From Candidatus Aenigmatarchaeota archaeon (lineage in GTDB: Archaea; Aenigmatarchaeota; Aenigmatarchaeia; Aenigmatarchaeales; JACQIB01): a stretch of 64,000 bases of DNA. Positions 1-64,000 of this stretch are shown here, piece after piece. The notes under the pieces are model-generated. The model saw only the letters and a list, made by a program, of their open reading frames with translations, ran no database searches and was not told the origin of the DNA. The position numbers were made by a program, and so were the translations under genes. The stretch's first letter is position 1; the number at the start of each line of letters is the position of its first letter. The DNA lies in the NCBI GenBank assembly GCA_043799675.1, contig JAZDNN010000024.1, forward strand, positions 7,418 to 71,417, read 5' to 3'.

Positions 1-1
1 G

Positions 2-163
2 TATGATGACGGTGTCGAGCAGCTGGGCGGGATTCCGCCTCATGCCTGGTACATAACCGGTCCGCAGGCAATCTACATGAAACGGCAGGAAAAGAAACCG
101 ATCACTCCCGCGCAAAACAGGGAAGCGGTCAGAGAGATAAAGAAGATTTTCGGGATGAAATAA
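2..163 (+). CDS. 3' end of a hypothetical protein gene that starts upstream of the window
   Basis: An open frame runs in from the window edge to TAA at 161-163, giving 53 codons (YDDGVEQLGG...KKIFGMK). No family recognised. Confidence 0.25.
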   Translation, partial: YDDGVEQLGGIPPHAWYITGPQAIYMKRQEKKPITPAQNREAVREIKKIFGMK

Positions 164-454
164 TCAAGCAACGTATCTCGCTCTCAACGGCCTGCAATCG
201 AATTTGTTGTTGCGGTCATCCGACCAACTTGCTATTATATCGACTTCGGTAATCTGCTCGGGAAGATTCTGGGGAACAATCCTGACTTCGGCGGGCCGGA
301 AGCCGCTCATCACATAAACATGATGCGCATCCTGTTGACCGAATATCGAATTCAGGTCTTCAAACGTCTTGCCGGCCGCATATGTCGCTGCAATAAATTT
401 CATATATGTTGGCAATCTGTCGAACTGATCCGTCTTCTCAACACGTACGGGCAT
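164..454 (-). CDS. hypothetical protein (96 aa)
   Basis: Inner ATG at 454 of the 164..694 track ORF. The upstream part of that ORF overlaps the 3' end of ftsY in another frame. It lies directly downstream of ftsY on the same strand. No family recognised. Confidence 0.35.
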   Translation of the reverse strand: MPVRVEKTDQFDRLPTYMKFIAATYAAGKTFEDLNSIFGQQDAHHVYVMSGFRPAEVRIVPQNLPEQITEVDIIASWSDDRNNKFDCRPLRARYVA

Positions 455-485
455 GAGAAATGTATGCAGGATAAAGAATAAATAA

Positions 486-1661
486 TCAACCCAGCAAGCC
501 GTCAGCGACCTTCTTGGCATCGAACTTCTGCAGGTCCTTGTAATCCTGGCCGACACCGATGTACAGGATGGGCTTCTTGATTGCCCAGGCGGTTGAAAGA
601 ACAGCACCTCCCTTCTCGTAAACGTCGGCCTTTGTGAGAATGACACCATCCACTCCAACAGCCGCGTTGAAGGTCCTTGCCTGCTCGACGGCATCGTTGC
701 CTGTCAAACAATCGACCACCAGAATCTTCAGGTCGGGCTTGTTCACCCTGATTATCTTCTTCATCTCGTCCATCAGGCCCGCGTTGGAATGGCTCCTTCC
801 GGCAGTATCGGCAAGCACAATGTCCAGCTTCCTGCTCTCCGCCGCCTTTACCGCATCAAAGATAACGGCGGCAGGGTCCGCGCCGTACTTGTGCTTCACC
901 ACCGGGATGCCCAGCTTCTCACCATGGATTTCTATCTGCTCCTGGGCTGCGGCGCGCCATGTATCGGCTGCAGCAAACAACGGGCTCAGGCCTTTCTCCT
1001 TGAGCATGTAACCCAAACGGGCAATCGTGGTCGTCTTGCCTGTCCCGTTGAAACCAAGAAAAATGACCTTCAGCGGCTTCTTTGTCTTGACCAGTTCGAA
1101 AATATCGACATCCGGCTGGTTAAGTATTTCATAGACGGACTTCCTCAGGCTCTCGCGGATGGTGCTTTCCACCTGCCCGCGGGAAATGCTCTTGCCAACA
1201 AGGGCACTCTTAAGATCATTAACAATCTTCTCAGCGACCTCCAAGGCGACATCGGATTCCAACAGGCCTGTCTGGATATCGCCCAGGACAGGAAGAACGT
1301 CCTTCTCCTCGATTTCCTTTTCGGTGATCGCTTTCTTCAGGCGCTCGAACAGGCCGCGCTTGGGCTTCTGCTCTGCCGCATGCTCAGCAACCGCCTCCTT
1401 GACGTCCTTGACAATCTCCTTCTTCACTTCGGGCGGGACTTCCTGAACAGTCTCCTCGGGAACGAGCTCCTCTTCTATCGGCAGTTCGGTCGCGCCCGCC
1501 TTGGCTTCAACTTCAACGGGGGCAGGTTCAACAGGAACGGGCTTCGCTTCCTCAATCTGCTCGGCCAGGTGCTCCTCGGCCTTCTGCCCATCCTCTCCCC
1601 TGATGGCCGAGGCTATCTTCTCGACAGATTCCTTCAACTTCTTCTTCAGGAAGCCGAACAT
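486..1661 (-). CDS. ftsY: signal recognition particle receptor FtsY
   Basis: 391 aa. Acidic/lysine-rich N-terminus followed by an SRP GTPase NG domain with GFNGTGKTTT (G1), DTAGR (G3) and TKAD (G4). Confidence 0.9.
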   Translation of the reverse strand: MFGFLKKKLKESVEKIASAIRGEDGQKAEEHLAEQIEEAKPVPVEPAPVEVEAKAGATELPIEEELVPEETVQEVPPEVKKEIVKDVKEAVAEHAAEQKPKRGLFERLKKAITEKEIEEKDVLPVLGDIQTGLLESDVALEVAEKIVNDLKSALVGKSISRGQVESTIRESLRKSVYEILNQPDVDIFELVKTKKPLKVIFLGFNGTGKTTTIARLGYMLKEKGLSPLFAAADTWRAAAQEQIEIHGEKLGIPVVKHKYGADPAAVIFDAVKAAESRKLDIVLADTAGRSHSNAGLMDEMKKIIRVNKPDLKILVVDCLTGNDAVEQARTFNAAVGVDGVILTKADVYEKGGAVLSTAWAIKKPILYIGVGQDYKDLQKFDAKKVADGLLG

Positions 1662-1690
1662 AACCGGAAAAGAGCGCAGAACCTTTTAAA

Positions 1691-2146
1691 TCATCGTTCC
1701 TGCAGCATCGCTTCTATCTGGGGCTGGAGGCGGACCAGATCCGATTCAACGGCCGAGAGCTGCTGGCTGAGCTTGTTCACGTGCTTCTGCAGTTCCTCGA
1801 GCTTGCCGTCCAGAATCCTGATTGCCTCGGCGCGCGGCTTCTTCAGCACCGCACTGCCGCCTATGCTTATCACGACCTTGTCGGCCTTCTCTATCCTGCC
1901 CGGAACGAAGTTGTCGCAGCCTATGGGGAGCAAAGCATCTGCCGGCTTGATATCGCCCAACAGCTCAAGCGTGGATTTTGTCTGCGCAATCTCGTTGGCC
2001 TTCGTCACGGCCTGCTCCAGCTGCTGGCGCAGGTTCTGGTGGGTGTTCTGCAGGACCTGGAACTGCATCATCTTGGTCTGAAGCTGCTGCTCCCTCTCGG
2101 CCTTTTCATTAGCCATACGCATAGCAACTCCCGCCTTCGGCGGCAA
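1691..2146 (-). CDS. pfdA: prefoldin alpha subunit
   Basis: 151 aa. Coiled coil, central beta-hairpin region (LLPIGCDNFVPGRI...VVISIGGSAVL), then coiled coil. It sits in the conserved archaeal ftsY-pfdA-rpl31e-rpl39e neighbourhood. Confidence 0.8.
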   Translation of the reverse strand: MPPKAGVAMRMANEKAEREQQLQTKMMQFQVLQNTHQNLRQQLEQAVTKANEIAQTKSTLELLGDIKPADALLPIGCDNFVPGRIEKADKVVISIGGSAVLKKPRAEAIRILDGKLEELQKHVNKLSQQLSAVESDLVRLQPQIEAMLQER

Positions 2147-2223
2147 AATTGTTATTGGCAGCTCTGCTGCTCATGCCACATTGCACCTGCAGCCTTCGGC
2201 TGCCAATCATCATTTGCGTATAA

Positions 2224-2676
2224 TCACTTCTTCTCTTCCATCTCGGACTTCTGTTTCACCGGCTCTGCCTGCTTTTCAGCGGCTCCCTTCTCTTCCTGTA
2301 TCTCCTTCTCGAGCGTCATCTTCTTCCTCTCCTTCCTCTCTTCCTTTATCCGCTGCTTCTTCTCCGCCTTCTTTTCCTTCTTCTTCTTCTCGTCGGCTGC
2401 GGTGGGCGTCTTGATATCGATACCGACCAATTCGCTGTAAACTATGCCCTCATGCCTGCGGACATGAATCCTGACCTTGCGCGGCGGGTGCTGGATGCCG
2501 CGGGTCCAAAGCATGTCATTTATCGAAGTCCCTATCTTCACGTTGTCGCTCTTCATGTGCTTCTCCAGGAACTTGCGGACAAGCAACGCGGCCTTCTTGG
2601 CCCTGCGCGTCCTGGGAGCGAGCCAGGCGTCGCGAAGCGGCACCATGTAGATCCTTTCTTCGGTCTTTTCAGCCAT
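2224..2676 (-). CDS. rpl31e: ribosomal protein L31e with a long K/E-rich C-terminal tail
   Basis: 150 aa. The N-terminal 90 aa match the L31e pattern (ERIYMVPLRDAW..RTRRAKKA...IWTRGIQHPPRKVRI). The last 60 aa or so are low-complexity KKKEKKAEKK... Confidence 0.85.
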   Translation of the reverse strand: MAEKTEERIYMVPLRDAWLAPRTRRAKKAALLVRKFLEKHMKSDNVKIGTSINDMLWTRGIQHPPRKVRIHVRRHEGIVYSELVGIDIKTPTAADEKKKKEKKAEKKQRIKEERKERKKMTLEKEIQEEKGAAEKQAEPVKQKSEMEEKK

Positions 2677-2745
2677 CTAGAAGCACCTGCCGCCTCTGGC
2701 GGCCAATTGTTCTTGGTTCAATTCATGAACATGCATACCATTCAC

Positions 2746-2913
2746 TTACCTTTGCAATCGTCCCTTCCTCCAATGCTTGGTCTCGCTGACACGTATGCGC
2801 CTGGTCTTCGCCCGCCTCCCGAACTTCTTCAGGTCGGCCCAGCGGGGGGCGCCCTTCTTCTTGCCCGCGGCTATGAGCCTGAGCTTTTTCTGCTTGAACT
2901 TTACCGGTCCCAC
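2746..2913 (-). CDS. rpl39e: ribosomal protein L39e (GTG start, absent from the ORF track)
   Basis: Manual translation gives 55 aa: V/MGPVKFKQKKLRLIAAGKKKGAPRWADLKKFGRRAKTRRIRVSETKHWRKGRLQR, ending at a TAA. It carries the L39e hallmarks KKLRLAKA...P.W and HWRR.KL, and sits between the PDCD5-like/hypothetical genes and rpl31e as in other archaea. Confidence 0.75.
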   Translation of the reverse strand: MGPVKFKQKKLRLIAAGKKKGAPRWADLKKFGRRAKTRRIRVSETKHWRKGRLQR

Positions 2914-2917
2914 AAAA

Positions 2918-3157
2918 TCACCCGTAATACTCCTTCAGTATCTTCTCCCTCACGCATGAACTTATGTCTTCACGCAGCCCGGGCATGTCCTCATCGTCCG
3001 CATACTTCCCGGCCTTGGAAGCTTCCGTTATTCCCATCAGAACGGCATACCTCACGGTCTGAATATGATCCGATTCCGCAAGGTCCGCGGGGGTGCATTC
3101 CGGAGCCTGGCGATGCCCGAATGCAGCCTGCCTGCCTTTTACTCCTGCTTGTGTCAT
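2918..3157 (-). CDS. hypothetical protein (79 aa)
   Basis: The ORF is tightly packed between the PDCD5-like gene (stop at 3159) and rpl39e (start at 2913). No family recognised. Confidence 0.4.
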   Translation of the reverse strand: MTQAGVKGRQAAFGHRQAPECTPADLAESDHIQTVRYAVLMGITEASKAGKYADDEDMPGLREDISSCVREKILKEYYG

Positions 3158-3158
3158 A

Positions 3159-3419
3159 TCAACGCCTGATTATCTTGGTCTCTCGCTTGGTCACGAGGGT
3201 GTCCAGTATCTGCCTCAGCTTCGCGTCGGTAATCGTTTCCTTCAACTGACCCGCCTGCATGAGCTGGAGCAGGTACAGTTCCAGCTGGCTTGCAAGCATC
3301 GGATTTGCCATCCTGACGCGGCCGAGCCTCTCGATGGCCGCATTGTCGAGTATCTTGCTGAGCATCATCTTCTTCGCGACCTCGAGGTGCATCTCATCCG
3401 CTTGGGATTCCATGTTCAT
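3159..3419 (-). CDS. PDCD5/TFAR19-like double-stranded DNA-binding protein
   Basis: 86 aa and helical, with ILDNAAIERLGRVRMANP...A.QLE..L..L resembling the archaeal PDCD5 homologue. It is conserved next to rps19e, and its start overlaps the rps19e stop by 4 nt. Confidence 0.75.
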   Translation of the reverse strand: MNMESQADEMHLEVAKKMMLSKILDNAAIERLGRVRMANPMLASQLELYLLQLMQAGQLKETITDAKLRQILDTLVTKRETKIIRR

Positions 3420-3835
3420 GCCGAAGCACCCGCAAGCCTGTCGAGCAGCTTCTGCGCCTTCGGCGTGATTACCCTGCCCTTCCTCGGCTTCTCGACCTTT
3501 GTCACGAATCCGGCAGCCTCGAGCTGCTGCAACATGAGCCTGATGAATTTCCCGCCGGTCTTCGCATGATGGGCCGGCTTGTGGCCGCGCCTGTGCCTGC
3601 CGCCGAAAGCGGTCCTGAGCCTCTGGGTCCCGACCGGACCGGTGAGGTAGATCTTCCTCAGGATTGCGGCGCTCCTGATGTACCAGAAATCGGCCTGCTC
3701 CGGCGGCCTTTCGTTGCTGACACCCGACTTCGTAAATCCGGCCGCCGGGTGCGGCTTGATGGTCTCGATCTTTTTCAGTTCAGCGGCAAGCGCCGGAATG
3801 AGCTTATCCGCCGAAACTTCCTTTGCACTTGGCAT
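3416..3835 (-). CDS. rps19e: ribosomal protein S19e
   Basis: 139 aa, with FWYIRSAAILRKIYLTGPVGTQRLRTAFGG and GRVITPKAQKLLD typical of S19e. Confidence 0.9.
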   Translation of the reverse strand: MPSAKEVSADKLIPALAAELKKIETIKPHPAAGFTKSGVSNERPPEQADFWYIRSAAILRKIYLTGPVGTQRLRTAFGGRHRRGHKPAHHAKTGGKFIRLMLQQLEAAGFVTKVEKPRKGRVITPKAQKLLDRLAGASA

Positions 3836-3903
3836 AATAGTTCAGCCCAAATACGACGCCCAATCCTTTTTAAGGTTGTTCGGAGGGGTGCCGACCTCGA
3901 AAA

Positions 3904-4137
3904 TCAAACGTGCGGGGTGGTGGTCTGATAACCCTGCTTTTTGAGCGTGTCAATCAGCTTACCGTATTCGGATGAGTTTGCAACCGAATCGTCAATCGGG
4001 TATATTTCCATCAGCTTGTGGGTCGGATGCGCCACGCAAACCAGACAGCCCTTTTTGTAAAAGCTGACGAACACGCTTTCCTCCGATTTGAATCCATGAG
4101 CCTCTCCGATATTCTGCAAATCCGTCGTATCTACCAT
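3904..4137 (-). CDS. hypothetical protein (77 aa)
   Basis: Stand-alone ORF with an ATG start. No family recognised. Confidence 0.35.
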   Translation of the reverse strand: MVDTTDLQNIGEAHGFKSEESVFVSFYKKGCLVCVAHPTHKLMEIYPIDDSVANSSEYGKLIDTLKKQGYQTTTPHV

Positions 4138-4223
4138 GGCAGATATCCGACAGAAAAGGATTAAAAGGGCATGGTGCGCCGACCGCGCGGACTGATGTCC
4201 GCTGAGTCGACCTCAGGAAAATT

Positions 4224-4400
4224 TGGTGCGCCGACAGGGATTCTCATAGCACTGCAACCCGAAGGCTGCCAAAACGCCTCTTGGCGCTTCGCGCTCATTT
4301 GAACCCTGGTCATCAGCTATCCTCTTTCTGGTGCAGGTCTTTGCCGTCAGGCAAAGAAGTGCCATGGAAGGCTGAGGTCCTACCACTAGACTATCGGCGC
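4224..4400 (-). tRNA. tRNA-Gly(UCC) with two BHB introns
   Basis: 177 nt.
- Acceptor: GCGCCGA/TCGGCGC.
- D arm: GTCT-AGTGGTA-GGAC.
- Anticodon stem: TCAGC/GCTGA. The loop is CUUCCAA after removing a 46-nt intron at 37/38 (4319..4364; central helix CUUC/GAGG).
- T arm: CAGGG-TTCAAAT-CCCTG after removing a 57-nt intron at 59/60 (4241..4297; central helix UUCA/UGAG, bulges AAU and AAU).
- CCA is encoded. Confidence 0.85.
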
Positions 4401-4430
4401 AGAGAAGCTTTGCGCACGACCCTCAAAAGC

Positions 4431-5123
4431 TTATTGCTTGCGGTAGAAAAGGTACGAGCGGCTCCTGGAAACGTCGGCCCTGTATTCGAGACCTATGTCC
4501 AGTTCCTTCATCGCGGCCTCGCTGACGATGACATTCATGTTGGTCCCGTCGTTGTCGGGCGCGGTCAGGCCGGCCCACTGGCTGTTCTTTATGTTGTCTA
4601 TGACCATCAGCCCGCCGCGGTTCATGTTCTTCGCCATGTTGGCCACGGCAAGCAGCCTCTGGCCGTCGATATCAGTGTCCGACCCGTTCCCTATGTGCTC
4701 GAAAACGTTGAGGCATTCGACATAATGGAAGGGGCCCAATCCGCTCAGGTCGGCGGTGACTATGTCACCCTGCACGCAATTGGTGCGAAGGCCGCCTCTT
4801 TCCCTGGCTTCCTCAAGCGCGGCGGCATCCACGTCCAAAACGTGTACCACGAAATCCTTCTCGTATTCCGCGAACTTCCTTGCAAGCTCCACGTGGCGGA
4901 TTGCGCACGTCTTGTCCTGGGCGGACTTCTTACCGACCCCAACAAGGAGGGCGTTCATCTCTCCACCGACGTTGTGAAGGAAACCGTCCAGATAGTCGTC
5001 CACCTTCAGATGTCTGTCCGGATATGAAACGTCAGAAATCATGTCAAGCGAATGGGGCCTGTAACTTCCCCTCACTTTCTCCTGCCACTCAGGCGTCAGA
5101 AGCGCTGCCATGCTTATATTCAC
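4431..5123 (-). CDS. putative SAM-dependent methyltransferase-like protein
   Basis: 230 aa with a Rossmann-like alternation (VHVLDVD..., NVFEHIG, GGLMVIDN) reminiscent of class I methyltransferases. The glycine-rich motif I is not canonical. Confidence 0.4.
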   Translation of the reverse strand: MNISMAALLTPEWQEKVRGSYRPHSLDMISDVSYPDRHLKVDDYLDGFLHNVGGEMNALLVGVGKKSAQDKTCAIRHVELARKFAEYEKDFVVHVLDVDAAALEEARERGGLRTNCVQGDIVTADLSGLGPFHYVECLNVFEHIGNGSDTDIDGQRLLAVANMAKNMNRGGLMVIDNIKNSQWAGLTAPDNDGTNMNVIVSEAAMKELDIGLEYRADVSRSRSYLFYRKQ

Positions 5124-5148
5124 TGTGTAGTAGTATATAAAGTTATCC

Positions 5149-5586
5149 TTACTCGAGCGCTTTCCGTATCATGTCGGCGGCCTTCTCCATCTGCTCCTTG
5201 GACATCTGCTTGCGGGCGGTCCAATTGATGGCCTCCCCGTGGCCGTCATCTGCAAAGCGGGGGATGAGATTTATGTGAGCGTGCTGGACCAGCTGGCCGA
5301 CCGCCGCCCCGACCACCCATTCTGTGCCCAGGCCCTTCTGCATCGCCTTCGCCACCTTCCTGGCAAACTCGAAATAGGATCCGGCATCCGGGATGTCCCA
5401 GACCCAGCGGCAGTGGTCCTTCGGAATGACAAGCACGTGGCCGGGATTCAGCGGGGTTATGTCAAGGAACGCTTCGAAATCCCCGTCCTTGCAGATGCTG
5501 AAGGACGGTACCTTGCCTTCCACGATCCTGCAGAAGACGCAGTTGGGGTCCCTCTTGGCGCTCGGATGTGGCTTGTATTCGGGCAT
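5149..5586 (-). CDS. HIT-family (histidine triad) nucleotide hydrolase
   Basis: 145 aa, with CVFCRI, NPGHVLVIPKDH and the histidine triad HAHINLIP. Confidence 0.85.
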   Translation of the reverse strand: MPEYKPHPSAKRDPNCVFCRIVEGKVPSFSICKDGDFEAFLDITPLNPGHVLVIPKDHCRWVWDIPDAGSYFEFARKVAKAMQKGLGTEWVVGAAVGQLVQHAHINLIPRFADDGHGEAINWTARKQMSKEQMEKAADMIRKALE

Positions 5587-5590
5587 ACGC

Positions 5591-5881
5591 TCACTTCAGC
5601 AGATAGGCATAAAAATGCGTGCTATCCGGAAAGATCGAGAGAATGAACTTTTCGGCTTCTGCAACATCCTTGGACTGAGGGGAAATCTTCCGCCAATTGT
5701 TTTGGAAGAATTCGTCGCCAAGGTCAAAGGGGACGACACTGCCTATAGACTTTCGCAGAATACGGCGACCGCACTGGAAGACCGCATTTTCACCATGAAG
5801 CAGGCGGGTGCGGACCTCGATGGTCTTGCTGCCGGCCTCCAGCGTCTCGAACACCGGCTTGTACACGCGGAACAACGGCAT
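5591..5881 (-). CDS. ASCH/PUA-like domain protein
   Basis: Inner ATG at 5881, because the track ORF start at 5935 runs into tRNA-Trp. The 96 aa begin MPLFRVYKPVFETLEAGSKTIEVR, typical of small ASCH-domain proteins. Confidence 0.5.
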   Translation of the reverse strand: MPLFRVYKPVFETLEAGSKTIEVRTRLLHGENAVFQCGRRILRKSIGSVVPFDLGDEFFQNNWRKISPQSKDVAEAEKFILSIFPDSTHFYAYLLK

Positions 5882-5882
5882 A

Positions 5883-6046
5883 TGGTGGGGTCGGAGAGAT
5901 TTGAACTCCCGTCCGCTGGTATCACCATCGGGCAATCATCACGGTCATATTTGGCCGCTCATCGCTCCAGCAACATTCTGGAGCCAGCTATCCTGCCTGG
6001 CTTTGTCAGACGCAAGACCTAACTTGCGCCTTTAGACTACGACCCC
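5883..6046 (-). tRNA. tRNA-Trp(CCA) with two introns
   Basis: 164 nt.
- Acceptor: GGGGTCG/CGACCCC.
- Anticodon stem: GCTGG/CCAGC, loop CUCCAGA.
- Intron at 37/38: 57 nt (5921..5977).
- D-loop intron after nt 13: about 29 nt (about 6005..6033). The BHB is relaxed with one U-U mismatch, so the boundaries are approximate.
- T arm: GGGAG-TTCAAAT-CTCTC.
- CCA is encoded. Confidence 0.8.
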
Positions 6047-6116
6047 ATTGCTTTCAGAGGACGGGAGTATAAAAAGCGGAGTGGAGCCTTTAGTCTCCAC
6101 GCCACTTGCGAAACCC

Positions 6117-6123
6117 AAAAAAA
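6117..6123 (-). terminator. oligo-T tract downstream of tRNA-Thr
   Basis: T7 run on the minus strand, 8 nt after the encoded CCA of tRNA-Thr. Archaeal RNA polymerase terminates at oligo-T. Confidence 0.4.
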
Positions 6124-6130
6124 GGTGGAG

Positions 6131-6218
6131 TGGAGCCTCGGGAGGGAATTGCACCCTCGACCTGCTGTTTGCTTGGTTGCTTACAAGACAGCCGCTCTTC
6201 TGCCTGAGCCACCGAGGC
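6131..6218 (-). tRNA. tRNA-Thr(UGU) with a 12-nt mini-intron
   Basis: 88 nt.
- Acceptor: GCCTCGG/CCGAGGC.
- D arm: GCTC-AGGCAGAA-GAGC.
- Anticodon stem: GCTGT/ACAGC. The loop is CUUGUAA after removing a 12-nt intron (6170..6181; central helix CUUG/CAAG, bulges UAA and CAA).
- T arm: GAGGG-UGCAAUU-CCCTC, with an atypical G at position 55.
- CCA is encoded. Confidence 0.8.
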
Positions 6219-6253
6219 AAGAGATTTAATAGGCCGAGTCTTAAAAGCTTGGC

Positions 6254-6952
6254 ATGAAAGCAAGGGTCTCGGTCGTGGTTTGCGCAAGGAACGAGGAGAA
6301 GGTCATAGGAGCCTGCCTGGAAGCGCTCAAGAAACAGACGGCCTGCCCGGAGATAATCGTCATTGACGGACACTCGACGGACAGGACCAGGGAGATAGCC
6401 AAGAAGCATGCGGACAGGGTCATCCTGGACAACGGGAAGGGAATAGGGGATGCGAGGAACATCGGCTGGAAGGCGGCAACACACGGAATAGTGGCCTTTT
6501 GCGATGCGGATGCGAGACCGCCGCCGGACTGGGTGGAGAACATAGGAAAGCTGATTGACGACAACGCGGCCGTCAACGGGCCCCTCGTGCCTTACGATGC
6601 GCACAGATTCAGGACAAAGCTCACGATGAAGATATGGACGGACATTTTTTTGAGGGCGGGCTCGGCTGTCAGATACCCTATAGTGTGCGCGGCCAATGTG
6701 GCTTTCAGGAAAAGCATGCTGGAAAAGTATCCGTTCAGGCTCAACGCGCCCACCGAAGACTTCGATGTGGGCAGGAGGATGAGGCACGCGGGCAGGATAA
6801 GGTTCTTCAGCGAACTCCGTATGCCCATATCCGGCAGGAGATTCGAGAACAAGTTCTACAGGCGGACGGCCGTGATTTACCTAAGGAACTATTTCAGGGT
6901 CACGGTAGGGAAGGAAGCGAAGGACTTCGGATATTTCGAAAACAAGGGCTAG
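6254..6952 (+). CDS. family 2 glycosyltransferase
   Basis: 232 aa, with VSVVVCARNEE..., IIVIDGHSTDRT and CDADARPPPDW (DxD), which is the typical GT-A/GT2 fold signature. Confidence 0.8.
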   Translation: MKARVSVVVCARNEEKVIGACLEALKKQTACPEIIVIDGHSTDRTREIAKKHADRVILDNGKGIGDARNIGWKAATHGIVAFCDADARPPPDWVENIGKLIDDNAAVNGPLVPYDAHRFRTKLTMKIWTDIFLRAGSAVRYPIVCAANVAFRKSMLEKYPFRLNAPTEDFDVGRRMRHAGRIRFFSELRMPISGRRFENKFYRRTAVIYLRNYFRVTVGKEAKDFGYFENKG

Positions 6953-7326
6953 AACAGGAGAATTATCCATATCGTAAGGGCTATCAGGAAGCCCGAACCG
7001 AACGCTATGCCGAGCGGTATCTCGATGGGGACGCGTCCGCAGACATCATAGAGACAGGACTTCTGATACTTCCACCAGCCCTTCCCTGTCCCCCAAAGCT
7101 CCCATAAAATGTCAACGATGAAGGCGATGACACCGAATTCTACCATCAGCACAGACCTCAGTACCGCAAATGCAAAAGAGAAGAAAATCACGGCGATGAT
7201 CAGTCCCTTCAACAGGAAGGTCTGCTCGCTCTTCAGGAGCAGATATTCCGGTCTTTTCAACGCAAGCCTGTACTCGTGCCTGAGGGCGTCATACTTCCGC
7301 TTCAGCAACCGGTAATCCCGCATCAT
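6949..7326 (-). CDS. membrane protein, tandem paralog A
   Basis: Start taken at MMRDY (7326) to avoid overlap with the upstream paralog. It has an N-terminal Y..L.RKY..L...Y helix, two or three TM segments and a GRVPIEIP motif shared with 7328..7717. Confidence 0.5.
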   Translation of the reverse strand: MMRDYRLLKRKYDALRHEYRLALKRPEYLLLKSEQTFLLKGLIIAVIFFSFAFAVLRSVLMVEFGVIAFIVDILWELWGTGKGWWKYQKSCLYDVCGRVPIEIPLGIAFGSGFLIALTIWIILLF

Positions 7327-7327
7327 A

Positions 7328-7717
7328 TCACAACCCGAACATCCTGACAAGCACGAATGTGGCAAGGGAGGCCCCGGAGAAGAAATAGAAGACCGGTATC
7401 CCTATCGGCACCCTTCCGGCAATCATGTGCACTGAGTTCTCGTAGTTCCAGCGGCCGTTCTTGGTCGCGTACAACTCCATCACGAGCTCGCCGGCGGATA
7501 TCAGCGCACCCATTATGAAAATCACCGGATGATGATACCAGACGATGCCGAACACCGCGATTACCAGGAACGGGATGACCAGGGACCGCTTGCTCACAAG
7601 GGCGACCCTCTTTCTGGTAGGGAGGCGCCTTTCGTACCTTGCCCTCAGGTTCTTGTAGCGGATCTTCAGCTCCGCATATTTGCGCTCGAGCTTCCGGTAT
7701 GCGGCATCCATCTCCAT
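7328..7717 (-). CDS. membrane protein, tandem paralog B
   Basis: 129 aa with the same architecture as 6949..7326 (YRKLERKYAELKIRY..., TM segments, GRVPIGIP). Confidence 0.5.
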   Translation of the reverse strand: MEMDAAYRKLERKYAELKIRYKNLRARYERRLPTRKRVALVSKRSLVIPFLVIAVFGIVWYHHPVIFIMGALISAGELVMELYATKNGRWNYENSVHMIAGRVPIGIPVFYFFSGASLATFVLVRMFGL

Positions 7718-7807
7718 AAGAGACCTGTTTCGGCGGCGGGCTTATAAAAATAGCTGAACGGCCGGAAGGGTTATAAGAGTTCTGGCAGCGTTATTGAAGC
7801 GAAATGT

Positions 7808-9124
7808 ATGGGGTATGACCTGGTCATAGCGGGCTGCGGAACGGCCGGAGCGGCCGCGGCCCTGACTGCGGCAAAAGCGGGGCTGAAAGTCTGCGTCGTA
7901 GAACGGAAGGACAGGGCGGACATAGGAAGGAAGACCTGCGGGGACGCAATCCACGTGGACCACCTCGAATTCGCAAAAAAGCTCGGCGTGCAGTTCGGTG
8001 AGAAGGAGCTCCTTAACAAGATAACCGGAATGTACCTGATTGCGCCGAACAAGAAGGACATGATTTACGTCGAGGACGAGGGATACTGCGTAAACAGGCG
8101 GTTGTTCGGGCAGAAGCTCGTTTCCGAGGTGGAAAAGGAAGCCAAGCTGCTGAAGGTCAGCGCGATGGGACCCATCGTCGACGGGGAGAAGGTCACCGGA
8201 ATAATCACGGACAGGGGAAGGCTTGATGCGACCGTCACCATCGATGCGACCGGAGTGACGGGCATCCTGAGAAAGCAGATACCTTTCCAGACCGATTTCC
8301 CGAAGGAGATGCAGGTCAACGATTTTGCAAAGGCCTACAGGGGCATAGTGCAGATAGAAGGCGAGTTCGATACGCCGCAGGCGATCAAGATAGAATTCAA
8401 CAACGAAGTGGCTCCCGGAGGTTACATCTGGTATTTCCCGAAGGCAAAGAACGTCCTGAACATCGGAATAGGGCTGAAAGGAAATTCTTCCGCACAGGAG
8501 AACTACAACAAGTTCGTGGCAAGCCAGTTCGGAATAATAAAAGTGCTGGACGCGTCCGCATGGGCGCTGCCGATAAGGCGGCCGCTGGACGGGTTCGTGG
8601 CCAACGGTTTCATGATAATAGGGGATACCGCCTCACAGGTCAACCCGCTGGACGGGGCGGGAATAGGCTATTCGATGCGCGGCGGGGCGATGGCGGCCGA
8701 AGCCGCAACAGAAGCGGGAGAGCAACCGACACGGGAGAGGCTGTGGAAATACAACCACCGGTTCCAGACCGAAATAGGGATCAAGCACGTGCAATCGGCG
8801 ATATTCGTGGAAGCGCTTGCTTCTTTGAGCAACGAGGACCTGAACTTCGTTTTCGGTAAGAAACTGATAAACACGGACGACATTAAGCGGTCCTACACCG
8901 GCAGCATGAAGCTCAGCACTGCGCAAAAACTGAAGAAGGTGATGGCCGGGGCGGGAAGGCCGGAAGTGCTGTCCAAGCTCTACAAGGTGGTGAGCCTGGC
9001 CAACGAGGCCAAAGAACACTACAAACGGTATCCTGAAACGCCTGCAGACCTGCCGATGTGGGCCGCACTCTCCAAACGAATATTCGAAAGGTCGGCACAG
9101 GCGTTCCCGGCTTTCGGCACGTGA
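7808..9124 (+). CDS. geranylgeranyl reductase family flavoprotein (digeranylgeranylglycerophospholipid reductase-like)
   Basis: 438 aa. FAD-binding motif YDLVIAGCGTAGAAAALTAAKAGLKVCVVER, followed by K.CGDAI and GD(T)A motifs typical of archaeal GGR. Confidence 0.85.
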   Translation: MGYDLVIAGCGTAGAAAALTAAKAGLKVCVVERKDRADIGRKTCGDAIHVDHLEFAKKLGVQFGEKELLNKITGMYLIAPNKKDMIYVEDEGYCVNRRLFGQKLVSEVEKEAKLLKVSAMGPIVDGEKVTGIITDRGRLDATVTIDATGVTGILRKQIPFQTDFPKEMQVNDFAKAYRGIVQIEGEFDTPQAIKIEFNNEVAPGGYIWYFPKAKNVLNIGIGLKGNSSAQENYNKFVASQFGIIKVLDASAWALPIRRPLDGFVANGFMIIGDTASQVNPLDGAGIGYSMRGGAMAAEAATEAGEQPTRERLWKYNHRFQTEIGIKHVQSAIFVEALASLSNEDLNFVFGKKLINTDDIKRSYTGSMKLSTAQKLKKVMAGAGRPEVLSKLYKVVSLANEAKEHYKRYPETPADLPMWAALSKRIFERSAQAFPAFGT

Positions 9125-9128
9125 TGAG

Positions 9129-10193
9129 ATGGAAAACGAACGGATGTGGTCGCTGGACACCTCGACCAAGGTAAAGGGCCTGACCTGGTGGTGGTGGTGG
9201 TGGCTTTTCTTCATCGACAACCCTTCGAACCCAGCAAGGCCGAGGCAGTTGATGATACTGTGGTCGACCAAGAACTGCAAGAAAGTAAGGATTGACGATT
9301 ATGATTGGAAACGGAAGCATGATGCGCAGAAAGAAGGCAATAACCTGAAGTTCAACGGGATGGCCGCGGCCTGGTACTTCGATGGGAAGCAGATGCACGA
9401 CCCCCTGCTGCTGGACGAGCACGAGCTAAAGGCAGAATGGTCTGACAATGCCGGAAAACTACATACTGATGGGGCAACAAGGCTGTTCGAGGGCAATGAC
9501 AAGGAATACAAGGTCAAGATAGAGCACAACGGACAGAACTTCGACTTCAAGCTGTTGCCGTGGACAAATTTCCAGTCGGAGCCGCATTATTCCGGGCGGA
9601 AATATGTAGGCAAGCTGGGCTACGACATCCTGAAAGTCCGCGGAGTAAAACTTGATGGAAAGATAAACGGAGAGCATGTGACAGGCACTGCATACTTCCA
9701 GAAGGTGATGGTGAACGCCCCTGCGGTGCCGTGGTACTGGGGCATGTTCCATTTCGAGGACGGCTCCTACTTCGATTATTTCATGCCACACGTGGGACTG
9801 CAGTGCCTCAGGAGGTCTGATAAACCGAAGAGCGCGTGGGACCGCGGGCATGTGTTCATGGCACGGAATGCACAATTTTTCCATGAGCCGACCGGGAAGC
9901 ATTACACGTTCAAGAAAGCGGGAATCAAAAAACTGGTCGAGAACGGCCTGCCGATATTCCAGCTGACTGCCAAAGAGAACGGAGTCAGCATCAAGGCAAA
10001 CATGGCGGCATACAGCCGCGCATGCTGGAGGTTCGAGCAGAAAGCCTTGGGGCTCAAGACGAAGCTGTTCTACAACGAATATCCCACGGAGATGCTGGAA
10101 TTCGAGCTGAAGGATAAGGAAAGGACAATTACCAAGAAAGAACTTGGTCAGAGCAAAGGCAACACGGAGCATGCATGGGGGACGCTGGCGTAA
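9129..10193 (+). CDS. hypothetical Trp-rich protein (possible CrtC/AttH/tocopherol-cyclase-like lipid-modifying enzyme)
   Basis: 354 aa. Begins 5 nt after the GGR stop. It contains a WWWWWW run (TGG x6 at 9187-9204) and PAVPWYWGMFHFEDGSYFDYF. The family assignment is only a resemblance. Confidence 0.5.
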   Translation: MENERMWSLDTSTKVKGLTWWWWWWLFFIDNPSNPARPRQLMILWSTKNCKKVRIDDYDWKRKHDAQKEGNNLKFNGMAAAWYFDGKQMHDPLLLDEHELKAEWSDNAGKLHTDGATRLFEGNDKEYKVKIEHNGQNFDFKLLPWTNFQSEPHYSGRKYVGKLGYDILKVRGVKLDGKINGEHVTGTAYFQKVMVNAPAVPWYWGMFHFEDGSYFDYFMPHVGLQCLRRSDKPKSAWDRGHVFMARNAQFFHEPTGKHYTFKKAGIKKLVENGLPIFQLTAKENGVSIKANMAAYSRACWRFEQKALGLKTKLFYNEYPTEMLEFELKDKERTITKKELGQSKGNTEHAWGTLA

Positions 10194-10232
10194 GTCATAG
10201 AGCATAAATACTCTTCGGCAGCTAATCTTTCC

Positions 10233-10889
10233 ATGATAAAATTCATCATCAACGGCGACGACTTCTGTGCAAGCAAGGTGTTCAACGGGAAAATACTGAA
10301 TCTCCTCGAAAAGGGCTACATCAAATCGACCACCGTCATGGTCAACAGGGTCACCGAGGAACAGGAAGGGCAGATAAGGCAGCTATCCAGGCTATACAAT
10401 GAAAGAATAGTAGGTGTCGGACTTCACCTTGAGTACGACGAAAAACTACCGGTCCGCAAAGCCGTCGAATCGCAATACGGGAGATTCGTCAGAATTTTCG
10501 ACTGCCCGCCTAGCCACATCGATTTTCATAAGGGAAGGGGCATGCCGGAGGCCCAATTCATTAAGATGTTCACGGCCGGCGACAAGTTCGCAAAGGAGCA
10601 CGGCCTTCCCGCAAGGAATCGCGGGACGGCAATGACGGCAAGACACACCGCCTATCCGGCATTCATGTGCAAGGACATAACCCTGGATTTCGAGGAAGTG
10701 ACGGGATTTCTCCTTGGCGTGAAGGACGGCAGCAGCTGTGAGCTGATAACCCATCCGGGCGAATATGACCCCTTCAGCAAATCCAGCCGGAACAGGGAAA
10801 GGAAAGTGGACTATGACGTCATAGTCAGGCTGCAGGACTTCCTCAAGACGCACCCGAATTTCAGGAACATCAGCTATCTTGAGCTGTAG
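10233..10889 (+). CDS. YdjC/ChbG-like carbohydrate deacetylase family protein
   Basis: 218 aa. N-terminal INGDDFCASKVFN..I..L...G.I.STTVMVN matches the YdjC signature (NADDFG.S..vN.gI...G.vtstslMv). Confidence 0.7.
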   Translation: MIKFIINGDDFCASKVFNGKILNLLEKGYIKSTTVMVNRVTEEQEGQIRQLSRLYNERIVGVGLHLEYDEKLPVRKAVESQYGRFVRIFDCPPSHIDFHKGRGMPEAQFIKMFTAGDKFAKEHGLPARNRGTAMTARHTAYPAFMCKDITLDFEEVTGFLLGVKDGSSCELITHPGEYDPFSKSSRNRERKVDYDVIVRLQDFLKTHPNFRNISYLEL

Positions 10890-10898
10890 AGAATTAGA

Positions 10899-11151
10899 TG
10901 GTGTCGGGGATGGGGTTTCCAGTGAACTTCGTTCACAGTCAAGCGAACGGAGTTCCGCTTTGAACCCACGACCTCGCGATCTCTCACAGACTCATAGCTC
11001 CGCCGCAAGCGGCAAATTGCTTTTGCCACCTTCGGTGGTTAAGCGAGTCTCAAATCTCATAATCTTGTTATGAGTCGCGCGCTTTTGGTTATCGAATCTA
11101 CCAGGCTTTGCCGGCTGCATGACGCATCATGCGACCATGAGCCACCCCGAC
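10899..11151 (-). tRNA. tRNA(CAU) (elongator Met or Ile2) with four BHB introns
   Basis: 253 nt, with a mature length of 79 nt including CCA.
- Acceptor: GTCGGGG/CCCCGAC.
- D arm: GCTC-AAAGCCTGGTA-GAGC.
- Anticodon stem: CGCGA/TCGCG, loop CUCAUAA.
- T arm: GTGGG-TTCAAAC-CCCAT.
- Intron 1: 11110..11138, 29 nt, D loop after nt 13, central helix UGGC/GCCG.
- Intron 2: 11084..11097, 14 nt, D stem about 22/23, central helix UGGU/ACCA.
- Intron 3: 10981..11068, 88 nt, position 37/38, central helix CUCA/UGAG.
- Intron 4: 10916..10958, 43 nt, T loop 59/60, central helix UUCA/UGGA. Confidence 0.75.
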
Positions 11152-11182
11152 TGTTCTGATTGAATGCAAGAATTCAAATAGG

Positions 11183-11623
11183 TTAGCCAAAGCTCTCGAG
11201 GGGCGGCATTACCCGGGTGTTTCCGTCCCACAGGCCGAAATAGTTCCGGAAGAGCGGGTCATGAACCTTTGGCCTCAGTTTTCCATAATTGGTATGTCTG
11301 AATATCTTTTCGATTGCAGCAGCCTTCGCCGCCCTTTCTTTTATTTTATCCCTGCTGACGTCGAACCCGCAGACGAAGCATTTCAGGTAATAATCCGTCC
11401 CGATGGAATCCTTCCCGGTGAACACCTTCACCATGCCCAGCGGGAATTCCGACGACGGGATGCCCTCGTCCGGCCACCCGTTGGAAGGCTCCGCTTCCAG
11501 CTCGGCGGAAATCGCGTTCTTGACCATGTCGTAAACGATGCCGTTCTTTTCGTGCTTCTTGCCAACGGGCGTCAACGAGCCGCATCTCATGCAGGGGTCC
11601 TTGGTCAGCCAGTACATCAACAT
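11183..11623 (-). CDS. hypothetical zinc-ribbon protein (146 aa)
   Basis: Inner ATG at 11623, because the track ORF start at 11791 runs through tRNA-Lys. It has CMRCG...(N)...CFVCG cysteine pairs. No family recognised. Confidence 0.5.
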   Translation of the reverse strand: MLMYWLTKDPCMRCGSLTPVGKKHEKNGIVYDMVKNAISAELEAEPSNGWPDEGIPSSEFPLGMVKVFTGKDSIGTDYYLKCFVCGFDVSRDKIKERAAKAAAIEKIFRHTNYGKLRPKVHDPLFRNYFGLWDGNTRVMPPLESFG

Positions 11624-11653
11624 CGTTGTGTGAGAAAGGGATAAATCGACGAG

Positions 11654-11850
11654 TGGTGGGCCCAACGGGACTCTCGTAGCACTGCCGCGCTGGCGGCAAA
11701 AGCGCTTTTGGCGCTTCGCGCTCATTCGAACCCGCGACCTACCGGTTTCTCCAGTCACCGAACCAAAATGATGGTTCTCTTTTGGCTCCATTAAGAGCCG
11801 GTCGCTGATGGCTTGGTTTTAACCAATCTACCAGACTGAGCTATGAGCCC
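11654..11850 (-). tRNA. tRNA-Lys(CUU) with three BHB introns
   Basis: 197 nt.
- Acceptor: GGGCTCA/TGGGCCC.
- D arm: GCTC-AGTCTGGTA-GAGC.
- Anticodon stem: ACCGG/CCGGT, loop CUCUUAA.
- T arm: GCGGG-TTCGAAT-CCCGT.
- Intron 1: 11807..11827, 21 nt, D stem about 22/23, central helix UGGU/GCCA, inner hairpin UUGGUU/AACCAA.
- Intron 2: 11747..11791, 45 nt, position 37/38, central helix CUCU/GGAG.
- Intron 3: 11671..11724, 54 nt, position 59/60, central helix UUCG/CGAG.
- CCA is encoded. Confidence 0.85.
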
Positions 11851-11884
11851 GAACTATTCAGAAGTCGCGGAGTATTAAAAGCCT

Positions 11885-12172
11885 CTACTTCTTTTTCTTT
11901 TCTTCAGCCTTCTTTGCCAAGCTGTCCGCAACTTTCGGTTCCTTGTAATCGCAGTCCTTGCATAACTTAAGCAGTTGCGGCTCTTCGGGCCCGGTTCTGA
12001 CCCCTTCGTACCATCCCTCCAGCGCGCCCATGACTTCGGCGGTCGCCTGATCCCTGGCGATGATGGCCAGATATTTTATGTCCATAGCACCGAGACACAC
12101 GCCAGATGTATCTTTGTCATATGCATGGCACAGCCTGCAGAATTTTTCCGCCCTCGCAAGTGAACATGGCAT
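11885..12172 (-). CDS. hypothetical Cys-rich protein (95 aa)
   Basis: Inner ATG at 12172, because the upstream part of the track ORF overlaps rpl37e. It has a K-rich C-terminal tail. No family recognised. Confidence 0.35.
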   Translation of the reverse strand: MPCSLARAEKFCRLCHAYDKDTSGVCLGAMDIKYLAIIARDQATAEVMGALEGWYEGVRTGPEEPQLLKLCKDCDYKEPKVADSLAKKAEEKKKK

Positions 12173-12204
12173 GAGAGCAATACAGGAGAAAAGGATAAAT
12201 AGAA

Positions 12205-12390
12205 CTATCTGGTGCGTTGCCTGCTGACCGTGCCCTTCCACTGCCACTTGAATGAGCGGGTCCTGGCCGCGGGGAAGCCGCAGGAGGCGCAAGTCTTCTT
12301 ATTGATATGGTAGGCGTTCCTGCCGCAGCGACGGCAGCGTATGTGGGATACTTTGTTGTGTTTGCCGAAACTGGGGGTTCCTTTTGACAT
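12205..12390 (-). CDS. rpl37e: ribosomal protein L37e
   Basis: 61 aa: [39 protein letters not shown], which is the C4 zinc-ribbon L37e signature. Confidence 0.9.
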
Positions 12391-12466
12391 CTATATCACA
12401 TCACAGCATGCCAGCGAAGCTGGGCAAAACTGTTAACCAGAGCATGCTTGGCGGACTATTTGAACC

Positions 12467-12688
12467 TTACTCTGCGGGGCTTGCGTAGATTATCGTGTCG
12501 CCCCTGACCAGCGTCGCGCCGAGCTTCACGGTCTTGTCATCCTTCCTGTCCTCGGCGTCGTCCAGCCAGATATTCAGGTGCAGATCAAATGCTTGAAGCA
12601 CACCGTTTATCTCCGAGCCGTTCTTCAGCTTCAGGATTACCCGTTTGCCCTTCGCGCGGTCCAAAACATCCAAAGGCCGCGAATTCAT
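12467..12688 (-). CDS. Sm-like archaeal protein (SmAP/LSm)
   Basis: 73 aa with Sm1/Sm2 motifs (VILKLKNGSEINGVLQAFDLHLNIWL...LVRGDTIIY). It forms the conserved Sm-rpl37e pair. Confidence 0.9.
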   Translation of the reverse strand: MNSRPLDVLDRAKGKRVILKLKNGSEINGVLQAFDLHLNIWLDDAEDRKDDKTVKLGATLVRGDTIIYASPAE

Positions 12689-12725
12689 ATCAATCGATTG
12701 CTATAGAACTGGGTTGGATATAAAG

Positions 12726-13046
12726 ATGCCGCCAAGGCAAAGCATTCTTAAGGTTTTGTTTCCTATGCCTATCATGGACAGATGCAGAGGCTGCGGCGAC
12801 ATGGGCCGCTTTTACAATGACCCTATCGGCGAATTGGAAAATCCGTCCCAGCCCCCGTCGTTTTATCTCAGGCTGGCGATGGAGCATTTCGACGATATGG
12901 AGCTGAGGCATATCAATTTCTTCATTGCCAAAATGGCCGTCAAAAAGCATTTTCCCAAAGACTATCCCAGCGTTCAACCTCTGAAGAGCGAACGTTTGTC
13001 AATGGAACAACTGGACCGATTGATCAAGAAATATCCTTCTTCCTAG
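12726..13046 (+). CDS. hypothetical protein (106 aa)
   Basis: First ATG after the overlap with the Sm gene. The start is uncertain and no family is recognised. Confidence 0.3.
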   Translation: MPPRQSILKVLFPMPIMDRCRGCGDMGRFYNDPIGELENPSQPPSFYLRLAMEHFDDMELRHINFFIAKMAVKKHFPKDYPSVQPLKSERLSMEQLDRLIKKYPSS

Positions 13047-13086
13047 ACTCCGATTAGTTTAAAAGGGCTAAAGGGGAACAGCACGC

Positions 13087-13470
13087 ATGCAGAAGCAGTT
13101 CAGGTCGCAGAGAAAGCCCACAGGCGGGCTTTACCACAAGCTGCGCAAGATGAAGAAGAGGGACCTTGGAAGGGACTTCGTGGCTGTGCACATGGCCCCG
13201 GCCAAGACCAAGAAGATCTGGGCTTACGGCGGAAACGTGAAGATGGCCATGCTGTCCGCCGATTATGCGAACGTTCTGGACCCGGCAACGCACACGGTCA
13301 GGAAAGCAAAGATAATCACGGTCAAGGAGAATCCGGCGAACCCGCACTTCGTCCGAATGAACGTCATCACCAAGGGAGCCGTGATTGACACCGAGGCCGG
13401 GATGGCAAGAGTCACTTCAAGGCCAGGGCAGCACGGGATCGTCAACGCCGTTTTAATTAAGAAGGCTTAA
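13087..13470 (+). CDS. rps8e: ribosomal protein S8e
   Basis: 127 aa, with RKPTGG...K.RKK...LGR and NPANPHFVRMNVITKGAVI typical of S8e. Confidence 0.9.
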   Translation: MQKQFRSQRKPTGGLYHKLRKMKKRDLGRDFVAVHMAPAKTKKIWAYGGNVKMAMLSADYANVLDPATHTVRKAKIITVKENPANPHFVRMNVITKGAVIDTEAGMARVTSRPGQHGIVNAVLIKKA

Positions 13471-13547
13471 TTAGTCGGCCGGGCCGACACGTCGGATATT
13501 AAATGTATGCCAGACACTACGAATCGTTAAATTTATAGCCGACATAT

Positions 13548-14774
13548 ATGTACAGTATGAAAAACCCGAATTTGGTTGAGGCGGCCACCAAACCCGATAT
13601 AAGGTTCAACCCGAAGCGCTACACGTATAGTGTAGACCATCATTACTTCAAGATGTGGACGCCTCAAATGGCGTATATTTTAGGGTTCGTGTTTGCGGAC
13701 GGCGGAATAGAAAGGAACAATACGACCCTTGCCTTTGAGTTGCAGATGCGGGATAAAGAGATTTTACGAAAAATAAGAGCGGCTCTAAAATCTACCCATC
13801 CGATTTCAGCGACCAAAGCAGGCGAGTATGTACGATTACGGATCAATAGCCGTCAAATAGTTGACGATTTGAAGAAGCTTGGAGTAACGCATAATAAAAG
13901 CAAAGATTGCACATGTCCAGATATCCCTCAGCGGCTGTTGCCGCACTTCGTGAGAGGGTTCGTGGACGGTGATGGCTGGATTATTCAAAGAACCGGCAAT
14001 AACAGACATGAAATAAGCGCGGGTTTCTGCCATGGTTCTAAGGGGTTCCTTAGATCGCTGGTAAATCAGATTCGAGCGGCGCTTGATATCAAGGCATTTA
14101 ATCTACGGGCTAAGTATAAGGCAACTAGCAGCGGCAAGAGGTCGTGCACATATAGCATAGAATGGTATTCACACAACGCGTCGAAATTTTTAGATTGGAC
14201 ATACAAAGACGCAGACATCTTCTTGAAAAGAAAATACCAAAGCTATCTGAGAAGCAAACGGCTTTTTGAGGAGTTTTCTTCAAAAACGCGGCTTTGGAGA
14301 AAGGTCGAAACCAAACACAGAATGCCGCTAAGAGCCATCCTCGACGGCATGTTGGCCCGGGGTTCGAGCACCTGTCAGATTTCGGGGAATGTCGGAGTTT
14401 CATCGGCTACGATTTACAGGTGGTTAGACAAAACTGACATAAGGAAACCGGTGAAGAGGGTGTCCAAAGCGCCTGTTCTCATGAAGTGCCAGACCTGCGG
14501 TGACATTTTCAGAAAGTTTAAAGAAAACGCCAGCTATTGCTCACTTTCCTGTGCGGCGAAACATATGGCAGTTTCTAGATTGTCTGGGAACAACGTCACG
14601 TGCGCTGCATGCGGTAAACGTGTTTATAGGCCGAACTGGTGGTTTGCGATAAACAGTCGCGCCTTCTGTTCCAATAGTTGTCACGGGAAATGGCAAGAGA
14701 CCCGTTTGGCGACCAATTCGCTGCAACGCTGCAGGACCGATGGCCGCTTCCTTCCTGCTTCAGGGAGGCTATAG
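13548..14774 (+). CDS. free-standing double-motif LAGLIDADG endonuclease-like protein with C-terminal HTH and zinc ribbons
   Basis: 408 aa.
- Two LAGLIDADG motifs (YILGFVFADGG and FVRGFVDGDGW).
- An HTH (QISGNVGVSSATIYRWLDK).
- Two Cys clusters (CQTCG...CSLSC and CAACG...CSNSCHGKW). Confidence 0.7.
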   Translation: MYSMKNPNLVEAATKPDIRFNPKRYTYSVDHHYFKMWTPQMAYILGFVFADGGIERNNTTLAFELQMRDKEILRKIRAALKSTHPISATKAGEYVRLRINSRQIVDDLKKLGVTHNKSKDCTCPDIPQRLLPHFVRGFVDGDGWIIQRTGNNRHEISAGFCHGSKGFLRSLVNQIRAALDIKAFNLRAKYKATSSGKRSCTYSIEWYSHNASKFLDWTYKDADIFLKRKYQSYLRSKRLFEEFSSKTRLWRKVETKHRMPLRAILDGMLARGSSTCQISGNVGVSSATIYRWLDKTDIRKPVKRVSKAPVLMKCQTCGDIFRKFKENASYCSLSCAAKHMAVSRLSGNNVTCAACGKRVYRPNWWFAINSRAFCSNSCHGKWQETRLATNSLQRCRTDGRFLPASGRL

Positions 14775-14776
14775 AA

Positions 14777-15316
14777 ATGAGCAGTTTTTCACTCAAACGA
14801 ATCACGGATTCGGTCATAAGATTCGGTGAAATACACAACAAGAAGGTCATACCCGGCGAGGGCCCCTCTAACGCAAAATTGGTAATGGTCGGTGAAGCCG
14901 GCGGAAGGGAGGAAGAGAAATTGGGTCGGCCATTTGTTGGCAGAGCTGGGCGCTTTCTAAACAAAAGCCTCTCCGAGGTCGGTATCGACAGAAACAAGAT
15001 TTACATAACCAATGTGGTTAAGATGCGCTGGCAGGGTCGGCCACCTCCATCTGCTATCGAGGAGTGGCTACCGCTGCTTAAGGAAGAACTGGAGGCGGTA
15101 AAACCGCGGATAGTGGTATTACTAGGCGACGTCGCCGTCAAGGCAGTGCTGGACAAGAGCTACACTATAGGCAACAATCATGGCCAGTTGATACGGAAGG
15201 ATGGTCAGGGCTTTCTGGTGATGCCGCATCCGAGCGCGGCGATGAGGTTCAACAGGATGCGGCTGATGTTCAAGTCGGACATGGACGGACTCAGGCAGTT
15301 GCTGGGTGAAAAATAA
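14777..15316 (+). CDS. udg: uracil-DNA glycosylase, family 4/5 type
   Basis: ATG at 14777, just after the upstream stop. It has GEGPSNAKLVMVGEAGG(R)EE, GRPFVGRAG..L, and the HPSAAMR C-terminal motif. Confidence 0.8.
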   Translation: MSSFSLKRITDSVIRFGEIHNKKVIPGEGPSNAKLVMVGEAGGREEEKLGRPFVGRAGRFLNKSLSEVGIDRNKIYITNVVKMRWQGRPPPSAIEEWLPLLKEELEAVKPRIVVLLGDVAVKAVLDKSYTIGNNHGQLIRKDGQGFLVMPHPSAAMRFNRMRLMFKSDMDGLRQLLGEK

Positions 15317-15563
15317 ATAAAACGCTTTAATAGCTTTGCCGGCATGCATAGAATCGTGTCCACGACAAAATCCTGCAGGAGCCGGAACAGCCCGTATTTT
15401 GGAATGATTGTGGATGCGAGTGCAAACGGAGTTTGCCTTAACAAAGAATGCCCCATATACAAAATACGTTGCGAACAGCTATACACAAGTTCTTGACCGT
15501 GATGCCGTTCTGGAGACCTGACAGGCTTTTAAGCTGGCCTCACGAAAAGCAGTCAGTGAAAAT

Positions 15564-16229
15564 ATGATCGGACAACTATTGAAAGGACTCATAGCCGATC
15601 CCGGAAACGCAATCGTTTCAGGCAAGCACGAACACAACATGAAGCAGACATGGACGTTGCTGGGCATAGAATGGGCAATTGCGGCAATATCCGTGCTGAT
15701 AGCCGGAGATGCCGTTGGCAATGCGCTAGGATCGTTTAAAAGCCTGGCCACAATGCTCGGCGGCATAGCGGCAATCGCGGTGCTGATCGGAGGCATCCTG
15801 GTGACCGTGTTCATCGCCTTCCTGCTGAAGGTCACGGTGAACGCGCTCGGAGGCAAGGGAACATACTTCGACGGACTGAGCGTCCTGGCATACATGATAT
15901 GGCCCCTGGCACTCGGCGGCCTGTTGGCATCGGTACTGCTGATGATACCCGCGCTCGGTGCCTTCCTCGCAGGATTGTCACTGGCATTCCTCGGCGTGCT
16001 CGCAGGTGCAATTGCGTTCCGCAGCATAAAGGAAATGTTCGGCGTCGATTACATAACCGCATTGATAGCGCTGGCGGTCCTAGGAATAGGACTGAACCTG
16101 GCGGCAGCCGCCGCCACTTCAGTTGCCGCGGCAACGCTCGCACTCAACTTCGTGCAAATGTTGAAATCGATGCTGGGAACGTTCCAGCTGCCGACAGGCA
16201 TGACGCTGCCTGGGATAATTCCGGGTTGA
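15564..16229 (+). CDS. polytopic membrane protein (Yip1-domain-like)
   Basis: 221 aa with 5 predicted TM helices rich in G/A/L. The resemblance to the Yip1/DUF1282 family is by eye only. Confidence 0.45.
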   Translation: MIGQLLKGLIADPGNAIVSGKHEHNMKQTWTLLGIEWAIAAISVLIAGDAVGNALGSFKSLATMLGGIAAIAVLIGGILVTVFIAFLLKVTVNALGGKGTYFDGLSVLAYMIWPLALGGLLASVLLMIPALGAFLAGLSLAFLGVLAGAIAFRSIKEMFGVDYITALIALAVLGIGLNLAAAAATSVAAATLALNFVQMLKSMLGTFQLPTGMTLPGIIPG

Positions 16230-16274
16230 ACAGAAATTCATTTTCTTTTCTTTTTCGCGGCCTAGCGGGAGCCG

Positions 16275-17591
16275 TCACTTCTTCCTTGCGCCGCCCGGAC
16301 TGGAAAACCGCCCGTCCAGCAACCGGTACCTTTTCACCACCGCATACACCGCGATTATCGTGATCAGATAGACCGCCACTGTCAGGGGCCCGATCGGGAA
16401 CTCAAGCGGCTGCTCCTGCACCGGTCCGATGGCATAGGTATGGGATGCCGTACTTGCGAATATCTTCTGTGAATCTATGGCGAATGATGCAATCAACGGC
16501 TCGCCCGTATCATAACTCCACAGAACCTCACCGTTGGAGACCGACAAACCGTAAATGTTACCGTCCTGAGAACCGGCCAGTATGAACGCATCCGTTATCG
16601 CTGGAGATGCCGTCACTGCATCGCCGGTCAGGTGACTCCATGTGATGTCGCCGTTGTCCCCGTCGAGCGCGTAAACGTAACCGTCATTGGAACCCACGTA
16701 AATCACTCCCGTCCTGTTGTCAAGAGCGATAGTCGATTCAACGGCGGAAGACATCGTCCTGCTCCATTCTACGTTACCGTTGTCCCCGTCCAGGCTGTAA
16801 ATCGCCCCTGTTCCGTCGCTTCTAACCACGCCAAAAAAAAGCATGTTCTGGGAAGACACCGTCGGCGAGGACCTTATCCGGCCGACAGCCTGCGTCCTCC
16901 AAACCAGGTCGCCGCCGGTTGCGGAGAGGGCATACATGTAGCCGTCGTCCGAGCCCGCATAGACCGTCCCGCTGTCCAGTGCGGGCGAAGACTTCACCGC
17001 GCCGCCGGTCTGGTAGGTCCATTCAACACTGCCCGCCTGCGCATCAAATGCGTACACGTTGCCGTCGTCCGAACCGATGTAGAACATGCTCCCGTCAGGC
17101 AAAGCTGACGGGTTTGAGTTGAACTGGGCGGTCGCACTTCCGGTATAATCCCAAAGCTGCTGGCCTGTATACACGTCAAGGGCCACCACGTGGGAACCTG
17201 AGCCGAAAATAAGCCTGCCGTCCAACTGCAACGGCGTGGTCTTTGTTCCTGAATAAGCGTCGCTCTGCCACACGGTCGACCAGTCGGTGTCGCTGAGCGC
17301 ATACACCCTTCCGTCGTTCGATGCCACAAAGACGTTGCCTTCGTAGACGGTATCATCGACGGTGTACCTGTACGCCGGGGAGGCCTTTTCGACGCCCACG
17401 TCCCATGTGTTCAGGTTCACGATATTACCGGACATATCGCATGTCGAGCGGCCGCTGTGGTGCCAGTTGTGCTGGAAGGAATACCACACTCCGCCGCCTC
17501 CGGCGCACGCGAACGCCTCCACTGCGCCGAAAATTACGAACGAAACGACCAGCGCAGAGAGCAAAGTTGCAATTCGAGCTGCTGACTTCAT
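16275..17591 (-). CDS. secreted PQQ-like beta-propeller repeat protein with C-terminal TM anchor
   Basis: Inner ATG at 17591 gives the signal peptide MKSAARIATLLSALVVSFVIFGAVEAFA. There are at least 7 repeats of the V(Y/F)(V/A)GS.DG.(V/M)YAL....G...W type. The C-terminus is a hydrophobic helix plus KRYR. Confidence 0.75.
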   Translation of the reverse strand: MKSAARIATLLSALVVSFVIFGAVEAFACAGGGGVWYSFQHNWHHSGRSTCDMSGNIVNLNTWDVGVEKASPAYRYTVDDTVYEGNVFVASNDGRVYALSDTDWSTVWQSDAYSGTKTTPLQLDGRLIFGSGSHVVALDVYTGQQLWDYTGSATAQFNSNPSALPDGSMFYIGSDDGNVYAFDAQAGSVEWTYQTGGAVKSSPALDSGTVYAGSDDGYMYALSATGGDLVWRTQAVGRIRSSPTVSSQNMLFFGVVRSDGTGAIYSLDGDNGNVEWSRTMSSAVESTIALDNRTGVIYVGSNDGYVYALDGDNGDITWSHLTGDAVTASPAITDAFILAGSQDGNIYGLSVSNGEVLWSYDTGEPLIASFAIDSQKIFASTASHTYAIGPVQEQPLEFPIGPLTVAVYLITIIAVYAVVKRYRLLDGRFSSPGGARKK

Positions 17592-17688
17592 GGTCAGAAT
17601 ACGGACATTCTTACTTAAAAAACAATCGGTAATTTCTGCCTTAAAAATGTCCGACTTTTTTTTAAAGGTTGCGGTACCAATCAGAAGC

Positions 17689-18927
17689 ATGGTTTTAACC
17701 AAGTACGACCGCGGACTGCTGGAAATGATGTACCTGCTCACGAGGAAGCAGAGCCACATGAACCCTTCGGGGGTGGCAAGATACCTTTCCGAGCAGGGCA
17801 TACGGGTGACGGACAGGACAGTGAGGAGATGGTTCAACTACCTCCAGACGCACCGTTTCGACTACTTCCCGTACCCGAAATTCAAGGCGATGGGCCTCAC
17901 TCCCGTGTGGGTTTTCACGGATTTCAACGAAAAAATACTTGAAGCGATTCCACACAAGGTGGCAATAGTAAGCGGATTCGACCTCAGGAACCTCGAGAAA
18001 CGCCTGCTGGGCCTTTACTTGGTTCCGACGGAGCGGCTGAAGGATTTCAGTAAATTGTGGGCGGATGCCGTGGACGCAAAGGCGTTGAGCTTCTGCCAGC
18101 TGCTTGAAGTGGGCTCAATCAACTCCTTCTATTCGCCCTTCCACAAGCTGGTTGACCGTAACGGCATCGCCGACTTCGTGGATGACCACGAGCCGGACAA
18201 TTCCTACTTCACGGACATGCTGCGGAAGAGCACCGGCACGGAAAGCAGTGCCGGGATGAGCCCGCGCATATGCAAAAACCCGCTGATAATCCCGGTAATA
18301 TGGGAATCGTTCAGGAAGAACGCGTCGTCGCAGAAGATATGGAACTCGTTCGAAAGGAGGGCGGGTAAAGCCGCATGGGATTACATAAACAACCCGAAGG
18401 TGAGGAGAGAAAAGAAGACCGGATGCGGGATAAGGCACGTGCAGAACACCATGAGGGAGATGCAGGACAATTTCGGCGAGTTCTTCCAGCAGATGAGAGT
18501 GTCATACAATCCCCTGTACACGCACCACAACAGCATGTTCTATATGCTGCTGAAGCTGAAAAGAAGGGAAGACATCGTGCCGCTCTCGGAACTGCTCTCC
18601 AAACAGGCAATCTCAATCGTGGCGTACCCGCCCAGGGACGCGAAGAGCAGCCTGATGATGTACTACATCCTCACCAATGCCAAGGAAAGCGTCAATATCA
18701 TCAGCGACCTCATACAACCGTACATCGACAAGTCGTTCGACAACAGGATAATCACGGAGGACTTCAAGGGAACGGCGAAATACAGGAACCCGAACATGCG
18801 TCACTGGAAGGAGAACTACATGATGTCCTGCTACCACAAGCTGTTTGACCCCGTGACATGCACGTGGAAGTTCGATACCAAGGCGTACGCCAAAAAGCTG
18901 AACGCTGCCGGCATCAGACAGGGCTGA
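17689..18927 (+). CDS. hypothetical protein with N-terminal winged-helix/HTH
   Basis: Start taken at MVLTKYDRGLLEMMYLL (an alternative ATG lies at 17647). The N-terminal HTH is GVARYLSEQGIRVTDRTVRRWFNYL. The remaining 370 aa or so are unrecognised. Confidence 0.5.
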   Translation: MVLTKYDRGLLEMMYLLTRKQSHMNPSGVARYLSEQGIRVTDRTVRRWFNYLQTHRFDYFPYPKFKAMGLTPVWVFTDFNEKILEAIPHKVAIVSGFDLRNLEKRLLGLYLVPTERLKDFSKLWADAVDAKALSFCQLLEVGSINSFYSPFHKLVDRNGIADFVDDHEPDNSYFTDMLRKSTGTESSAGMSPRICKNPLIIPVIWESFRKNASSQKIWNSFERRAGKAAWDYINNPKVRREKKTGCGIRHVQNTMREMQDNFGEFFQQMRVSYNPLYTHHNSMFYMLLKLKRREDIVPLSELLSKQAISIVAYPPRDAKSSLMMYYILTNAKESVNIISDLIQPYIDKSFDNRIITEDFKGTAKYRNPNMRHWKENYMMSCYHKLFDPVTCTWKFDTKAYAKKLNAAGIRQG

Positions 18928-20335
18928 TGTTCTTCTCCAGCAGCTTGCAGATGAAGACGCGGAAATCCGGAGGAAGTTTTGATAGCATTGTGATAACCGG
19001 GGCACCGCTGGCAACGGTTGATTTCAAAAGGGCAGATGCTATGTGGCTCGGCATTCCTTTGCCCAAAAGAACATGCTCGGGCTGCGCAAAGAACGATTTC
19101 AGGTAATCCAGGGCGACCGTGTGTTCCCTCTCCGTTTCGGTGACCCAGCAGTCCTTCTCTATCCAGCACTTCTTCTCCCTGTAATGCTCCAAAAAGGCCT
19201 TTGCCTGCTTGTGCGACCAGATGGTCGGGCCGACGTGCTTCACCACCCGAGGAACCTGCCACACCTCGAGCTCGAACAGCAGGATGCAATCCTTTCCGTC
19301 CGCCCACACGTCCCTCCTGAGCACGCGGAATCCGCCGTCCGCCAGGAGACCTTCCAGGGAAGCGGAGGCCTTCCGCATCTGCGGCCACAGGGTATCATCC
19401 ACCAGATTCATCGGACGGTCGAACCTGACAAGGTACCAGCGGGTGCGCCTCCTTGCTATGGCTGCAGCCACTTCCTTCACGCTGTACGGCCTGGCGCGGG
19501 GAGGGAAGAACCACTTCTGATGGGGCAACAAAATGAAATCCCTGCACGCCCTGGCAAAAGCAAAGAAGCTGTCTGCCGAGACCGCCGCGGCAACGTTGCG
19601 GTTCGGGTCCACCGGATCTATCACCATCATGGGGGCGCGGAACTTCTCCAAAGCGGCCTGATAATCAACGGCCTTCCGCTCAAGGTCTATCAGGAGGCCT
19701 GCCTCCCATTTCTGCGCCTCGGCCGCGCAGCGGGCAAAACTGCCGTAATGAATGGCAAGCAACTCGCAAAGGTAGCCGGAGAAGCCCTGCGTCTTCACGT
19801 CGGCGCCATAAGCTCCTGCAGCTTTTGCGAAAGCCTTGATGAGCCTCGCGGTGTCGGACAGGTCCGGAGTGAAACGCTTCTTGATATAGGAAACGTGGTG
19901 CGGGGTCCTATCGACCGCGGACTTTATCCTCGACGGATCGGGAACGTCATACGCGGGCACGACGTCTATCGCATAATCCAGCTTTCCCGACTTCATCGAG
20001 CCGCGGAGGTAGGGATGCTCGGCATAGGCTATCTCCCACTTGCCGTTGAGGGTGGAAATTATCTTCTTCGCGAGGTCAAGCCCCTTCTTCTCAAACTCTT
20101 CCCGGCTGACGGCGGGATTGAAAAGCAGGAACAGGTCGAACTCGCGCTTTCCGGCAAGCCAGGTGCCCTTCTCCACCGAGCCGCACATCACGGGCACGGC
20201 CGTGTTTCCCGCTATCTTTGAGGCGACCTGCATCACGGCATTCACGGCCGATTGCATGGCTGACTGGTCGGAAGCGGAGGGGCGTATTTTCTTCAGAACG
20301 GAAGTAAGGACCTTCTCAACCGGCTGCGCTGGCAT
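18914..20335 (-). CDS. cca: class I (archaeal) CCA-adding tRNA nucleotidyltransferase
   Basis: Inner ATG at 20335 gives 473 aa. It has GSVEKGTWLAGKREFDLFLLF (the nucleotidyltransferase G[SG]...D.D motif), EHPYLRG, VDVVPAY and DRTPHHV. Confidence 0.85.
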   Translation of the reverse strand: MPAQPVEKVLTSVLKKIRPSASDQSAMQSAVNAVMQVASKIAGNTAVPVMCGSVEKGTWLAGKREFDLFLLFNPAVSREEFEKKGLDLAKKIISTLNGKWEIAYAEHPYLRGSMKSGKLDYAIDVVPAYDVPDPSRIKSAVDRTPHHVSYIKKRFTPDLSDTARLIKAFAKAAGAYGADVKTQGFSGYLCELLAIHYGSFARCAAEAQKWEAGLLIDLERKAVDYQAALEKFRAPMMVIDPVDPNRNVAAAVSADSFFAFARACRDFILLPHQKWFFPPRARPYSVKEVAAAIARRRTRWYLVRFDRPMNLVDDTLWPQMRKASASLEGLLADGGFRVLRRDVWADGKDCILLFELEVWQVPRVVKHVGPTIWSHKQAKAFLEHYREKKCWIEKDCWVTETEREHTVALDYLKSFFAQPEHVLLGKGMPSHIASALLKSTVASGAPVITMLSKLPPDFRVFICKLLEKNISPV

Positions 20336-20381
20336 ACCTTTAATTGACAGCCTATAAATAAAGGCTAAGGAAAGATTCGGT

Positions 20382-20813
20382 ATGCTGGTCTCGGAAGTGA
20401 TGAACAAGCGGGTCAGGACCTGCCGGAAGGACGACACTGTCCGCCAGGCAGCGCAGGAAATGAACAAGTGGCACATAGGGAGCCTGATCGTGGTGGACGG
20501 CCCGGGAAAGGTCATAGGAATAATAACGGAGAGGGACATCCTGACCGAAGTGGTGGCCAAAGGCCTGCGGAGCGATGACGTGGATGTCAAGGAAATAATG
20601 ACCGGAGACGTGATAGAGGTCGAGTCCAGTGCCACCCTTGAGGATGCGGCCGAGATAATGACACTTAAAAAAATAAAGAAGCTGCCGGTGGTGAGGAAGG
20701 GGCAACTGGTCGGCATCGTGACGGCGACCGACCTGATAATGTACGAGCATTCGCTGATAGAAAAAGTGTCAACCCTGCTGCAGACCGGAAAAAAGGCCGC
20801 TGTGTGCGGCTAA
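20382..20813 (+). CDS. CBS-domain pair protein
   Basis: 143 aa with two CBS motifs (VIGIITERDIL and LVGIVTATDLI). Confidence 0.8.
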   Translation: MLVSEVMNKRVRTCRKDDTVRQAAQEMNKWHIGSLIVVDGPGKVIGIITERDILTEVVAKGLRSDDVDVKEIMTGDVIEVESSATLEDAAEIMTLKKIKKLPVVRKGQLVGIVTATDLIMYEHSLIEKVSTLLQTGKKAAVCG

Positions 20814-21511
20814 GCTGAAATCACTTTCTCGTCCGGATAGACCTCGATGCCCCTGCTGGTGATTTCCGCGGCGACTATGCTCCTGTCATGGCTTGTCCCG
20901 CGCATCTTCCTGACGGCGATCGCGTGGCGGAAGTAATTTTCAAACCGTATCTCCATGATGCTTATGACCCCGTCGGCAACGAACTCCTCGAACCCCCACG
21001 TGCTCAGTTCGTCGCGGCCGTGCGATTCGCTGGTGAGGATGCCGGTGCAGCCCAGGCTGCTTATCGCATTGGAAAGATCGAGCAGAGCCTCGCGGCGCTG
21101 TGCGGGCGTTTCTATCATGGAAAGCATTCCGTTTATGCTGTCGAAGGCGACGCGCTTGGCCCTGTTCGCCCTCACCACTTCCCCTATCTCCGCGATTATG
21201 TCCTGCCAGTTGGCCTTCACCTTCCGCCTCCAGTGCTCGAGTTCGGCGGCGTTGCCGCCGAGCATGGTGAAGCCCCTCAGGTCTATTCCCACGCCCTGAA
21301 GGTCGGCCTTGAGCTTCTCCCTGTCCTCCTCCATCGTTATGAAGACGCCCGGTTCGCCGTGCCTGACGCCGGCCTCGATGAAATGCGCGGCAAGCGTGGT
21401 CTTTCCGGTGCCCGCGGGCCCGGTAACAAGGACTATCTTCCCGGCCGGTATTCCGCCATTAAGCATCTTGTCCAAACCGCGGACTCCCGTGCTCACTCTT
21501 TGCATGCTCAT
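20810..21511 (-). CDS. KaiC-like RecA-superfamily ATPase
   Basis: 233 aa. It has VSTGVRGLDKMLNGGIPAGKIVLVTGPAGTGKTT (Walker A), a Walker B region and the single-KaiC-domain architecture. Confidence 0.8.
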   Translation of the reverse strand: MSMQRVSTGVRGLDKMLNGGIPAGKIVLVTGPAGTGKTTLAAHFIEAGVRHGEPGVFITMEEDREKLKADLQGVGIDLRGFTMLGGNAAELEHWRRKVKANWQDIIAEIGEVVRANRAKRVAFDSINGMLSMIETPAQRREALLDLSNAISSLGCTGILTSESHGRDELSTWGFEEFVADGVISIMEIRFENYFRHAIAVRKMRGTSHDRSIVAAEITSRGIEVYPDEKVISA

Positions 21512-22041
21512 ACATGTATCTTCCTATTTGTAAAGGTTGCGCTTGCCCCCGCAATGAAGCCCGCAAGGTGAAAAACGTCGGACCTGACCGCAATCATCCG
21601 GCCCGCCTCGAAGCTGTTCACCACCGAAACGCCGAAGATGAACATCACGACCATGGGATATGAGAACTTGACAGGTATCATCCCCCTTGCGCGGTCCAGC
21701 GAGACCGCAAGTGCGCCGAATATCGCGGTGCTGTTTCCGGCTATCACCGCCCCGGGGAAGAAGAACAGCAGCGGGACTGCTATGAAAGCGCCCAGCGCAT
21801 AGGCTGTCATGAACCTTGTCGGATTGATATCGAGTTCGATTGCGAGGGCGGCGGTGAGCAGGAGACCCATCAGATTCTCAATCAGGTGATAGACGTTGAA
21901 GTGGGCGAACGGGAACAGCAGGAGGGCCTGCGGATGAAAGTTGGTGAACGAAAGGGATATATCGTCAATGGGTATGGTCAGGAAGGCGAAAACGTTCATT
22001 ACCGCCATGGCTGCTGCGAAAAGGGCTATCAGATTCACCAC
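21508..22041 (-). CDS. rhomboid-family intramembrane serine protease
   Basis: 177 aa and polytopic. It has YHLIENL (H..xN), AGNSTAIFG (GxSxxxxG with the catalytic Ser) and FHLAGFIAG (catalytic His). Confidence 0.65.
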   Translation of the reverse strand: MVNLIALFAAAMAVMNVFAFLTIPIDDISLSFTNFHPQALLLFPFAHFNVYHLIENLMGLLLTAALAIELDINPTRFMTAYALGAFIAVPLLFFFPGAVIAGNSTAIFGALAVSLDRARGMIPVKFSYPMVVMFIFGVSVVNSFEAGRMIAVRSDVFHLAGFIAGASATFTNRKIHV

Positions 22042-22045
22042 GGGT

Positions 22046-22189
22046 TCAATCCTCCAGCGCCTTCTTTATCCGTTCATAACGCAGGACGGAGTGGCGGAGC
22101 TTGTTCTTCTGATACCTGATGAACAGAAGAAGCACCATCGCCAGGACCGCACCGCCGAGACCGAATTCAAGCAGCATGGGTGATATCAT
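22046..22189 (-). CDS. small membrane protein (47 aa)
   Basis: MISPMLLEFGLGGAVLAMVLLLFIRYQK... Its start overlaps the upstream stop as ATGA. Short, so confidence is low. Confidence 0.3.
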   Translation of the reverse strand: MISPMLLEFGLGGAVLAMVLLLFIRYQKNKLRHSVLRYERIKKALED

Positions 22190-22419
22190 CGCATCTTCCT
22201 CCTCTTCACAAACAGGAAAATCATGAGCAGCATACCCAGCAGCGGGATTCCCGCCGCCCCGATACCCAGTTCCACGGTCTGGCCGTTGGCGGTCACCACC
22301 GGTATGAGCGGGACGTTGAAGGCCGCAGCGTTTATCACGAATACAGCAAGAATTGCGGCAAGCCCTGTCAGGAACGGACTGTCGAACGCCCTTGACTTTG
22401 AGCGCTTTTGCATCCTCAT
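22186..22419 (-). CDS. small membrane protein (77 aa) with C-terminal TM plus basic tail
   Basis: Two hydrophobic helices. The C-terminus GIPLLGMLLMIFLFVKRRKMR resembles a sorting-signal-like anchor. Confidence 0.35.
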   Translation of the reverse strand: MRMQKRSKSRAFDSPFLTGLAAILAVFVINAAAFNVPLIPVVTANGQTVELGIGAAGIPLLGMLLMIFLFVKRRKMR

Positions 22420-22518
22420 CCTTGTCAGAAATCATATTTAAACCTAGACCAATGGGCTCCGGACTATCCTTCCTGACGTTAACGTATCGGATAAATCCAG
22501 CATCGTATAACAGGTTGC

Positions 22519-22911
22519 ATGCAGATTGCGTGGAGGATAGCTCTCATCCTCCTGACCGGGTTCAGCTTCATCCTGATGCACGAGCTCGGACACTGGACGG
22601 TCGCGGAAGCGTTCTCACTCGACCCCCAATTCGTGCTCGGAGGGGCCAACAGCGGCATACTCGGACTGGCGGTGGGAGTGATGCACAATCCCGCATCGGC
22701 GGGGGAACAAACGATGATAATCCTGGGCGCGACCCTGCTGCCGATGCTGGTGGTGGTTGCGGCCGCCGGGGCGGCCCATTTCACCGGAAGCGAGACAGCC
22801 GTGATGGTCGCCGAGATATACCTCCTCCTTATAGTGGTAAACCTCGTACCGATACCGGGCGTCGGGCAGCTTGATTCGAACAGGCTGATGGCCGCGGTAC
22901 TGCCGCCCTGA
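22519..22911 (+). CDS. small membrane zinc metalloprotease (M50/S2P-like)
   Basis: 130 aa with HELGH in the first TM segment and NLVPIPGVGQLDSNR resembling the NxxPxxxLDG motif of site-2 proteases. Confidence 0.55.
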   Translation: MQIAWRIALILLTGFSFILMHELGHWTVAEAFSLDPQFVLGGANSGILGLAVGVMHNPASAGEQTMIILGATLLPMLVVVAAAGAAHFTGSETAVMVAEIYLLLIVVNLVPIPGVGQLDSNRLMAAVLPP

Positions 22912-22922
22912 AGCATAAATAA

Positions 22923-23396
22923 ATGTGCATGATGCTAGTGATTGTCATGCGAATCGTTTTGCCTTTGGCTTTACTGCTGATGGTCCCGGCGGCCGCATTT
23001 GCCGGTGCCGGCGCGCAGGCGACGGCAACTGTGTACGTGTACACCCCTCCGCAGATGATGGTGCAGATAAGCGAGAATTCTTCCGGCCTCACGTGCGGCT
23101 GGACCATCACCGACCCCGATGTAGGCGACACGTTCAGCTCTACTGCGGAATGGTCCGTTGACGGGAAGCAGATGCCCGAGCTGAGCTCCGAAGTCAACGA
23201 CTGCGTTGCAGGAAAGGCGTGTCATTCTCCCTTGCTTTCACCCGCAAAGGAGGATGAGGAATGGACATGCAAGGTAAAGGTGACCGACAGCTACGGGGCC
23301 GTCGGAAACGGGGAAACGAGTTACACCATCGTCCCGCTGGGATTCTTCGGCGGACTTTTCAAGGAAATCGCATGCAACTGGTTCAAGTGGTGCTGA
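22923..23396 (+). CDS. secreted hypothetical protein
   Basis: 157 aa with the signal peptide MRIVLPLALLLMVPAAAFAGAGA and a Cys-containing mature part. No family recognised. Confidence 0.45.
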   Translation: MCMMLVIVMRIVLPLALLLMVPAAAFAGAGAQATATVYVYTPPQMMVQISENSSGLTCGWTITDPDVGDTFSSTAEWSVDGKQMPELSSEVNDCVAGKACHSPLLSPAKEDEEWTCKVKVTDSYGAVGNGETSYTIVPLGFFGGLFKEIACNWFKWC

Positions 23397-23466
23397 AATA
23401 ATCCGGCAACAAGGACCGGCGGCAAAAACGAAAGTATATATTCAACCTCTCCACTCTTTGCCCTAT

Positions 23467-23868
23467 ATGGCGACGACCAAGGTGGCAATCAAGACCCTGA
23501 AGAACGGGAAGTTCTGCATGATTGACGGGGAGCCGTGCAAGGTCCAGAACCTTTCCACGTCGGTCCCGGGCAAGCACGGCGGAGCGAAGGCCAGGCTGGA
23601 TGCTGTCGGTCTCTTTGACAACCGGCACCGCTCGATAGTCAAACCGGCGGACACGGAGATAGAGGTCCCCATCGTTGAGAAGAAGACGGCGCAGGTGGTG
23701 GCCGTCAACCCGCCGAACGTCCAGCTGATGGACCTGGAGACCTACGAGACGTTCGATGCAATAATCACCGATGAGCTGAAGGACAAGCTCCAGACCGGGA
23801 TGGAAATCAACTACTGGGACATCGAAGGCAGGAAGATGCTCATCGGAATCCGCGCGGAAAAGGAATGA
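23467..23868 (+). CDS. eif5a: translation initiation factor 5A (aIF5A)
   Basis: ATG at 23467. The hypusine loop STSVPGKHGGAKARL and a C-terminal OB-fold region are present. Confidence 0.9.
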   Translation: MATTKVAIKTLKNGKFCMIDGEPCKVQNLSTSVPGKHGGAKARLDAVGLFDNRHRSIVKPADTEIEVPIVEKKTAQVVAVNPPNVQLMDLETYETFDAIITDELKDKLQTGMEINYWDIEGRKMLIGIRAEKE

Positions 23869-23877
23869 TTACAGACC

Positions 23878-24165
23878 TCAATCGATCGTTCTCTGGACGG
23901 GACCTTTCTTCAGCCTTCCGTAAAGCGTGCCAAGGCCGCCCTCACTGAACATGTATTCCCATCTGCCTTCGCACGGGACCATCTCCGCCTCGCTGCCCTT
24001 TATCATTTCCTTCAGCAGGTCCCTGACGATGCGCGGGGGCGCCCGGAGCGTCAGAACGACCTGCTCAAAGGAGTAAGGACCGGACTGCGGAAGCTCCCCT
24101 GTCGGGTCCTCGGCGAAGGCGTATATGCACCTGAGGGCGTTCGTGATGTCGATTGGTCCGGTCAT
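23878..24165 (-). CDS. hypothetical protein (95 aa)
   Basis: Clean ORF with an ATG start, convergent with eif5a. No family recognised. Confidence 0.4.
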   Translation of the reverse strand: MTGPIDITNALRCIYAFAEDPTGELPQSGPYSFEQVVLTLRAPPRIVRDLLKEMIKGSEAEMVPCEGRWEYMFSEGGLGTLYGRLKKGPVQRTID

Positions 24166-24195
24166 TCAATCGCTGGGAATTGCCCGAAAACGGAT

Positions 24196-24405
24196 TTAAG
24201 CCTTCTGCTTGCCGCTGGCTGAGAAGACGTCTTCTGCTGTGATCGTCTTTCGGCCTGCGCGTCTGGCTGCCAATGCCGCATCCAACGCAAGCTCAAAACC
24301 TATCTCATCGACCGCTTTCTGGAGCGCCTTTAATGCTTCGGGGGAAATCTTCTCCACCCCGGCGTTCTTCACGATTTTTTCCATGGATTCGACCGGCAGA
24401 GGCAT
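24196..24405 (-). CDS. archaeal histone (HMf-like histone fold)
   Basis: 69 aa: LPVESMEKIVKNAGVEKISPEALKALQKAVDEIGFELALDAALAARRAGRKTITAEDV, which matches the archaeal histone pattern (...RIIK.AGAERVS..A...L...LEE....I...A...A.HAGRKTI..EDI). Confidence 0.8.
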   Translation of the reverse strand: MPLPVESMEKIVKNAGVEKISPEALKALQKAVDEIGFELALDAALAARRAGRKTITAEDVFSASGKQKA

Positions 24406-24440
24406 TCGGTTTATAAGCCGCTTAACTAAATAAAGACACT

Positions 24441-24842
24441 ATGGCACGTGCGAAGCGCAAGGCAAGGCATGCCGGGAGAACTGTGCAGGGGAAGCGGAAG
24501 GCTGCCGTCAGGGAGCCGACCGTGCAAAGGGTCTCGTTTTCAACCGCGGGGCGGGACGCGCAACTGCGCATGCTGAGGGAGAAGTTCAAGGAAGAGCTTG
24601 GGGAGATAATGAACACGGCGGCGCAAAAACGGAAGAAGGCAAAATCCAAGCAGCTCCAGCAGATAATCCTTTGGGAAATGGACCAGATACGGCACGCGGA
24701 CGCGAAGTACAGGACCGCCATTGACAGGTTGACAAAGGACGTGCCGGCAGGCGACGAGGAGCAGCGGAAGAACGCCCCGATGTTCAACGAATCTAAGACG
24801 GACAAGAGGCCCGCCCCGAAGGAACAGAAGATGGCCGACTAG
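24441..24842 (+). CDS. hypothetical highly basic protein (133 aa)
   Basis: K/R-rich and predicted helical. No family recognised. Confidence 0.4.
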   Translation: MARAKRKARHAGRTVQGKRKAAVREPTVQRVSFSTAGRDAQLRMLREKFKEELGEIMNTAAQKRKKAKSKQLQQIILWEMDQIRHADAKYRTAIDRLTKDVPAGDEEQRKNAPMFNESKTDKRPAPKEQKMAD

Positions 24843-24903
24843 CTGAAAACAATTGCCTTTTGGCGGGAAAGCATAAGCTTAAAAGGGTTAACGGAGGATA
24901 GCG

Positions 24904-24911
24904 TTTTATAA
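24904..24911 (+). promoter_or_regulatory. TATA-box-like element upstream of tfb
   Basis: TTTTATAA lies about 40 nt upstream of the tfb ATG (24950). This matches archaeal TATA consensus and placement only. Confidence 0.3.
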
Positions 24912-24949
24912 GTTTGTATTTTCGCTTCACTACATTAGGGTAGCTAACT

Positions 24950-25945
24950 ATGCCAACCAAAAAGAAGCCTTCGAAACCCGCCAAGGAGGCCAAGCCGGTC
25001 AAGCCGGCAGGAAAGGCCGGCAAGGGCGTCAGTAAATGCCCCGAGTGCGGGACGATGCAGTTCTTCGAGGACGAATCGCGGGGTGAAAGGGTCTGCGCGC
25101 GGTGCGGACTGGTGCTTGAGGAAAGCATGGTCGATACCAGCCCCGAATGGCGTGCTTTTGACGAGGACCAGAGAGGAAAACGGACCAGGACGGGAGCACC
25201 CCTCACAAGGACCAAGCACGACATGGGAATGACCACCGAGATAGGGAGGGGCAAAGGGGAATTGTTCAGGGTCACGCCGGAGAAGAGGGCGCAATACCAC
25301 AGGCTCAAGATATGGCAGAAGAGACTGGTCGAGAGCAAGGACAGGAACCTTTCGTTCGCATTGTCGGAGCTTCAACGGCTCGTGAGCTTCCTGGGGTTGC
25401 CGAAGGGAGTGCACGAGGAAGTGGCAAAGAAGTACGAGCAGGCGGTCGACCGCGGCTTGGTCAGGGGCAGGTCGATGGAATCGGTCATTGCTTCATTATT
25501 GTACGCGGTCACCAGGGAACTGGGGACGCCAAGGACGCTCGAGGAAATTGCCGAAGCAAGCGGCGTGGAAAAGAGGGAAATCGGAAGGACCTACCGTTAC
25601 ATCGCAAGGGAACTGCATATCAGGATACTGCCGGCTCCGCCGGAAGACTATGTGCCAAGATTTGCCAGCATGCTCGGCCTTTCCGACAAGGTGCAGGCAA
25701 GGGCGATACAATTCTTGAGGAGCGCCAAGCGCGATGAGGTGACGGCAGGCAAGGGCCCTACCGGAGTGGCTGCGGCCGCCCTTTACATCGCGGCTGTGCT
25801 TGAGGGCGAGAAGAGGACGCAGAGGGAGATAGCGGATGCGATAGGCGTGACTGAAGTGACAATCCGCAACAGGTTCAAGGAGCTCGTTGAGAAGCTCGGA
25901 ATAGAGAAGGAAGTCGAGGCAAAAGTAAGGGAAATCGGCGGATGA
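24950..25945 (+). CDS. tfb: transcription initiation factor IIB (TFB) with K/P-rich N-terminal extension
   Basis: 331 aa. A zinc ribbon (CPECG...CARCG) is followed by a B-finger/linker and two cyclin-fold repeats (GRSMESVIASLLYAVTRE and GKGPTGVAAAALYIAAVLEG). The first 28 aa or so are PTKKKPSKPAKEAKPVKPAGKAGK. Confidence 0.9.
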   Translation: MPTKKKPSKPAKEAKPVKPAGKAGKGVSKCPECGTMQFFEDESRGERVCARCGLVLEESMVDTSPEWRAFDEDQRGKRTRTGAPLTRTKHDMGMTTEIGRGKGELFRVTPEKRAQYHRLKIWQKRLVESKDRNLSFALSELQRLVSFLGLPKGVHEEVAKKYEQAVDRGLVRGRSMESVIASLLYAVTRELGTPRTLEEIAEASGVEKREIGRTYRYIARELHIRILPAPPEDYVPRFASMLGLSDKVQARAIQFLRSAKRDEVTAGKGPTGVAAAALYIAAVLEGEKRTQREIADAIGVTEVTIRNRFKELVEKLGIEKEVEAKVREIGG

Positions 25946-25951
25946 AAGGAA

Positions 25952-26185
25952 ATGATTGGAATGAATCTTAACAAGGCCGCGGAAATAGAGAAATTCAGGC
26001 AGGCACTTTCGGAACGAACCAAAAGGCCCGTTGTTTACGACGCCCAGATAGACGCGTACAGGTCCGGGCCTGACGGGAGCGTCCTGAAAATAACGAGGGA
26101 TGCGCAAGGCACCGCGGGCAGGATTGAAATAGACGGGGAGACCTTCCCGTTCGAATACGATCCGCAGACCGGACGTTACACATAA
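25952..26185 (+). CDS. hypothetical protein (77 aa)
   Basis: The ORF starts 4 nt after the tfb stop. No family recognised. Confidence 0.35.
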   Translation: MIGMNLNKAAEIEKFRQALSERTKRPVVYDAQIDAYRSGPDGSVLKITRDAQGTAGRIEIDGETFPFEYDPQTGRYT

Positions 26186-26205
26186 TTTTACATATAAAAG
26201 CTTAA

Positions 26206-26538
26206 TCAGAACCGCTTCAGCTTTTCCTCGATGAATTTCAGCCTGGCATCAATCGTGTCCAGCTTGCTGAGAATCAGCTCAAGCCTGTCATTCTCGGCGT
26301 GGGCATGCCTGGGCTCTTCCTTCGGCTTCTCGCGCTCGGGCGGGGGCTCGGGATGCTTGCGGGGTATGGTGATATCGAAGCCGCCTATCTCCGGCTCGTG
26401 CCTGACCAGCGGGTCGCCCAGCTCGTCTTCCGGAACGTCCTCGGGACCGGGCAGTCTGAGTTCCCTCTTTACCCTTTCCAGCCCTCCGGGCAAGTCGTCG
26501 TCAAGGGAGCCCTTCTTCCTCTTCAGGCGTTCGAACAT
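26206..26538 (-). CDS. hypothetical protein (110 aa), last gene of a three-gene operon
   Basis: Inner ATG at 26538 shares one nucleotide with the upstream stop (TGATG). It has an acidic/proline-rich centre and a C-terminal amphipathic helix. Confidence 0.45.
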   Translation of the reverse strand: MFERLKRKKGSLDDDLPGGLERVKRELRLPGPEDVPEDELGDPLVRHEPEIGGFDITIPRKHPEPPPEREKPKEEPRHAHAENDRLELILSKLDTIDARLKFIEEKLKRF

Positions 26539-27059
26539 CAGCCTGGCCTCCTGTTGACGGATTCGCGGACATGCGCGTGGGTTATCCCGAACCTTTCGCG
26601 GAGCTCCGCATCGAAGCTGCGCACCTTCGCCTGGGAGTCGGCCAGGTACCTGCGCAGGACGGGCTTGTAGAACGTGTTGAAATACATATAGTAAAGCATG
26701 CCCGTGAACGGATTGTGCCATTCCAGCTCGGTGGTCATGGTAGGCTTCACCCTGACGACTATGTTGCCCGTCTTGGTCTTCTTGTCATACGTGCCCTGGC
26801 ATGCGACCTTTATCCAGATTGTCGTCCAGACGTCCTTCTTGTCCTTGTAGCGCCACTCGCCGTACCAGTGGACAGGGTCGCCGGTCACGTCCCATTCCAG
26901 CCGGTCGGTGAAGGTGCATGAGCTGGAGACGCGCCAGTTCCATTTTGCAATATCATTCATCTCGGCAATCACGAAAGTGGGCTTCGGGACGTTCTTGAAC
27001 TCGCCCGACCAGTCGCGGTTCGGTGCCAGCACGTCCTGCTGGAACTGTATCTTCGACAT
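26538..27059 (-). CDS. hypothetical protein (173 aa), paralog-like partner of 27061..27588
   Basis: Trp/Tyr-rich, beta-rich N-terminal part followed by a basic helical C-terminus. It is similar in size and layout to the upstream gene, with a 1-nt intergenic gap. Confidence 0.5.
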   Translation of the reverse strand: MSKIQFQQDVLAPNRDWSGEFKNVPKPTFVIAEMNDIAKWNWRVSSSCTFTDRLEWDVTGDPVHWYGEWRYKDKKDVWTTIWIKVACQGTYDKKTKTGNIVVRVKPTMTTELEWHNPFTGMLYYMYFNTFYKPVLRRYLADSQAKVRSFDAELRERFGITHAHVRESVNRRPG

Positions 27060-27060
27060 C

Positions 27061-27588
27061 TCAATCTTCCTTCCGCTCGTTCGTGATTTTCTTTACCTCG
27101 TCAACGAAGTTCGCTATCATCCGCCGCCCGTTGCGTATCCACTGCTCGCGCTTCCTCTCGTAGAACATGGAATGCCAGACCATCCTCAGCACCTCGTACA
27201 GCAGGCTCCTCTCCCAGACGGTGTCCTGCGGGTATTCGGTCCTCAGGTTTGCCTCCTTGACCGCTATCTTGACGGTGCCGTAGCCCTTGTTCTCGCTCCC
27301 GCTCAATTCCACCTCAATATAATAATAGCTGAAGTTGTCGAGGTCCTTGTCGGCCTCCCAAAGGACGCTGAACTTCTCGGTCTCCCCTTTCGTCCAGCTT
27401 ATCTTCTTCTCCTGAATCTGCCCGGTGTGCACCTTGAACGCGGTGGCCATCAGGTTCGGTATTTCCTTGTAAAGCTTCGACGGTTCCGGGCCCGTATAGG
27501 TTATCTGGACCATCGGCCGCGGGCGCAGCAGATCGTCCTGAAGCATCAGTTTGGTCCGCGCAATTGTCATCAGCAAACCTCCGTGCAA
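27061..27588 (-). CDS. hypothetical protein (175 aa)
   Basis: First gene of the minus-strand operon, divergent from 27751..31559. No family recognised. Confidence 0.5.
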   Translation of the reverse strand: MHGGLLMTIARTKLMLQDDLLRPRPMVQITYTGPEPSKLYKEIPNLMATAFKVHTGQIQEKKISWTKGETEKFSVLWEADKDLDNFSYYYIEVELSGSENKGYGTVKIAVKEANLRTEYPQDTVWERSLLYEVLRMVWHSMFYERKREQWIRNGRRMIANFVDEVKKITNERKED

Positions 27589-27750
27589 TTGTCATGTTTG
27601 CGGGACTGCAAGCATGCCTGCTTGCGTCCAGGAACGAAGTTCCTTGATGCCGAAACATTGAGGATGTTTCTCATACGGAGAGATTGCTTAGTCGGAATAT
27701 AAGTATTCGCATGAGGGTAACGCTTTAAGTATCGGCTGCCATCTTATGGC

Positions 27751-28014
27751 ATGTCCTCTCTTTTCGAGCGGATGGAAACCAACATGCAGACCGGACGGGT
27801 GTTCCTGGTGTTCGTTGCGATCGTCCTGTTCGCATGGGGACTGGCCAGCATAAGCCTCAAAATCCTGGGGGTCGCGGTCGCGACGCTCGGGTTCGCATTC
27901 CTGATATGGTTCCCGGGAAGAATCGAGCACCAGAGGAAGCTCTACACAAACGCGATAATAAAACTGGGAGTGCTCTTGGTGGCTGCCGGGCTGCTGATGC
28001 TGATATTCGGGTGA
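27751..28014 (+). CDS. small membrane protein (87 aa)
   Basis: Three hydrophobic helices. Its stop abuts the ATG of the 604-aa gene. Confidence 0.45.
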   Translation: MSSLFERMETNMQTGRVFLVFVAIVLFAWGLASISLKILGVAVATLGFAFLIWFPGRIEHQRKLYTNAIIKLGVLLVAAGLLMLIFG

Positions 28015-29829
28015 ATGAATGACAAGCAAAAACCGGGGAATGATGGGATGAGCGACGGAGAAAAACCGTTCTTTCCGCTGCTTGCGTCAGGCACGAAAGG
28101 CAAGTTTGAGACGCCGATGAAGGCCGACCTCAGCAACCAGGACAAGCCGGGAATAATCACAAGTGCCGGCAACAGTCCCTGGTCGAGCAGGCTGTTGTGG
28201 GCCGGCGAAACACTGCCGCCAAGGAGGGAGATCGGAGGCAACCAGTTCATAGCCCTGGACTACACAGGGCCGCCAGGCGAGGGAAGCGGGATCTACTACA
28301 GCCTCATGTTCCAGATGCTCAAGTGGAGATGGAACATCGTGAAGGTGGACGAGAGCATAGAGGTCAGCCCGACCCACCGCGAATACTACGAAAGGACCAT
28401 AGCCACGAAGGGGGCGCTGGAAGGGACCATCAAGGAGGGATTGCGCAGCGCGGCCCAGGCGGTGGCGGATTACGAACTCATACTGCACGACATCCGAAAA
28501 TACAAGGAGATAATGGACTACTTCGAGGCGGTCGCAAAAGCCAGGCAGACCAAGGACAAGGAGGAAAGGAAGAAGAAGGTCGCTTCGGCGGAGCATGTGC
28601 TGAAAGCAATGTACGCGGATCAGGTGGACATCCACACCGGAAACAGCAGCATCGTCCAGATGGCGCAGACGCGGTGGCCGACCATCCTTTCGGACTTCAT
28701 GCGGCTGACCGAAGACATGGACACCATGGACAGGATAAAAGGGGACCTGAAAATCAGCGGCGCGGAAGCTTTGGTGCTCAAGACCAAGAACGACCTGTTC
28801 AGGGAGTGGCTGAAAATATTCGGCCGGGCCGTCCAGGAAAGGTACGAAAGGCTGACCGGGATAACGATCGCAAGGAAGCGGTGCGTCGAGGAGTACAGGG
28901 AATGGATCAAGCCTTACGTTACCAGGTTCAAGGCGATGAAGACCGGGTCGAACCGGGAGGCGTTCAAGTCGTTCATCGACATAACCGGCCAGGCGCTGTA
29001 CAGCAACGAGATAAAGCTGTGGGCGTGGCAGCCGTACAGGGCGGTCGAGATACACAAGGCGCCGATGGTAAAATCGGGCGACTTCACTGTCGAACCCGCG
29101 GACCCGTGGACGGTTGAGCACTACATAAAATCGCAGGTCACCGGTCTCGCCCACAAGGATTATTATCCGTGGCTGCTGCAGGAGGAATCCCCGACGTTCA
29201 AGAAGGCGTCGGATTATCCGTGGCTCGCCGGATTCAGCACCGAAAAGAAGGTGACCATGGCCGACAACATGATAGCCAGGATACGGAACAACTGGAAGAA
29301 GGGGGAGATACCGTGCACGGACCCCAACGACAACTACTACCTCTTCATCACCATGGACATCGACCGGGCGGGGAGCCGGCTGCCCGTAGGAGAGCTTGAG
29401 GACATATTGTTCGACATGCGCATGCACGTCATCTCGCACAACGCGCTGCTGATAAAGATGGTGGAGCTCGACTGCCGGGAAAAGGAGATTGACAGGTACA
29501 TAGAGGAAATACTGGGCATCAAGAAGGACGACAAGAGCATAGAAGAGCTCGTCAAGAAGGAGTTCCCGGACCTGTTCGGGGTACAAAAACCGAAGGAACC
29601 GACTCAGTTCGAACTGTTCAAGAAGGAATGGAGCGACACCATAAACGGTTTCATGGCGCCGTTCAAGAGCGCGAACAAGACGCTCACGAAATCACGCCCG
29701 TGGCTGGTCAAGACCGGCCCGTACGAGACCGACTGGGACGAAAGGATAACCAAGCACTACCTCATCCCGTCCGGGCAGGTGTTCGGCATGGTCACCGGAT
29801 ACCTTATGTCGAAGATGGGCATCGAATAA
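28015..29829 (+). CDS. large hypothetical protein (604 aa)
   Basis: Long ORF with protein-like composition, while its 499-aa antisense ORF is Arg/Pro/Val-rich shadow. No motif recognised. Confidence 0.55.
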   Translation: MNDKQKPGNDGMSDGEKPFFPLLASGTKGKFETPMKADLSNQDKPGIITSAGNSPWSSRLLWAGETLPPRREIGGNQFIALDYTGPPGEGSGIYYSLMFQMLKWRWNIVKVDESIEVSPTHREYYERTIATKGALEGTIKEGLRSAAQAVADYELILHDIRKYKEIMDYFEAVAKARQTKDKEERKKKVASAEHVLKAMYADQVDIHTGNSSIVQMAQTRWPTILSDFMRLTEDMDTMDRIKGDLKISGAEALVLKTKNDLFREWLKIFGRAVQERYERLTGITIARKRCVEEYREWIKPYVTRFKAMKTGSNREAFKSFIDITGQALYSNEIKLWAWQPYRAVEIHKAPMVKSGDFTVEPADPWTVEHYIKSQVTGLAHKDYYPWLLQEESPTFKKASDYPWLAGFSTEKKVTMADNMIARIRNNWKKGEIPCTDPNDNYYLFITMDIDRAGSRLPVGELEDILFDMRMHVISHNALLIKMVELDCREKEIDRYIEEILGIKKDDKSIEELVKKEFPDLFGVQKPKEPTQFELFKKEWSDTINGFMAPFKSANKTLTKSRPWLVKTGPYETDWDERITKHYLIPSGQVFGMVTGYLMSKMGIE

Positions 29830-29927
29830 CCTTTTGCTCGCTGCTTACCGCAGCTCCAAAAGGTTAATCAAAACATTTACTGAGCCTGTTTCATAAAAGC
29901 TAAATACCAGACAGACGAACCCATGTC

Positions 29928-31559
29928 ATGGCTTATGTTTTGGGCGTGAGCACGGGAACCTTCGGGATAGCCCGGTCCGCCGACCCGGAGACCAGGCACG
30001 AATACATCGGAATCCCGAAGAAGGCGCTCTGGAGCATCACCAAGGGGGTGAACTTCGCCCAGGTGGACATGGAGAGCGTGTCCGAGTTCATCGAGCCGGA
30101 CCTTGAGAAGCAGATAGCCGCGCTTGAGAGGATAGGCATCGACGTCGGCATACACGGGGAGGCGAAGGAATACACGAGCGTGATGCCGTACCTGGACAGC
30201 GCCCTGTTCGAAGAGTGGCACCGGAGCCATGACAGGCTGATAAAGTCCCTCACCGGCGCCGGAAAGGACATCCATGCGAAATACTTTTTGCTTCACAGCT
30301 CGGCGAGCACCAGCTGGCAGACGCTCTGGCACGAGTTCCAGCCTACTAATCTGGCCGACATCTGGGGGCGCAGGCTGGACAAGTTCCTTGAGGACAATCC
30401 GGACGTGCAGGAATGGGCGATATCCTCGGAAAGGGTGATGGAGGTCGCCGGCCACCGGACAACCATCATGCCGAAAATTGAGGACCAGAAGAAGGAAGCG
30501 TTCGAGAACTACGTGGAAAGATGGAAACAAGGGCACGAGGGGAAGGAGCTCAGCTCCGATGAGCTTTCAAAAATGAAGAAGGAAGCGGAAGAGGCGACGG
30601 TGGAACAGTTCAAGCGGATACTGGAAAAATTTGTCACCACCTCCGAGCAGACCTACGGAAGCGAAAGGGTGGCCTACTATTGCATCGGGTACTGGATGCA
30701 GGAAGGAAGGAGATGCCCGGTACAGCTGAGGGAAATCTGGAAGAGCATCTGCGGAAGGGGAAATGTATCAGATCATAAATGGGCGGAGGCGGCGGGAGGG
30801 AACAACTGGGTCCCGGCGGTGACTTGCGCTTATACCTGGGGTCACTTCAACCCGGACAAGTGCCCGTCATGGCCGAGCGACCTGAAGAGGCCGGAAGACC
30901 CGAAGCCCATCCTCGAAAAATACAACCTGCTGTTCGTACTTGAAACCCCGGTCGCGGGGGCGGGCGAGGAGGAGCTGCTGAGGCTTGCCAAGCCCACTCA
31001 CATCTACGCACTGGTCAAGAATATGGGCTCGCCGAATGTCGGGGTGGCGTGGGACTCTGAACACCAGCTCTGCGGGGGGATAGACCCGATGAAGGAGGCG
31101 GACAGCCTGCCCGACGGGGCGGGAAAGATGGTAAGGGTGATACACGTCGGGTATCCGGCGGTCCTTGGGCCGGCGCACGTCCCGATACCGCTGGGGAGCG
31201 AGGCGCAGGAATACATCTACAGGATGCTGTGGAAGCTCCGCAAGAAGGGTTTCAAGGACGGGTGGATAATATTCGAACGGGGCGCCGGGCAGGAACCTGT
31301 CAAAGAAAGCGTTATCTCCCTGAGAAAGATAATCGAGTTCCTGGACAAGGAAATCGTTCCTGAAAAGCTGCCTGACGAATTCTACGGGATGGAGAAGGGC
31401 GGGGTGAGGCTGACCAGGCAGGAAGTGGCCATAAAGGACCACGCGATGGACCCGCTGAAAGGGCTGCTGGTGATACCGGAGGAGGAATACGGGTTCCTTT
31501 CAACCGCAGCGGCGGCCAAGGGCAAACTTGAGGAATGGAAGAAGGCCGAGCTGAAGTGA
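29928..31559 (+). CDS. hypothetical protein, possibly xylose-isomerase-like TIM-barrel with a large insertion
   Basis: 543 aa. Spaced motifs GIHGEA, FLLHSS, FVLETP, AWDSEH and VIHVGY resemble the metal-binding strands of AP-endonuclease-2/sugar-phosphate-isomerase barrels. The match is weak and by eye. Confidence 0.45.
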   Translation: MAYVLGVSTGTFGIARSADPETRHEYIGIPKKALWSITKGVNFAQVDMESVSEFIEPDLEKQIAALERIGIDVGIHGEAKEYTSVMPYLDSALFEEWHRSHDRLIKSLTGAGKDIHAKYFLLHSSASTSWQTLWHEFQPTNLADIWGRRLDKFLEDNPDVQEWAISSERVMEVAGHRTTIMPKIEDQKKEAFENYVERWKQGHEGKELSSDELSKMKKEAEEATVEQFKRILEKFVTTSEQTYGSERVAYYCIGYWMQEGRRCPVQLREIWKSICGRGNVSDHKWAEAAGGNNWVPAVTCAYTWGHFNPDKCPSWPSDLKRPEDPKPILEKYNLLFVLETPVAGAGEEELLRLAKPTHIYALVKNMGSPNVGVAWDSEHQLCGGIDPMKEADSLPDGAGKMVRVIHVGYPAVLGPAHVPIPLGSEAQEYIYRMLWKLRKKGFKDGWIIFERGAGQEPVKESVISLRKIIEFLDKEIVPEKLPDEFYGMEKGGVRLTRQEVAIKDHAMDPLKGLLVIPEEEYGFLSTAAAAKGKLEEWKKAELK

Positions 31560-31571
31560 TCCGCGCTCTAT

Positions 31572-32024
31572 CTATGTGAAGAGACTAATGATATCAACGA
31601 GCTGGATCGCCCACCAGAAAAACAGTCCCGTATTTATCAACGCACCGATGCCGCAGACAGCCACGTCCCTTTTCGAAAAGACGTTGAGATTATTACTTGC
31701 CTTGGTAACGGCGCTGTAGCCCAGGATGGCACCCAGCCCCCAACATACGGGCGGGAAGATGAACAGGCCGATGATGGCAAGGAACCATGCGGCAGATGAT
31801 GTTCCCAGCACGCCATTTCTCATCGCGGGAGACGGCTTCTGCGGCGCATTAGTGGCAGCAGGAGCCGCCTGAGCCTGCGCCTTCGACGTCCCGAACACCT
31901 TGTCAGCGTCGCCCTTGCAATAAAGTTTGCCCCCGATCTCTACCGAGCATTTCTTGCAGATTCCTTCTCCGCATTCGCGGCAGACGCCGACGGCATTGAC
32001 CTTGGGATGCTTGTAACACTTCAT
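31572..32024 (-). CDS. membrane protein with N-terminal B-box-like zinc ribbon
   Basis: ATG at 32024 (MKCYKHP..). It has CYKHP...CRECGEGICKKC...LYC, then an A/Q/P linker and two TM helices. Confidence 0.5.
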   Translation of the reverse strand: MKCYKHPKVNAVGVCRECGEGICKKCSVEIGGKLYCKGDADKVFGTSKAQAQAAPAATNAPQKPSPAMRNGVLGTSSAAWFLAIIGLFIFPPVCWGLGAILGYSAVTKASNNLNVFSKRDVAVCGIGALINTGLFFWWAIQLVDIISLFT

Positions 32025-32092
32025 GTTGCCACACACTTAATGGCGAAAGCCCGCTTAAATATCTTATTTTACATTCACACCCGCAATAATCT

Positions 32093-33013
32093 TCACTTTT
32101 GTGCCGTAAGGTTCAGGCAGATTCCTTTCATGCCGTATTCCGTGCTCTTTATTTCGTTACAGAGAGCTGTGTCCCTGTTTTCGATTGCGTACCATTGGAT
32201 GCACAGGTCCTGCTGGATATCGATATTCTCCATGGCGCAGGAAATGTCGCATGTGATTTTCCGGCATTGCGTCCAATCCCTGGTCGCCTTGGCCTTGCAA
32301 AAGCCCTTGGTCTTCGGCATGCCGGTAAGGTCGCATACGGAAACATCCCCCGTGGCGAGCGCATAGGCCCTGATGCAATCCTCCTCGCCAAACGTGGTCG
32401 AGTTGAACAGTTGGTATACCAGATTGCAGGCGCCTGGGTTCCTGAATTCGGCTGCAATCTTTGCCACGCATCCGGCAATCTTGCCTTCGCGCGACCATCC
32501 GTTCACATCAACAACCGGCTCGGCCATCAGGCGGCTGCAATTGCTCCTGACCGCCTGCTCGAGCTTTGCCTTCTCCAACATCGTGTCGAGTATGGAAATG
32601 CTGGTCCTCGCAACCACGGTCCCGCTGCCGCCCCTTATTGTAAGAAGCTCGACCGTGTATTTTCCCGGCCCAAGGTCGCGATAATATTTGTTTGCTTCCA
32701 CCCAATCGACCGCCTTTGCAGTGAACGTTTCATACACCGGCATGGTCACAAATCCGTTCGCATCGATGACCCTGAACCCGTAGGTTGTCCCTTCAGGAAG
32801 CCCTTTTTGCTGGAGAAAGAACCATTCGCCCGTTCCGAGGGATGTCACCGCATTATGGTCGTTGTTCAGGACGAACACCCCGACGCCGGGTGAGATGCCA
32901 TCGGAAACGGTCAGGTTCAATCCCGGCGGTAGCGTGGCGGGTATCATGCCGTTGAGGATGAACAACGCCAGAGGTATGAAAACAACGCACAGAAGCAGAT
33001 ACTTCTTTTTCAC
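32093..33013 (-). CDS. secreted hypothetical protein with Cys-rich C-terminal half
   Basis: 306 aa. The signal/anchor is MKKKYLLLCVVFIPLALFIL. An Ig-like N-terminal part is followed by more than 12 Cys. Confidence 0.5.
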   Translation of the reverse strand: MKKKYLLLCVVFIPLALFILNGMIPATLPPGLNLTVSDGISPGVGVFVLNNDHNAVTSLGTGEWFFLQQKGLPEGTTYGFRVIDANGFVTMPVYETFTAKAVDWVEANKYYRDLGPGKYTVELLTIRGGSGTVVARTSISILDTMLEKAKLEQAVRSNCSRLMAEPVVDVNGWSREGKIAGCVAKIAAEFRNPGACNLVYQLFNSTTFGEEDCIRAYALATGDVSVCDLTGMPKTKGFCKAKATRDWTQCRKITCDISCAMENIDIQQDLCIQWYAIENRDTALCNEIKSTEYGMKGICLNLTAQK

Positions 33014-33122
33014 ATGCCTGATTTACAGATGCCGGCTTAAAAATGCGGCCACCGCTAAAGCGTGTGATAAAGCAGGACCGATGTAAAAGCCATTTAAAAG
33101 GATAGCTGCCATATTTGGTTCG

Positions 33123-34604
33123 ATGAGCAGACCAAAAAAGAAAACGGTGAAAAAGCAGAAAACGATGCTCCCCAACGTGCCGGCCGAGCTGGCGGAAAAG
33201 GCGAACATAGGATTCAGTGATATGGGCAGCGAAGCTGCCAAGGACGGCATTGCCGCCAAGGGCGGACATGCCATGAAGGGCAAGCAGCCGGTCGGGCAGA
33301 AGCTCAGGAAGTTCTCGCTGGAGACGAGGCTGAAAAGCTCGAACGAGTTCACGGACAAGGTCGTCAAGACGTTCAAGGACTACATCAAATCCGTGGTGGT
33401 TTGGGGTTCAATAACGAGAGGGGACTTCACCGGCAAGAGCGACGTCGATTTGTACGTGATATTTGATGATACCAAAATGCCGCTGAAAAAGTTTGATGAA
33501 CTGAGGGAGAAGATAGACAAGGACCTGTACAAGATGGCTTCCGATACCGACCCGAGGCTGCACGTACAGCCTGTGCTTGCCCTTACCGAGTTCTGGGACG
33601 GAATAAGAACCTGCCATCCCCTGTTCTACAACATCGTCAGGGAAGGGTATGCACTTCATGATACCGGATTCTTCATCCCGATGAGGAAACTGCTTGAGTG
33701 GGGCAAGTTCCCCGCGACCATGGAAGCGGCCGAAATCAGGATGGAAGGGGTGCCGAAGAGGATAAGCAGAGTCCAATCGGTCAAGCTGTACATGATTGCC
33801 GAGGACCTGTACTATGCAATCACCGATGCCGCGCAGAGCGTGCTGATGTACGTCGGGGTCGGGCCGCCGGCACCGAAGGTCCTGGCGAAGGAAGTGAGGA
33901 AGCACCTGGTCGAGACCAAGCTGCTGGAAGAGGAATGGGCGAAGCTGATTGAGGATGTCATGAGCTTCAGGAAGGCGGTGGAGCACAAGGAAATCAAGGA
34001 AATCACCGGGCAGGAGCTGGACAATTGGATAGCAAGGACGGACAAGTACGTCAAGAGGATGGGGGGGCTGCTGGACAACCTGGAGATCGAAAGAAAGGCA
34101 TATGACATCAAGAAGAATTACGAGGTCATGATAAAGGCGAGCGTGGCGGCATTGAAGGCAATCAACAAGCTACCGCCTGAGCCGGAAAAGCTGCCCGCAG
34201 CGTTCAAGAAATACCTGATCGAACCCGGGCTGGTGGCTCCATGGTATTCGGAGGTTTTCGGAAAGGTCATCGAGATGCGGAAGATGCTCGAGGACAAGAA
34301 GATGACGGACATCCCCGAAAGGGACGTCTACATGAGCAAGGAGTACGTGAGACGTTTCATCATGGACGTCAGGCGGGTGGTGGAGAGCAAACGACCCGAG
34401 CAAAAGCAGATGGAGATACCTTCAGAGCCGATTGACAAGATGTCCGAGGCCGGCGCAATGATCAACACGGCCAGGGAAATCGGCATGCAGCAGGAGGCGG
34501 TCGCGGGCATGAAACTTCCTTCTTCCGCCGACAGCAAGGTCAGGAAGATAGCGGAAAAGATTGAGAAAGGCAAGAAGGAAGCGCACAAGAAGCGCGGGGA
34601 GTGA
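33123..34604 (+). CDS. nucleotidyltransferase-domain protein
   Basis: 493 aa. A K-rich N-terminus is followed by a minimal NTase motif (VVWGSITRGDFTGKSDVDLYVIFDD) and long helical regions. Confidence 0.6.
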   Translation: MSRPKKKTVKKQKTMLPNVPAELAEKANIGFSDMGSEAAKDGIAAKGGHAMKGKQPVGQKLRKFSLETRLKSSNEFTDKVVKTFKDYIKSVVVWGSITRGDFTGKSDVDLYVIFDDTKMPLKKFDELREKIDKDLYKMASDTDPRLHVQPVLALTEFWDGIRTCHPLFYNIVREGYALHDTGFFIPMRKLLEWGKFPATMEAAEIRMEGVPKRISRVQSVKLYMIAEDLYYAITDAAQSVLMYVGVGPPAPKVLAKEVRKHLVETKLLEEEWAKLIEDVMSFRKAVEHKEIKEITGQELDNWIARTDKYVKRMGGLLDNLEIERKAYDIKKNYEVMIKASVAALKAINKLPPEPEKLPAAFKKYLIEPGLVAPWYSEVFGKVIEMRKMLEDKKMTDIPERDVYMSKEYVRRFIMDVRRVVESKRPEQKQMEIPSEPIDKMSEAGAMINTAREIGMQQEAVAGMKLPSSADSKVRKIAEKIEKGKKEAHKKRGE

Positions 34605-35419
34605 ATCCGTTGCGCATCCTGGTGATGGGGGACTTCGAGGGAAGCGTCCCGAATGGTTTGAAGAACTTTGTTAAGAGAGAGAAAATAGACTGCATGATAA
34701 GCCCCGGGGATTTCTCGGACACGGCGGAAATAAAGAAAATCGAGTTCGGCAACTGGGGCAAGAGATGGGCCGGGATTGTCGGTAAGGAAAAGGCGGAGAA
34801 ACTGATTGAAAAGTCGTTCAGGAACGGGATTGCAACGCTTAAGGTGCTTGATAATATCGGCATTCCGGTTTATTGCGTCTACGGGAACAATGACGTGTAT
34901 AGAATCGGAAATAAAAAACACCCGTTAAGCAGGAAAGTTTCAAGCATGAAAAACGTCAGGATGATCGGAGGCAAAACGGTGATGCTCGACGGCTTCACAC
35001 TGGCCGCGCACGGCGGCTACAGGGGGTTCGGGCAGAAAAAAGACAGGTTTGAGAAAGTGGATGCGAAGACCGCAAGGAAAATCGAAGACATCAGGAAAAA
35101 ATGGCGCATGCAACTGAGGAAACTGCTGGAAGGAAAGAGAAATGTCATGCTGCTCACGCACGACGTGCCGTACATGTGCAAGCTGGATATGATCCGGAAC
35201 AAGAAATCGCCGCTGGACGGCAAGCACATCGGCGACGAGCTCATCCGGGAAGCCATACTCAGGTACAAACCTGTGATTCACTTGTGCGGGCACATGCACG
35301 AGAACCAGGGAACATGCAGGGTAGGGAAAACAACGATAATCAACGGCGGTTTTGGTCGGTTGGGGCAGGCTGCAATCCTGGAACTGCCGGAAAAATCGGT
35401 AAAGTTCGTCAGTATCTGA
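34601..35419 (+). CDS. calcineurin-like metallophosphoesterase
   Basis: The GTG start overlaps the upstream TGA. Motifs are ILVMGDFEG, SPGDFSD, GNND, LLTHDVP and GHMHEN. Confidence 0.75.
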   Translation: MNPLRILVMGDFEGSVPNGLKNFVKREKIDCMISPGDFSDTAEIKKIEFGNWGKRWAGIVGKEKAEKLIEKSFRNGIATLKVLDNIGIPVYCVYGNNDVYRIGNKKHPLSRKVSSMKNVRMIGGKTVMLDGFTLAAHGGYRGFGQKKDRFEKVDAKTARKIEDIRKKWRMQLRKLLEGKRNVMLLTHDVPYMCKLDMIRNKKSPLDGKHIGDELIREAILRYKPVIHLCGHMHENQGTCRVGKTTIINGGFGRLGQAAILELPEKSVKFVSI

Positions 35420-35658
35420 ATTGCCTGTCAAAAGTTTTGGAAAAACCGCGCCAAGCTTTTATAACGATGTTATAAGAACCCGCCGATGATAGTAAAAATA
35501 GTTTTAAAAGGGGTTAAATGTGGCCGTGGGCCGATAATCTTATATGCTAATCGGTAGATTACTAAAGGATTAAGAAAAGCTGATAAGACCAGAAGTGATC
35601 ATATGCAAGTCAACAAAGTTGACCAAACAACAATTGGCTGCCAGAGGCAGCAGGTGCT

Positions 35659-35922
35659 ATGAGTATGGGAGACACAAAAGGCATTATCGTCACCTACCAC
35701 ATCGCCTATACCAAGGAGGTGCTGGTGCGGGTGCCCGGAATCAACAGCCGCAGGGACGCGGCGAAGCTAGTGGGCAAAAGGGCGACATGGTCCGACCCTA
35801 AAGGGGAGAAATATACGGGCATGGTCAATGGATTGCACGGGACCGCAGGGACGGTGAAGGTCAAGTTCAAGAGCCCGCTTCCTCCGACAGCCTTGGCGAA
35901 GCCCATTGACATAGCGGGCTGA
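35659..35922 (+). CDS. rpl35ae: ribosomal protein L35Ae
   Basis: 87 aa, with G.IV.Y......EVLV...GI.SR.DAAKLVGKRA.W and G...G.HG..G.VKVKF...LP typical of L35Ae. Confidence 0.8.
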   Translation: MSMGDTKGIIVTYHIAYTKEVLVRVPGINSRRDAAKLVGKRATWSDPKGEKYTGMVNGLHGTAGTVKVKFKSPLPPTALAKPIDIAG

Positions 35923-35977
35923 CAAAAACACGCCCAATACGCCGAAGCTATTTATGTAAACGGCTTTATTCTTGTCC

Positions 35978-38668
35978 ATGAAAAACGGCATTGACAAAGG
36001 AAGGCTGTTTTTGTCTCTCATGGTTATAGCCGGAACGTTTCTGCTGACCGGCGTCGGGGGAGTCAGCGGTTATCTAGTCATGACCGACACCATCCAGCCT
36101 GACAGCGGCGGGAAGGACGCCCATATGATATCGGGTTCCCCAAATTTCAATTACGGTGCGGATACAGGGATGGACATAAGAGGCGACGATAACAGGCGCG
36201 CCCTGATAGAGTTCAACCTTTCGAACGCATCGGCGTACACCAACATGATTTCCGCCACCATGAGGCTTTACGCGACCGCAAAGGGGTCCGCAGACCCGGT
36301 AGTGTACGTACACAGGGTGACCAATCCGTGGGTCGAAGGCAGCGGCACGGGTTCCAAAACGGGTGACGGCGTCACATGGAACAACCGGTCCGGCTCGCAG
36401 GCATGGACTTCGTCGGGCGGCGACTACGATCAGAACATCATTACGAACACCACGGTAACGGGCACGAACGCGTGGTTCAGCTGGGACGTGACCGACCTGG
36501 TACGAGGCTGGGCAAACGGGACGTATTCCAACTACGGCCTGCTCATCAGGACGAACACCACCAGCAGCGCCACGACCACCTTTTCCACCAGCGACAACGC
36601 GAATTCGAGCAGGCGGCCCGTCCTTGAAATAAGGTATTTCATACCCCTCAATATCGGTTTTGTGAGCCCGACCCCCGACAGCGGGAGCACGGTGAACCAG
36701 ACATGGGTGTATGTCAACGTGACCCTGTCCAACGGCAACGCCACTGCGGCAAAACTGGAGTTCAACGGGACAAACTACACGATGAGCAACGCCTCCGCAA
36801 CACCCGGCGTCAGGTGGTTCTACAACAAGACAAACATGGCCAACGGGAACTACACGTACAGGGTCTATGCCAATGACACCGATAACAGGGTTTTCTATAA
36901 TTCCTCGGTCAGGACCGTCACCGTCAATGTCTATACGGATTCCACACCGCCGCAATGGAGCAATGCAAACAGTTCAACACCGGCAACATATTCGACAACT
37001 TCATCATCGTTCAACGTCGCATGGACAGACAATGCAGGCATCTCCATTGCGCTGTTCGAATCGAACTACAGCGGAACGGCAACGAATTACACCATGTCCG
37101 GCTCCGGCACCTACAGCTATAGCGCCGTATTGCCGGCCGGGACGTTCTACTGGAAGAGCTATGCGAACGATACCAGCGGTAACCGGAACAGCACGGGCAT
37201 TCGGTACTTCACAATAGGCAGGGCAGACAACCCCGTCAACCTTTACCTGAACGGAAACAGGAACAGCAATATTACGATCGCTTACGGAACGCAATCCAAC
37301 GCCACGGGAACTGCCCAAGCAGGAACCGCGACCATGTTCAGAAACGATGCTTCAATCGGCAACCCTGAAACGGCCATATTCGGTGTCAACGCTGCCGGAC
37401 ATGCATACAAGGTCAACGCCACCGGAAACGCCAACTACTCAGATAACACCACCGGCATCACATATTACCTGATTATCAGCAAGGCGGCCTCGGCAGCTTC
37501 GTTGACGTTTTCACCGGCCTCGCCGGTCTCATATGGCACCGCGACAACTGCAAGATGTTCTTCAACAAATCCGGAAGGTGCGGCCAGGCTTTACAGGGAC
37601 GGCACGGATGTGACGACCGAGAACAATACCGCAATAATCCTTGGCGCAGGCACTTACGGGTATGTGTGCAACGCCAGTGCAACGCAGAACTACACGGCTG
37701 CAAACAGCAACAGCAGCTACGTTGTGAACAAGGCGGCCACAACTACAGCCTTGTTAATAGACGGGACACAGGCCGACAAGACCGTGACCTACGGCACGCA
37801 AACCAACGTGACGGCAACGACGTCCACCGGATCGTTGACACTTTACAGGAACGGGCTGGTCGTATCCAATCCTGACATCACAAACCTCGGGAACGGAACG
37901 TACAACTACACGGCATACAACTACGGAAATGCCAACTTTTCCGGCAGCTCGGTGACACGATGGGTGACCGTGGGCAGCATGACCTCATCCGTCCTGCTCA
38001 TGCTCGACGGGCAGCAGGCCGACCTGTCCGTGACCGCGGGGGATTCGGTCAACATAACCGCGGTTCTGGTCTCGCCTGCGGCAGGGAACCTGAACCTGGC
38101 CATGGACGGCACGACCATCGATTCCGGCCCGTCGCCGCTGCAGAACATCACACTCTTTGCTAATGCAGGCACGTTTTTCATCAATGCGAGCTATGCGGGC
38201 AACGCCAACTATACCCCGGCCAACGCGGGCCTGTACGTGACGGTGCAGAACTCAAAAGCACCCTCCAAAAAAGCGCTAGTGGTCCAGGCGGGCCCGGACG
38301 CGTGCCTGAGATGCCCGCCCCTGACCGACTGGTCCGCATGCGCTGACGGGAAGCAGACAAGGACCGCCTATGATTGCGCCAGCACCACCGCCTATCGCTG
38401 CATCCCGAGGACCGAGGAAAACGCCTGCACCAATCCTGCGCCCCCGATAGTCCAGGAAAACCGGCCGGCCCAGACCGCGCAAGGGGCAGCCGGAAATGCC
38501 AACAATCCGGCGGGCGGGACCGCCCCGCTGGCCGCAGTGACGGGCGCGGCAGGCGCCATGCCGGGCCTGGAACTGATTGCCGGCCTGGCAATCCTGGCCG
38601 GAGGCATAGGGCTGGTCTGGATGAGGCGTACACGGCATCCGCACAGACCGTCAAAAAGGCCCCGCTGA
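35978..38668 (+). CDS. large surface glycoprotein (S-layer-like) with DNRLRE-type domain and C-terminal TM anchor
   Basis: About 896 aa from ATG 35978.
- N-terminal signal/anchor.
- GDDNRRALIEFNLSN...ATMRLYA, a DNRLRE/disaggregatase-like domain.
- Dozens of N-x-S/T sequons in repeated Ig-like segments.
- One Cys-rich TDWSAC..GKQTRT module.
- C-terminal PGLELIAGLAILAGGIGLVWMRRTRH anchor. Confidence 0.7.
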   Translation: MKNGIDKGRLFLSLMVIAGTFLLTGVGGVSGYLVMTDTIQPDSGGKDAHMISGSPNFNYGADTGMDIRGDDNRRALIEFNLSNASAYTNMISATMRLYATAKGSADPVVYVHRVTNPWVEGSGTGSKTGDGVTWNNRSGSQAWTSSGGDYDQNIITNTTVTGTNAWFSWDVTDLVRGWANGTYSNYGLLIRTNTTSSATTTFSTSDNANSSRRPVLEIRYFIPLNIGFVSPTPDSGSTVNQTWVYVNVTLSNGNATAAKLEFNGTNYTMSNASATPGVRWFYNKTNMANGNYTYRVYANDTDNRVFYNSSVRTVTVNVYTDSTPPQWSNANSSTPATYSTTSSSFNVAWTDNAGISIALFESNYSGTATNYTMSGSGTYSYSAVLPAGTFYWKSYANDTSGNRNSTGIRYFTIGRADNPVNLYLNGNRNSNITIAYGTQSNATGTAQAGTATMFRNDASIGNPETAIFGVNAAGHAYKVNATGNANYSDNTTGITYYLIISKAASAASLTFSPASPVSYGTATTARCSSTNPEGAARLYRDGTDVTTENNTAIILGAGTYGYVCNASATQNYTAANSNSSYVVNKAATTTALLIDGTQADKTVTYGTQTNVTATTSTGSLTLYRNGLVVSNPDITNLGNGTYNYTAYNYGNANFSGSSVTRWVTVGSMTSSVLLMLDGQQADLSVTAGDSVNITAVLVSPAAGNLNLAMDGTTIDSGPSPLQNITLFANAGTFFINASYAGNANYTPANAGLYVTVQNSKAPSKKALVVQAGPDACLRCPPLTDWSACADGKQTRTAYDCASTTAYRCIPRTEENACTNPAPPIVQENRPAQTAQGAAGNANNPAGGTAPLAAVTGAAGAMPGLELIAGLAILAGGIGLVWMRRTRHPHRPSKRPR

Positions 38669-38712
38669 CATAACCGCCAACGGAAGAAGGCAACGCATTT
38701 TATAAGCCAGCT

Positions 38713-39435
38713 TTGTTAAAATTACATGTGGTAAAGAAAGCCGGAAAAACCGAGGAACGCCCGACACTTCAGCGGGTGACGACAGGCATCACGGGGCTTG
38801 ACAAGCTTCTGGAAGGCGGCCTGGTGAAAGGCAGCACCGTCCTGCTCGCCGGCGGACCCGGCACCGGAAAGACCATTTTCTGCGCCCAGTTCCTGATGGA
38901 GGGGCTGAAAAGGGGCGAAAAGTGCCTTTACATAACGCTTGAAGAAAGTCCCGAGGACATAATCGACGACTGCATGCGGTTCGGGTGGGACCTTTCCAAA
39001 TACCTGGCCAACTGCCAGCTGAAAATCGAATTCAAGGACCCGCTGGAAATGGTCGACGTCAAAAGGGAGTTTCTGGACAACCTGTGCCGGCTGAAAATGG
39101 ACAGGGTGGTCATAGACAGCACATCGGTGATGGGGCTCTACTTCAAGAACCCGTCCGACATCAGGAAGAACCTGTACCAGACCCTGCAGGCCATCAAACG
39201 GAGCGGCGCGACCACGGTAGTAACAGCGGAAGCGCCGGAAGAAGGGAAGACCATAACGCGATTTGGGGTGGAGGAATACGTGACGGACGGCGTGATAACC
39301 ATGCATTTTGTCGGATTCGGTGGCGCTTCCTACCACAGCCTCCAGATACGGAAGATGAGACGGACCGACCACGGCAAGGACATCTACCCGATGTTCATCA
39401 ACAGGAACGGTATCGAAATAAAGAAACTGGAATAA
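38713..39435 (+). CDS. KaiC-like RecA-superfamily ATPase (second copy)
   Basis: About 240 aa. The start codon is uncertain (TTG at 38713 or GTG at 38728). It has ITGLDKLLEGGLVKGSTVLLAGGPGTGKTIF (Walker A) and RVVIDS (Walker B). Confidence 0.75.
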   Translation: MLKLHVVKKAGKTEERPTLQRVTTGITGLDKLLEGGLVKGSTVLLAGGPGTGKTIFCAQFLMEGLKRGEKCLYITLEESPEDIIDDCMRFGWDLSKYLANCQLKIEFKDPLEMVDVKREFLDNLCRLKMDRVVIDSTSVMGLYFKNPSDIRKNLYQTLQAIKRSGATTVVTAEAPEEGKTITRFGVEEYVTDGVITMHFVGFGGASYHSLQIRKMRRTDHGKDIYPMFINRNGIEIKKLE

Positions 39436-39437
39436 AA

Positions 39438-40811
39438 TTAGAACTTCTTGACTATACGAAGGCGCTTGGGGGTGCCGTTTACCACAAGCATCTTCTGGAA
39501 TTCGTCATGCGGGACGGGATGAACGTTAACGTTCAGTATTCCCGCTTCATACGCCTGGAACAGCTGCTCCGTACGCTGGTCCTTTGAGAGGCTATCCAGG
39601 ATGGCATCGGTTATCCGCCCCTTGTCAAGCCCGCCATTGTCAATCAGTATGTCGAACTTGTGGGTCTTGCCTTCGGAATCCTTGCTCCAATGTATCTGCC
39701 AGTCGGGTATCAAATACTCCTGTCCGACCTCCTCGAACCTGCGCTCTATGTGATTCTCATAGGTCTTGGCCCCGCCTATGTTCAGCACCTTGTCTGTCCT
39801 CGATATCACGCGGGCGTTCGGCGCGGTTATGCCGCACGGGCATTCGGTATCAATGATCTCGATGACGTCCCCTATATCATAGTTGATGAGCGCAAAGGCC
39901 TCCCTGTTCGGGGTTGTGGCACGCAAGGGCCCGATGTCCCCTTTCTTGCATTCCCACAGCCACTTGGGTCCCTCGTCGGTCATGAGCTGGTAGATGTTAT
40001 CATCGAGAAACATGTGTGAACCTCGATGATGCTTGCATTCGACCGCCGGGGACGAAAGCTCGGCGGAGCCGTACATCTCGTATGCCTCGACTCCGAACCT
40101 TCCGAACGCTTCCCTCTGCTTCCCGTTCATCGCCTCGCCTGCCATCACGGCCATCCTCAATTTCGGGAACACCTTCTTCAGCGGGGCGGGAATCTTTTCG
40201 GCCATCGTATCCAAGAAGCGTATGCCTATCGGGGGCACCCCGGTCAGCCCGACTATGCTGCCCGCGTTCTTCATCAGGCTGCCCATAAGCTCCTGGGGTC
40301 TTGCCATGATTCCCCTTGTCACCGGTATGCTGCCGAGACCGTACGCGTCGGACGTCCAGCCGGACATTATCTGGGAACAATGGGGTGGCTCCGCTCCGAT
40401 GTTGATGACCACGTCGCCCTTTGAAAGCTCCGACATGAATGCATACCTTGACCCATAGGCCCCCAGCCTCCTGGTATCATACTCGCTGAACGGATAGAAC
40501 TTCATCTTCCTGCTGCCGGTGGAACATAACCAACCGTCATTGGCCTGTTTCACCGGTCCGGATGGGATGAGAGGGTCGCGTTCCTTGAAGCCCGTGTAGA
40601 AATCCGGCGTAAGAACCGGAACCTCCTGAAGGACGGCGAGCTCGGCAGAATAGCTTTTCCCGCCCCAGAGAAGCCTGTAGACCTCGGATTTCTTCGCACG
40701 CTCCATGACTTCCGATTCGGCGAGCATCGTCTCCGCCTGCTCCCTGAACTTGGAGCGCGGCATGTACATCGCTTCTTTCACTTCATCCAAAGAGGGTATC
40801 GGTCTCATCAT
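39438..40811 (-). CDS. adenylate-forming enzyme, phenylacetate-CoA ligase / coenzyme F390 synthetase-like
   Basis: Start taken at MMRPIPS (40811), just after the upstream stop. The PaaK-like features are SSGTTG-equivalent STGSRKMKFYPF, YGSAE and a C-terminal ACT-like region. This is family-level only. Confidence 0.65.
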   Translation of the reverse strand: MMRPIPSLDEVKEAMYMPRSKFREQAETMLAESEVMERAKKSEVYRLLWGGKSYSAELAVLQEVPVLTPDFYTGFKERDPLIPSGPVKQANDGWLCSTGSRKMKFYPFSEYDTRRLGAYGSRYAFMSELSKGDVVINIGAEPPHCSQIMSGWTSDAYGLGSIPVTRGIMARPQELMGSLMKNAGSIVGLTGVPPIGIRFLDTMAEKIPAPLKKVFPKLRMAVMAGEAMNGKQREAFGRFGVEAYEMYGSAELSSPAVECKHHRGSHMFLDDNIYQLMTDEGPKWLWECKKGDIGPLRATTPNREAFALINYDIGDVIEIIDTECPCGITAPNARVISRTDKVLNIGGAKTYENHIERRFEEVGQEYLIPDWQIHWSKDSEGKTHKFDILIDNGGLDKGRITDAILDSLSKDQRTEQLFQAYEAGILNVNVHPVPHDEFQKMLVVNGTPKRLRIVKKF

Positions 40812-40813
40812 AA

Positions 40814-41347
40814 TCACTTCACTTTCAGCACGAACTCGCAGTAAGGCGCGCCCATCGCGAGGCACCTGGTCTCCTCGCACCCGAACTTCTTGCCCTTGAA
40901 GGCGCTCTCGAACACGCCGACCATGGTGCCGCAGAAGAACCAGTCGACGGGGAACCTGGTCTTCCCGTTCAGCTTCAGCACCTCGCGCGCCATGGTGGAA
41001 TCCCTTATGTGCACCGTGGCTTCGCCGCTGAACGGGTCGTACTTGGTGACCTCCATCAGGCCGATGCCCATCATGTTGCTGCTGTCGGCCATCTGGTCGG
41101 AGAACTTCTGCTTGTCGACGCCGAAGTGCTCCATGGAGACCTTGCCTATGAGACGGCCGTGGTTCATGCCCGCTTCGTAGAACATGTCGAACGCTTTCTT
41201 GCCCTCCGTCTTGTAAATCTTCAGGAATATTTCCGCAAGGACGGGCGAGGAAACTATCACGGCACCGACGCCCATTATCTCTATCTTGCCCTCATCGAAG
41301 CTGGCGAGGTTGGCGAAAATCATCTTGTTCATGAACTTGGAAAACAT
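40814..41347 (-). CDS. V4R (4-vinyl reductase-like) small-molecule-binding domain protein
   Basis: 177 aa. The C-terminal EETRCLAMGAPYCEFVLKV matches the V4R E..C...G...C.F signature. Confidence 0.65.
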   Translation of the reverse strand: MFSKFMNKMIFANLASFDEGKIEIMGVGAVIVSSPVLAEIFLKIYKTEGKKAFDMFYEAGMNHGRLIGKVSMEHFGVDKQKFSDQMADSSNMMGIGLMEVTKYDPFSGEATVHIRDSTMAREVLKLNGKTRFPVDWFFCGTMVGVFESAFKGKKFGCEETRCLAMGAPYCEFVLKVK

Positions 41348-41439
41348 ACGATACCAGTCTTACGATACCTATTTTCACAAATAAAGGTTCCTCCCGACAA
41401 AAGTTAACGGGATTTATCCTTTGCGCCTGAAGTATCCGC

Positions 41440-43065
41440 ATGGCGAGAGTGTTCCTGAGCCCGATATACGGCGACAAGAAAACGCAGACGTTCGACTGCC
41501 TGACGCCGAATCCGGGTCCGGCAATGCTGGCAGCCTCGCTGCTGAAGGAAGGCCAAACCGTCCGCATCTACGACCCGAACCTTCCGCGCAACAGCATGAA
41601 GGGGCTTGAGACTTGCATAGACGGGTACGACCCCGACCTGCTTGCCCTCAGCGTCTACCAGAACGGCTTCTTCGACACGATAGACCTGGCAAAGAGGGTC
41701 AAGAAAAAACACCCGGAAATCAAGATAGCCGCCGGCGGACCGCAGATAACCACATGGGACTCCTACGTCTACAACGTGACCGATGCGTTCGACGTCCTCG
41801 GCATCGGGGAAGGCGAATACACGATAACCGGCCTGGCGGATTGGGCGGACGGCGGTAAGCTGGGCGAAGTTCCCGGAATAATCTACAAGGAAGGGGGAGA
41901 AATCAGAAGGAACCCGCCGAAGGTGTTCACGAACCTTGATGAGCTTCCCTCACCCGCATGGCAGCTGTTCGAGCTGGACAAGTACCTGCCGATGTTCCCT
42001 CTCGAGCTCGGAAGGAGCTGCCCATGGGCCAAGTGCGCATTCTGCGTGCACGGAAAGCTCTCGGGAAAGAGGAGGGAACGCTCGCCAAAAATCTCTGTCG
42101 ACGAAATGGAGAGAGACATAAAGGAATACGGAATGACCAACTTCAGGATAACCGACTCATCGCCCACACATCGCACGCTGGAAGGCTTTTCGGACGAGAT
42201 TCTCAACAGAAAACTGAAGGAGAAGTATGACGTCAAGTGGTGCACCCTGGTAAGGGCCAAGGAAACGGATTTCCCTTTATCGAAGAAGATGCATGCGGCC
42301 GGATGCGTTGCCGAATTCATCGGTGCGGAGTCCGGGGACGACCAGATGCTCCGGCGCATGAACAAGGGCGAAACAGCTGACGAAAATCGCAAGGCAATCA
42401 TGGCGGCAAAAGATGCCGGGGTGAAGGCGTCTGTCAGCACCATAATCGGCTTCCCGGGGGAGACCGAGGAGAGCATCCAGAAGACGGTCAATCTCATTTA
42501 CGAGACCATGCCGGACTCTGTCATGATATACCCGCTGGGCGTGATGCCCAGCACGCCGCTGTCGGGAAACCCCGAAAAATACGGAATCAAGCTGCATGAA
42601 GACTGGAAAGAAAAGTTCATGAAAACCAGTGTCAAGCTGATAGGCGGAAGGATGAAGGTGCCCCATTATTTCGATTACGCGGACGGGAAGCCGAACACTT
42701 ATTACGGCAAGAAAGTTGGCAAGCTCCTCATGAAGAACGCGAAGGCGCTGGTCCGGAAGGGGGTGCTCATCCAGGTACCGGAGCACCTGTTCCTGTTCGC
42801 GGAAATGCTGGAAAAGGAGAAGGCCGGAAGGCTCATCAACAATCCGGAGGCGGCATACGAATCCAAAATCAAGAATGCCTGGACCACCGTGAAAAAGAAG
42901 GCCGTGAAAGCGATGGGCAAACCGGATTTCCCGTACGAGATGAAAATGATGAACGGCTTCCACAGCTGGCTGAGGAACGGGTATGCCGAGGGCGTTGAAG
43001 AGATTGTCGGCATGATGTGGGAAAACAGCAGGGCCCGGGCCGGGGGCAAAGCGAAGGCATTATAA
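41440..43065 (+). CDS. B12-binding-domain radical SAM enzyme
   Basis: 541 aa. An N-terminal Rossmann-like B12-binding region is followed by the GRSCPWAKCAFC radical-SAM cysteine cluster and a TIM-barrel region. Confidence 0.75.
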   Translation: MARVFLSPIYGDKKTQTFDCLTPNPGPAMLAASLLKEGQTVRIYDPNLPRNSMKGLETCIDGYDPDLLALSVYQNGFFDTIDLAKRVKKKHPEIKIAAGGPQITTWDSYVYNVTDAFDVLGIGEGEYTITGLADWADGGKLGEVPGIIYKEGGEIRRNPPKVFTNLDELPSPAWQLFELDKYLPMFPLELGRSCPWAKCAFCVHGKLSGKRRERSPKISVDEMERDIKEYGMTNFRITDSSPTHRTLEGFSDEILNRKLKEKYDVKWCTLVRAKETDFPLSKKMHAAGCVAEFIGAESGDDQMLRRMNKGETADENRKAIMAAKDAGVKASVSTIIGFPGETEESIQKTVNLIYETMPDSVMIYPLGVMPSTPLSGNPEKYGIKLHEDWKEKFMKTSVKLIGGRMKVPHYFDYADGKPNTYYGKKVGKLLMKNAKALVRKGVLIQVPEHLFLFAEMLEKEKAGRLINNPEAAYESKIKNAWTTVKKKAVKAMGKPDFPYEMKMMNGFHSWLRNGYAEGVEEIVGMMWENSRARAGGKAKAL

Positions 43066-43087
43066 GCGGCAGAATGCTTTTTCTCTG

Positions 43088-44743
43088 ATGTCGTGGCACG
43101 AGCTGAAGGCGGAAATTGCGAAGCATCTTGATGTGCCGGAGCAGGAAATAGAAGAGCCCGGCAAGGAAGGTTTCGGGGACTTTGCGTGGCCGGCATTCTC
43201 GAAAGCAAAGGCAGAAAAGAAGAACCCGGTCGAGATTGCAAAGGCACTTGCAGCCAAGCTCAAGGTGAAAGGGATAAAGGAAATCAAGGCGGTCGGGCCG
43301 TACGTCAACTTCTTTGTCGACTGGGCTGCGCTTGGGAACGACATTCTGAAAGAGGCCGGATCCGGCTACGGAAAAGGGAAGGAAAAGAAAAGAGCGGTCA
43401 TAGACCTGAGCAGCCCGAACCCCGCACACCCGTTCCACATGGGGACGGTGAGGAGCACGGTGATAGGCGAGGCGGTAGCAAGGACACTTGAAAGCAGGGG
43501 ATGGAAGGTCGACAGGCTGTGCTATGTCAACGACCTTGGAAAGCAGGCAGCCACTTTGCTTACAGGATACCTGCGCTATGCGAACGGGCAGAAACCGGAA
43601 GGAAAGCCGGACGTCTGGCTCGGCAAGCTTTACATGAAAATCAACGAGGAGAGCGAACAGATAGAGGACGAGGTGTTCCAGAACCTGCACAAGTACGAGC
43701 TCGGCGACAAGACGATGAGGGAGCTCGGAAGGAAGGTTTTCGGCTGGTGCCTTGAAGGGTTCGGGCAGAACTGGAAGCTGCTCGGGGTTAAGTTCGACCA
43801 CATGTTCTGGGAATCCGACCTGGTCGGGGAGAGCAAACTGATAATCAAGGAGCTCGAGAAGAAGAAACTCACGTTCGAATCGGAGGGGGCGATGGTGCTG
43901 AATCTTGAGCCGCACGGCCTTCCGAACACCATAATCCAGCGGAAGGACGGCTCCGGTCTCTACCTCTCAAGGGACATACCGCAGGCGATATGGAGATGGA
44001 AGAACATGAAGCCCGACCTGAACCTGTACGTGGTCGCGGAGGGGCAGAGCACCCACTTCAACCAGCTGTTCAAGACGCTGGAGCTGCTCGGCCACGGGGA
44101 GCTGGCAAAGAGGAGCAGGCATCTCGCTTACGGGACGGTGCTACTTGAGGGGGAGAAGATGTCCTCAAGGAAGGGCATCACGGTCCTGTGGGACCAGCTG
44201 CTTGAAGAGGGGATAAAGCGGGCCAAAGAGGAGATAATCGGGCGCTGGCCCGACCTGAGCGAGAAGGAAAGGAATGAAAGGGCGGAACAGATAGCGGTCG
44301 GCGCAATCGTATATTACATCCTAAAATATTCACCGGAGAAGACGGTCAACTTCACCTGGAGCGAGGCAATGAGGTTCGAAGGGGACACCGGACCATACCT
44401 GCAATACACCCATGCAAGGGCCAAGAGCATACTCGCAAAGGAGAAGGCAAAATCGTTCGATGCCAAGCACCTCACGGATGAAAAGGAGAAAAACCTGCTG
44501 AGGATGCTTGCCCAGTGGCCTTCCGTGCTGAAAAAATCGGCAGCGGACCTCCAGCCTCATCAGGTCGCCGAATACCTCCACAGGCTTGCCGATTCATTCA
44601 ACGAGTTCTACCAGACGGTAAGGGTGATACAGGCGGAAAAGAACGAGCAGAAGCAGGCGAGGCTGAAACTGGTCGAGGCGGTCTCCGAGGTCCTCAAGAC
44701 GGCGATGACACTGCTGGCAGTTCCTTCACCTGACAAGATGTGA
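43088..44743 (+). CDS. argS: arginine--tRNA ligase
   Basis: 551 aa. It has SSPNPAHPFHMGTVRS (HIGH-type), MSSRKG (KMSK-type) and a C-terminal DALR anticodon-binding region ending ...PDKM. Confidence 0.9.
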   Translation: MSWHELKAEIAKHLDVPEQEIEEPGKEGFGDFAWPAFSKAKAEKKNPVEIAKALAAKLKVKGIKEIKAVGPYVNFFVDWAALGNDILKEAGSGYGKGKEKKRAVIDLSSPNPAHPFHMGTVRSTVIGEAVARTLESRGWKVDRLCYVNDLGKQAATLLTGYLRYANGQKPEGKPDVWLGKLYMKINEESEQIEDEVFQNLHKYELGDKTMRELGRKVFGWCLEGFGQNWKLLGVKFDHMFWESDLVGESKLIIKELEKKKLTFESEGAMVLNLEPHGLPNTIIQRKDGSGLYLSRDIPQAIWRWKNMKPDLNLYVVAEGQSTHFNQLFKTLELLGHGELAKRSRHLAYGTVLLEGEKMSSRKGITVLWDQLLEEGIKRAKEEIIGRWPDLSEKERNERAEQIAVGAIVYYILKYSPEKTVNFTWSEAMRFEGDTGPYLQYTHARAKSILAKEKAKSFDAKHLTDEKEKNLLRMLAQWPSVLKKSAADLQPHQVAEYLHRLADSFNEFYQTVRVIQAEKNEQKQARLKLVEAVSEVLKTAMTLLAVPSPDKM

Positions 44744-44814
44744 GCCCCGAGAGAACCTAGGTTCCCTTAAGGGTTTATTCCTCCTAAATTGGCTGCGGCC
44801 ATAATGAGAAAATA

Positions 44815-45201
44815 TTATTTCTTTTTTCCGGCGCGCAATATCCTGTAGACATCCTTGTCGACAAGGCACGGGCATTTGTCGCAGGTTTCGTTCCTGCACT
44901 TGTAGCCGACAATCTTTTCTTCCGATTTCACTATCTTGGGGTCTCTTGAATCCGGGAGCTCGGCCTCAAGGTCTTCAACCTCTGAAATGGAGTCTTCGTT
45001 CTCAGGCCTCCTTTCATACGTGAGCGTCATGGTGATGGACGCTTCGCGCACGGAAAGTATCGGAGAGGTCGTATCTTTAAAGTATTTTATCAGGGCCTTC
45101 TTGCCCAGATAAGCCGGCAACGCGCTGACAACCTCATTGTCGTCCCTTGAGTCGCCCGTCTTAAAACCGAAAACACACCTGCAGTCCTCGTATTCAGCCA
45201 T
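44815..45201 (-). CDS. hypothetical protein (128 aa)
   Basis: ATG at 45201 (MAEYEDC..). It has a C-terminal CRNETCDKCPC cluster. No family recognised. Confidence 0.4.
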   Translation of the reverse strand: MAEYEDCRCVFGFKTGDSRDDNEVVSALPAYLGKKALIKYFKDTTSPILSVREASITMTLTYERRPENEDSISEVEDLEAELPDSRDPKIVKSEEKIVGYKCRNETCDKCPCLVDKDVYRILRAGKKK

Positions 45202-45387
45202 ATTGTTGCCTGAAATCAGTTGCATGGAAAAGGATTTAAACGGGCATCATCCGCTTGCAGAAAACACCGCTTCCGTCGGAAATGATTCCTTCCTATTTCC
45301 GCTTGTGCTTCGCCTTGAGCTTACCCATGAACGTATTTCCGGCATTCAGCTCATTCGATGCATCATCGAAATCGTTTATCATCATGA

Positions 45388-45891
45388 TCACGAGCAGCTC
45401 AGCAGGGCCTGCAGCTTCTCGGCCGAGCTGAAAATGTTGTTGAGATTGACGCCCACGATGGGAATCTGGTAGCGCTTGCCGTGCATCGCCGTTTCCAGCT
45501 CCTCGATCAGGACCCCCTTGCCCGGAACGTTCCTTGTGCCGTTGGCGAGCTGATGGACCGCCCAGGTCGGGTTGAACTCGACCCCTAACACCCCAACTAT
45601 CTGGTATTTTGATTTCATGTAACTCTCAATCTGCCTGACAATATCGTCGGCGTGCTTCTTGCAGGTGCCCCTGTAGGCCTTGGTGTCGAGCGCCTCCTTC
45701 CCTTTCGACTTGCGGTCAAGGCCGAAGCACTCGAGCTCGGGATCAGGAAGCTGTATTATGCCTATTCCGGATTCCCCCAGCAGTTCAAGCAGTTCCTTGA
45801 CGGCACCCGGAGCGCGTTCGCAACCGGCGGCAGCCGCGTTCTGGTTCAGAAGCAAGTGCGAAACAAATATTACTTTTCTGCTCCTTTCCAT
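45388..45891 (-). CDS. hypothetical conserved protein (167 aa)
   Basis: ATG at 45891 (MERSRKVIFVSHLLLNQN..). Alpha/beta-like, with no family assigned confidently. Confidence 0.45.
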   Translation of the reverse strand: MERSRKVIFVSHLLLNQNAAAAGCERAPGAVKELLELLGESGIGIIQLPDPELECFGLDRKSKGKEALDTKAYRGTCKKHADDIVRQIESYMKSKYQIVGVLGVEFNPTWAVHQLANGTRNVPGKGVLIEELETAMHGKRYQIPIVGVNLNNIFSSAEKLQALLSCS

Positions 45892-46099
45892 GATCAAACC
45901 ACTCAATAGGGGGGTCCGTTTTGCAAAACCCCAGAACCGCCCTGACATATACTGTGGCCAACACGTATTTAAAGTTTACTCGGATTGTGTAGTGAACAGA
46001 ACAACCGTTCGGCAATGGTCGAAGCGATACGACGAGCTTTTATCCATTGTGACGGAACAACATAATCCGGATTGAAGCTGCCGAAAGAAGGAATGAAAA

Positions 46100-46963
46100 A
46101 TGCCAAAGGAAACGGATGAAGAACTGCTGGACGACATGACAGCGGCGGAAATAGACTTCATACGCTACAGCGAGATTGTGGACTGCCTGAAGGACGTGAA
46201 CGGACCGAGAGGTCCGCCGCTGAAGAACGCGAACGACATGTACACTTTCTTCATGCGATATGCGCGCGACCATACGGATGATCCTTACAACAAATTCTCA
46301 TGGTATCCCGAAAGGGACGGGCCGAACGGATACGTGCGCCGCCTGGATGATTCCATAGAGAAGGCGGAAAAGAGCGTGTTCGAAATAAGCGGTGACGGGG
46401 ACTTCGCAAAGAGCGATGAACGGATGGCGATGTACAAACGGAAAATAGCCGGCGAGGTCGTTTCGACGGTAAGGAAGGCGGAAGACGGCAGGGACGAAAC
46501 CGTACAGACGGAAAAGAAAGGGATACAGATGCGCTTCATGCTCGATGTCGAGGAGGGCTGGCTTAAATCGCTTGACAACTTCGAGCGGTTGGTGGAAGCC
46601 GGCGCGGAGATAAGAAATTTCATACCCGGCACGCCCTATGGAAAGTCCCATTTCGGCGTAATCGACGATAAAATGTTCTTCAGCATAACCAGGCAGCAGA
46701 CGCCGGAATCCACCATATCAAAGACCGTCGGGGAACCGCAGATGGAAAAAAGCATCAAGGAGAGCACCGGCGAGACCATACAGGAAATGAGATACGCCAT
46801 GTTCACAACCGAGCATCCTGTCGTCGTGAAGACGGCGAAAGGCGTGCTCAAACGCTGGTGGGCAAACGCCGAAGAGTACGAGCCTGCCGTGAAAAGACTC
46901 GGAGGTTTTCACGAGGAGCATTCGGTAATCAACGGCGCCAACGGCAACGGAAAGCGATATTAA
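46100..46963 (+). CDS. hypothetical protein (287 aa)
   Basis: Acidic N-terminus. The C-terminal part GKSHFGVIDDKMFFS vaguely resembles the PLD-like/TrmB C-terminal fold. Convergent with the TrmB-family gene. Confidence 0.45.
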   Translation: MPKETDEELLDDMTAAEIDFIRYSEIVDCLKDVNGPRGPPLKNANDMYTFFMRYARDHTDDPYNKFSWYPERDGPNGYVRRLDDSIEKAEKSVFEISGDGDFAKSDERMAMYKRKIAGEVVSTVRKAEDGRDETVQTEKKGIQMRFMLDVEEGWLKSLDNFERLVEAGAEIRNFIPGTPYGKSHFGVIDDKMFFSITRQQTPESTISKTVGEPQMEKSIKESTGETIQEMRYAMFTTEHPVVVKTAKGVLKRWWANAEEYEPAVKRLGGFHEEHSVINGANGNGKRY

Positions 46964-46973
46964 ATTCTGAAAA

Positions 46974-47801
46974 TCATTTCAGCTGCTTCCAGCAATTCTC
47001 GAAATTCTCGCGCAGGGCCGTAACAAGCGGCTGGCTATCGATGGTCATGAACTCGTAGCGGAACTCGGAATCGGTCCCGGGCTCGCCGGATGAGATTTCG
47101 GCCCCCTTCACCAACGGTATCTTGCTTATCACTATCGCCATGCAGCTGTCGGCGACATGCGCGCGGAGGTCGCCTGCATAGCCCGAGCGGACGGACAGGC
47201 CGAGCTGCTTCGCCTTCCGTATGTTCTCGGCTATCTTTTTGTTGCCTGTCGGGTCCTTCAAAATGACACGGACATGGATGCCCTTGCGGACCATGCTGCG
47301 AAGGACATCAGAGGACTCCCATATCCAGGACATGTCACCGGCGAAAATCGCGACGTCCTTCCTTGCGCACTTTTTTATCTCGTCAAGGAGCTTGCTGACG
47401 TTCGCCCTTTTCTGGGTCGACCAGATGTTCGAGCTGTCATCACCGACCACGAGCTCCGGCTCTATGTGCGAAAGGACCTCGGCGGCATCCTTCACGCGCG
47501 CCTTCATGGTCTCGAGCTGGGCGGTCAGATGCTTGTTTCTGGTCTCGGTGTAACGCTCAAGGGCGGTTGCAGCCGGGACGGCCTTGAACACCTTCGGCCT
47601 GGTCTTGCTGACCAGAACAAATCCTTTCCGCTGGAGCTCGGTTATGGTATCATAAACACGCGGAAGCGGGATGTGAGCCATCTCGCTTATCTTCTCGGCA
47701 GTAAGGGTGCCGTAACGCAAAAGAGACACGAACGCCTTCGCCTCGTACTCCGTGAGGCCTATCGACTTGAGCACCGCTTCCGGCTGTTCCATTTCCCCCA
47801 T
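46974..47801 (-). CDS. TrmB-family transcriptional regulator
   Basis: 275 aa. The N-terminal wHTH is LTEYEAKAFVSLLRYGTLTAEKISEMAHIPLPRVYDTITELQRKGFV, followed by a coiled coil and a TrmB C-terminal effector domain. Confidence 0.8.
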   Translation of the reverse strand: MGEMEQPEAVLKSIGLTEYEAKAFVSLLRYGTLTAEKISEMAHIPLPRVYDTITELQRKGFVLVSKTRPKVFKAVPAATALERYTETRNKHLTAQLETMKARVKDAAEVLSHIEPELVVGDDSSNIWSTQKRANVSKLLDEIKKCARKDVAIFAGDMSWIWESSDVLRSMVRKGIHVRVILKDPTGNKKIAENIRKAKQLGLSVRSGYAGDLRAHVADSCMAIVISKIPLVKGAEISSGEPGTDSEFRYEFMTIDSQPLVTALRENFENCWKQLK

Positions 47802-47921
47802 TAACCCACCATCAGTTTAATTCGCTGCGGCGTAATAGCTCCATAAAAGGTTATAAAGCTATTGGACTGGCGCAAGGCATTTCACGACCGGTCATTTAAG
47901 AGCCGGAAAACAAAGCTGCTC

Positions 47922-48353
47922 ATGCCGAAGTTCAGGTTCATTCCCGAGATAGCGATAGCTGATGTAGCCTTCGAAGCGGAAGGTAAGGACATCAATGAGC
48001 TGTTTGTGAACTGCGCCCTTGCAACCGAGGAATCCATGGTCAACACAAAGAAGGTGAAGCCGAAGGTCAGCAAGACCATAAAGCTGGAAGCGGATGCGCT
48101 GGACAGACTGATGATTGACTGGCTGAACGAGGTGATTTACTACAAGGACGCGGAGGGGCTGCTGTTTTGTGAATTCATCGTCAAGGTATTGCAAAAGGGA
48201 AAGAACTGGACGCTTGAAGCCACGGCAAAGGGCGAAAAGAGGGACCCGAAGAAGCACGAGCTCAGGGCGGATGTGAAGGCGGCGACTTGGCACCTTTTTG
48301 AACTGAAGCAGGAAAAGGGCAAGTGGAAAGCGAGGATTGTAGAGGATATCTGA
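47922..48353 (+). CDS. archease (RtcB activator)
   Basis: ATG at 47922 gives 143 aa. It has IADVAFEAEGKDINELF, KAATWHLFEL and the overall length typical of archease. It lies 1.9 kb upstream of rtcB. Confidence 0.75.
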   Translation: MPKFRFIPEIAIADVAFEAEGKDINELFVNCALATEESMVNTKKVKPKVSKTIKLEADALDRLMIDWLNEVIYYKDAEGLLFCEFIVKVLQKGKNWTLEATAKGEKRDPKKHELRADVKAATWHLFELKQEKGKWKARIVEDI

Positions 48354-48362
48354 TTACAACGC

Positions 48363-49196
48363 TTAGCTGCGTATTCCGCGGATTGTCCCTGTCGTGAACA
48401 CATTGTTGCCCTGGTCGACGTAATCTATCCGCACCGACACGCTGTACGGGTCCCCTGCGTTGCCGTTATTTCCCCGGCCGACATACCATGCGCTGTAATC
48501 GGGTTCCAGAGTTGGCGCGTTGATGTTGCTCAATAACGTTCCGTTCAGGGATACCAAGGCAATAGTTATAGCGTAATTGAAATGGGAATTCAGCAGGAGC
48601 ATCCTGAAAGTGCCGTTATGCGAGTAATCTGCATCGATCACGTCTATGCTGCCGAAATCGGATATCATCTTCGGCGTGCATGCCTGCGATTCCTGCGGTT
48701 TTGTATTATTCAGACCGCACGAAGCGGCATCAACACACGTACGCGTCTGCATCGCATTGGCGCCGCAAACCGACCACGCGCTGCACTGCCATACCGGGGC
48801 GCACGTGCATGCATCGCTTTCGGATGGCTTGCCTACGGTCGTCCCGCAGTGGTTCGAATCGCTGCACGTCCTTGTCTGGGTTCCCCCGACGCACAGGGAC
48901 CACGCACCGCAATACCAGTTCGGCGTACAATGGGTCACCTGCGCACAGCCGTTGGTTTCCTCCGGCCTGCCCGTGTTCGTACCGCAGGAGTTCTCATCAA
49001 CGCACGTCCTGGTCTGGACTCCGGAGACCGAGCATGCGCTCCATGCGCCGCACTGCCAGTCCGGCGTGCATACAGCTGGTGTCGGTTCGGGTTCAATCGG
49101 CCTTACAATAAACTGCATGACGAATACCAACGCAAGCGCGATGAGCATCAGGGACAATATCAGGATGACGGCGTTTTTGCTTCCGAATTTCAGCAC
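48363..49196 (-). CDS. membrane-anchored protein with three TSP1-like cysteine repeats (tandem paralog 1)
   Basis: 277 aa. An N-terminal TM anchor is followed by three copies of C-T-P-x-W-x-C-G-A-W-S-x-C-x3-G-x-Q-T-R-T-C-x-D-x-N-x-C-G-x5-P-x-E-x3-C and a beta-rich C-terminal domain. Confidence 0.6.
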   Translation of the reverse strand: MLKFGSKNAVILILSLMLIALALVFVMQFIVRPIEPEPTPAVCTPDWQCGAWSACSVSGVQTRTCVDENSCGTNTGRPEETNGCAQVTHCTPNWYCGAWSLCVGGTQTRTCSDSNHCGTTVGKPSESDACTCAPVWQCSAWSVCGANAMQTRTCVDAASCGLNNTKPQESQACTPKMISDFGSIDVIDADYSHNGTFRMLLLNSHFNYAITIALVSLNGTLLSNINAPTLEPDYSAWYVGRGNNGNAGDPYSVSVRIDYVDQGNNVFTTGTIRGIRS

Positions 49197-49260
49197 AACT
49201 GAAATGGTGATTATCGCTTAATAAAGAAAAATTTCGGCTTTGCTATCTGATTGCAGGCGC

Positions 49261-50127
49261 TTAGCTGCGCTCTCCGGAAACCGTTCCGGTAACTGAAAAC
49301 CCGTTACTGCCGCTATCCAAGTATGTCATCGTTACAGCGAGGGTATATGGATCTCCAACGTGGCCATTCACTCCCATGGTATTTGTGCCTGTCAGCCATA
49401 CCCTTTCCAGAGGGAATAAGTTCATGGGCACGTTCATGGATGGTATTTGTAAACCGTTGACGCTTACAGACGTAATGCTGATGGTATCGCCAACCCTGTC
49501 CTCCACCCACAATTTTAACGTACCATTTGCAGCGTAATCGACATCCAGCACACCTATGTTCGTGAAGCCGCTGATTGTCTTGGGAGTGCAGGTCTGTGAT
49601 TCCTGCGGTTTGCTTGTCGTTGTCCCGCAAGAATTCGTGTCAATGCATGTTCGCATCCGCGTTCCGCCGGCACCGCACGCGGACCATGCATCGCATTGCC
49701 AGTTAGGAGTACATGTACATGGTTGTGTTTCCAAAGGCCTGTCGCTAAACAGATTGCATCTGTTTGCATCCGTGCATACCCTGCTCTGATTTCCCGAATT
49801 ACTGCAATTGGTCCATGCACTGCACTGCCAGTCAGGCACGCAGGGTGGCGTGCAGAACTGGGTTTCAACAGGCTTGTTATAATTCACGCTGCAGGAATTC
49901 GCATCTATGCATGTCCTTGTCTGCGTTCCTGAAGCGGAGCATGCATTCCACGCCCCGCACTGCCAATCAGGCGTGCATACTGGGGGCATCAGAGGCCCAC
50001 TTGGCTTAATCAGGGATTGCACAATATACAACGATGCAAGCGCAACGATTATTACAGCCAGAACCAAGATAATGACGTTTTTCTTTTCGGATTTAGGCAC
50101 ACCTATTTTCTTTTCTGACTTAGGCAC
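49261..50127 (-). CDS. membrane-anchored protein with three TSP1-like cysteine repeats (tandem paralog 2)
   Basis: 288 aa with the same architecture as 48363..49196. The N-terminal PKSEKK is duplicated. Confidence 0.6.
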   Translation of the reverse strand: MPKSEKKIGVPKSEKKNVIILVLAVIIVALASLYIVQSLIKPSGPLMPPVCTPDWQCGAWNACSASGTQTRTCIDANSCSVNYNKPVETQFCTPPCVPDWQCSAWTNCSNSGNQSRVCTDANRCNLFSDRPLETQPCTCTPNWQCDAWSACGAGGTRMRTCIDTNSCGTTTSKPQESQTCTPKTISGFTNIGVLDVDYAANGTLKLWVEDRVGDTISITSVSVNGLQIPSMNVPMNLFPLERVWLTGTNTMGVNGHVGDPYTLAVTMTYLDSGSNGFSVTGTVSGERS

Positions 50128-50180
50128 ACCAAAAATGACTATTACCGCTTAATAAAGATGAATTTTGGCTTTGCTGCTTG

Positions 50181-50188
50181 ATTTATTA
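50181..50188 (+). promoter_or_regulatory. TATA-box-like element upstream of rtcB
   Basis: ATTTATTA lies 23-30 nt upstream of the rtcB ATG (50211), consistent with a leaderless or short-leader transcript. Confidence 0.3.
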
Positions 50189-50210
50189 GCGGCGCAAACG
50201 ATTAGCTGGC

Positions 50211-51795
50211 ATGGAGCAGGAACCTGAAAAGCAGACAGGCAGTCTGCCGAAGGAAATCAAGAAAATCAGCGAGGTCGTCTGGGAACTGCCCACCAGCTAC
50301 AAGAAAGGCATGCGCGTGCCGGCAAGAATATATGCGACCAAGAAGCTGCTCGATGCGATGGACGCGGGAGTGTTCGAGCAGGTCACCAACGTCGCGACCC
50401 TGCCGGGAATCGTCAAGCATGCGTTCTGTATGCCGGATGGGCACTGGGGTATGGGTCAAGTCGCGGCTTGATTCACTCAAATATGGGTTCCCAATCGGCG
50501 GCGTGGCTGCATTCGACCCGAAGGTCGGCGTGATCAGCCCGGGCGGCATCGGGTTCGACATCAACTGCGGCATGAGGTTCGTCACTACCAACCTTACTGT
50601 CAAGGACGTCAAACCCAAGCTGAAAGAACTGGTGGATATCCTGTTCAGGACGGTTCCCGCGGGCGTGGGCGGGGAAGGGTTTGTAAAATTAAGCCGCAGC
50701 CAATTCGACGAAATAATGGTCCAAGGGGCCAATTGGGTCATCGAGCACGGCTACGGTTGGAAAGAGGACACGGAAAGAATAGAGGAGTACGGCTGCATCA
50801 AAGGTGCTGATCCGTCAAAGGTCAGCGACAAGGCAAGGACCAGAGGCATCACGCAGATGGGGACGCTCGGCTCAGGGAACCATTACCTGGAAATCCAGAC
50901 TGCCGAGAAAATTTTCCTTCCCGAAGTCGCAGAGGCATTCGGCGTGAACGAACAGGGGCAGATAGGGGTGATGGTGCACTGCGGCTCGAGGGGGTTCGGC
51001 CACCAAATCGGAACGGATTATCTCAGGATATTCGACATGGCAATGAAGAAGTACAACATCACGGTGCCTGACAGGGAGCTTGCCTGTGCGCCTTTTGCGA
51101 GCCAGGAAGGACAGGATTATTATCACGCGATGGCCTGCGCGGCAAACATGGCTTTTGCCAACAGGCAGGTGATTTTGCACAGGATACGCGAGGCTTTTGC
51201 AAAGGTGTTCAGGAAATCCCCCGAAGACATGGAAATGCACCTGGTGTACGATGTCGCGCACAACGTGGCCAAGGTGGAGAAACACCTGGTCGACGGTCAT
51301 GAAAAGGAACTGGTGATGCACCGGAAGGGGAGCACGCGCTGCTTCGGTCCGGGTAGGCCGGAGATTCCTGAAGCTTACCGCAAGGTCGGCCAGCCGGTGA
51401 TTGTGGGCGGCAGCATGGAAACGGGCAGCTTTTTGTGCGTGGGCACGGACAAGGCTCTGACAGAAACATGGGGAAGCACCATGCACGGCGCGGGCAGAAC
51501 CATGAGCAGGACTTCAGCGAGGAACCAGGGCTCGGGCTTGGCGTTGCAGAAGAAGATGGCCAAGGAAGGGATACTGGTGGAAGCCACGAGCATGAGCGGG
51601 CTTGCAGAGGAAGCGGGCTTTGCCTACAAGGACCTGAACGAAGTGGTCGAGACCATGGAAATCGCGGGCGTGAGCAGGAAGGTCGTTCTGCTGAGGCCTT
51701 TGGGTAATATTAAAGGCACCGCCCGGGCCTCATACAGCCTTTTAGCTTTCCCCATACTTGTCATGGTCTTGGCCTTGATTTCGTCCCTTATCTGA
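50211..51795 (+). CDS. rtcB: RNA-splicing ligase RtcB, coding sequence interrupted by a 31-nt BHB intron (exon 1 50211..50450, exon 2 50482..51795)
   Basis: - Exon 1 (80 aa) ends ...LPGIVKHAFCMPDGHWG.
- Exon 2, in another frame, starts YGFPIGGVAAFD...GGIGFDINCGMR, and HCGSRGFGHQ and further motifs follow.
- Joining at 50450/50482 recreates the universal MPD.H.GYGF.IGG motif.
- Unspliced, the first frame stops at 50469-50471 after 86 aa.
- The C-terminus carries a hydrophobic extension of about 25 aa after the usual ...IKG end. Confidence 0.85.
50451..50481 (+). other. predicted bulge-helix-bulge (BHB) intron within the rtcB mRNA
   Basis: - Central helix: UGGG (50445-48) / CUCA (50476-79).
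- Bulges: GUA (50449-51) and AAU (50480-82), each 3 nt.
- Inner helix: 9 bp, UGGGUCAAG/CUUGAUUCA, with loop UCGCGG.
- Cleavage after the 2nd bulge nucleotide on each side removes exactly the 31 nt needed to restore the frame. Confidence 0.75.
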
Positions 51796-52859
51796 ACGAT
51801 AAGCGGTTCGACCTGTTTCCACCTCGTGATGTTCTTGCCGATTATTTCGAGAATCAATTCCTTTTTGGCCGTTTTCTCGGGATGCCTCAACGGCAGCAAT
51901 TCGAGCATCCGACGGACATCGGCCTTCCTGAAGATTTCTAAGGCGAAATAATCCTTGCTGTATCTTATACTGACCCCATGAGTGTCTCTGCCGTCCCCGC
52001 GCCTGAAAATCCTGTATAGAATTGGATTAAAGCCCTGTTCCCTTAGTTGCCGTTTTATCCTACCAAGCAAGGTTTTATTTTCGGTGCCTATCCGCATACA
52101 ACACTGCAAATTTTCCCTGATTTTCTTGACCAGAAGCGACCCTTCCGCATCGAAGTAGCCGGCCAGGAACGACAGGAAAACATTCCGTTCGGATTCGACC
52201 AACTCTGAAATCAATCGTTTCCTGTTTTCCAGCAAGAGGAAGTCGAAGCTGTTGTCGAGGTCTGCGGATGTCGTCCACATGTAATTTCCAAAAGTTCTGT
52301 TCTTCGCAGGATATGTCCTTACCTTCGCATATCCTTTGAACAGGCTCTCGAAGACATCCAGGAATCCTTCATGAGTCGTGTTGGTTATGGCCCGAATGGT
52401 ATGCTTCGATCTTCTGAAGGCTGTCACATCACCCTCCACGAAACCAACCATGTAAGCCTTTTCTTCATCCTTTCCATCAAAACTTTGCCGTTCATGTTTC
52501 CTGTTTGTCAGCAGGATAGCCTCATCGTTTCCACGCACCCGAAAGCCGTTTTCTTCCAGCACCTTATGCAACGTGCCTTTGGAAGAACCAAATTTCTTGG
52601 CCAGCTTTTTCAACGATATTTTCTCCGTGTCATAAAGTCTCAGAATTTCCGTCACAGGCAGGTGTTTCCTGTGAGACAACGAATGTGCCTGACTGAGATT
52701 CCTTATCGGTATGTCAAGTTTGATGAACCGTTTTCTTACGGCCGACCACGATATATCGTCTCCGAGCTTAACACTCAATATCGCCGCCACTTCTTTGAAC
52801 GTCTTACCGGACGAATAGAGACTCTCGGCTTCCTTCAGGAGTTCGCTGTTCAGCTTCAT
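51624..52859 (-). CDS. LAGLIDADG endonuclease-like protein with N-terminal HTH domains
   Basis: 411 aa. There are two N-terminal HTH-like segments (GKTFKEVAAIL and ISLKKLAKKFGSSKGTLHKVL), then LAGLIDADG motifs (YMVGFVEGDVT and FLSFLAGYFDAEGS). It lies directly downstream of the DGR RT. Its last 172 nt overlap the 3' end of rtcB on the opposite strand. Confidence 0.65.
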   Translation of the reverse strand: MKLNSELLKEAESLYSSGKTFKEVAAILSVKLGDDISWSAVRKRFIKLDIPIRNLSQAHSLSHRKHLPVTEILRLYDTEKISLKKLAKKFGSSKGTLHKVLEENGFRVRGNDEAILLTNRKHERQSFDGKDEEKAYMVGFVEGDVTAFRRSKHTIRAITNTTHEGFLDVFESLFKGYAKVRTYPAKNRTFGNYMWTTSADLDNSFDFLLLENRKRLISELVESERNVFLSFLAGYFDAEGSLLVKKIRENLQCCMRIGTENKTLLGRIKRQLREQGFNPILYRIFRRGDGRDTHGVSIRYSKDYFALEIFRKADVRRMLELLPLRHPEKTAKKELILEIIGKNITRWKQVEPLIVQIRDEIKAKTMTSMGKAKRLYEARAVPLILPKGLSRTTFLLTPAISMVSTTSFRSL

Positions 52860-52914
52860 GGTCGTCTATTATATCCCGTTAGGCACTATAAATTGATATA
52901 TATTCTCGAGCACA

Positions 52915-53991
52915 CTAATCATGCAGAATACATCCAAAAATATTATTATACCTTCCAGCGAGCGCATTTCTCAACCTGAACGTGTCGCCCTGCGCCGCAT
53001 AGGCCATCCAGCCCTCAAGGCTTTTCGCAGCCTGTTCTGCCGAAATCTCACCGGATTCGTACTGCAGTCTGAGTGCCGTCATCCTTTTTTCGAGCTTCAG
53101 CAGGTTCCTCCTTTTTGGAATCCTGTAGTGGTAGAACACCCTGAAGCCGAGCAACGATATCCCCTTATGCAAAGGGTAGACCTGCGATTTTTCCTCATGC
53201 AACTCTAGCTTTAACCGTTGTTTGAGGAACCCGTTTATCCCGCTCCTGAACTGCATCAGCGCGGCCTCAGACCTGTCCAGAATCACGAAGTCATCTACAT
53301 ACCGGAGATAGAACCTTGCCTTAAGCACGTGCTTCACGAAATGGTCCAGCTCATTCAGGTAGACGTTCGCGAAGAACTGGCTCGTCTGATTGCCTATCGG
53401 CATCCCCTTCGGCAGGGCAGGGTCGTTGTTCGACAGGATTTTCCGTACCAGCCAGAGCACGCTTTCGTCCCTTATTTTTCTCCGTATGATGCCAATCAGG
53501 ACATCGTGGTCGACGCTCGGGAAATAGTGCCTTATGTCGGCCTTCAGTGCATAGCCGACCACCATGTTGTTGTCCTTCGCGCCGTGCACCAAACGGCCGT
53601 TCCCGGAAACCTTTCGCTTGAAGCAATCAAACCTGTCCAATGCTGCCAGGCCGCCCTTTCCCTTCCTGTTGGCGTAGCTGTCGTGGATGAACGTTTTGTC
53701 GAAAATCGGTTCGAGCACGTTGCATAACGCATGATGGACAACACGGTCCCTGAAATGCGAGGCATGAATTACCCGTGTCTTGGGGTCGCGGATGATGAAC
53801 CGTTTCAACGGGCGCGGCGAATACGTACGATTTTCAAGCTCAGTTTTCAAATCTGCCAATTCGCCATCAAGATTAGCTTCGAATCTTTTGACATACCATT
53901 TCTTCGACTTGCCCTTCCTCGCCTTTCTGAATGCCAGCAAAAGGTTCTCTGGCGAGCAGACCTTTCCGTAAAGGTTGTCAAATGTTTTCAA
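52915..53991 (-). CDS. DGR-type reverse transcriptase
   Basis: 358 aa with an apparent TTG start. RT motifs 1-7 include RVIHASHFRDRVVHHAL, the DGR-diagnostic PIGNQTSQFFANVYLNELD (I/LGxxxSQ) and the catalytic YLRYVDDFVIL. It has no maturase or endonuclease domains, and it sits 30 nt downstream of the TR. Confidence 0.85.
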   Translation of the reverse strand: MKTFDNLYGKVCSPENLLLAFRKARKGKSKKWYVKRFEANLDGELADLKTELENRTYSPRPLKRFIIRDPKTRVIHASHFRDRVVHHALCNVLEPIFDKTFIHDSYANRKGKGGLAALDRFDCFKRKVSGNGRLVHGAKDNNMVVGYALKADIRHYFPSVDHDVLIGIIRRKIRDESVLWLVRKILSNNDPALPKGMPIGNQTSQFFANVYLNELDHFVKHVLKARFYLRYVDDFVILDRSEAALMQFRSGINGFLKQRLKLELHEEKSQVYPLHKGISLLGFRVFYHYRIPKRRNLLKLEKRMTALRLQYESGEISAEQAAKSLEGWMAYAAQGDTFRLRNALAGRYNNIFGCILHD

Positions 53992-54040
53992 AAATATCCC
54001 CTATCGGCGGCCCGTGCTATTGGCGCAGACCCCGTTGTCA

Positions 54041-54073
54041 TTCAGGCTTCCCGCCAAAAGGCAATGAGGAAGT
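54041..54073 (-). other. TR intron 3 (33 nt, predicted BHB)
   Basis: Sense-strand layout: CAGG | AAA | CUUCC-UCAUU-GCC-UUUU-GGC-G-GGAAG | CCUG | AAU. That is a perfect 4-bp central helix CAGG/CCUG, 3-nt bulges and a 5-bp inner helix. Confidence 0.75.
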
Positions 54074-54098
54074 TTCCTGTTCGAGGGCCTGTTCGCAT

Positions 54099-54129
54099 TT
54101 ATGCCGGCGGAACGTTTCCTTCCAACCGT
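54099..54129 (-). other. TR intron 2 (31 nt, predicted BHB)
   Basis: Sense-strand layout: AUGC | GAA | CGGU...GCCG | GCAU | AAA. That is a perfect 4-bp central helix AUGC/GCAU, 3-nt bulges, and an inner helix CGGU/GCCG enclosing a GGAA-ACG-UUCC hairpin. Confidence 0.7.
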
Positions 54130-54145
54130 TCGCATTGAAGCACCC

Positions 54146-54162
54146 TTGACGGCCCGAAGGCT
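54146..54162 (-). other. TR intron 1 (17 nt, predicted BHB)
   Basis: Sense-strand layout: GACG | AGA | GCC-UUCG-GGC | CGUC | AAG. That is a 4-bp central helix GACG/CGUC, 3-nt bulges, and an inner GCC/GGC helix with a UUCG loop. Confidence 0.7.
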
Positions 54163-54436
54163 CTCGTCCGTGTTCCAATCCGACCTGACGGAAGGGTTTC
54201 GGTAGCCTCTCCACCGACATGACACCGCGGCTTCAATCTTCGGGAACCTACCAACTGAAACCGCTGAATTTAATGGCACAAGCATTCGGACGGCATGAAA
54301 TGCCATCGCACCATCTTGCGCTCTATGGAAAGGCGTATAGCGCGGGCCTTTGCCGGGAGAATGAAATACCCGCCCCCCGATTGGGAAGGAAAGAACTCTG
54401 TCATGCAAAAATTGAGGGACGAAACGATTTATGCGC

Positions 54437-55183
54437 CTATTTTGAGGTCTTAACCGCTTTTTTTGCGGCGCAGACCCCGAGGTCATGCCTGAGCGAGGGC
54501 CCGCCCGCATCCGCATCGAAGCACCCCCCGTCGGAGTGCCAAGTCGACCTGACGGAAGCCACTTCAACCGGGATTAAGGCTTCTGTTTCGATTTCTACTA
54601 TATCCAGTTTGTTGTCTTTCATCCTGTAAGAAGCCGCTTTCTGTTTGGCCAGCTTTTGGATGACCTCAAGATTATGATTCCAGTAATCGTCCATCGTTGC
54701 CTTGTATTCCTTGTCGGAATTCATCAGTTCAGCCGACTCCTGTGCCTTGAAGTGTCTTACTCCAAAGTCCAGCTTGAACTCCTCGGGTATTCTCTGATAG
54801 ACCAGTTCCTGGATTATCCTGTCCGCATTGGCGATGAACCCTTTGCGTTTATAGTCCCTGAACTTTCCTGCGTCCCCTTTGGCCATCAGGAGCGCATAGC
54901 CTTTCTTTTCAAGGTCCTTTTCCAGCCTCTTTCCGTCAATTATGGCCAATATTTCATCGACCTCTCCCAACCTTTCTTTTACAGAAAAATCATCATCAAA
55001 TATTACAGAGCCATTGTAAGCGGCCAGCTTCGAATCATACGCGCCTGCTGCACGCAGATAATCGAGAACACAGCCTTCAACAGTTACAGGCACGGCTTTT
55101 CCCGTGAACCTGAATTCCCCGTCGATAATCCTCACTTCAGGCTCGGGCATCACGACCGTTGTTATTTTGCTCATGATAATCAT
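54437..55183 (-). CDS. DGR target protein B (VR near C-terminus)
   Basis: 248 aa. The C-terminal ...SVRSTWHSDGGCFDADAGGPSLRHDLGVCAAKK is encoded by VR-B. The N-terminal 200 aa are unrelated to targets C and D. No signal peptide is seen. Confidence 0.7.
   Translation of the reverse strand: MIIMSKITTVVMPEPEVRIIDGEFRFTGKAVPVTVEGCVLDYLRAAGAYDSKLAAYNGSVIFDDDFSVKERLGEVDEILAIIDGKRLEKDLEKKGYALLMAKGDAGKFRDYKRKGFIANADRIIQELVYQRIPEEFKLDFGVRHFKAQESAELMNSDKEYKATMDDYWNHNLEVIQKLAKQKAASYRMKDNKLDIVEIETEALIPVEVASVRSTWHSDGGCFDADAGGPSLRHDLGVCAAKKAVKTSK
54467..54558 (-). repeat. DGR variable repeat VR-B (92 nt)
   Basis: Colinear with the spliced TR. There are 16 differences, 14 at TR adenines and 2 at G positions. 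Confidence 0.75.
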
Positions 55184-55186
55184 TCT

Positions 55187-55912
55187 TCAGAAGTGCTTCT
55201 TCACGACTTCGAGGTCTTTCATCAAAGCGTCATATTTCTTTGACTTTTCCAGAAGCTCCCGGTATTCGCTCTCCGCGACCTCGCACATCTTCGGAAGCTC
55301 GGCCTTCTCGTCCGTTTTAAGGAGGGCGCAGACCCCGTCGTCAGCCCAGTGCGAGGGCCTGCCCGCAGTCGCATTGAAGCACCCCTCGCCCGTGGTCCAA
55401 GCCGACCTGACGGAAGCTTCACCGTTTTCAAACGAGATGCTTCCCCTCCAGACCTTCTTTTTCGGTTTCTTGAACAGCCCGGCATTCACGAGTGTATCAA
55501 AGACGTCCGATTTGCTTATCCCGGCCCTTGTTCTTTTGCCGTCATATTTGAGTTCACCGTTCACTTCCTTCACGACGGGGTCGGCTATTATCTCGCCCTT
55601 CTCAAGGGCGACTTCCCTGTTGTGCAACCAATAATCAATATTCATTTTCTTGAACGACTTGTCCTCGTGCACCAAATCGTAAGAAACCTGCAACGGCAGG
55701 AGCGTGTAGCGCTCGCCGACCTTCTTTGATACTTCCTGACCGAGAAGCGTCATCTGCCTGTGGTCGAGGTTCGCCACGAGGCCATTGCCTTTGTAGTCGT
55801 TGTGCCCTTCGGCAGGACTTCCCTTCCATTTCGGGAAATACACCGTTTCCTTGCCCGTGGGCGGCACTATCTTTCCCGCTATCTCATGGACGATTTCGGC
55901 CTGTGTTACCAT
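55187..55912 (-). CDS. DGR target protein C
   Basis: 241 aa and a paralog of target D (shared ...GKETVYFPKWKGSP.EG.ND...VGERY..LP.Q.SYDLVH.D.SFKKM). VR-C encodes SVRSAWTTGEGCFNATAGRPSHWADDGVCA, followed by a helical tail of about 40 aa. Confidence 0.7.
   Translation of the reverse strand: MVTQAEIVHEIAGKIVPPTGKETVYFPKWKGSPAEGHNDYKGNGLVANLDHRQMTLLGQEVSKKVGERYTLLPLQVSYDLVHEDKSFKKMNIDYWLHNREVALEKGEIIADPVVKEVNGELKYDGKRTRAGISKSDVFDTLVNAGLFKKPKKKVWRGSISFENGEASVRSAWTTGEGCFNATAGRPSHWADDGVCALLKTDEKAELPKMCEVAESEYRELLEKSKKYDALMKDLEVVKKHF
55326..55417 (-). repeat. DGR variable repeat VR-C (92 nt)
   Basis: Colinear with the spliced TR. There are 11 differences, all at TR adenines (11 of 22 A positions changed, 0 of 70 non-A positions). 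Confidence 0.8.
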
Positions 55913-55972
55913 GAGGACAATACCACCGCAAAGGATTTAAGCGGAAGACTGAACGTAAACGGCTTGAACTAC

Positions 55973-56695
55973 TCAATCGCCGCATTCGTCCAAAGCCGCT
56001 TTCCTAAAATCCAACGATTTAGGAGGGTCCTTCAGAAACTGTTGATATTCGCTCTCCGCAATCTTGCGCACCTTCGGCTTCTCAACGGCCTTGCCCGTTT
56101 TCACGAAGGCGACAACCCCGCGGTCAGGCCCGGAGGAGGGCCAAGACGCACCCACAGCGAAGCACCCAAAACGGTTTCCCGACTTGACGGAAGAAATGCC
56201 GTCATTCTCGTAAATGATGCCCCAATCACAGACGTTGTGATTGAGCTGCTTGAACAGTTTTGCGCTGGCAAGCGTCTTTATCACGGACTCTGCGTCAATG
56301 TTCGCCTTTACGCTCCTGCAACCATCATTGAGCCTGAGCTCGCCGTCGACTTCGCTGACAATCGGGACGGAAATAACATCCCCGTTTCTCCGTATGACTT
56401 CCCTGTTGATTATCTTATAATCGGCCATCATTTTCTTGAAACTTCTGTCATTATGCACCAAATCATAACTCGTCTGAAACGGAAGTTCGGCATAACGCTC
56501 GCCCACTTTCTCGGATATCATCTGACCCAAGAACACGGACTGCCACTTATCGAGAGTCGCAACAAAACCCTTACCGTAACGATCGTTGCGTCCTTCTATC
56601 GGACTTCCCTTCCACTTCGGAAAATACGCCGTTTCCTTGCCGGTAGGCATCCTAATCTTGTCCAAAATTTCATAGACGATTTCAGCTTCACCCAT
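55973..56695 (-). CDS. DGR target protein D (degenerate VR)
   Basis: 240 aa and a paralog of target C. The VR-like segment encodes SVKSGNRFGCFAVGASWPSSGPDRGVVA. Confidence 0.65.
   Translation of the reverse strand: MGEAEIVYEILDKIRMPTGKETAYFPKWKGSPIEGRNDRYGKGFVATLDKWQSVFLGQMISEKVGERYAELPFQTSYDLVHNDRSFKKMMADYKIINREVIRRNGDVISVPIVSEVDGELRLNDGCRSVKANIDAESVIKTLASAKLFKQLNHNVCDWGIIYENDGISSVKSGNRFGCFAVGASWPSSGPDRGVVAFVKTGKAVEKPKVRKIAESEYQQFLKDPPKSLDFRKAALDECGD
56108..56193 (-). repeat. DGR variable repeat VR-D (86 nt, diverged)
   Basis: Alignable to the spliced TR, but with a 6-nt deletion, several non-adenine differences and a diverged 3' boundary (GGGGTTGTCGCC against GGGGTCTGCGCC). It is probably no longer a homing target. 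Confidence 0.55.
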
Positions 56696-56717
56696 TATAA
56701 CTAACTAGTGGTGATAG

Positions 56718-56724
56718 TATTTAA
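56718..56724 (-). promoter_or_regulatory. TATA-box-like element for the DGR target operon
   Basis: TTAAATA on the minus strand lies about 23-29 nt upstream of the ATG of target D (56695), suggesting a leaderless transcript. Confidence 0.3.
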
Positions 56725-56742
56725 GGTTTCTTTTTGGGCTGG

Positions 56743-56750
56743 TTTATAAA
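56743..56750 (+). promoter_or_regulatory. TATA-box-like element upstream of rps26e
   Basis: TTTATAAA ends 22 nt upstream of the rps26e ATG (56772). It shares the divergent intergenic region with the DGR operon. Confidence 0.3.
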
Positions 56751-56771
56751 CCTCGGAGCAGAAAGTGGCAC

Positions 56772-57056
56772 ATGCCAATCTCGGGAGCACCGTACACGCG
56801 GCAATGGGAGCACCACAAGGGGCGGGGACACGAATCCTCGGTCACATGCGGCTACTGCGGAAGGCTTGTGCCTCGGTACAAGACGTTCACCAAGTTCAGG
56901 GGCTTCAGAATCACCGATCCCACGATACTTCAGGCGGTGGACAGGCAGTTCATCCACACCTTCAGCCAGAAGATATACGTCTGCCCGAGCTGCGCGCGGT
57001 CCCACAAGATAGTGCAGAGAGGCAAAACGAAGCAGAAAAGCCACATGTTCAGATAG
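56772..57056 (+). CDS. rps26e: ribosomal protein S26e
   Basis: 94 aa. It has HKGRGHESSVTCGYCGRLVPRYK...F and YVCPSCARSHKIV, matching the S26e pattern (GRGHV..V.C..CGR.VPKDKA... and YC.SCAIH.K.V). Confidence 0.75.
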   Translation: MPISGAPYTRQWEHHKGRGHESSVTCGYCGRLVPRYKTFTKFRGFRITDPTILQAVDRQFIHTFSQKIYVCPSCARSHKIVQRGKTKQKSHMFR

Positions 57057-57096
57057 GATTAAAAAGAACGGTTTCTATATACTGGAGCAGATAGAT

Positions 57097-57423
57097 ATGA
57101 AAGTCATCGAAATACAACCGACGACCATGGCGGAGGCCAAGGAGATAGTGCTCGCGAAGGAGAAGGACAAGGAGCTGGGCTACGAGCAGAAGCTCGCGGC
57201 GGAGCACCTGAAGAAGTTCACCAAGCTGAAGCGCGAGGATGCCAAGAAGTTCATGAACGAGCTGACTTCCGTGCTGAAGGCCTCGCCCGAGACGCTGGTG
57301 ACCATAGCGAACGTCCTCCCGCAAACCACCGATGAGGTACGGCTGATTTTTGCCAGAGAGAAGTTCAGCGTGAAGGAAGACGAGATTTCCAAGATACTGG
57401 AGATAGTCAAGAAGTTTGTTTGA
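57097..57423 (+). CDS. rpoF: DNA-directed RNA polymerase subunit F (Rpo4)
   Basis: 108 aa. It is helical and Rpb4-like (EAKEIVLAKEKDKELGYEQKLAAEHLKKF...), in the conserved rpoF-DUF655-ksgA neighbourhood. Confidence 0.75.
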   Translation: MKVIEIQPTTMAEAKEIVLAKEKDKELGYEQKLAAEHLKKFTKLKREDAKKFMNELTSVLKASPETLVTIANVLPQTTDEVRLIFAREKFSVKEDEISKILEIVKKFV

Positions 57424-57432
57424 GGGTTTTCT

Positions 57433-58005
57433 GTGGAAAGAGACGAATGGGCCGTAGTTCTAGACTTCCTACCTAAGGGAAAAGCATCCGGCAAGCCTGA
57501 GCCATTGGCACAAGTGCTCGGTACCTTCCGATTCGGCCTGCTGGAAGTGGTGGTAAGGGAAGGGGTCATACTCAAGCCGGGCGAGAGGCTGTACATCGGG
57601 GAACAGGAAAGGAAGGAAGTGGACCACATCAAGCGGAGGATAGCCTCCAACGAGCTGACCTCCTTTGCCCGCAATGACCTGCCGTTCGCGGTGGAAAAGA
57701 TAGTCAGGGCGGAAGAGGCGAGGTTCGTGGACTTCTTCAACAAGGCCACTTCCATCTCCGTCAGGACCCATCAGCTCGAGCTGCTTCCGGGAGTCGGAAA
57801 GAAGCACATGTGGGACATAATCAACGAGAGGAAGAAGGGGCCGTTCAAGAGCTGGGACGACATCAAGAGCAGGATAAGCCTGCTGCCGGATCCTGCCAAG
57901 CTCATAGTCCAGAGGATTCTCAAGGAGATAGACAACGACGACGAACGGTTCAGGATATTCGTGGTCGGGCCGCCGAGGCCCGAGGACAGATGGGGCAGAC
58001 GCTAG
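57433..58005 (+). CDS. DUF655-family RNA-binding protein (OB fold + helix-hairpin-helix)
   Basis: 190 aa. It has EWAVVLDFLPKG..., then LELLPGVGKKHMWDIINERKKGPF.S..DI. This is the conserved archaeal gene between rpoF and ksgA. Confidence 0.7.
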   Translation: MERDEWAVVLDFLPKGKASGKPEPLAQVLGTFRFGLLEVVVREGVILKPGERLYIGEQERKEVDHIKRRIASNELTSFARNDLPFAVEKIVRAEEARFVDFFNKATSISVRTHQLELLPGVGKKHMWDIINERKKGPFKSWDDIKSRISLLPDPAKLIVQRILKEIDNDDERFRIFVVGPPRPEDRWGRR

Positions 58006-58012
58006 TGATTTT

Positions 58013-58771
58013 GTGCCAAGAAAGCTCGGCCAGCATTTCCTGAAGTATCCGGAGATAGCGGAGCGGATGGCTGCGCTGGCCATAGTCGATGATTGTGATA
58101 TCGTTCTTGAGATTGGACCGGGCCATGGAGAGCTGACCCAGGTTCTTGCCTCCAAGGCCAAAAAAGTGATTGCGATAGAGAAGGACAAGATGCTTGCCGA
58201 GGCACTGGAAGGCAAATTGAGCAATGTCGAGGTGATTGCCGGGGATGCGGTAAAGCTCGAATGGCCGCACTTTGACAAGCTTGTGGCGAACCTGCCATAC
58301 GAAATAAGCAGCCCGGTGATGGAGAAATTGTTCGAGAGGAAGCACTGGAAGGTCGCTGTGCTGATGCTGCAGAAGGAGTTTGCGAAAAGGCTGACTGCGA
58401 AGGAAGGGAGCGAGGAGTGGAGCAGGCTCGGGATGGCTGCCAGTTATTACGTTGACGCGAAGCTGATTGCGAAGGTCGGGCGGGGGGCGTTCAGGCCCAT
58501 GCCCAAGGTCGAGAGCGCGATAGTGCTGATGAAGCCCAGGGAGCACCCGTTCAAGACGGACAGCCTGTTCTGGCTGGTGACAGGGAAGCTGTGGCAGCAC
58601 CGGAAGAAGCAAGTCAGAGCTGCATTGAAGCACCTCGGCAGGTACGACGGCTGCGGCGTCGGGATAGATTTTGTGCCTCACGGGATTGCGGAGAAGAGGG
58701 TGGAAAGATGCTCACTTGAGGACTTCAGGCTGATTGTTGACACGCTGAGGGAACACCTGGGGAGCGGTTGA
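58013..58771 (+). CDS. ksgA: 16S rRNA (adenine1518/1519-N6)-dimethyltransferase KsgA/Dim1
   Basis: GTG start, 252 aa. Motifs are LGQHFL, VLEIGPGHGELT and ANLPYEISSP. Confidence 0.9.
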   Translation: MPRKLGQHFLKYPEIAERMAALAIVDDCDIVLEIGPGHGELTQVLASKAKKVIAIEKDKMLAEALEGKLSNVEVIAGDAVKLEWPHFDKLVANLPYEISSPVMEKLFERKHWKVAVLMLQKEFAKRLTAKEGSEEWSRLGMAASYYVDAKLIAKVGRGAFRPMPKVESAIVLMKPREHPFKTDSLFWLVTGKLWQHRKKQVRAALKHLGRYDGCGVGIDFVPHGIAEKRVERCSLEDFRLIVDTLREHLGSG

Positions 58772-59014
58772 ATGGACCTGACCAACGAGAGCTATGTTAT
58801 TCTGATACACACCAAAACGGCCACCGAGCGGTACTACCGGGACAGACAGGGTTGGGTGAAGGTAAGCACCAGAGACAGAAAGTTCCGGGCGACCGCGGAG
58901 CAGGTCCTGAACCACCTGCTGCCCGCGCTGGCCGGACTCAAACCGAACGTGACGGTCGAGGTGAAACACCGCGAGGCAAGGGGCACAAGCCCGAGGGCAA
59001 TCGGAAGCGGTTGA
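58772..59014 (+). CDS. hypothetical protein (80 aa)
   Basis: The ATG immediately follows the ksgA stop. No family recognised. Confidence 0.35.
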   Translation: MDLTNESYVILIHTKTATERYYRDRQGWVKVSTRDRKFRATAEQVLNHLLPALAGLKPNVTVEVKHREARGTSPRAIGSG

Positions 59015-59110
59015 CTGCAATTGTCGACAACGGTTTCGTCAATCTGCGTTTTTAACAGACGCGAAAAAGGCTTTTAAATGGGCGAATGGAATCTAGCGCA
59101 AGGTGAACCA

Positions 59111-59302
59111 ATGAAATACGACCTATACTTCGTCGTGAAGCTGTTGACCATAATCGGTGCCATACTCTGGCTACCGTTGGCCTTCGGCTACAATGTGATA
59201 GGGACCTTATTCAGCGCCATACCGGTGCTCGTCCAAGCGATATATGTTATCATCGGATTGTGCGGTCTCTACAAGCTGTACCTGCTCTTTACAAAGAAGT
59301 AG
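59111..59302 (+). CDS. DUF378-family small membrane protein
   Basis: Start taken at MKYDLYF. It has two TM helices with the IGAILW...G.N and AIYVIIGLCGLY pattern typical of DUF378. Confidence 0.55.
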   Translation: MKYDLYFVVKLLTIIGAILWLPLAFGYNVIGTLFSAIPVLVQAIYVIIGLCGLYKLYLLFTKK

Positions 59303-59329
59303 GTGCGGAATTTCCTTTTTATTCTTTTG

Positions 59330-60130
59330 TCATTCAGGTGCAGACGGGGGAATGGCGTACAAGGTTGACAGTTCCGCAGGCTTCTTTCCGGTGAGCTGGC
59401 CGACTATCTCAACGTAAGCGTCGTATTGGGCATCCACCTTTTCCTTCGGCCTCCGCTTCGGATCGTAGCTGCCGTTCTCTATCTTCACCACCGGAGCGCC
59501 GAAGCCGAGCTTTCGTGCAAGCAGAGGCATCGCGACGTCGAAGCCCCAGCGCCTGTTGTAATTCCTTATCATCGGCTGGTCAAGCAGGGTTGCCATGGCC
59601 TTCCGGCTGTAAAGCTGGCTGCCAGCGGAAGGGGGATCGAACTCGGTCAGGCCGAATTCCTCCTTCAGTATCCTGAGCATGTCCTCCCTGCGGTCGACCT
59701 CATGGGAATTCTCCGCCCTGCTTATCTCCCTCCACCTGATTCCTGCAACCGCATCGGCGCCGTTCACTACGAACGGCATTAACCTCTCAAACACGGTCTG
59801 CTGGTTGAAATCCGCATCGAGATCGGTCTTCAGGAAATAGTCCGGGTTGAACTGTGAAAGTATCCTGATGTACGCATCGTGGACGGTCCTTGCGATGCCC
59901 AGGTTCTTTTCGTTCCGGTAGGGAATCGCGGGCAGTTCGTAATCGGCACAACAACGCACCATCACATCGTAGGTGCCGTCGGTACTTCCGTCATCTATCG
60001 GGAACAGCTTGAATGAATTATCATAAAGCCTACGAAACTCATCTATCCCGTCCTTTATGTTTGCAAAGGGTTTCTTCAACCCGTCCGCCTCGTTGAAAGC
60101 GGGAAGCACGACGGCAACGGTCTTCGGCAT
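59330..60130 (-). CDS. family 2 glycosyltransferase (dolichyl-phosphate sugar synthase-like)
   Basis: 266 aa, with VAVVLPAFNEADG, PIDDGSTDGT and DLDADF (DxD). Confidence 0.8.
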   Translation of the reverse strand: MPKTVAVVLPAFNEADGLKKPFANIKDGIDEFRRLYDNSFKLFPIDDGSTDGTYDVMVRCCADYELPAIPYRNEKNLGIARTVHDAYIRILSQFNPDYFLKTDLDADFNQQTVFERLMPFVVNGADAVAGIRWREISRAENSHEVDRREDMLRILKEEFGLTEFDPPSAGSQLYSRKAMATLLDQPMIRNYNRRWGFDVAMPLLARKLGFGAPVVKIENGSYDPKRRPKEKVDAQYDAYVEIVGQLTGKKPAELSTLYAIPPSAPE

Positions 60131-60232
60131 GCACGTAAATGACCCGCAGACCCTTTAAATATAACTACTTGTTAGGAATATCTTTATATATCACTTCGAC
60201 ATATATGTTGTTACAACTGTTTTGGTGCATAC

Positions 60233-60595
60233 ATGACGAACATGAAACTTCCGTTAACGAAACCCGTGTTTGAACCGTTCTTCGGCCTTGTGAGACCGAA
60301 GCAGCCGCTGTTCAACATAGGCGGCACCGATTACAGGCAGATAACGCCGAAGAGGCCGATGGTCATACGGAAGGGATACAGCGTGAAGAGCTGCTTCTAC
60401 TACCGCGGGACAAAGACCTGCATGGGCGTGCAATGCTACTGGCCGAAGGTAGGAACATGCTCATTATACGACAGGCTGTATGCAAACACGAAGGGCGGAA
60501 GGATTGCGGCGATAAAGACCGACAGAATAAAGTTAATCAGGGCGAAACGTGCCAGGATGAAGGGCAGGCCCGCGAAGCCGTGGGGGAAGTCCTGA
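60233..60595 (+). CDS. small Cys-rich basic protein, tandem paralog 1
   Basis: 120 aa. It shares the core R.GY.V.SCFYYRGTKTCMGVQCYWPKVGTCSLY with the next gene. Confidence 0.5.
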   Translation: MTNMKLPLTKPVFEPFFGLVRPKQPLFNIGGTDYRQITPKRPMVIRKGYSVKSCFYYRGTKTCMGVQCYWPKVGTCSLYDRLYANTKGGRIAAIKTDRIKLIRAKRARMKGRPAKPWGKS

Positions 60596-60846
60596 TGCCG
60601 GTGCTCCGCCCGACCCCAAGAAGGCCGGAGCCGCGCTGCCCGACATTCATGCCGATGATAATCAGGGCCGGGGAATACAACAAGCTGGATTTCAAGAGAC
60701 CCGCGGTGTTGAGGAAGGGAAACGACGTGATAACATGCTATCTCTGGGAAGGGACCAAGCAGTGCCTGAAGGATGCGTGCTTCTGGCCGAGGTCAGGGAA
60801 GTGCAGCATTTTCAGCAAGATAGTCAAGAACGGCAAGAAGAACTGA
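60595..60846 (+). CDS. small Cys-rich basic protein, tandem paralog 2
   Basis: The ATG at 60595 overlaps the upstream TGA (ATGA). The 83 aa have the core RKGNDVITCYLWEGTKQCLKDACFWPRSGKCSIF. Confidence 0.5.
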   Translation: MPVLRPTPRRPEPRCPTFMPMIIRAGEYNKLDFKRPAVLRKGNDVITCYLWEGTKQCLKDACFWPRSGKCSIFSKIVKNGKKN

Positions 60847-61938
60847 TTATAACAATAATTTCTTCAGTTCCTCGTAGCCTGCATCCGTCTTTATCGCCGT
60901 GCAATCGAAATGGGTGCGGACAGCCAGCCTTCCGCTTTCATGCAACCTGAGCATCACATCTTCCGTGCCCTTTGCGGGCACCTTGAGCTTCGAAGCCAGA
61001 ACGTGCAGGTCCCAGTAGAAGGGAGGGGCATCAGCCTCTTCCATAATCTGGGAAAGCATCTTCGCCTCTGCCGGTTTTTGTTTGAAGTCCCTGCCTTTGA
61101 TATCATCGAGGACTTCATTGACGAATACCTTGTCCTGTATCGGACCCAGATAGATGGGGCCGGCGAACTGCCAGTTTTCAATGGGTTGTGAACCTGTGCG
61201 ATATTCGCCTGTCTTTGGATTGTAACTCACGAATTTGAACTTCTTCAGCAGACCTTCTATCTCGCCTGCATGCCCGATCCTTCCGTAGCAACGGAAATAA
61301 TGGCGCGTGGAATGGGAAAGCACCGGAACAAAAGCCCTGTCCCGGCGGGCGAACGTGAGGATTATGAACGAAACGAGGGTCCTCAGTCCCAATTCGGAAT
61401 AGAACGGCGCGCCCTTGAAGGTGACGATGCCGTACTTGCGGAAACAGGCGGCCGGGGCGGAGCCGCTCAGCGGGGCGGTGTCGGTGGCAGTGACGGCCAC
61501 GAAGCCCTTGTGCCAGACGCTGCGTGCAGCACCATCCAGGAAAAGATTGGGGGAACCGAACGGGTCGATGTCGATGAAATCGAACAGACGGTCATGGAAC
61601 AGCCTGTTCGCATCAACACAGGACGTCCTGCATCTTTTCTGAAGTTTGTTGAGCGTGATGTTCTTTTTGATTACTTTGACCGCGAACGGGTTCTTGTCGT
61701 TCAGCACTACCTCCTTCAGTCCTTCGACTTCGGCTGCATAGCGGAGGCCGCGCATCCCGGCGGCTGCCAATGCGTCACAGACCGTGAGCTTCTGCCTGCT
61801 GATTCTCTGCCAGGTCTGAAGGACGGAAATCGAGATGTCGCGCTGGAACTCGGCCGCGGGATTGTAGAACGCGCCCTTGCCGAGCGCAGGGGAGGCCCAG
61901 ACTTCGACCTTCCCTTCCCGGACTTTCTCAACACTCAT
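60847..61938 (-). CDS. trm1: tRNA (guanine26-N2)-dimethyltransferase Trm1
   Basis: 363 aa. Motifs are FYNP..EF.RD, DALAA.G.RGLRYA.E, IDIDPFGSP..FLD.A and TATD.A.L. Confidence 0.85.
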   Translation of the reverse strand: MSVEKVREGKVEVWASPALGKGAFYNPAAEFQRDISISVLQTWQRISRQKLTVCDALAAAGMRGLRYAAEVEGLKEVVLNDKNPFAVKVIKKNITLNKLQKRCRTSCVDANRLFHDRLFDFIDIDPFGSPNLFLDGAARSVWHKGFVAVTATDTAPLSGSAPAACFRKYGIVTFKGAPFYSELGLRTLVSFIILTFARRDRAFVPVLSHSTRHYFRCYGRIGHAGEIEGLLKKFKFVSYNPKTGEYRTGSQPIENWQFAGPIYLGPIQDKVFVNEVLDDIKGRDFKQKPAEAKMLSQIMEEADAPPFYWDLHVLASKLKVPAKGTEDVMLRLHESGRLAVRTHFDCTAIKTDAGYEELKKLLL

Positions 61939-62174
61939 ATGCCCACCAGAATCTTCCTGGCACCCTTCCTCTCAATTCTGGATTCCATGACATGCGAGAG
62001 GAAGCTCAGCAACCAGCAGGCAAGTGCAAGATAAGCGAACAAAAAATCGGAACTGCCTATCGCCATTACCGTGAAAACCGCTATGCCGTAGAAACCTATA
62101 TGTTCCAGCAGACCGAACAACCTGACCGCTTGCATATTACGATTGACGTAGGGACACCTTATAACTATAAAAGG

Positions 62175-63215
62175 ATGTGCACGCGTCAGTTGCGCATGCC
62201 CGTGGACTTCCTGAAAGTTCTGGCGGAGAAGAAGAACTTCGTCTGGCCGGAGCTGCAGAGCTATCTGCCGAAAGACGGCTGCCTGCACAGCAGGATGATC
62301 AGGGACTATCCGGAAAGGGGAGGAAAATACGTGCGTTCGGGCCTGGTGATGCTCGCCTGCGAGGCGTTCGGCGGGGACCCGAAGAAGGCGATAAAGACGG
62401 CGGCGGCGATGGAAGCCAGCCAGAACTGGATACTGATTCATGACGACATAGAGGATGATTCCGACGACAGGAGAGGGAAGCCAACGCTGCACAAGATGTA
62501 CGGAAGCGAGCTGGCAATCAATGCGGGCGATGCCCTTCATGTGCTCCAATGGAAGATGCTGGCCGACAACCGCCAGGTGCTCGGGGACGCGATGATGTGC
62601 AAAGTGCTCAATGAATTTTACAGCATCCTGGAAAGGACCACGCTGGGCCAGACCATCGAGATGGAATGGATAAAGAGCAACAACTTCAATTTCACCGAAA
62701 AGGACTACTACGTCATAAGCGATTCCAAGACAGGACTTTATACGATAACCGGGCCGATGAGGCTGGGCGCGATAATCGCGGGGGCCCAGGAACATGAAAT
62801 GGTCGCATTGGGAAAGTTCGGCATCCCGTTCGGGCGGGCGTTCCAGATACAGGACGACGTATTGAATCTGACAGCCGAACAGGCGAAGTACGGGAAGGAA
62901 ATCGGCGGAGACATCCTTGAGGGAAAGAGGACGCTGATGGTGGCACATCTTCTTGCCAACACCGACGGGCATGAAAAGCAAAAGGTGATTGAGATTTTCT
63001 CGAAGCCGCGCCAGCAGAAGACGCAGGAAGAGACGAAATGGGTGCTGGACATGATGAGAAGGAAAGGTAGCATAGATTTCGGGAAGCGGAAGAGCCTGGA
63101 ATTCGCAAGGGAAGCGGAACAAATCTTTGACAGGGAGATGGGGTTCCTGAAGGACAGCCCTGCAAAGGAAGCGCTAAGGGCGGGAATAGAATTCGTGGTC
63201 AAACGCGACCTTTAG
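62175..63215 (+). CDS. idsA: polyprenyl (geranylgeranyl) diphosphate synthase
   Basis: ATG at 62175 (alternative at 62196), preceded by ATAACTATAAAAGG. The first aspartate-rich motif is HDDIEDDSDDRRG and the second is QIQDDVLN. The upstream part of the track ORF is probably non-coding. Confidence 0.85.
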   Translation: MCTRQLRMPVDFLKVLAEKKNFVWPELQSYLPKDGCLHSRMIRDYPERGGKYVRSGLVMLACEAFGGDPKKAIKTAAAMEASQNWILIHDDIEDDSDDRRGKPTLHKMYGSELAINAGDALHVLQWKMLADNRQVLGDAMMCKVLNEFYSILERTTLGQTIEMEWIKSNNFNFTEKDYYVISDSKTGLYTITGPMRLGAIIAGAQEHEMVALGKFGIPFGRAFQIQDDVLNLTAEQAKYGKEIGGDILEGKRTLMVAHLLANTDGHEKQKVIEIFSKPRQQKTQEETKWVLDMMRRKGSIDFGKRKSLEFAREAEQIFDREMGFLKDSPAKEALRAGIEFVVKRDL

Positions 63216-63282
63216 CCGCCTTTTAAGCGTGATTTTTTTAATACGGCAATCGGTGAATAAGGCAATTGTCGCGGTCTGCGTT

Positions 63283-63936
63283 ATGTATGGAAAGGACGTG
63301 GATGTTGTGATGCCGAACCGGTCGATTCCGAATATGATTGGACGAAGTATTGCTTTCACGGACTGCACCGACATGTACATGGACGAGGTGAGGCCGCTGG
63401 CGGAAAGGTTCGGTCTTTACGGGGCGTACATGGAATCCAAGTCCAATCTTGACGGAAAGAAACTGAAGAAATACTCGATGCTTCTGCAAGGGCACAGCCT
63501 CGGCGAGGTGGAAGGCATGATGACCGCCGAACCGTTCGAGGGCGCCAGGGGCGTCATACACGCCCTGAAGAACTCGGGCTACGAGGTGCATGTGATAAGC
63601 GACAACCCGCTGCTTACCCTCCCCGGGGCGTCCAAGAAGCTGTACCAGCTCGGTATAGGATACATCCATCCGACCATCAAGCTGGACGTCAGGAACGGCT
63701 GTTTCACCGGCTATCTGGACAGCTACAGGCCGAAGGAGGAGATAGTGATGGAAGTGGTGAGAAAGATGCAGCCCGACCGCATTATCGGGATAGGGCACGC
63801 GAACAACGACAGGGACATGCTGGAAATCGTGAAGGATCTTGAGGGGACCACGATAGCCATCGGGAAAGAACTCGAAGCCGACCACAACGTGAATGATCTG
63901 GACGAGCTCGCCCGCCTGATTCCGATGCTCCCATGA
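63283..63936 (+). CDS. HAD-superfamily hydrolase-like protein
   Basis: The start is uncertain (ATG at 63283, 63310 or 63334). It has a motif-I-like FTDCTD, VHVISDNP and the GIGHANNDRDMLE motif IV. Family level only. Confidence 0.45.
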   Translation: MYGKDVDVVMPNRSIPNMIGRSIAFTDCTDMYMDEVRPLAERFGLYGAYMESKSNLDGKKLKKYSMLLQGHSLGEVEGMMTAEPFEGARGVIHALKNSGYEVHVISDNPLLTLPGASKKLYQLGIGYIHPTIKLDVRNGCFTGYLDSYRPKEEIVMEVVRKMQPDRIIGIGHANNDRDMLEIVKDLEGTTIAIGKELEADHNVNDLDELARLIPMLP

Positions 63937-64000
63937 ACTTTTAAACACCGCAAAGCATCTGCAGCGTATGCTCAACCAAAGGGTGATGGTCACCGCGGTG

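Follow-up and report, generated by a model that had tools for sequence, protein, structure and literature searches.

A diversity-generating retroelement of a Candidatus Aenigmatarchaeota archaeon with a template repeat probably split by BHB introns

The closest described counterparts of the locus presented here are the diversity-generating retroelements (DGRs) of DPANN and CPR genomes (Paul et al., 2015, PMC4372165; Roux et al., 2021, PMC8144416). In these elements, as in the present one, a DGR-type reverse transcriptase (RT) is accompanied by adenine-specific differences between a template repeat (TR) and variable regions (VRs). The VR occupies the C-terminus of small proteins with a CLec fold, each cassette has several paralogous targets, the targets show neither signal peptide nor TM segment, and there is no obvious Avd gene. 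The present locus departs from these systems in that three inserts framed by archaeal splice motifs break the colinearity of its template DNA with the VRs. No mention of introns in a TR was found in the DGR literature searched, a coverage outside which Paul et al. (2017) falls. Length differences between TR and VR have been described by Wu et al. (2018, PMC5758913); there also, the TR is the longer partner and the indels lie beside AAC/AAT codons. However, those differences were ascribed to slippage, whereas the inserts considered here are structured, measure 17–53 nt, occupy conserved sites and have covarying helices.

Another point of comparison is the splicing of archaeal BHB introns, known in tRNA, in rRNA and in the Cbf5 pre-mRNA, where EndA cuts and RtcB joins (Yoshihisa, 2014, PMC4090602; PMC2738675). 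The inserts of the template resemble these introns in having a 4-bp helix with a bulge of 3 nt on either side and a cut, here predicted, behind the second base of each bulge. Their lengths fall within the known range of 11–129 nt, and up to three introns per RNA as well as relaxed HBh′ forms are on record. The differences concern the host RNA, which is here the template of a retroelement and, in a second instance, the mRNA of RtcB itself; the outcome of splicing, which would here be written back into DNA; and the outer helix, which is weak in the present motifs, themselves predicted from DNA.

The window, that is, the whole stretch of DNA analysed, comprises 64,000 nt of Candidatus Aenigmatarchaeota archaeon (assembly GCA_043799675.1, contig JAZDNN010000024.1, positions 7,418–71,417, forward strand). 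Three tandem ORFs of its minus strand, at 54437–56695, are the targets of a chromosomal DGR. On that strand the cassette reads target D, target C, target B, RT-16 leader RNA, TR and RT. The RT gene (52915–53991, minus strand, 358 aa; Pfam RVT_1, E 3e-16) is an intact ORF carrying the DGR-clade signature [ILV]GxxxSQ plus YxDD, in the form of IGNQTSQ at residue 199 and YVDD at residue 231. Its nearest relatives are DPANN and CPR DGR RTs, which themselves lie beside TR/VR pairs. Between the targets and the RT, the ORF list, read with no dedicated Avd profile, contains no ORF of at least 60 aa apart from spurious overlaps.

The RT-16 RNA motif (Rfam RF03019; 54197–54373, minus strand), a structured leader, abuts the 5′ end of the TR. 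The covariance model is matched in full (positions 1–158) with 57.2 bits, above the gathering score of 50, so that both sequence and structure agree with the published motif, which likewise adjoins an RT gene. No role was given to the motif on its publication (Weinberg et al., 2017, PMC5737381). Here, and in all 18 related loci scanned, its position is kept and it ends exactly at the start of the DGR template.

The TR itself (54022–54195, minus strand), delimited by gapped TR/VR alignments, covers 174 nt of DNA and is thereby 81 nt longer than the VRs. Its raw alignment with the VRs requires three gaps, all on the VR side, a point that the preliminary description of this locus had missed: the template is interrupted and the VRs match it only with three inserts removed. 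The four exons (54195–54163, 54145–54130, 54098–54074 and 54040–54022) add up to 93 nt, and the spliced TR, PSVRSDWNTDEGCFNANANRPSNRNDNGVCA, has AAY codons at the variable positions. Once spliced, the TR aligns without gap over 92 nt with both VR-C and VR-B, the deletions being exact and identical in the two, and it is only then that TR and VR differ almost exclusively at template adenines. A GC-rich block of 12 nt, GGGGTCTGCGCC, is identical in TR, VR-B and VR-C, and divergence begins directly after it. No intron-less or second TR was found in the 64 kb of the window. The predicted unmutated spliced junctions, GGACGAG/GGGTGC, ATGCGA/ATGCGA and CAGGAA/TGACAA, searched as 28-mers (GGAACACGGACGAG/GGGTGCTTCAATGC, GTGCTTCAATGCGA/ATGCGAACAGGCCC and CCCTCGAACAGGAA/TGACAACGGGGTCT), are absent from the DNA.

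VR-C (55325–55417, minus strand, 93 nt) encodes residues 166–196 of target C and corresponds to the current template allele. It matches the spliced TR at 88% of positions without a gap: 11 of 22 adenines are changed, against 1 of 71 non-adenine positions, this one being the boundary base. VR-C also has the private alleles of this TR, namely GAT, ACG and GTCTGCGCC. VR-B (54467–54559, minus strand, 93 nt; residues 209–239 of target B) shows 14 of 22 adenines changed and 3 of 71 non-adenine positions. Its two interior non-adenine mismatches (positions 16 and 27) vanish against the TR alleles of three related loci (L001, L054 and L056), and its 3′ block is matched only by the TR of this window. 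Judged by these alleles, VR-B is a mosaic, whose 5′ end follows an older TR allele and whose 3′ end follows the current one, as would fit partial conversion proceeding from 3′ to 5′.

The nature of the three inserts is suggested by their structure. In each of them, a 4-bp helix forms between the exon and the 3′ end of the intron, the A-rich bulges of 3 nt would be cut after their second base (marked by a slash below), and the intron stem stacks on the helix. Intron 1 (54146–54162, minus strand, 17 nt, missing in VR-B and VR-C) combines the perfect helix GACG:CGUC with the bulges AG/A and AA/G and the stem GCC-UUCG-GGC, whose tetraloop is UUCG, GCAA or GUAA among relatives. Intron 2 (54099–54129, minus strand, 31 nt), delimited by the TR/VR gap and the BHB motif, has the helix AUGC:GCAU, bulges GA/A and AA/A and a stem CGG...CCG. 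Intron 3 (54041–54073, minus strand, 33 nt), delimited in the same way, has the helix CAGG:CCUG, bulges AA/A and AA/U and a stem CUUCC...GGAAG. All three central helices are of Watson-Crick type, each 5′ bulge precedes a helix h′ of 3–6 bp and each 3′ bulge follows the 4-bp helix. As a side observation, the hairpin of intron 3 has an 18-nt match at 24852–24869, in an intergenic position with no obvious link to the cassette.

The TR/VR alignment permits three to four placements of the boundaries of each insert, and exactly one of them yields a perfect helix, NN/N bulges and an adjacent stem, a geometry reached by shuffled controls in about 3% of cases per insert. Folding each insert with 8-nt flanks returns precisely this helix-bulge-stem as the local structure of minimum free energy. 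The tRNA-Thr of the window has a canonical 37/38 intron that conforms to the identical geometry, as does a 31-nt insert whose removal restores RtcB. The strict hBHBh′ form is not seen, since the outer helix is interrupted in intron 1, limited to 2 bp in intron 2 and absent in intron 3; the motifs thus belong only to the relaxed HBh′ class (PMC4090602). Joining the exons at the predicted sites yields the sequence of the VRs, to within a few nt at junctions made of adenines: as the exon bases beside the junctions are adenines, the VRs give the length of each deletion exactly and the cut site only within a few bases. For the same reason, a control with cut sites offset by ±3 nt was not discriminating. 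A generic BHB scan of the TR has a high background, with about 7 matches per 200 nt in shuffles, and was therefore useful only in combination with the positions of the TR/VR gaps. The whole TR region of 241 nt folds no better than shuffles (z −0.84), and global folding energy was accordingly dropped as evidence.

Taken together, the gapped alignments and the motifs make it probable that this DGR has a template split by BHB introns, the RNA of which would be spliced before being copied, with VR-B and VR-C rewritten from it and VR-D having escaped. It may instead be imagined that the inserts stay in the RNA and that the RT jumps across the bases of their hairpins during cDNA synthesis. Every insert does form a hairpin, and Wu et al. 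(2018) ascribe the TR/VR length differences of 7% of DGRs to RT slippage at AAC repeats. Nevertheless, this explanation is very unlikely. Skipping does not call for a helix of 4 bp that pairs the exon with the 3′ end of the intron, nor for 3-nt bulges at fixed offsets, and yet this exact geometry is found at the three sites, at more than 20 sites of other loci and, within the window, in the inserts of tRNA-Thr and RtcB. Moreover, the flanking direct repeats that might guide a jump are no longer than 1–3 nt, a jump would have to account for deletions that are exact and shared by VR-B and VR-C, and, as described below, compensatory changes maintain the exon-intron helix.

The comparison with related loci also argues for splicing. 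The three insert sites are occupied at the same positions in 8 related loci (L001, L054–L056, L016, L003, L002/L057 and L139), of which L139, fetched later through a target homologue, provides an out-of-sample test of the sites. In these loci the exons are nearly identical and the inserts variable, with lengths of 17–36 nt. Across 9 TRs aligned with MAFFT, pairing is kept in 98.9% of the 180 helix cells, and 9 of the 20 pairs show changes on both sides. None of 500 shuffles reaches the observed value, and slid controls pair at 23–53%, so that the helices appear to be maintained by covariation. For instance, the site of intron 2 is conserved in 9 loci, where its stem exchanges CG/UA and GC/AU, and the helix of intron 3, CAGG:CCUG in the window, is CGAG:CUCG in L002, a double compensatory change. 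The H helix of site 3 in L016 has a C.A mismatch.

Beyond these loci, the same motif recurs around one or two inserts in the templates of about 7–8 other DPANN DGRs (L004, L049, L061, L065, L073, L076, L088 and L100). Placing the junction of L004 by its BHB motif replaced a poor alignment with one whose mismatches fall only at adenines, and the VRs of L003, L049, L088 and L100 still show the junction bases unmutated. Some inserts of distant loci have no BHB motif, and bacterial and CPR loci gave one dubious match among about 35. Only clean TR/VR alignments were counted in this survey, because an aligner with cheap gaps produced long junk alignments and many of the "gaps" of low-scoring loci were noise. 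BHB motifs were also sought at frame breaks of related RT genes, where nothing consistent emerged. A scan of viral contigs for the TR pattern returned three matches, all unrelated and high in GC. More speculatively, templates split by introns may be widespread among the DGRs of DPANN.

The same comparison bears on the idea that the repeat adjacent to the RT is a dead relic that has received insertions, the true intron-less template lying elsewhere in the genome or the DGR being extinct. The visible part of the genome is limited to 64 kb, and VR-D illustrates that members of the cassette can fall out of use. Against this, the 93 exon bases are almost unchanged in five close relatives, whose inserts vary by structure-preserving changes at conserved sites and with conserved lengths, and the same architecture recurs beside the RT in at least 13 independent loci. 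Furthermore, the RT has kept its reading frame and catalytic motifs, VR-C follows the private alleles of this very TR and departs from it only at adenines, and the window offers no second TR. A relic is hence highly improbable, and the spliced template is retained as the preferred reading.

How would splicing take place? On the model of known BHB introns, it would presumably be performed by EndA and RtcB. In a first step, the host tRNA-splicing endonuclease EndA would cut the leader-TR-RT transcript at the six bulges. RtcB and Archease, encoded 2–6 kb away, would then join the exons, only the spliced RNA would be reverse-transcribed, with adenine-specific errors, and the resulting cDNA would replace VR-B and VR-C. 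The RtcB gene (50211–51795, plus strand), which would provide the exon-joining enzyme, shows a frame break due to the 31-nt BHB-type insert mentioned above, at 50451–50481, and its spliced product aligns unbroken with P. horikoshii RtcB (E 2e-177). Archease, the cofactor of RtcB, is encoded at 47862–48353 on the plus strand (Pfam PF01951, E 7e-39). EndA was not found among the 47 ORFs of the window that were scanned; EndA variants have been reported in DPANN alongside more disrupted tRNA genes (PMC5829648).

Should the tRNA-splicing machinery indeed act on the TR RNA, the present element would be the first DGR found in which information passes through host RNA splicing into DNA, and a class of substrates would be added to archaeal BHB splicing beyond tRNA, rRNA and the Cbf5 mRNA. 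Because the cDNA would be devoid of introns, it would find no colinear recipient in the genomic template, which would help keep the flow in the direction from TR to VR only. A split template thus offers a simple and testable answer to the question of how a DGR avoids overwriting its template. It is tempting to go one step further and to imagine, though this is a tentative idea that may well prove wrong, that the introns are a working part of the element, rendering the genomic template immune to its own cDNA and placing hypermutation under the control of host EndA, RtcB and Archease. In such a case, template immunity would take the place of the IMH/IMH* asymmetry known from bacterial DGRs, or add to it, and the ligase gene of the controlling system would itself be gated by a BHB intron. 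Intron-protected templates would also suggest a design principle for engineered DGR mutagenesis. On a practical side, split templates would explain some of the "TR/VR indels" of surveys; as DGR finders require colinear TR/VR pairs, archaeal DGRs are probably under-counted or mis-aligned, and split templates, if common, would be overlooked systematically.

The third variable region has followed another course. VR-D (56108–56194, minus strand, 87 nt; residues 168–196 of target D) was described beforehand as retired, on account of a 6-nt deletion, of several non-adenine changes and of a diverged 3′ boundary. The deletion is indeed there and takes out an otherwise conserved Trp. Non-adenine differences from the spliced TR amount to 12 of 67 positions, against 1 of 71 in VR-C and 3 of 71 in VR-B. 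As for the 3′ boundary, it does differ from the template, GGGGTTGTCGCC standing where the TR has GGGGTCTGCGCC; nevertheless, the block is better viewed as an older allele, identical to the TR of the sister lineage L055. From this identity, D would have stayed with the older allele when the template, VR-B and VR-C changed. D would not have been rewritten since the 3′ end of the template changed, drift, including the 6-nt deletion, coming later. The data therefore support the view that the resident template has ceased to service VR-D, which has drifted yet remains part of an ORF.

Could VR-D still be serviced by a different, L055-like template located elsewhere in the genome? The match of its 3′ block to the L055 allele and the intact ORF of D would be compatible with this. 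However, at least 8 interior non-adenine differences and the 6-nt deletion persist against every sampled TR allele, and no other partner for VR-D was found within the 64-kb window, so that this alternative appears unlikely. The loss of service by the resident template is thus preferred, and a paralogue that has drifted beyond the reach of the template represents a plausible end state for multi-target DGRs.

The three targets are paralogues of one small DPANN-restricted family, in which the VR forms the last 31 or so residues of the CLec fold and lies at the 3′ end of the gene encoding that fold. Target D (55973–56695, minus strand, 240 aa) is an intact ORF that aligns with the family; target C (55187–55912, minus strand, 241 aa) consists of the CLec fold, a linker and a C-terminal helix; and target B (54437–55183, minus strand, 248 aa), assigned from its ORF and from profiles, is a distant paralogue of both, without tail. 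The paralogy of C and D, proposed earlier for a shared N-terminal part of 150 aa, in fact extends over the full length, with 51% identity across 226 aa (E 3e-70). The VR-encoded module noted earlier is likewise shared by B, C and D, in the form SV(R/K)S.W...GCF.A.A..PS....D.GV.A.

An apparently unrelated N-terminal region in B had led to the proposal that shuffling had carried the VR module between unrelated genes. The N-terminal parts of B and C do look different to the eye, and a Pfam search was silent on all three targets. Profile-profile comparison of the two families nevertheless aligns residues 4–200 of C with residues 71–244 of B (probability 99.6%, E 4.5e-25), over 167 columns with 31% identity, which reaches well beyond the VR. 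In addition, models of both target types are predicted to adopt the C-type-lectin (CLec/FGE-like) fold of DGR variable proteins, the outcome that the preliminary description had asked structure prediction to decide, and the near-identity of the VRs of B and C is explained by repeated homing from one template. With homology across the whole lectin domain and the same fold, shuffling is unnecessary, and scarcely credible. What is extra in B is its first 70 or so residues, an N-terminal beta domain; in C and D, it is an insert of about 50 aa and the C-terminal tail.

The apparent lack of a signal peptide or TM segment in the targets agrees with a maximum Kyte-Doolittle hydropathy, over 19 residues, of 0.47–1.10 in B, C and D versus 3.2 in two membrane-anchored neighbours, a weak test of this point. 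This feature had been called unusual, but DPANN DGR targets devoid of signal peptide and TM segment have already been reported (Roux et al., 2021, PMC8144416). In these respects the targets are ordinary, small CLec-fold paralogues without export signals being a known DPANN pattern. Compared with the DGR variable proteins Mtd (1yu0), TvpA (2y3c) and TaqVP (5vf4), they are very small (240 aa) and have no Pfam match; B adds its N-terminal beta domain, and C and D add a linker and helix, 45 aa in all, behind the VR. B stops 9 aa past its VR. In C, the VR is followed by the 45-aa tail, in which residues 214–240 are modelled as one long helix (AlphaFold, pLDDT 85.5), in line with the helical tail anticipated for C and D, and the AESEY motif of this tail is conserved within the family.

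The diversity-generating retroelement (DGR) lies on the - strand. Its targets are encoded by tandem open reading frames (ORFs), namely D (56695..55973, 240 aa), C (55912..55187, 241 aa) and B (55183..54437, 248 aa). After 445 nt of non-coding DNA come the gene of the reverse transcriptase (RT; 53991..52915, 358 aa; Pfam RVT_1, E 3e-16) and a LAGLIDADG-type ORF. The RT carries the DGR hallmarks IGNQTSQ at residue 199 and YVDD at residue 231. The template repeat (TR, 54195..54022, -) starts with CCTTCCGTCAGGTCG and ends with GGGGTCTGCGCC; at 174 nt it is longer than the variable repeats (VRs) of the targets (93 nt), and its alignment to VR-B and VR-C requires three template-only gaps. These correspond to inserts of 17 nt (54162..54146, -), 31 nt (54129..54099, -) and 33 nt (54073..54041, -), which together add 81 nt, the first two individually breaking the frame. 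Once the inserts are removed, the TR in the VR frame is PSVRSDWNTDEGCFNANANRPSNRNDNGVCA, its variable positions being occupied by AAY or GAY codons. Relative to this spliced TR, VR-C (55417..55325, -) is changed at 11 of 22 adenines and at 1 of 71 other bases, a boundary base; for VR-B (54559..54467, -) the counts are 14 of 22 and 3 of 71, and no other kind of change is found in either. When the spliced TR is used as a BLAST query across the window, VR-C and VR-B are each recovered as one ungapped 92-nt match, the genomic TR is recovered only as separate exon pieces, and there is no further match. The alignments show that three exact segments of the template are missing from the VRs, which otherwise correspond to it. 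Tracing the VRs to their template in this way gives strong evidence, at the level of sequence, for a TR split by introns.

The cassette belongs to the DGR family. It shares with known DGRs the RT, the adenine-specific TR/VR relation, here apparent after splicing, and targets of C-type lectin (CLec) fold, but differs from them by its split TR. Full-text literature searches returned no paper joining DGRs with archaeal bulge-helix-bulge (BHB) or tRNA-type splicing (Paul et al., 2017 standing outside the comparison), and split templates are not mentioned in the archaeal DGR paper (PMC4372165), a large survey (PMC5758913) or a review (PMC8867640). TR/VR length differences have been reported in 7% of DGRs and ascribed to slippage at AAC repeats (PMC5758913). 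Within the DGR literature searched, the split template is without precedent.

For each insert, the TR/VR alignment alone leaves three to four boundary placements, exactly one of which fits the BHB layout; the boundaries were set accordingly. The canonical archaeal pre-tRNA was taken as the model (PMC4090602). In this layout, the final six bases of an exon comprise a 4-nt strand of the exon-intron helix H and the first two bases of a bulge, whose third base belongs to the intron and precedes the intron stem h'. At the 3' end of the intron, the second h' strand leads into the 4-nt complement of H and then into two bases of another bulge, of which the third already belongs to the next exon. The motifs are GACG AG|A GCC-UUCG-GGC CGUC AA|G for insert 1, AUGC GA|A CGG...CCG GCAU AA|A for insert 2 and CAGG AA|A CUUCC...GGAAG CCUG AA|U for insert 3. 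Per insert, about 3% of shuffled controls also fit this layout, even with a freedom of +/-8 nt. When each insert is folded with 8-nt flanks, the minimum-free-energy structure is precisely the helix, the 3-nt bulge and the stem. The outer exon-exon helix h, by which the 3' bulge should be closed, is weak or missing, so that the motifs are of the relaxed HBh' class and not of the strict hBHBh' one. The geometry is validated within the window by two other genes. The tRNA-Thr(UGU) gene (6131..6218, -, 88 nt) has a canonical 12-nt intron at 37/38, which provides an internal check of the layout (CUUG UA|A GCAAC CAAG CA|A). The gene of the RNA ligase RtcB (50211..51795, +) is broken by a 31-nt BHB-type insert at 50451..50481 (UGGG GU|A UGGGUCAAG...CUUGAUUCA CUCA AA|U). 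Without this insert, RtcB and its P. horikoshii counterpart give one continuous alignment across ...MPDGHWGYGFPIGGVAAFD... (E 2e-177); the RtcB ORF of the window extends about 25 codons beyond the usual C-terminus (..IKG).

Related loci were fetched from genome and metagenome collections as RT homologues. Inserts occur at the same three sites in L001 (RT 82% identical), L054-L056, L016, L003 and L002/L057. In L139, fetched later via a target homologue and without part in forming the intron idea, they measure 21, 31 and 21 nt, with H helices GACG:CGUC, AUGC:GCAU and CAGG:CCUG. The five closest TRs have only about six variable positions in their 93 exon bases; the inserts vary freely, yet their structure is kept. 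The intron-1 loop is UUCG, GCAA or GUAA, and the intron-3 stem is CUUCC/GGAAG, CUUUC/GGAAG or CUUCU/AGAGG. In more distant loci, compensatory changes are found in H itself (GACG:CGUC versus AACG:CGUU; CAGG:CCUG versus CGAG:CUCG). In a MAFFT alignment of nine TRs that was not fitted to structure, the structure being written from the window sequence, 98.9% of 180 cells are paired and 9 of 20 pairs show two-sided change. None of 500 shuffles reaches the observed values, and sliding the 3' partners by 1-3 columns lowers pairing to 23-53%. As judged from these alignments, the inserts are shown to sit in conserved, covarying BHB-like structures.

The motif recurs in other DPANN TR families, each with one or two inserts (L004, L049, L061, L065, L011/L073, L076, L088 and L100), in the form CUCG AA|A ... 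CGAG AN|N or UUCG AA|A ... CGAA AN|U. In L004, a poor alignment is reduced to adenine-only mismatches once the junction is guided by the motif. In L003, L049, L088 and L100 the junction bases are unmutated in the VRs, so that the junction is fixed exactly. Colinear TRs are found in further DPANN DGRs (L007, L009, L010, L015, L017 and L019), and the same pipeline gave one dubious long match among about 35 bacterial/CPR loci. As a separate observation, the RT frame of many related DPANN DGRs (L037, L039, L040, L091, L117, L122, L124, L126 and L128) is broken at residues ~188-195 of the window RT numbering by 5-130 extra nt; a quick BHB search at these breaks found nothing consistent, and they could represent another intron class, programmed frameshifting or pseudogenes.

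By analogy with established archaeal BHB splicing (PMC4090602), the leader-TR(-RT) transcript would be cut by the tRNA-splicing endonuclease (EndA) and the exons sealed by RtcB with Archease. The spliced RNA would then be the substrate for adenine-mutagenic reverse transcription, and the cDNA would convert VR-B and VR-C. The template would be shielded from self-conversion because the genomic TR and a cDNA without introns are not colinear; persistence of introns at the same sites across diverged lineages argues that the template is not overwritten by its cDNA. The gene of Archease, the RtcB cofactor (47862..48353, +; PF01951, E 7e-39), precedes RtcB by ~1.9 kb and is ~4.6 kb away from the RT. 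The RtcB and Archease genes lie 2-6 kb from the RT, an adjacency not conserved in L139. Judging from its gene sequence, RtcB, which seals exons after BHB splicing, would depend on the same kind of splicing for its own mRNA. EndA was not found among the 47 window ORFs scanned; DPANN EndA variants go with more disrupted tRNA genes (PMC5829648).

The leader contains a match to the orphan RT-16 motif (Rfam RF03019; 54373..54197, -), whose end abuts the TR start. The same is true in 18 of 18 related DPANN DGR loci scanned, with template introns or not. In view of this constant position, RT-16 forms the structured 5' domain in DGR RNAs of this class; a role of RT motifs as DGR parts had been raised only as speculation (Weinberg et al., 2017; PMC5737381). 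Because its matches range from 124 to 208 nt for a 158-nt model, the motif itself may carry insertions. Apart from the leader, an 18/18-nt identity, ATTGCCTTTTGGCGGGAA, links the hairpin of TR intron 3 (54048-54065, -) to an intergenic site at 24852-24869 (+), which closely follows a small basic-protein gene and precedes TFB; within-window BLAST gives this match an E of 2e-4.

The three VRs have different histories. VR-C carries the private alleles of the window TR (GAT, ACG and GTCTGCGCC). Both interior non-adenine mismatches of VR-B fall in exon 1 (positions 16 and 27) and disappear when the L001/L054/L056 alleles are used for comparison; the 3' block of VR-B matches the window TR only. This suggests either that the last conversion of VR-B reached the 3' part only or that the template changed between conversions. 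VR-D (56194..56108, -) is changed at 16 of 20 adenines. The preliminary description called it retired on account of a 6-nt deletion, several non-adenine changes and a diverged 3' boundary. The deletion removes two codons, including that of the conserved Trp; 12 of 67 non-adenine positions are changed against the spliced TR, and at least 8 interior non-adenine mismatches remain against every sampled allele. The 3' block, GGGGTTGTCGCC, is identical to the L055 template allele. VR-D has no other partner within the window. Taken together, these features support the view that D has not been rewritten since a change in the template's 3' end; less probably, VR-D is served by a second template elsewhere in the genome.

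Targets C and D are paralogues, as already noted (51% identity across 226 aa), and all three VRs encode the module SV(R/K)S.W...GCF.A.A..PS....D.GV.A. The further proposal that this module was shuffled between genes, the N-terminal region of B being unrelated, is wrong. Profile-profile comparison of the families matches B 71-244 to C 4-200 (99.6% probability, E 4.5e-25, 167 aligned columns), and rewriting by the same template accounts for the likeness of the VRs, so that shuffling is not needed. B, C and D are diverged paralogues of one lectin-fold family, with a ~70-residue N-terminal beta domain as an extra in B and a ~50-residue insert plus tail in C and D. Pfam searches of the three gave zero matches. 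Their families are small (13-15 clusters each among 5.8 billion proteins), all clusters having Aenigmatarchaeota or Nanoarchaeota as source names. AlphaFold models built on these family alignments reach pLDDT 85.5 (C) and 81.8 (B), and comparison of the B model with known structures gives CarF 6.6, TvpA 6.1, PvdO 5.5 and Mtd 4.5. The helical tail described for C and D is predicted in C as a low-confidence linker after the VR (residues 166-196) and then a single long helix (214-240); its AESEY motif is kept across the family. In B, only 9 residues follow the VR. Hydropathy in 19-residue windows is at most 1.1 in B, C and D, versus 3.2 in two membrane-anchored neighbours, consistent with the absence of a signal or transmembrane segment. 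That absence had been called unusual; small, domain-poor, signal-less targets are in fact the published pattern of DPANN DGRs (Roux et al., PMC8144416), which the present targets resemble. The preliminary observations were largely correct, if ordinary in content. Close homologues of target C (P0002 and P0008) lie directly downstream of a tyrosine integrase gene in L137 (3001-3732) and L138 (3001-3738), with no RT in the surrounding 3 kb; these homologues may be remote or orphan targets or may belong to an integrated element.

A sequence identical to protein C is found in NCBI, from a Candidatus Aenigmatarchaeota MAG. The cassette is a chromosomal element and not a virus, since it is flanked by housekeeping genes (Rpo4, DUF655, KsgA-like, Trm1-like, RtcB, Archease and ArgRS) and the related cassette L139 also adjoins DUF655/Rpo4. 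The LAGLIDADG ORF directly downstream of the RT (51624-52859, -) has an HTH and shares ~170 nt with the 3' end of the RtcB ORF, which converges on it; the related cassette L001 lacks this LAGLIDADG ORF. A second LAGLIDADG-domain ORF (13548-14774, +) adjoins and overlaps a uracil-DNA glycosylase gene. In the 600-aa CCA-adding enzyme (18914-20716, -), Pfam matches cover the second and C-terminal domains only (residues 288-559), the N-terminal ~280 residues having none. Lastly, 48363-49196 and 49261-50127 (-) encode paralogous proteins without Pfam match, each with an N-terminal membrane anchor and three Cys-rich repeats (CTPDWQCGAWSxCS...TRTC); their genes are also detectable as diverged direct DNA repeats.
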